Positions 1 through 6,007 of a stretch of 6,007 bases of DNA are shown here, in pieces (positions within the stretch are counted from its first letter, which is position 1; every line of letters begins with the position of its first letter). Below the pieces are notes generated by a model. That model was not told the origin of the DNA. It worked only from the letters and a program-made list of their open reading frames with translations, and did not search any database. The stretch is from a virus. The position numbers were made by a program, and so were the translations under genes. The DNA is taken from positions 1 to 6,007 of the IMG/VR virus record IMGVR_UViG_3300020030_000083. One strand, given 5' to 3'.

Positions 1-121
1 GGAACTATAGAATTCCCTCATCTCGTCATAACCTTCAGGACCTGCAGGGCCAGCAGCTTTGCGGCTAACATACGAGGCTCCTGCAATGCCTGCGGCAGTA
101 GCAAAAGCCTTTGTAGCATCA
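1..121. repeat. Terminal direct repeat copy 1 (circular-assembly overlap)
   Basis: Base-by-base comparison shows 121/121 identity with 5887..6007. Confidence 0.97.
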
Positions 122-1224
122 TAAAACAGAGCGTTCTTGTTTTTGCGAATCGCAAACCAGTTACCGGACAGGCTCTGGCGACCTTCACTAAGCTCAAGGC
201 CACGAAGATGAGAGTAATATTCGCGACCTGTAATCTCCTCGAATTCTCCAGTGGGCTCGCCTTTCTCGTTGACCAAGGGAACCTTTACAGGGGTCTCCCA
301 GGTAACTTCAAACATGCGTTGCATATCCTTCTGCTGAATGTCAAGAACATCAGCATGAGAACGGGACTCACGTGCGGAAGCTTTAGCAGCATCGGCGACA
401 GCAATAAGATAAGCAAGGTTAGCGGCAGCAGACTGTTCGAGAAGAGGAATCTCAGCATCGTTTTCAGCACGAATACGCTTAGTGCGCTCAACCTGTTCAG
501 CATAAGCGGCCTGAATACGCTGAAAATCGTAGGTGGCGGCGAGATCTGCATACTTATTGTAAGCCTCCTGATTGATAGCCAACTCGCCATAATAACGAGC
601 GAGCGAGGACTGACTATTAACGTTAGCCTGCTTTAGTTGCTTCTCGAGCTCGATAAGGGCCTGGCCCTGCTCCCTAGTGGGCATCTTGTTACGAATGTCA
701 TCAGCTTGAGCATTATCGAGATTAGCGGCAGCCTTATTGCGTTCGATAGTCGAATTGACACCCATGGCCTCAAGAGCGACACCTGCAGCGGCAGAACCGA
801 CGCCAGGAGGCAGAGGACTGGAGAAGTCAAAAGAGCCGCCTGAAGGACCGGAAGCACCAACGGAACCAGAAGAACCGCCAGACATGGTAGCATTGACGCC
901 GACGCCTGAAGAACCTAAGACAGCAGCAGGGGTAATGCCGGCCTTCAAGTAACGATCGAAAACCTTCGTGGGGTCGTTGTAAGCATTCTCGTAATCGAAC
1001 TGTTTCTGCCAGTTAGCATAGTTGATTTCACCTTGTTTTTGCATCTGCTCCAAAGCGTACTGCTGTTGAAGCTTCATTTGCTTCTGCTGATACTTCCATT
1101 GTCTCCGAAGGGATGGCTTGAAAAGACCAGAGGCAGCCTGACCGCCAGCAGAGATAGCAGCAGCGCCAAGCATAGCACCGGTGGAAACAGGCTCGACATA
1201 ACTCTTGAAATCAATAAGTCTCAT
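1..1224 (-). CDS. VP2: VP2 minor capsid / DNA pilot protein, N-terminal 408 codons. The ORF runs off the left edge and continues at 5886 on the circle (426 aa in total)
   Basis: ATG at 1224..1222. I checked all 408 in-frame plus-strand triplets from 1 to 1224 for tta/cta/tca and found none, so the frame is open to the window edge. It translates as MRLIDFKSYVEPVSTGAMLGAAAISAGGQAASGLF...YNDPTKVFDRYLKAGITPAAVLG...; the yN-P...R...AG(L/I)(N/T)P motif and Gly/Ala-rich N-terminus are typical of non-phiX microvirus VP2 (from memory). The three track ORFs 18..203, 285..590 and 633..893 all lie in its +1 frame, as expected of shadow ORFs. It is not listed in the ORF track. Confidence 0.85.
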   Translation of the reverse strand, partial: MRLIDFKSYVEPVSTGAMLGAAAISAGGQAASGLFKPSLRRQWKYQQKQMKLQQQYALEQMQKQGEINYANWQKQFDYENAYNDPTKVFDRYLKAGITPAAVLGSSGVGVNATMSGGSSGSVGASGPSGGSFDFSSPLPPGVGSAAAGVALEAMGVNSTIERNKAAANLDNAQADDIRNKMPTREQGQALIELEKQLKQANVNSQSSLARYYGELAINQEAYNKYADLAATYDFQRIQAAYAEQVERTKRIRAENDAEIPLLEQSAAANLAYLIAVADAAKASARESRSHADVLDIQQKDMQRMFEVTWETPVKVPLVNEKGEPTGEFEEITGREYYSHLRGLELSEGRQSLSGNWFAIRKNKNALFYDATKAFATAAGIAGASYVSRKAAGPAGPEGYDEMREFYSS

Positions 1225-1225
1225 A

Positions 1226-1528
1226 CTACGGAAGCGAAAAATTGTTCGAGCGAATAATATAATCTACACGGACAGTATCGATGTGAACACCATTGCGGTA
1301 AACTTTAGCCTGTGCGGAACACGAGGCCAAGAAAAAGGCAGCTAAAGCAGCGACAATGGACGAAACAAGCGTCCAAAAGGCTTTAGATTTGTAAAAGGGT
1401 TGTTTAATATCAGACATGATAGTAAAATTTAAAGAACGATAGAAAAATGCGCGGCCTCTCCGGCAGTCGTTACCAATAACCTTCAGAAATTCACGAACTC
1501 TTCCAGAAGGGGTCCGCGCACGTAGCAT
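1226..1528 (-). CDS. Small membrane protein / putative lipoprotein. It is 100 aa from ATG 1528, while internal ATG 1417 gives a 63-aa canonical lipoprotein precursor
   Basis: It is the only open frame in this interval. TAG at 1228..1226 lies 1 nt before the VP2 ATG (TAGTATG). From M38 the sequence is MSDIKQPFYKSKAFWTLVSSIVAALAAFFLASC|SAQAKV...: a Lys-containing n-region, a ~20-aa hydrophobic core and the lipobox L-A-S-C (codons 1330..1319). The upstream 37 aa are Arg-rich (net about +7). Confidence 0.6.
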   Translation of the reverse strand: MLRARTPSGRVREFLKVIGNDCRRGRAFFYRSLNFTIMSDIKQPFYKSKAFWTLVSSIVAALAAFFLASCSAQAKVYRNGVHIDTVRVDYIIRSNNFSLP

Positions 1529-1550
1529 ATATCGTCAAGTAAAGAATGTA

Positions 1551-1847
1551 CTATTTTTCTTCAGAATTAGAAGATTTCGAAGCAGATTTCGACCTATCTA
1601 ACTCTGAATCAATAAGATCCTGGCCAACCTCGAGGCCGTCAAACTTATCCATGCGAGAAAAGGAATTGGGATCGAAATCAATCTCGGGATTAAATTTTTC
1701 GCCCTTATCAAAATCGGAGGGCTCGACCGTCACATCTGGACGACCAGGAAGAACGTCGACAGTACCAGAGCCATCAAGGACAGACATAATTCGCTGGCCG
1801 CGGGAAACATAAGCGGGAGCGTCTTCAAGTAACCAATCAAGTGCCAT
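1551..1847 (-). CDS. Hypothetical acidic protein, 98 aa (possible scaffolding-like protein)
   Basis: ATG at 1847..1845 lies 12 nt after the VP1 stop. It has 22 Asp/Glu against 11 Lys/Arg by my count (net about -11), sits between VP1 and VP2, and shows the T/C-rich third codon positions seen in the other genes. Confidence 0.6.
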   Translation of the reverse strand: MALDWLLEDAPAYVSRGQRIMSVLDGSGTVDVLPGRPDVTVEPSDFDKGEKFNPEIDFDPNSFSRMDKFDGLEVGQDLIDSELDRSKSASKSSNSEEK

Positions 1848-1859
1848 AATATCAATGAA

Positions 1860-3683
1860 TTAGCGATTAGACAAACGAGTAGCGAAGGATTTGTTAACCA
1901 AGCTCTTCTTTTGAACAGCATAGGACATATTCACGAAAAAGTTGTCCTCGGCGTTAGAAGCGAACGGGGAGTTGACTTGCGACATATCGACAAATAACAT
2001 AGGATAGTAAGGGCGAGGGTTGCCGACGGACAATCCGAAGCCGTCGAAAGATCGCTGTTGCACCCAGTAAGCATAAAGAGGCATGGCACCCGGGGACGCG
2101 TATGCCGGATTAAGCTGGCCTAAAACTTCGTCGTAAGAAGACCTAAACTCATTGAAGCAAGGCTCATGAATAGCGGCCGTGCTGGCCATGGGTATGACAG
2201 ACGCCACGCGAAAGGCGGGTACATCCTGATAACCGATATCGTTATAAATCGGGTTGAAGTAATCACTGCCTAGGTAAGAAAGGTAGTCGGGCATGATATT
2301 AGACCAGTAATAAACAGGGCGAATACTCAACATATCAATCATATAACCGGGCTCGCGGAAATAATAAGACTGTCGTCGACCCAAACGGTCATTAAATGCA
2401 ATGGCACCACCCTGTTGTCCGAGGGGGTTAGTAATACCATTGTCGCCAATCTGTCCATTAAAGTTGTTATTACCCGCTTGATTCATAACGACCTGTACAT
2501 TAATAGTCTGCGAGGCACTGAAGAGGAGTTTAGGCCTATCGACGTGCTCGATTTTCGAAGCAAAAAACGTTTCCAACCAATCACTGTATCGACTGCCTCC
2601 AGCACCAAGAAGATCCTTGTACTCCTGAAGGCGAGAAGCAATAGCCAACTGCGGAATGGTCGAGACGCCGGACATAGAAACAGCGTCGGTAGAGCCGATC
2701 GGGAGCAAGCGACTAAAACGGTCAGGATTCGAAGGTACTACAGCCATCGGGTAATATTGAATGCCTAAGGTAGAAAAGCTTACATTACCTACAACAGAGG
2801 GGGCAATAGCTGTGATATAATCAGCGGGCAGCGAACCGGTAAACTTGGTAGTAAGGTTAGCTACTGGATAGCCGTTTCCTGCCGATCCAAGAGAGCCAGA
2901 ATTTAAGATAACATCACTGTTGACAATCTGAAGAAATAAATTTCCACGATTATACGTATTGTTACTAGTAGCAACGGCGGCCGGGTAGAACTGACTCTCA
3001 AAATAAGCATCAAGGAACTCAAGATTGCCATAAGACTGCGAAAAAAAAGAACCAGAGGCCGAAAGCTTGGCAGTATACTTGGCAATTTGAGTGTCATAGC
3101 GAATAGACGAAGAACCTGGCCAAGCGTACGAAAAAACGCCCCACTGCGAATAACCATAGAAGTTGCGAACGATATCCCAGTAAGCCAAAAGAGTATCGGC
3201 ATTAGCCCAGGCACCACCCACAGCATTAGCAGGAAGCTCAACGAGAGTTGAATTAACAGCGGGGACAGTTCCGTCGCCTATGACTTTTTTATTACTCAAA
3301 CGCAACCAAGCGAAGAGACTGTTAGAGGGGGCGGTCGTATGATCACCAATCAGGGAGCCAGTATCAATAGTCGTAGCTATCCAATTGAGGCTCAAATTGT
3401 TCATATCAAACTTACTGCTATTCGTCCGCAACTCCGGATGATACAGCTGAAGCGGCACCCAAAAACGATGAAGTCGAATGGTGTAGGGATTAAATGACGG
3501 AACAGCGAGCGGATTGCTGCGAACATCAATACCCTGTTCAATAGACACACGGTCACGGGCGTTAATAAAATCAATTCGCACTGGATACAAAATACCCGGC
3601 GTACACGTAAAGGCCTTACTCTCGGGAACATCGTAACGAGAGTAACCATTTACTGCATGAGAGATGAAAGGTTGTTTTCCCAT
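1860..3683 (-). CDS. VP1: VP1 major capsid protein (Microviridae F/VP1 jelly-roll family), 607 aa
   Basis: This is the longest ORF, with ATG at 3683..3681 and TAA at 1862..1860. The N-terminal FTCTPGILYPVRIDFINARDRV ... RLHRFWVPLQLY fits the conserved G-x-L-x-P ... (F/W)VPxxL pattern of microvirus capsid proteins (from memory of gokushovirus VP1). It starts 3 nt after the VP4 stop. Confidence 0.93.
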   Translation of the reverse strand: MGKQPFISHAVNGYSRYDVPESKAFTCTPGILYPVRIDFINARDRVSIEQGIDVRSNPLAVPSFNPYTIRLHRFWVPLQLYHPELRTNSSKFDMNNLSLNWIATTIDTGSLIGDHTTAPSNSLFAWLRLSNKKVIGDGTVPAVNSTLVELPANAVGGAWANADTLLAYWDIVRNFYGYSQWGVFSYAWPGSSSIRYDTQIAKYTAKLSASGSFFSQSYGNLEFLDAYFESQFYPAAVATSNNTYNRGNLFLQIVNSDVILNSGSLGSAGNGYPVANLTTKFTGSLPADYITAIAPSVVGNVSFSTLGIQYYPMAVVPSNPDRFSRLLPIGSTDAVSMSGVSTIPQLAIASRLQEYKDLLGAGGSRYSDWLETFFASKIEHVDRPKLLFSASQTINVQVVMNQAGNNNFNGQIGDNGITNPLGQQGGAIAFNDRLGRRQSYYFREPGYMIDMLSIRPVYYWSNIMPDYLSYLGSDYFNPIYNDIGYQDVPAFRVASVIPMASTAAIHEPCFNEFRSSYDEVLGQLNPAYASPGAMPLYAYWVQQRSFDGFGLSVGNPRPYYPMLFVDMSQVNSPFASNAEDNFFVNMSYAVQKKSLVNKSFATRLSNR

Positions 3684-3686
3684 AAA

Positions 3687-4757
3687 TTAAATGTTTAGTT
3701 GAAGTTTATAGTGCTCTCTCCAAAACTGAAGAATGTCCAAATCTAGCCAAGTAGGGGGGTCGAAATCGGGCATCCTCCGAGAGGAGGCGGAAAAACGCAT
3801 CATTTGCTTTTGCTCCCACGTATACGTCTCTCTACGGGATACGGCGGAATTGAGGCCGAACCGCTCAACACACAAAGACACAATACGCTTAACCAAAGGA
3901 GACTTGCTAAAACGTGCATAAGCATCAGCAGCAGCAATCGAACGTGAAACTTCGTCTTCCTGTTTAAGGTATTTAAGATAGTATCGAGGAATCGAGTAGT
4001 TGAAATTGATACGCTTCGAAAAATCGTAATAAGACCACGACGAAGTACGAGTAGAAGGGCGAGGCATGTAACCAAGAAAATCACCAACGCCAGCAGATAC
4101 GAATTTTCGCGTATAACGGCGATGTTGGAGGAGGCAAGATAGAGGTGTAAGTTTTCCATCTACGGTAACATATTTATTCGAAATTTCTTCGGGGTTAAAT
4201 TGAATTTGTTTAGTAACATACTTTACGCAATAGCGAGCGCGTTTATGAGTGGCTTTCGCGAGCCACACAAAACCAAGGTCGCGGACAGCCGCCCGAATCT
4301 CGTTATACAGACAGTTGGTGCCGAATAGAAAACCATGGAAATGTAGACGAGGCTCCGAGCCTATTTCAGGGTGAGTGCCAAATTCTTGAAAAAACGCGTG
4401 CTTGAAAGAGTGGCCGAGCGTATGGCGAACTCGCTCGTTCCATCGCCGGATAAACTTAGAGGGGTCCTGCAACGCTTCGTCGTAATACTTAGGGGCTATA
4501 GTTATTGTAATAAAAATAGCCTGCAGCGACTCGGCCTTGCAACGGGCGAGCTCGCGCTCGAGCCTGACAAACCAATCATTGCGTTGACGACGCAAACAAT
4601 CTTCGCACTTGCCACACGGAACGAGCAGCCACTGGCGGGCGATATCCCAGGGGCGAAGGGCTAAAGCAGACTTAGCAACGTCGGAGCCATCACGACAAGG
4701 GTTCTTCTTGTCGAAATAGCGGCGATTGCGTATCCATATAGGCGAAGAGCAGGGCAT
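3687..4757 (-). CDS. VP4: VP4 replication initiation protein (HUH rolling-circle endonuclease), 356 aa from the first ATG
   Basis: HUH motifs are present: motif 1 AIFITITIAPKY, motif 2 RLHFHGFLF (H-x-H) and motif 3 ARYCVKYVTKQ (Y-xxx-Y-xx-K, two catalytic Tyr). The Cys cluster VPCGKCEDCLRRQRNDW and an N-terminus MPCSSPIWIRN are typical of VP4. The track start at 4778 is a TTG. The first ATG (4757..4755) overlaps the ORF66 stop as TGATG. Confidence 0.93.
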   Translation of the reverse strand: MPCSSPIWIRNRRYFDKKNPCRDGSDVAKSALALRPWDIARQWLLVPCGKCEDCLRRQRNDWFVRLERELARCKAESLQAIFITITIAPKYYDEALQDPSKFIRRWNERVRHTLGHSFKHAFFQEFGTHPEIGSEPRLHFHGFLFGTNCLYNEIRAAVRDLGFVWLAKATHKRARYCVKYVTKQIQFNPEEISNKYVTVDGKLTPLSCLLQHRRYTRKFVSAGVGDFLGYMPRPSTRTSSWSYYDFSKRINFNYSIPRYYLKYLKQEDEVSRSIAAADAYARFSKSPLVKRIVSLCVERFGLNSAVSRRETYTWEQKQMMRFSASSRRMPDFDPPTWLDLDILQFWREHYKLQLNI

Positions 4758-4957
4758 CAGAATAAGCTTTGAAGACAATCAAATTTGACATTAGGGTGAT
4801 CAAGACGACAGCGAGCAAGATAGTCATTTGCGGAAACCTTGTCGGCAAACCAAGCGATAATGACTCGCTTTCTACCTCTGTATGCGCCAATAGAATAGCG
4901 ACAGGAAACGTTATTGACAGTAGGGCAAAAAAAAGGGCGAAAATCAAAGCTATCCAT
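4757..4957 (-). CDS. Hypothetical small protein, 66 aa, mildly basic with 4 Cys, translationally coupled to VP4
   Basis: ATG at 4957..4955. The TGA stop (4759..4757) shares its A with the VP4 ATG. Third codon positions are strongly T/C-biased like the confirmed genes. Cys lie at 11, 19, 50 and 61. I recognise no family. Confidence 0.55.
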   Translation of the reverse strand: MDSFDFRPFFCPTVNNVSCRYSIGAYRGRKRVIIAWFADKVSANDYLARCRLDHPNVKFDCLQSLF

Positions 4958-4985
4958 AAAAAAAGTATTTACGGGTTAAAAGGAA

Positions 4986-5050
4986 GAACCACCAGGGGAG
5001 TACCTTACCGCTTCGCGGTGGCCACAACCTTCGGTTGTCCCCTGGGGTTC
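4986..5050 (-). other. 65-nt Y-shaped (three-way junction) secondary-structure element. It is a candidate complementary-strand origin on the viral ssDNA and/or a transcription terminator/attenuator
   Basis: The outer stem pairs 4986-4990/5046-5050 and 4992-4998/5039-5045 (12 bp, one bulged A4991). Hairpin 1 is 5007-5011/5015-5019 and hairpin 2 is 5024-5029/5033-5038. On the viral (minus) strand both are capped by GAA triloops closed by C:G. Hairpin 1 reads GCGAAGC (complement of 5010..5016) and hairpin 2 reads CCGAAGG (complement of 5028..5034). The element lies in the largest intergenic gap and is followed on the minus strand by TTCCTTTTAA. Confidence 0.6.
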
Positions 5051-5069
5051 AAGTAATTAAAGAACTCTT

Positions 5070-5084
5070 CCGCCAAGAGGGCGG
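5070..5084 (-). terminator. Small GC-rich hairpin 9 nt after the ORF107 stop (weak terminator candidate)
   Basis: The minus strand reads CCGCC-CTCTT-GGCGG (5-bp stem, 5-nt loop), then AAGAG TTCTTTAATT. The loop CTCTT can alternatively pair with the following AAGAG (5065..5069), so two mutually exclusive hairpins are possible. There is no classic U-tract directly abutting the stem. Confidence 0.25.
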
Positions 5085-5093
5085 GTCACCACC

Positions 5094-5417
5094 TTAGTTC
5101 CCCGACTCTTCTTTTTTCGTCGTGCTTTCATCGTAGTTGAGATCAAAATCAAACATGAGAACCATCGTATTATCAAAAAACTCGACACCAAAGCCAGAAA
5201 AACCTCCGCAAGCAGCAACAAGGTTTGCTATTTCCGAGTGATTGACATAAAGAGAATCGCTGATGTCCGAACTCTCCAAGAAGCGAGCAATAGGAGTTTT
5301 CGCGAAAGCGCCAAGGGGAAGCGGGTCAAACTGGCCATCTTTTAAACGGCCTATCTGGACGAGGTCAATCTTAAGAGCCGGACTAACCCGCCGAATAACA
5401 ACATGAATCTGTGTCAT
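5094..5417 (-). CDS. Hypothetical protein, 107 aa, acidic C-terminal tail
   Basis: ATG at 5417..5415 lies 11 nt after the ORF106 stop, and TAA is at 5096..5094. Codons are T-ending-rich like the confirmed genes. I recognise no family. Confidence 0.6.
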   Translation of the reverse strand: MTQIHVVIRRVSPALKIDLVQIGRLKDGQFDPLPLGAFAKTPIARFLESSDISDSLYVNHSEIANLVAACGGFSGFGVEFFDNTMVLMFDFDLNYDESTTKKEESGN

Positions 5418-5428
5418 AATAACGTGAT

Positions 5429-5749
5429 TTAAAGTTTTTCTATAAATTCAGAGCAAAAACGTTTCCAAGCAGCGGACTGATCGTTCCAAAAGTTAGGGCC
5501 TTCAGGCGTCTCAGTGAACAGAAACGCAGTGGTGACGAGGTGGCTCGGCTTGAAGCCGAAACCGTGAAGAGAGTGTCGAATGTGAGAACGCAGCCGATCG
5601 CGAAAACTCTTGTAGGGTGCGAAAGCGCGCTCGTAATTCGCCTCAAATGCGGAAAATATTCCTCGACGAACGAGCCACTCGGTGAATGCGTACTCTACAA
5701 CGTCAATCATTAAATCATTAATGCGGGAATTTTTGGTTAACTTTTTCAT
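5429..5749 (-). CDS. Hypothetical protein, 106 aa, first gene after the candidate promoter
   Basis: ATG at 5749..5747 and TAA at 5431..5429. It is on the same strand as all other genes. The track ORF 5440..5646 lies in its +1 frame, as shadow ORFs do. I recognise no family. Confidence 0.6.
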   Translation of the reverse strand: MKKLTKNSRINDLMIDVVEYAFTEWLVRRGIFSAFEANYERAFAPYKSFRDRLRSHIRHSLHGFGFKPSHLVTTAFLFTETPEGPNFWNDQSAAWKRFCSEFIEKL

Positions 5750-5775
5750 AACGATATGGTTATTGGTTTACAACG

Positions 5776-5806
5776 CAAAAATATGGCAAAAAAGGATAAC
5801 AGCAAA
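5776..5806 (-). promoter_or_regulatory. Candidate Bacteroides-type promoter (-33 TTTG / -7 TAnnTTTG)
   Basis: The minus strand reads TTTG (5806..5803), a 19-nt spacer (5802..5784), then TATTTTTG (5783..5776). This fits the Bacteroides consensus TTTG-N19-21-TAnnTTTG as I recall it. It lies in the 80-nt gap between the VP2 stop and the ORF106 ATG, 26 nt upstream of that ATG. It is the only complete bipartite match I found on this strand, and it is flanked by phased T-tracts. Confidence 0.5.
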
Positions 5807-5829
5807 GTTCAAAAAGTCGAAAGAAGTGT

Positions 5830-6007
5830 TCATTGTCTCTTAAAATAACTACGACGAGTGTGGGTCGCACCAATTTGATCGCCATCGGAACTATAGAATT
5901 CCCTCATCTCGTCATAACCTTCAGGACCTGCAGGGCCAGCAGCTTTGCGGCTAACATACGAGGCTCCTGCAATGCCTGCGGCAGTAGCAAAAGCCTTTGT
6001 AGCATCA
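5830..6007 (-). CDS. VP2: VP2 C-terminal end. 5887..6007 duplicates 1..121; 5830..5886 holds the last 18 codons plus the stop
   Basis: The same frame continues from position 1 (= 5887) into 5886..5833, giving DGDQIGATHTRRSYFKRQ, then TGA at 5832..5830. Confidence 0.85.
   Translation of the reverse strand, partial: DATKAFATAAGIAGASYVSRKAAGPAGPEGYDEMREFYSSDGDQIGATHTRRSYFKRQ
5887..6007. repeat. Terminal direct repeat copy 2 (circular-assembly overlap)
   Basis: Identical to 1..121. The window ends inside the duplicated segment. Confidence 0.97.

Follow-up and report, generated by a model that had tools for sequence, protein, structure and literature searches.

A small predicted lipoprotein family of animal-gut microviruses and its possible role in phage release

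Genome Organization

The window analyzed in this work, that is, the whole stretch of 6,007 nt covering positions 1 to 6,007 of IMGVR_UViG_3300020030_000083, begins and ends with an exact terminal repeat (1-121 = 5887-6007) and therefore represents one complete circular genome of 5886 nt. All its genes are carried on the minus strand (Table 1), including the DNA pilot protein VP2, which has 426 aa when read around the circle and matches phrog_8689 ("pilot protein for DNA ejection"). The closest GenBank records are unclassified Microviridae retrieved from faeces of pig, civet, musk deer, rodent, lemur, and tortoise. Shine-Dalgarno motifs were found upstream of none of the window genes and the upstream regions of all of them are AT-rich, a combination that fits Bacteroidota. 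No lysis enzyme is recognizable in the genome, and Pfam, PHROG, and further family searches detected no peptidase or lysozyme domain in any of the window proteins.

Directly before VP2 there is a minus-strand ORF of 100 aa (1226-1528) with an internal ATG at 1417, just as an earlier examination of the letters (the sequence-only reading) had described. Its stop codon is followed after 1 nt by the VP2 start codon (1222-1224), which also agrees with that reading, and the arrangement TAG/TAA-T-ATG recurs in all 8 commonest stop contexts, covering 60 of 83 related genomes.

Table 1. Features of the window genome, with the evidence for each.
Feature	Position	Strand	Evidence or match
VP4/Rep	3687-4778	minus	PF23343, phrog_942
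Candidate 119-aa ORF overprinted in VP4, other frame	3800-4159	minus	open in relatives, VP4 entropy drop
VP1	1860-3683	minus	PF02305, phrog_514
Acidic 98-aa ORF	1551-1847	minus	
Structured non-coding element, four helices, 22 pairs, then T-run	1447-1521	minus	pair counts, RNAalifold
63-residue (predicted) prolipoprotein gene	1226-1417 (ATG 1415-1417, stop TAG 1226-1228)	minus	codon periodicity, intact in relatives
Predicted signal peptide, residues 1-32: n-region MSDIKQPFYKSK and roughly 20-residue h-region	1322-1417	minus	AlphaFold2, conservation
Lipobox L-A-S-C	1319-1330 (Cys33 codon 1319-1321)	minus	invariant Cys, PROSITE-type rule
Predicted mature 31-residue peptide, amphipathic beta-hairpin with conserved turn G-V-H-I-D	1229-1321	minus	AlphaFold2
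VP2 (DNA pilot protein)	1-1224, across the circular junction to about 5830	minus	translation and PHROG match
ORFs of 106 and 107 aa		minus	

A 63-Codon Gene Behind a Structured Element

Besides the window itself, the set of 83 distinct related genomes across which the ORF was compared comprised 80 IMG/VR loci and two GenBank records; it was fetched through the lipoprotein and lies within the clade of roughly 5.9-kb genomes. The 63 codons that follow ATG 1417 (192 nt, translated as MSDIKQPFYKSKAFWTLVSSIVAALAAFFLASC followed by SAQAKVYRNGVHIDTVRVDYIIRSNNFSLP) keep their start codon in 83/83 genomes and the full 63 aa in 82/83. Codon-position entropies are 0.26/0.14/1.07, and the codon differences from the window amount to 1842 synonymous vs 659 non-synonymous. 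It is evident that the 63-codon ORF is a real coding gene under purifying selection on the protein. A total of 417 homologous protein clusters were found. The more distant homologues begin at the equivalent of ATG 1417, and for 53 clusters formed at 50% identity the N-terminus of the representative aligns with about residue 38-46 of the query. ORFs of roughly 195 aa in distant relatives were considered as the normal length, but their middle is unconserved while an overlapping ORF in another frame is conserved, and short forms occur in the window clade and in the relatives L084, L086, and L087, so that a long product is at best putative.

The 37 codons between the upstream ATG (1528) and ATG 1417 are of another nature. 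The sequence-only reading had proposed that both starts are used, giving a 100-aa N-in membrane-anchored form and a 63-aa lipoprotein with two different topologies. The 100-codon frame is indeed open in the window and in 66/83 relatives, and gene callers give 100 aa. However, the extension (1418-1528) shows flat, nearly invariant entropies with no codon periodicity (0.22/0.23/0.27 in the 83 genomes), its differences from the window are more often non-synonymous (385) than synonymous (182), and in 17/83 genomes the upstream ATG is out of frame through +1/-1 indels or separated by an in-frame stop, while the 63-aa ORF is full in 16 of these 17. More distant ORF calls translate these nucleotides in different frames (e.g., "SALFSIVL" in P0124 and P0132), and in MG945151 the upstream ORF ends at a stop of its own.

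What is conserved in this region is a fold. Within a conserved block that extends from about 1420 to 1535, the element at 1447-1521 has 99% of its cells paired; both partners have changed in 8 pairs, and compensatory cells number 86. These values were not attained in any of 500 shuffles, and sliding the partners left no more than 6 compensatory cells; the RNAalifold structure agrees with the explicit pair count. The viral/mRNA strand tolerates G-U pairs. Behind the outer GC stem come ATTTTTCT and a T-rich tract, itself invariant, which runs into the ATG. A search of Rfam gave no match for the element, and both a scan for sigma-70 promoters and simple terminators and a search for TAnnTTTG stayed at chance level. 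The 37-codon Arg-rich extension is thus the translation of a GC-rich structured non-coding element, either RNA or ssDNA, which leaves the two-start, two-topology idea without support. With no periodicity, broken frames, and compensatory pairing, the 100-aa form was rejected and the two-start model can be considered extremely improbable. The start at 1528 and the Arg-rich extension not being borne out, the true feature is 1226-1417 rather than 1226-1528, and the annotation is corrected here from the 100 aa called in databases to a real product of 63 aa.

Architecture of the Predicted Prolipoprotein

The product is very probably a prolipoprotein, as judged from its residues and those of its homologues, and a predicted substrate of signal peptidase II. 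The lipobox was tested with our own implementation of a PROSITE PS51257-type rule. The short form passes with its Cys at residue 33. Of the 61 Met-starts in the six frames of the whole genome that are followed by 40 codons or more, it is the sole passer, whereas the long form, with the Cys at residue 70, fails. The rule is passed by 119/120 close and 32/42 diverse homologues, the latter forming an alignment (A1) that reaches down to about 32% identity. The Cys is present in 119/120 of the close homologues and invariant in the 42 diverse ones, so that the canonical L-A-S-C lipobox claimed in the sequence-only reading was confirmed. In the same 42 sequences position -1 is Ser (32), Gly (7), or Ala (3), position -2 is mostly Thr, Ser, Ala, or Val, and position -3 is Thr, Leu, Cys, Val, Ala, Phe, or Met; the strict rule fails in 10/42, and the Dulem-type branch has Glu at -2. 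Two further caveats apply to a lipoprotein identity: the mature part has basic residues (Lys, Arg) at +6 and +9, and the h-region ahead of Cys33 has 20 residues, long by the standards of signal peptidase II substrates.

The AlphaFold2 model (mean pLDDT 77.5) predicts a helix over residues 12-32 (block pLDDT 91-92) and strands at 33-42 and 48-57, with no C-terminal TMD. Read from the sequence, the predicted hairpin would be amphipathic, with A35, A37, V39, V49, V51, Y53, and I55 on one face and S34, Q36, K38, Y40, N42, T48, R50, D52, I54, and R56 on the other. In Bacteroidota the surface export of lipoproteins is linked to an acidic motif near the Cys. Asp or Glu at +2 to +6 is present in just 3/42 members, which argues against surface exposure.

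An Unannotated Protein Family of Gut Microviruses

Pfam, PHROGs, NCBIfam, PADLOC, and a PDB profile search returned no significant family for the lipoprotein. The window protein had no match in Pfam at E <= 0.1 or in PHROGs at E <= 0.01, the 42 members gave only scattered weak matches to unannotated PHROG families, and the weak NCBIfam/Pfam matches cover just the lipoprotein signal regions of unrelated families. In the Foldseek search of BFVD the sole meaningful match was an uncharacterized Microviridae protein of 185 aa, a homologue. No paper tying microviruses to a lipobox or lipoprotein was found in the literature. The protein is, on these sequence grounds, a member of an undescribed and unannotated family of predicted small microvirus lipoproteins. 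All 34 phage records that carry the gene (34/34) are microviruses, in which it is unannotated or "hypothetical". A scan of 185,579 species genomes with a narrower alignment (A2) matched only three microvirus prophages, all of them in Alistipes. The family occurs only in animal-gut microviruses and its cellular copies only as Alistipes prophages. One of these belongs to Alistipes montrealensis kh20, a named and presumably cultured strain, so that with a gene of only 192 nt the question of its function becomes directly testable.

The position of the gene varies along the family. Placement before VP2, which the sequence-only reading had stressed, holds in the window clade and in Poophage, where the gene is directly before VP2, but is not a family trait. 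The gene was found in the cluster of small genes between VP2 and VP4 (the cluster upstream of VP4) in L083, L084, L091, and L092, next to VP2 just across the circular junction in L085, and as the first gene, at the left end, in the Alistipes montrealensis prophage.

At least 90% conservation in A1 was seen for K12, F14, W15, A24, F29, G43, H45, and D47. Mean pairwise identity among the 42 diverse sequences is 0.69 over residues 11-29 vs 0.36 in the mature part, and within the hairpin it is 0.24 in strand 1, 0.40 in strand 2, and 0.68 in the turn; positions 40 and 42 are highly variable among close relatives. Similarly, second-codon-position entropy in the window clade is 0.066 in the signal peptide vs 0.211 in the mature part, with third positions equally free, indicating a constraint on the protein and not on the DNA. 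Between the window and the distant relatives L083-L087 the core is 56-74% identical, compared with 21-29% for VP1 and VP4, so that the family defined here is more conserved than capsid and Rep across distant gut microviruses, which points to a conserved host target. Third codon positions are only 44% identical between the window and either L083 or L085, and the transfer is not a very recent one. The conservation across lineages is due either to horizontal exchange at an earlier date or to very strong constraint.

The two halves of the protein behave as modules. Dulem virus 225 and MG945151 have the same signal peptide (SKKFWTLV...FFLESC) joined to an unrelated mature part, while the Alistipes prophages L086 and L087, together with P0154 and P0158, have another signal peptide (WLKTLPxWxRI...) and the same mature hairpin. 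The Cys junction survives every module combination, as expected of a true lipoprotein. These data bear also on the reading of the product as an uncleaved bitopic membrane protein (N-in, C-out) acting via its transmembrane helix, either as an inhibitor of a membrane step of wall synthesis, like phiX174 E, or as a holin-like pore former, with the Cys serving elsewhere, e.g., in a disulfide-linked dimer. The 20-residue h-region would be long enough to span the membrane and exceeds the rest of the protein in conservation, and the mature part can be replaced by unrelated sequence, as can the C-terminal domain of phiX174 E. Three of the 42 members weakly match a holin PHROG, although the best E value (0.003) is not significant after multiple testing. 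However, a position -1 limited to Ser, Gly, or Ala before an invariant Cys marks cleavage by signal peptidase II and would have no role in a plain anchor, and a second, unrelated type of signal peptide carries the same Cys junction and hairpin, so the sequence of the helix is not indispensable. Both observations make an uncleaved protein less likely, and we consider it improbable.

Possible Roles in Release or Exclusion

The only microvirus with a known lysis mechanism is phiX174, and M15 peptidases have been proposed for some others (Roux 2012). Occasional peptidase genes are mentioned by Kirchberger (2022), where overprinted genes are explicitly omitted. The family described here provides a candidate for how gut microviruses break out of, or shield, their Bacteroidota hosts, with a clear biochemical prediction (lipidation at one Cys) and a short list of candidate roles. 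The function that we favor, with considerable reservation and by analogy, is that of an envelope-damaging release factor akin to the small lysis lipoproteins of colicin plasmids (BRPs). Superinfection exclusion is a close rival, and the computed data do not separate the two; lysis and exclusion had both been suggested in the sequence-only reading, and both are plausible.

The closest functional analogues, which the sequence-only reading had left aside, are the colicin/cloacin lysis proteins (bacteriocin release proteins, BRP/Kil/Cel). Their precursors have 47 aa, of which 19 aa form the signal peptide and about 28 aa the mature lipopeptide; overexpression is lethal, outer-membrane phospholipase A is activated, and the gene is placed behind a terminator hairpin (PMC2896534). 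The titles of references 47 and 48 in the same source describe the BRP signal peptide itself as lethal or toxic. The protein studied here resembles them in being a very small (predicted) lipoprotein, with a 63-aa precursor and a 31-aa mature part, in having its signal peptide, itself active in BRPs, as the most conserved region, and in the location of the gene directly downstream of a terminator-type hairpin. There are also differences. The signal peptide is much longer here (32 aa), BRPs are encoded on plasmids of Enterobacteria and the present protein by an ssDNA phage of Bacteroidota, and outer-membrane phospholipase A, the effector of BRPs, is not known to take part here. Similarity to the Pfam family Lysis_col was not detectable, with no Pfam match for the window protein (E <= 0.1) and none to Lysis_col among the 42 members (E <= 0.05).

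In the predicted prolipoprotein, whatever its function, the basic n-region would hold the N-terminus in the cytoplasm while the 20-residue hydrophobic helix enters the Sec pathway, after which Cys33 of L-A-S-C would receive diacylglycerol and signal peptidase II would cut before it. The gene lies directly behind the element with its terminator-like structure, and its translation is probably coupled to that of VP2, from which we infer that expression would accompany that of the other genes but be attenuated. Under the release mechanism that we propose, the lipopeptide and the membrane-retained signal peptide could then permeabilize the envelope and kill upon accumulation, as in BRPs. Such a role would account for both the strong conservation of the signal peptide and the absence of a muralytic enzyme. 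In favor of release are the higher conservation of the h-region compared to the mature part, at the level of identity and of entropy, and the lack of peptidase or lysozyme domains in the window proteins. Against it, the family is found also at prophage ends, a position typical of lysogenic-conversion or exclusion genes, its conservation across distant lineages fits exclusion equally well, and a two-TMD ORF overprinted in VP4 (see below) is an equally good or better candidate for lysis. As a whole, a real 63-codon gene encoding a lipoprotein that acts as a BRP-like release factor appears as the best explanation, and we put it forward tentatively. Should the protein indeed kill Bacteroidota through the envelope, it would also be a "protein antibiotic" lead of a new type against a major phylum of the gut.

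The alternative is a lipoprotein for superinfection exclusion or receptor masking, comparable to Llp of T5, Cor of phi80 and N15, or the Gram-positive Ltp, which blocks DNA entry. The lipid-anchored hairpin would bind the host receptor or the conduit of the incoming pilot protein from the periplasmic side, infected or lysogenic cells would be protected, and progeny would not be wasted on debris. Several observations are consistent with it. Temperate relatives carry the gene. In the Alistipes prophages it comes first, on the left, and is preceded by an AT-rich region with a TAnnTTTG motif (TACATTTG) about 38 nt upstream of the ATG. The gene adjoins VP2 in both arrangements, directly upstream in the window clade and across the junction in L085, and is common to distant microvirus lineages of one host group. 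The mature part has been exchanged or has diverged behind an unchanged targeting part, and positions 40 and 42 of the hairpin are variable; both would fit an arms race at a binding surface. On the other hand, no similarity was detected to PHROG or Pfam families annotated as exclusion, the conservation of the signal peptide is unexpected if the mature part alone matters, and retention in 83/83 genomes, a set fetched through the lipoprotein, is unusual for an accessory gene. We regard exclusion as somewhat unlikely, though nearly as probable as release.

As to the individual systems, Llp of T5 and Cor of phi80, N15, and T1 are also small phage-encoded lipoproteins on the periplasmic side. Their genes adjoin a host-recognition or entry gene, and the gene studied here adjoins VP2. 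However, those phages are dsDNA tailed phages of Enterobacteria, the mature domains are larger (about 60 aa for Llp), and no sequence or family match to Llp or Cor was found in PHROG or Pfam. With the o-spanins of the Rz1 type, which act in the last step of lysis, the resemblance is that of small phage outer-membrane lipoproteins. Neither a partner i-spanin nor an endolysin/holin cassette was found in the genome, though, and the mature part is not proline-rich, has no periplasmic Cys, and with 31 residues could not bridge the periplasm. There was likewise no C-terminal TMD, endolysin domain, or significant PHROG match that would identify a spanin, the single match to an Rz-like PHROG (1/42 members, E 0.05) being at chance level.

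The likeness to phiX174 E is that of a small membrane-targeted microvirus protein whose N-terminal segment is hydrophobic and conserved and whose C-terminal part can be replaced. E, however, is overprinted in gene D, has no lipobox, and adopts an N-out topology, opposite to the one predicted here; proteins of its type inhibit MraY through the N-terminal TMD, and no signal peptide is cleaved. The lipoprotein gene is free-standing with normal third-position variation, and its product has a conserved lipobox behind a basic n-region. In the window genome an overprinted arrangement like that of E is found in another ORF, the one inside VP4.

Overprinted and Other Candidate Lysis ORFs

All alternative frames of the minus strand were scanned for ORFs that stay open in relatives. 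The ORF at 3800-4159 has two strongly hydrophobic segments and a basic C-end, and is intact at 116-119 aa in 46/56 loci, including L088 and L089, whose product is about 56% identical to that of the window (about 67% for VP4). Precisely over 4157-3798 the third-position entropy of VP4 is lowered, from 1.1-1.36 to 0.32-0.67, and it rises again afterwards. The ORF carries the signature of a functional overprinted gene, and its predicted product would be an E-like candidate for lysis. Given a conserved hydrophobic ORF inside VP4, a lysis role cannot be assigned to the lipoprotein by elimination. One might even imagine the two acting together, with the lipoprotein as the first single-gene release factor of lipoprotein type in an ssDNA phage, BRP-like in that the signal peptide forms part of the lethal activity, exchanged among distant Alistipes/Bacteroidales microviruses, held at low expression by the terminator-like element, and perhaps working with the membrane protein overprinted in VP4. 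This combined scenario is speculative and, in our opinion, rather unlikely.

Other hydrophobic ORFs were considered and discarded. The 85-aa ORF with two TMDs at 4690-4947 owes its periodicity to a 66-aa ORF (4757-4957). A 54-aa ORF at 5057-5221, both hydrophobic and basic, was considered as an E-like lysis gene, but stops interrupt its hydrophobic part in many relatives, and the periodicity there is that of the overlapping 107-aa gene; the hydrophobic ORF in the alternative frame at 5132-5221 was accordingly rejected as non-coding. Within 5057-5221 the only coding portion is a basic, J-like peptide of 24 aa that starts at ATG 5131.

Structured element and the lipoprotein gene product

The stretch analyzed has identical ends, an exact terminal redundancy of 121 nt (1–121 = 5887–6007), which shows it to be a complete genome of 5886 nt in circularly permuted form. 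Upstream of the lipoprotein gene we have found a structured intergenic element, placed between a 98-aa ORF and the lipoprotein ATG and followed by a T-run, in which four helices are supported by strong covariation (86 compensatory cells, with none of 500 shuffles matching the observed values). The same element is carried by Dulem virus 225, MG945151, and Dipodfec virus 653, and a search of Rfam with it returned no family. It could act as a terminator or attenuator, or serve the ssDNA as an origin, whether for the complementary strand or for replication.

In the public gene calls (entries P0001–P0120, homologs of the lipoprotein ORF) the members of this family are almost all annotated as 100 aa, because the callers choose the longest ORF, and this extends across the conserved structured element. 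The actual product of the gene is 63 aa; the Arg-rich extension that the sequence-only reading had given to a second, longer form is this element translated.

Features of the genome and of related loci (L083, distant relative; L084 and L085, prophages)
Feature	Position	Strand	Basis
24-residue basic peptide gene	5057–5131	−	ATG kept in relatives; codon entropies
66-aa Cys-containing ORF, MDSFDFRPFFCPTV...	4757–4957	−	Coding periodicity
119-aa ORF, other frame inside VP4 (Rep gene)	3800–4159	−	Alternative-frame conservation; VP4 third-position entropy
Structured intergenic element	1447–1521; conserved block ~1420–1535	−	Near-invariance; covariation
~180–220-aa ORF beginning with the lipoprotein module	L083 1512–2114; L085 6001–6609; proteins P0125–P0167		
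Microvirus prophage, GC-rich host contig, adjoining Rce1-like gene	L084 1–2000		
Microvirus prophage in Alistipes montrealensis kh20	L085 1–5900		

Overlapping ORF inside VP4

The VP4 gene probably contains a real overlapping gene for a membrane protein, to judge from the conservation of the 119-aa ORF embedded in it, which is intact at 116–119 aa in 46 of 56 loci, distant relatives among them. The third-position entropy of VP4 is 0.32–0.67 across this ORF versus 1.1–1.36 upstream, and the drop in synonymous-site variation coincides exactly with it. The predicted protein has a basic C-terminal end and two very hydrophobic segments, and would be a candidate lysis or K-like protein. Hydrophobic ORFs in alternative frames are also present in VP4 of the distant loci L083–L085.

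Small genes upstream of VP4 and long ORFs of distant relatives

The small basic peptide gene, which overlaps a 107-aa ORF at the 3′ end of the latter, encodes MKARRKKKSRGTKVVTRPLGGRVL; its ATG is found in 53/53 relatives and the codon entropies are 0.13/0.13/0.72. We take this peptide, with its basic run and hydrophobic "..LGG..L" end, to resemble the J DNA-packaging protein of phiX174 and G4. Between this J-like gene and VP4 sits the Cys-containing ORF, with coding periodicity across 43 genomes, unlike an overlapping 85-aa ORF with two TMDs, which was rejected.

The same J-like tail (RRGGRRGKPRPK.K.IPLGGSHL) forms the C-terminus of the long ORFs seen in many distant relatives, where the lipoprotein module is the N-terminus. 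These ORFs read across a further conserved gene, in a frame other than its own; their middle part is unconserved and the overlapping 133–135-aa ORF is conserved.

In both prophages the first phage gene past the junction is the lipoprotein gene, and direct reading of the Alistipes sequence places a TAnnTTTG motif (TACATTTG) ~38 nt upstream of its ATG.

Follow-up and report, generated by a model that had tools for sequence, protein, structure and literature searches.

What does the branched structure between ORF107 and ORF66 of this microvirus genome do: does it start the second DNA strand, or does it end a transcript? The initial annotation described positions 4958-5093 of the window (the whole 6,007-nt stretch analysed here) as a three-way junction with two mini-hairpin caps. 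It favoured a complementary-strand origin and gave a transcription terminator or attenuator as the alternative. How second-strand synthesis begins in microviruses other than those of the phiX174/G4 group is noted as an open question in PMC9865509, and such phages belong to the commonest ssDNA viruses in the mammalian gut.

The window consists of a circular microvirus genome of 5886 nt and an assembly overlap of 121 nt, positions 1-121 being an exact repeat of 5887-6007. At the end of the window, this terminal repeat creates a spurious gap of 255 nt, which was rejected. The minus strand carries all long ORFs and is the viral strand, on which the order is promoter region, ORF106, ORF107, junction, ORF66, Rep/VP4, capsid VP1, ORF98, ORF100 and VP2. 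ORF106 (5429..5749, minus strand, as are all genes below) is the first gene past the promoter and is hypothetical in the annotation of relatives; ORF107 (5094..5417), upstream of the junction, encodes a conserved hypothetical protein. Downstream of the junction, ORF66 (4757..4957) encodes a small conserved protein, missing from two relatives (L102 and L009), and its stop overlaps the Rep ATG at 4757. Searches of ORF66, ORF106 and ORF107 against Pfam and PHROGs gave no informative match. Rep/VP4 (4757..3687) matches Pfam REP_ORF2-G2P and the PHROG for replication initiation; it is followed by capsid VP1 (3683..1860) and by VP2 (1224..1, continuing at 5886..5830). The nearest GenBank records are unclassified Microviridae from faeces of pig, civet and deer, and the six closest of them share 76-81% identity across 52-69% of the genome.

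The region under study is shorter than the 136 nt first described as non-coding. Its first part, 5093..5057, encodes the last 12 codons (including the end) of an unannotated basic ORF of 24 amino acids, ORF24 (MKARRKKKSRGTKVVTRPLGGRVL, 5057..5131, minus strand), which overlaps the 3' end of ORF107 in another frame. In the nearly invariant 35 nt 5' of the junction, variation is seen at every third base only, and the reading frame ends in TAA, TGA or TAG; the peptide is conserved as MKARRKKKGKGTKVVTRPLGGRVL in about 85 genomes and is not annotated in the GenBank records. No match to ORF24 was found in PHROGs or by tblastn, because the query is short and of low complexity. In size and charge the peptide resembles J, the small basic protein of phiX174-like phages, and may be its counterpart. 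The true intergenic gap is therefore 5056..4958 (99 nt), and the statement that it is the largest of the genome still stands. The small hairpin at 5070..5084, previously considered as part of a terminator, lies within ORF24, and since variation there is confined to third positions, its conservation reflects codons, not pairing. For the same reason a Rep site or plus-strand origin, first considered for the invariant 35-nt block, was rejected: the block is conserved in a codon pattern and specifies the C-terminus of ORF24.

The junction itself occupies 65 nt of the minus (viral, mRNA-sense) strand, 5050..4986, and begins 6 nt after the ORF24 stop. Folding of this strand reproduced the structure drawn by inspection, an outer stem of 12 bp with one bulge that encloses hairpins of 5 and 6 bp. 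The 5' arm of the outer stem P1, GAACCCCAGGGG (5039..5050), pairs with 4998..4986, the 3' arm being CCCCTGG(T)GGTTC (4986..4998) with a bulged T at 4991 (A on the plus strand). Mini-hairpin P2 (ACAACC-GAA-GGTTGT, 5024..5038) contains CCGAAGG and has a 6-bp stem and its loop at 5032..5030. Mini-hairpin P3 (ACCGC-GAA-GCGGT, 5007..5019) contains GCGAAGC and has a 5-bp stem and its loop at 5014..5012; it may be extended by three pairs between 5022..5020 and 5004..5002. Both loops are GAA closed by C:G, and the mini-hairpin motif lies on the packaged strand, as had been noted from the sequence. The unpaired strands are J2/3 (GGCC, 5023..5020) and J3/1 (AAGGTACT, 4999..5006). Then follow a T-rich tail, TTCCTTTTAACCC (4973..4985), and an A/T-rich leader, GTAAATACTTTTTTT (4958..4972), which precedes the ORF66 ATG and contains CGTA(A/T)ATAC, conserved in the clade.

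This fold is more stable than expected by chance. The core has a predicted energy of -18.9 kcal/mol as DNA (z -3.97) in the ViennaRNA DNA parameter set, which may or may not include a GAA-triloop bonus, and of -35.6 kcal/mol as RNA (z -3.98); none of 200 dinucleotide shuffles was as stable in either case. For the complete 136 nt (4958..5093) the z-scores are -3.2 (DNA) and -2.2 (RNA). With both parameter sets, no other 70-nt window of the genome is as stable as the junction: -36.8 against a genome mean of -13.4 (sd 4.9) as RNA, and -19.8 against -5.7 (sd 2.7) as DNA, with a local-fold z of about -4 to -5. Rfam, run on the window at E <=10 and on six relatives at E <=1, produced no match in the region, and ARAGORN found neither tRNA nor tmRNA in the window. 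A hammerhead-like three-way junction was also considered and rejected, as no CUGAUGA/GAAA core is seen by inspection and Rfam was negative.

Family members were collected independently of structure, by BLAST against GenBank phages, through ORF107 homologues in IMG/VR, and by searching IMG/VR and metagenomes with a 19-nt pattern taken from the conserved stretch on the 5' side of the junction. The junction was found in 18-21 distinct relatives. In an alignment of 18 sequences, 98.1% of pair cells are paired, compared to 30-49% in slid controls, and six pairs show double, compensatory changes, a number reached in none of 500 shuffles. Such changes occur in P1 and P2. In one relative (L008) the whole of P1 has been rewritten (AAGCAGGCGCGG / CCGCGCTTGCTT) with all 12 bp kept; in another (L120) one G-C pair of P1 has become T-A; in a third (L136) the bulge is absorbed into a pair. 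The bulged base (T, A or C) and its position differ among relatives. Compensatory changes from A-T to G-C occur at two positions of P2, whose loop is GAA in 15 of the 18 sequences, AAA in L151, AAC in L008 and of TAAC type in L132. The stem and loop of P3 are invariant in all 18 distinct sequences; L001 and L132 lack its extension, and L004 differs at one position of the junction strands.

Such data leave little room for a chance palindrome, or for a functionless insert that merely hitch-hikes neutrally; we regard this explanation as very improbable. That the insert is dispensable at the family level would fit this explanation. It is contradicted by the folding z of about -4 to -5, by the compensatory changes in P1 and P2, and by an identity of 0.88-0.94 maintained despite near-saturated synonymous sites.

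The best indication of function comes from relatives with a simpler structure. At the homologous position, 119 other unique intergenic regions of the family contain a plain GC hairpin of 10-14 bp, and in 70 of them T makes up six or more of the 10 nt that follow the last G:C pair (the background T frequency is 0.31). Most of these simple hairpins are followed by a T-tract, canonical T5-T10 tracts being seen in relatives, for example CCTGCGGGAGAAAAATCTCTCGCAGG+TTTTTTTTT and TCCCAGGGGAGTCGCTCTCCCCTGGGA+TTTTTTTT. Loops and stems vary freely in sequence from one sub-clade to the next and the pairing persists, as one would expect of terminators. A link to the junction is provided by one genome, L130, where the arms of the window clade (GAACCCCAGGGG / CCCCTGAGGGTTC) surround an 8-nt loop, ATATGCTT. 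Further, positions 1-88 of the covariance model built from the junction align end to end to the simple hairpins with P2-P3 skipped (E 5e-4 to 0.15). P2-P3 is therefore an insert of 40 nt that was added to the loop of a hairpin already present. The full junction, searched with the same model, was found nowhere outside the window's clade, and a search with the P3 string matched only in this clade.

The stem of L130 and the about 120 simple hairpins at the same place argue that the outer stem is the post-gene terminator or attenuator of the family. We consider it rather likely, from these comparisons, that P1 and the T-rich tail represent, in this clade, the one conserved intrinsic terminator/attenuator of the family; they probably also protect the mRNA 3' end. 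Thus the alternative offered in the initial annotation is favoured as far as the outer stem is concerned, through the simple homologues, L130 and the covariance model; the upstream hairpin is coding. As in a typical terminator, there is a GC stem on the sense strand, placed just past the stop of a co-oriented unit. The sense strand is the more stable one in 106 of 138 sequences, and among the base pairs of the 119 simple-hairpin regions G.U accounts for 10% when the sense strand is folded and for 3.8% when the complement is (Wilcoxon p 2e-15); as mRNA and packaged ssDNA have the same sequence, this strand specificity is compatible with an RNA role and an ssDNA role alike.

The tail of the junction is homologous to GGGTTCTTTTT(T)ATT of the simple-hairpin relatives. 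Together with the last bases of the stem it reads GGTTCTTCCTTTT, an interrupted U-tract; in the RNA, GGUUC|UUCCUUUU, the tract is broken by CC (TTCTTCCTTTT). In the clade of the window, GGTTC TTCCTTTT is a slightly degraded form of the GGGTTC TTTTTT of the closest simple versions. This interruption speaks against termination, as does the shape, since branched terminators are unusual: the single unbranched hairpin with a short loop is not seen in the junction, and the unbranched form occurs in L130. A simple scan for sigma-70 promoters and terminators did not call the junction; its counts were at the chance level and its rules are unsuited to Bacteroidota.

In Bacteroides, both Rho-independent terminators and the promoter consensus of Bacteroidetes, TTTG at -33 and TAnnTTTG at -7, are documented (PMC7366714). 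The only full match to this consensus in the genome, TTTG-N19-TATTTTTG (5776..5806, minus strand), lies 27 nt upstream of ORF106, and the junction is situated about 750 nt downstream of it. A match stands at the same location in 39 of 72 family genomes, with 40 matches in total on the viral strand and 3 antisense. No sequence between the junction and ORF66 fits the consensus, and therefore expression of the Rep side probably needs read-through, which suggests a leaky terminator.

In the mechanism that we propose, RNA polymerase would start at the promoter upstream of ORF106, or arrive from further upstream on the circle, and transcribe ORF106, ORF107 and the overlapping basic ORF. Immediately past the ORF24 stop it would encounter the very stable GC hairpin followed by UUCUUCCUUUU; some polymerases would terminate there, and the rest would read into ORF66, Rep and capsid. 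Since termination would be partial, the element would set the ratio of small-gene to Rep-block transcripts. In the clade of the window, the apical loop of this hairpin has been replaced by the 40-nt insert with P2 and P3, creating the three-way junction; at the least, the insert adds about 15 kcal/mol (RNA) and pre-organises the stem. Both termination at the junction and its partial character are inferred from position and context. With one consensus Bacteroidetes promoter and one terminator, the family obtains a working transcription map, and a previously unannotated J-like basic protein of 24 amino acids is added to it. Should the junction be a terminator and nothing else, it would be a commonplace element, unusual in being branched.

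A similar arrangement is seen in phiX174, where the GC hairpin GGGGCTTCGGCCCC starts 5 nt past the stop of gene J, encoding the small basic protein J. We take this hairpin to be the T_J terminator and mRNA stabiliser, presumably leaky by design, and liken the proposed terminator to it. In both phages a GC-rich hairpin of the sense strand stands 5-6 nt past the stop of a tiny basic gene and is followed by a weak U-tract. However, the phiX174 hairpin is unbranched and ends in a C(UUCG)G tetraloop of RNA type, whereas here there is a 40-nt insert with C-GAA-G DNA caps; the host is E. coli in the one case and a member of Bacteroidales in the other, and there is no sequence homology.

Termination does not easily explain the insert. 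A terminator needs pairing alone, yet the unpaired bases and the P3 loop belong to a junction with an identity of 0.86-0.94, compared to 0.52-0.60 at synonymous sites of the flanking genes in the junction clade. Identity of the P2-P3 insert is 0.88-0.94, and in 5023..4999, which covers P3, its loop and the unpaired junction strands, the mean pairwise identity is 0.936, so that this segment is not invariant. These values indicate that the insert is under purifying selection at the sequence level, which suggests that it is recognized by something, and point to P2-P3 being a selected, clade-specific addition. Moreover, C-GAA-G caps are exceptionally stable as DNA and far less so as RNA (PMC13037366), which would be odd if selection acted on the RNA only.

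One possibility is that the junction, or the P2-P3 insert, is a complementary-strand initiation signal. With its presumably nuclease- and heat-resistant caps, it would stay folded on the incoming, SSB-coated ssDNA, exclude SSB and recruit host primase, a PriA-type primosome or RNA polymerase for synthesis of the minus strand, and this role of the insert could coexist with that of P1 as a terminator. We hold this proposal, the preferred one of the initial annotation, only tentatively. The association of GNA/GNNA mini-hairpins with ssDNA priming sites, on which it was based, is indeed found in the literature: the class GCGNAGC / GCGNNAGC was defined in a review by its discoverers, which lists motifs at the primase origins of G4 (GCGAAAGC) and St-1/alpha3 (GCGTTAGC), the CCGAAGG of RSF1010 ssiA, identical to the P2 string, and also the N4 promoter hairpins as mini-hairpin DNA, and reports far lower stability of the RNA versions (PMC13037366). 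The role of the closing pair is treated in PMC3201870. The statement that phiX174 carries such motifs near its origin was correct: GCGAAGC occupies 2358-2364, adjacent to the primosome site within the F-G intergenic region, and CCCGAAGGG is found at 4332-4340, 26 nt 3' of the annotated origin. The match of the caps to known priming sites, the purifying selection on P3 and the junction strands, the status of the junction as the most stable DNA fold of the genome and the need of all microviruses for such a site, noted as open (PMC9865509), all agree with a priming role.

Additional evidence comes from about 70 relatives that have a different structured block of ~110-150 nt in the same intergenic region, where it separates the plain terminator from ORF66. 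At its core two mini-hairpins again form a junction, and the block covaries strongly: nine of its pairs show double changes, the outer stems alternating between A-U and G-C (11:11) and between C-G and U-A (12:10). One cap is C-GNA-G, where N is A in 31 cases, C in 25, T in 8 and G in 7, and the other is C-GTTA(A)-G. These loops follow the rule of DNA mini-hairpins and not the GNRA rule of RNA. That two sequences without relation to each other show the same design at one locus is an argument for selection on the design itself. A speculative extension is that the two-mini-hairpin junction is a portable ssi module, which lineages would gain, lose and swap and which is here fused with the terminator, so that termination in RNA would be combined with priming in DNA in a single 65-nt element. 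It would be an equally speculative step to assign P2-P3 in the terminator loop and the ~110-nt block of the relatives to such a module in different sequence guises, folded on SSB-coated virion DNA and recruiting the priming machinery of Bacteroidales. If true, gut (non-enterobacterial) microviruses would thereby have a defined complementary-strand origin for the first time.

On the other hand, the distribution of the insert speaks against an essential origin. The P2-P3 insert is clade-specific, and a sizeable group of close relatives, with ORF66 and the plain hairpin, have neither the insert nor a substitute; no GNA mini-hairpin and no other consistently placed strong fold was found anywhere in these genomes. 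Structured blocks come and go between near-identical genomes (L104 and L149; L096 and L099). As in G4-type origins, a hairpin cluster is situated in non-coding DNA of the packaged strand, but it is not present across all genomes that share the replication machinery. The AAA, AAC or TAAC-type loops of P2 in 3 of the 18 sequences, and the coding nature of the hairpin at 5070..5084, also weaken the case. By inspection, the flanks contain no single-stranded CTG or other known primase signal; the only CTG is inside the 3' arm of P1 (CCCCTGG), and the primase of Bacteroidales may use another signal. The ssoA-type origins of RCR plasmids have conserved RS_B and CS-6 (TAGCGT/A) elements, and TAGCG is absent, again by inspection, from 5056..4958. 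Deletions of the minus-strand origin of M13 are viable, and thus being dispensable counts against the origin idea without disproving it. The insert offers a compact candidate with natural controls, as the same stem occurs with it (the clade of the window) and without it (L130), and sister genomes carry a different two-mini-hairpin block or none.

The oric regions of G4, St-1 and alpha3 likewise contain a cluster of intergenic hairpins of the packaged strand with motifs of the GCGNAGC/GCGNNAGC class (PMC13037366). However, they have three tandem hairpins and a defined primer start, whereas our candidate is a junction nested in a terminator, has no defined start and is not universal in the family. 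RSF1010 ssiA shares the CCGAAGG string with P2, and there the mini-hairpin supports binding of the primase RepB' to the adjacent stem (PMC13037366); it is, in contrast, a plasmid origin with its own primase, and no RepB'-like gene is present here. The n'/PriA region F-G of phiX174 contains GCGAAGC, shared with P3, and CGCCGAAGCGGTAA; its architecture differs from that of the junction. According to Shlomai & Kornberg 1980, as related in PMC9865509, this region is a folded ssDNA signal for minus-strand synthesis. A 10-mer, GAAGCGGTAA, is the only sequence common to the junction region and the phiX174 F-G region, and was dismissed as being at the chance level. Reekeekee- and roodoodoo-microviruses also have hairpins that are conserved and covary, in the gap preceding Rep, and for these, too, both an origin and other roles come into question (PMC9865509); these viruses belong to other clades with other hosts and have simple hairpins, not a junction capped by mini-hairpins. 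The element is a variant of microvirus intergenic hairpins and of ssDNA signals bearing mini-hairpins, and does not form a new category.

Recognition of P3 and the junction strands by a phage protein would also account for conservation that exceeds structural needs. Such a site could serve as a plus-origin, in packaging, or in translational control of ORF66 and Rep. Its position directly before ORF66 and Rep, in the one non-coding gap of appreciable size, fits this explanation, and Reps of the HUH type commonly act at hairpins. The candidate binders would be Rep/VP4, the basic peptide of 24 aa and ORF66. The insert, however, is absent from genomes where Rep, the basic peptide and ORF66 are homologous, one relative (L102) has the junction without ORF66, and once the ORF24 codons are subtracted, nothing in the gap is conserved throughout the family. 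Matches to the phiX-like Rep nick motif ACTTGATANTAAT with at most 3 mismatches occur at the chance level in the genome, and none lies in the gap. We therefore rate a Rep or packaging site as unlikely, below a priming signal, and chance as lower still.

An attachment site was also considered, as XerCD/dif-like sites have been described in microvirus proviruses of Bacteroidetes (PMC3091885). This candidate was discarded, since no match to the 28-bp dif-like consensus within 3 mismatches exists anywhere in the window.

The assignment of the host comes from CRISPR arrays. A metagenomic array (L276) contains at least 12 spacers against the phage family, one of them against the ORF24 stretch. Its repeat has no exact match among species-representative genomes; with a relaxed pattern, it is one mismatch from repeats of arrays in Candidatus Alistipes and Tidjanibacter genomes. 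Together, the repeat and the spacers point to a host from Bacteroidales (Alistipes/Rikenellaceae), which the family gains in addition to its transcription map. The Alistipes arrays also hold spacers matching the phage family.

Structured blocks were observed in relatives between the plain terminator hairpin and ORF66. The type-A block, of about 110-150 nt (e.g. positions ~1900-2060 of relative L074 and 5800-5990 of relative L009), contains the hairpin ACCGRN-TTTA-NYCGGT and a long covarying stem around a junction in which GACGC-GNA-GCGTC is joined with CNGCC-GTTA(A)-GGCNG; these are followed by a further hairpin, TCGAAAG-TACCGY-CTTTCGA. Compensatory changes are seen at nine pairs. The block had no match in Rfam, and we consider it a candidate novel structured ssDNA or RNA element. 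A second GC-rich block, type-B (CGAGCCGTTAAGAGCGCGGCGAGTAAGTGTTTCCGGAGCCGATGATATCGCGGACGCGAGATCGAGGCCCGAAACAGCGCAGCCCGCTTAGGCTCG), unlike type-A, occupies the same site in relatives L010, L011, L012, L015, L022, L041, L057, L060, L067, L072, L075, L078 and others. In relative L096 the type-B block is precisely deleted, and CGAGCCGTTAGGCACG is left.

ORF66 itself (window positions 4757..4957) is optional among the relatives. Relative L102 retains the junction, which leads straight into Rep, and in L009 ORF66 is reduced to a C-terminal remnant situated 3' of the type-A block. Relative L130 (IMGVR_UViG_3300020041_000017) has the same outer-stem arms, GAACCCCAGGGG and CCCCTGAGGGTTC, as the window clade, closed by a simple 8-nt loop, ATATGCTT; it provides a natural "insert-less" control for experiments.

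The end of ORF107 is overlapped in a different frame by a highly basic, unannotated 24-aa ORF, ORF24 (5057..5131, minus strand; product MKARRKKKSRGTKVVTRPLGGRVL). It is kept in about 85 genomes of the family, with variation confined to third codon positions. PHROG and tblastn searches with this ORF yielded no match. Its product is a candidate J-like DNA-binding or packaging peptide.

A CRISPR array in the 2240-nt metagenome contig L276 carries spacers whose targets include the type-A block as well as the ORF24 stretch. This array has about 34 units with a 36-nt repeat, GTTGTGGTTTGATGTAGAATTTCGATAAGATACAAC, and spacers of about 30 nt, at least 12 of which match the microvirus family of the window. 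The nearest repeats, with one mismatch, come from Candidatus Alistipes and Tidjanibacter genomes (the genome loci listed with the array are L281, L333, L342, L285 and L321). Based on the spacer matches and these closest repeats, the phage host was assigned to Rikenellaceae.

The Bacteroidetes promoter consensus is matched in full only once in the window, by TTTG-N19-TATTTTTG on the minus strand at 5776..5806, 27 nt upstream of ORF106; a match occurs at the same place in 39 of 72 family genomes. An isolated -7-like box, TAGATTTG, at 3745..3738 precedes the capsid ATG by about 55 nt.

The G4-type mini-hairpin string GCGAAAGC occurs within ORF107 on the plus (non-packaged) strand at 5302..5309, in a short palindrome (5293..5312); this is probably a coincidence. 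The 10-mer GAAGCGGTAA is common to window positions 5016..5004 (P3 and its 3' flank) and to CGCCGAAGCGGTAA, which in phiX174 (L352) occupies 2311..2324, where the F-G intergenic hairpin has its base. This match was considered to be at chance level (expected ~0.2).

Positions 1..121 and 5887..6007 of the window form an exact 121-nt terminal direct repeat, which is an overlap from circular assembly. Without it, the genome length is 5886 nt. VP2 spans the window ends, its true stop being at 5832..5830.
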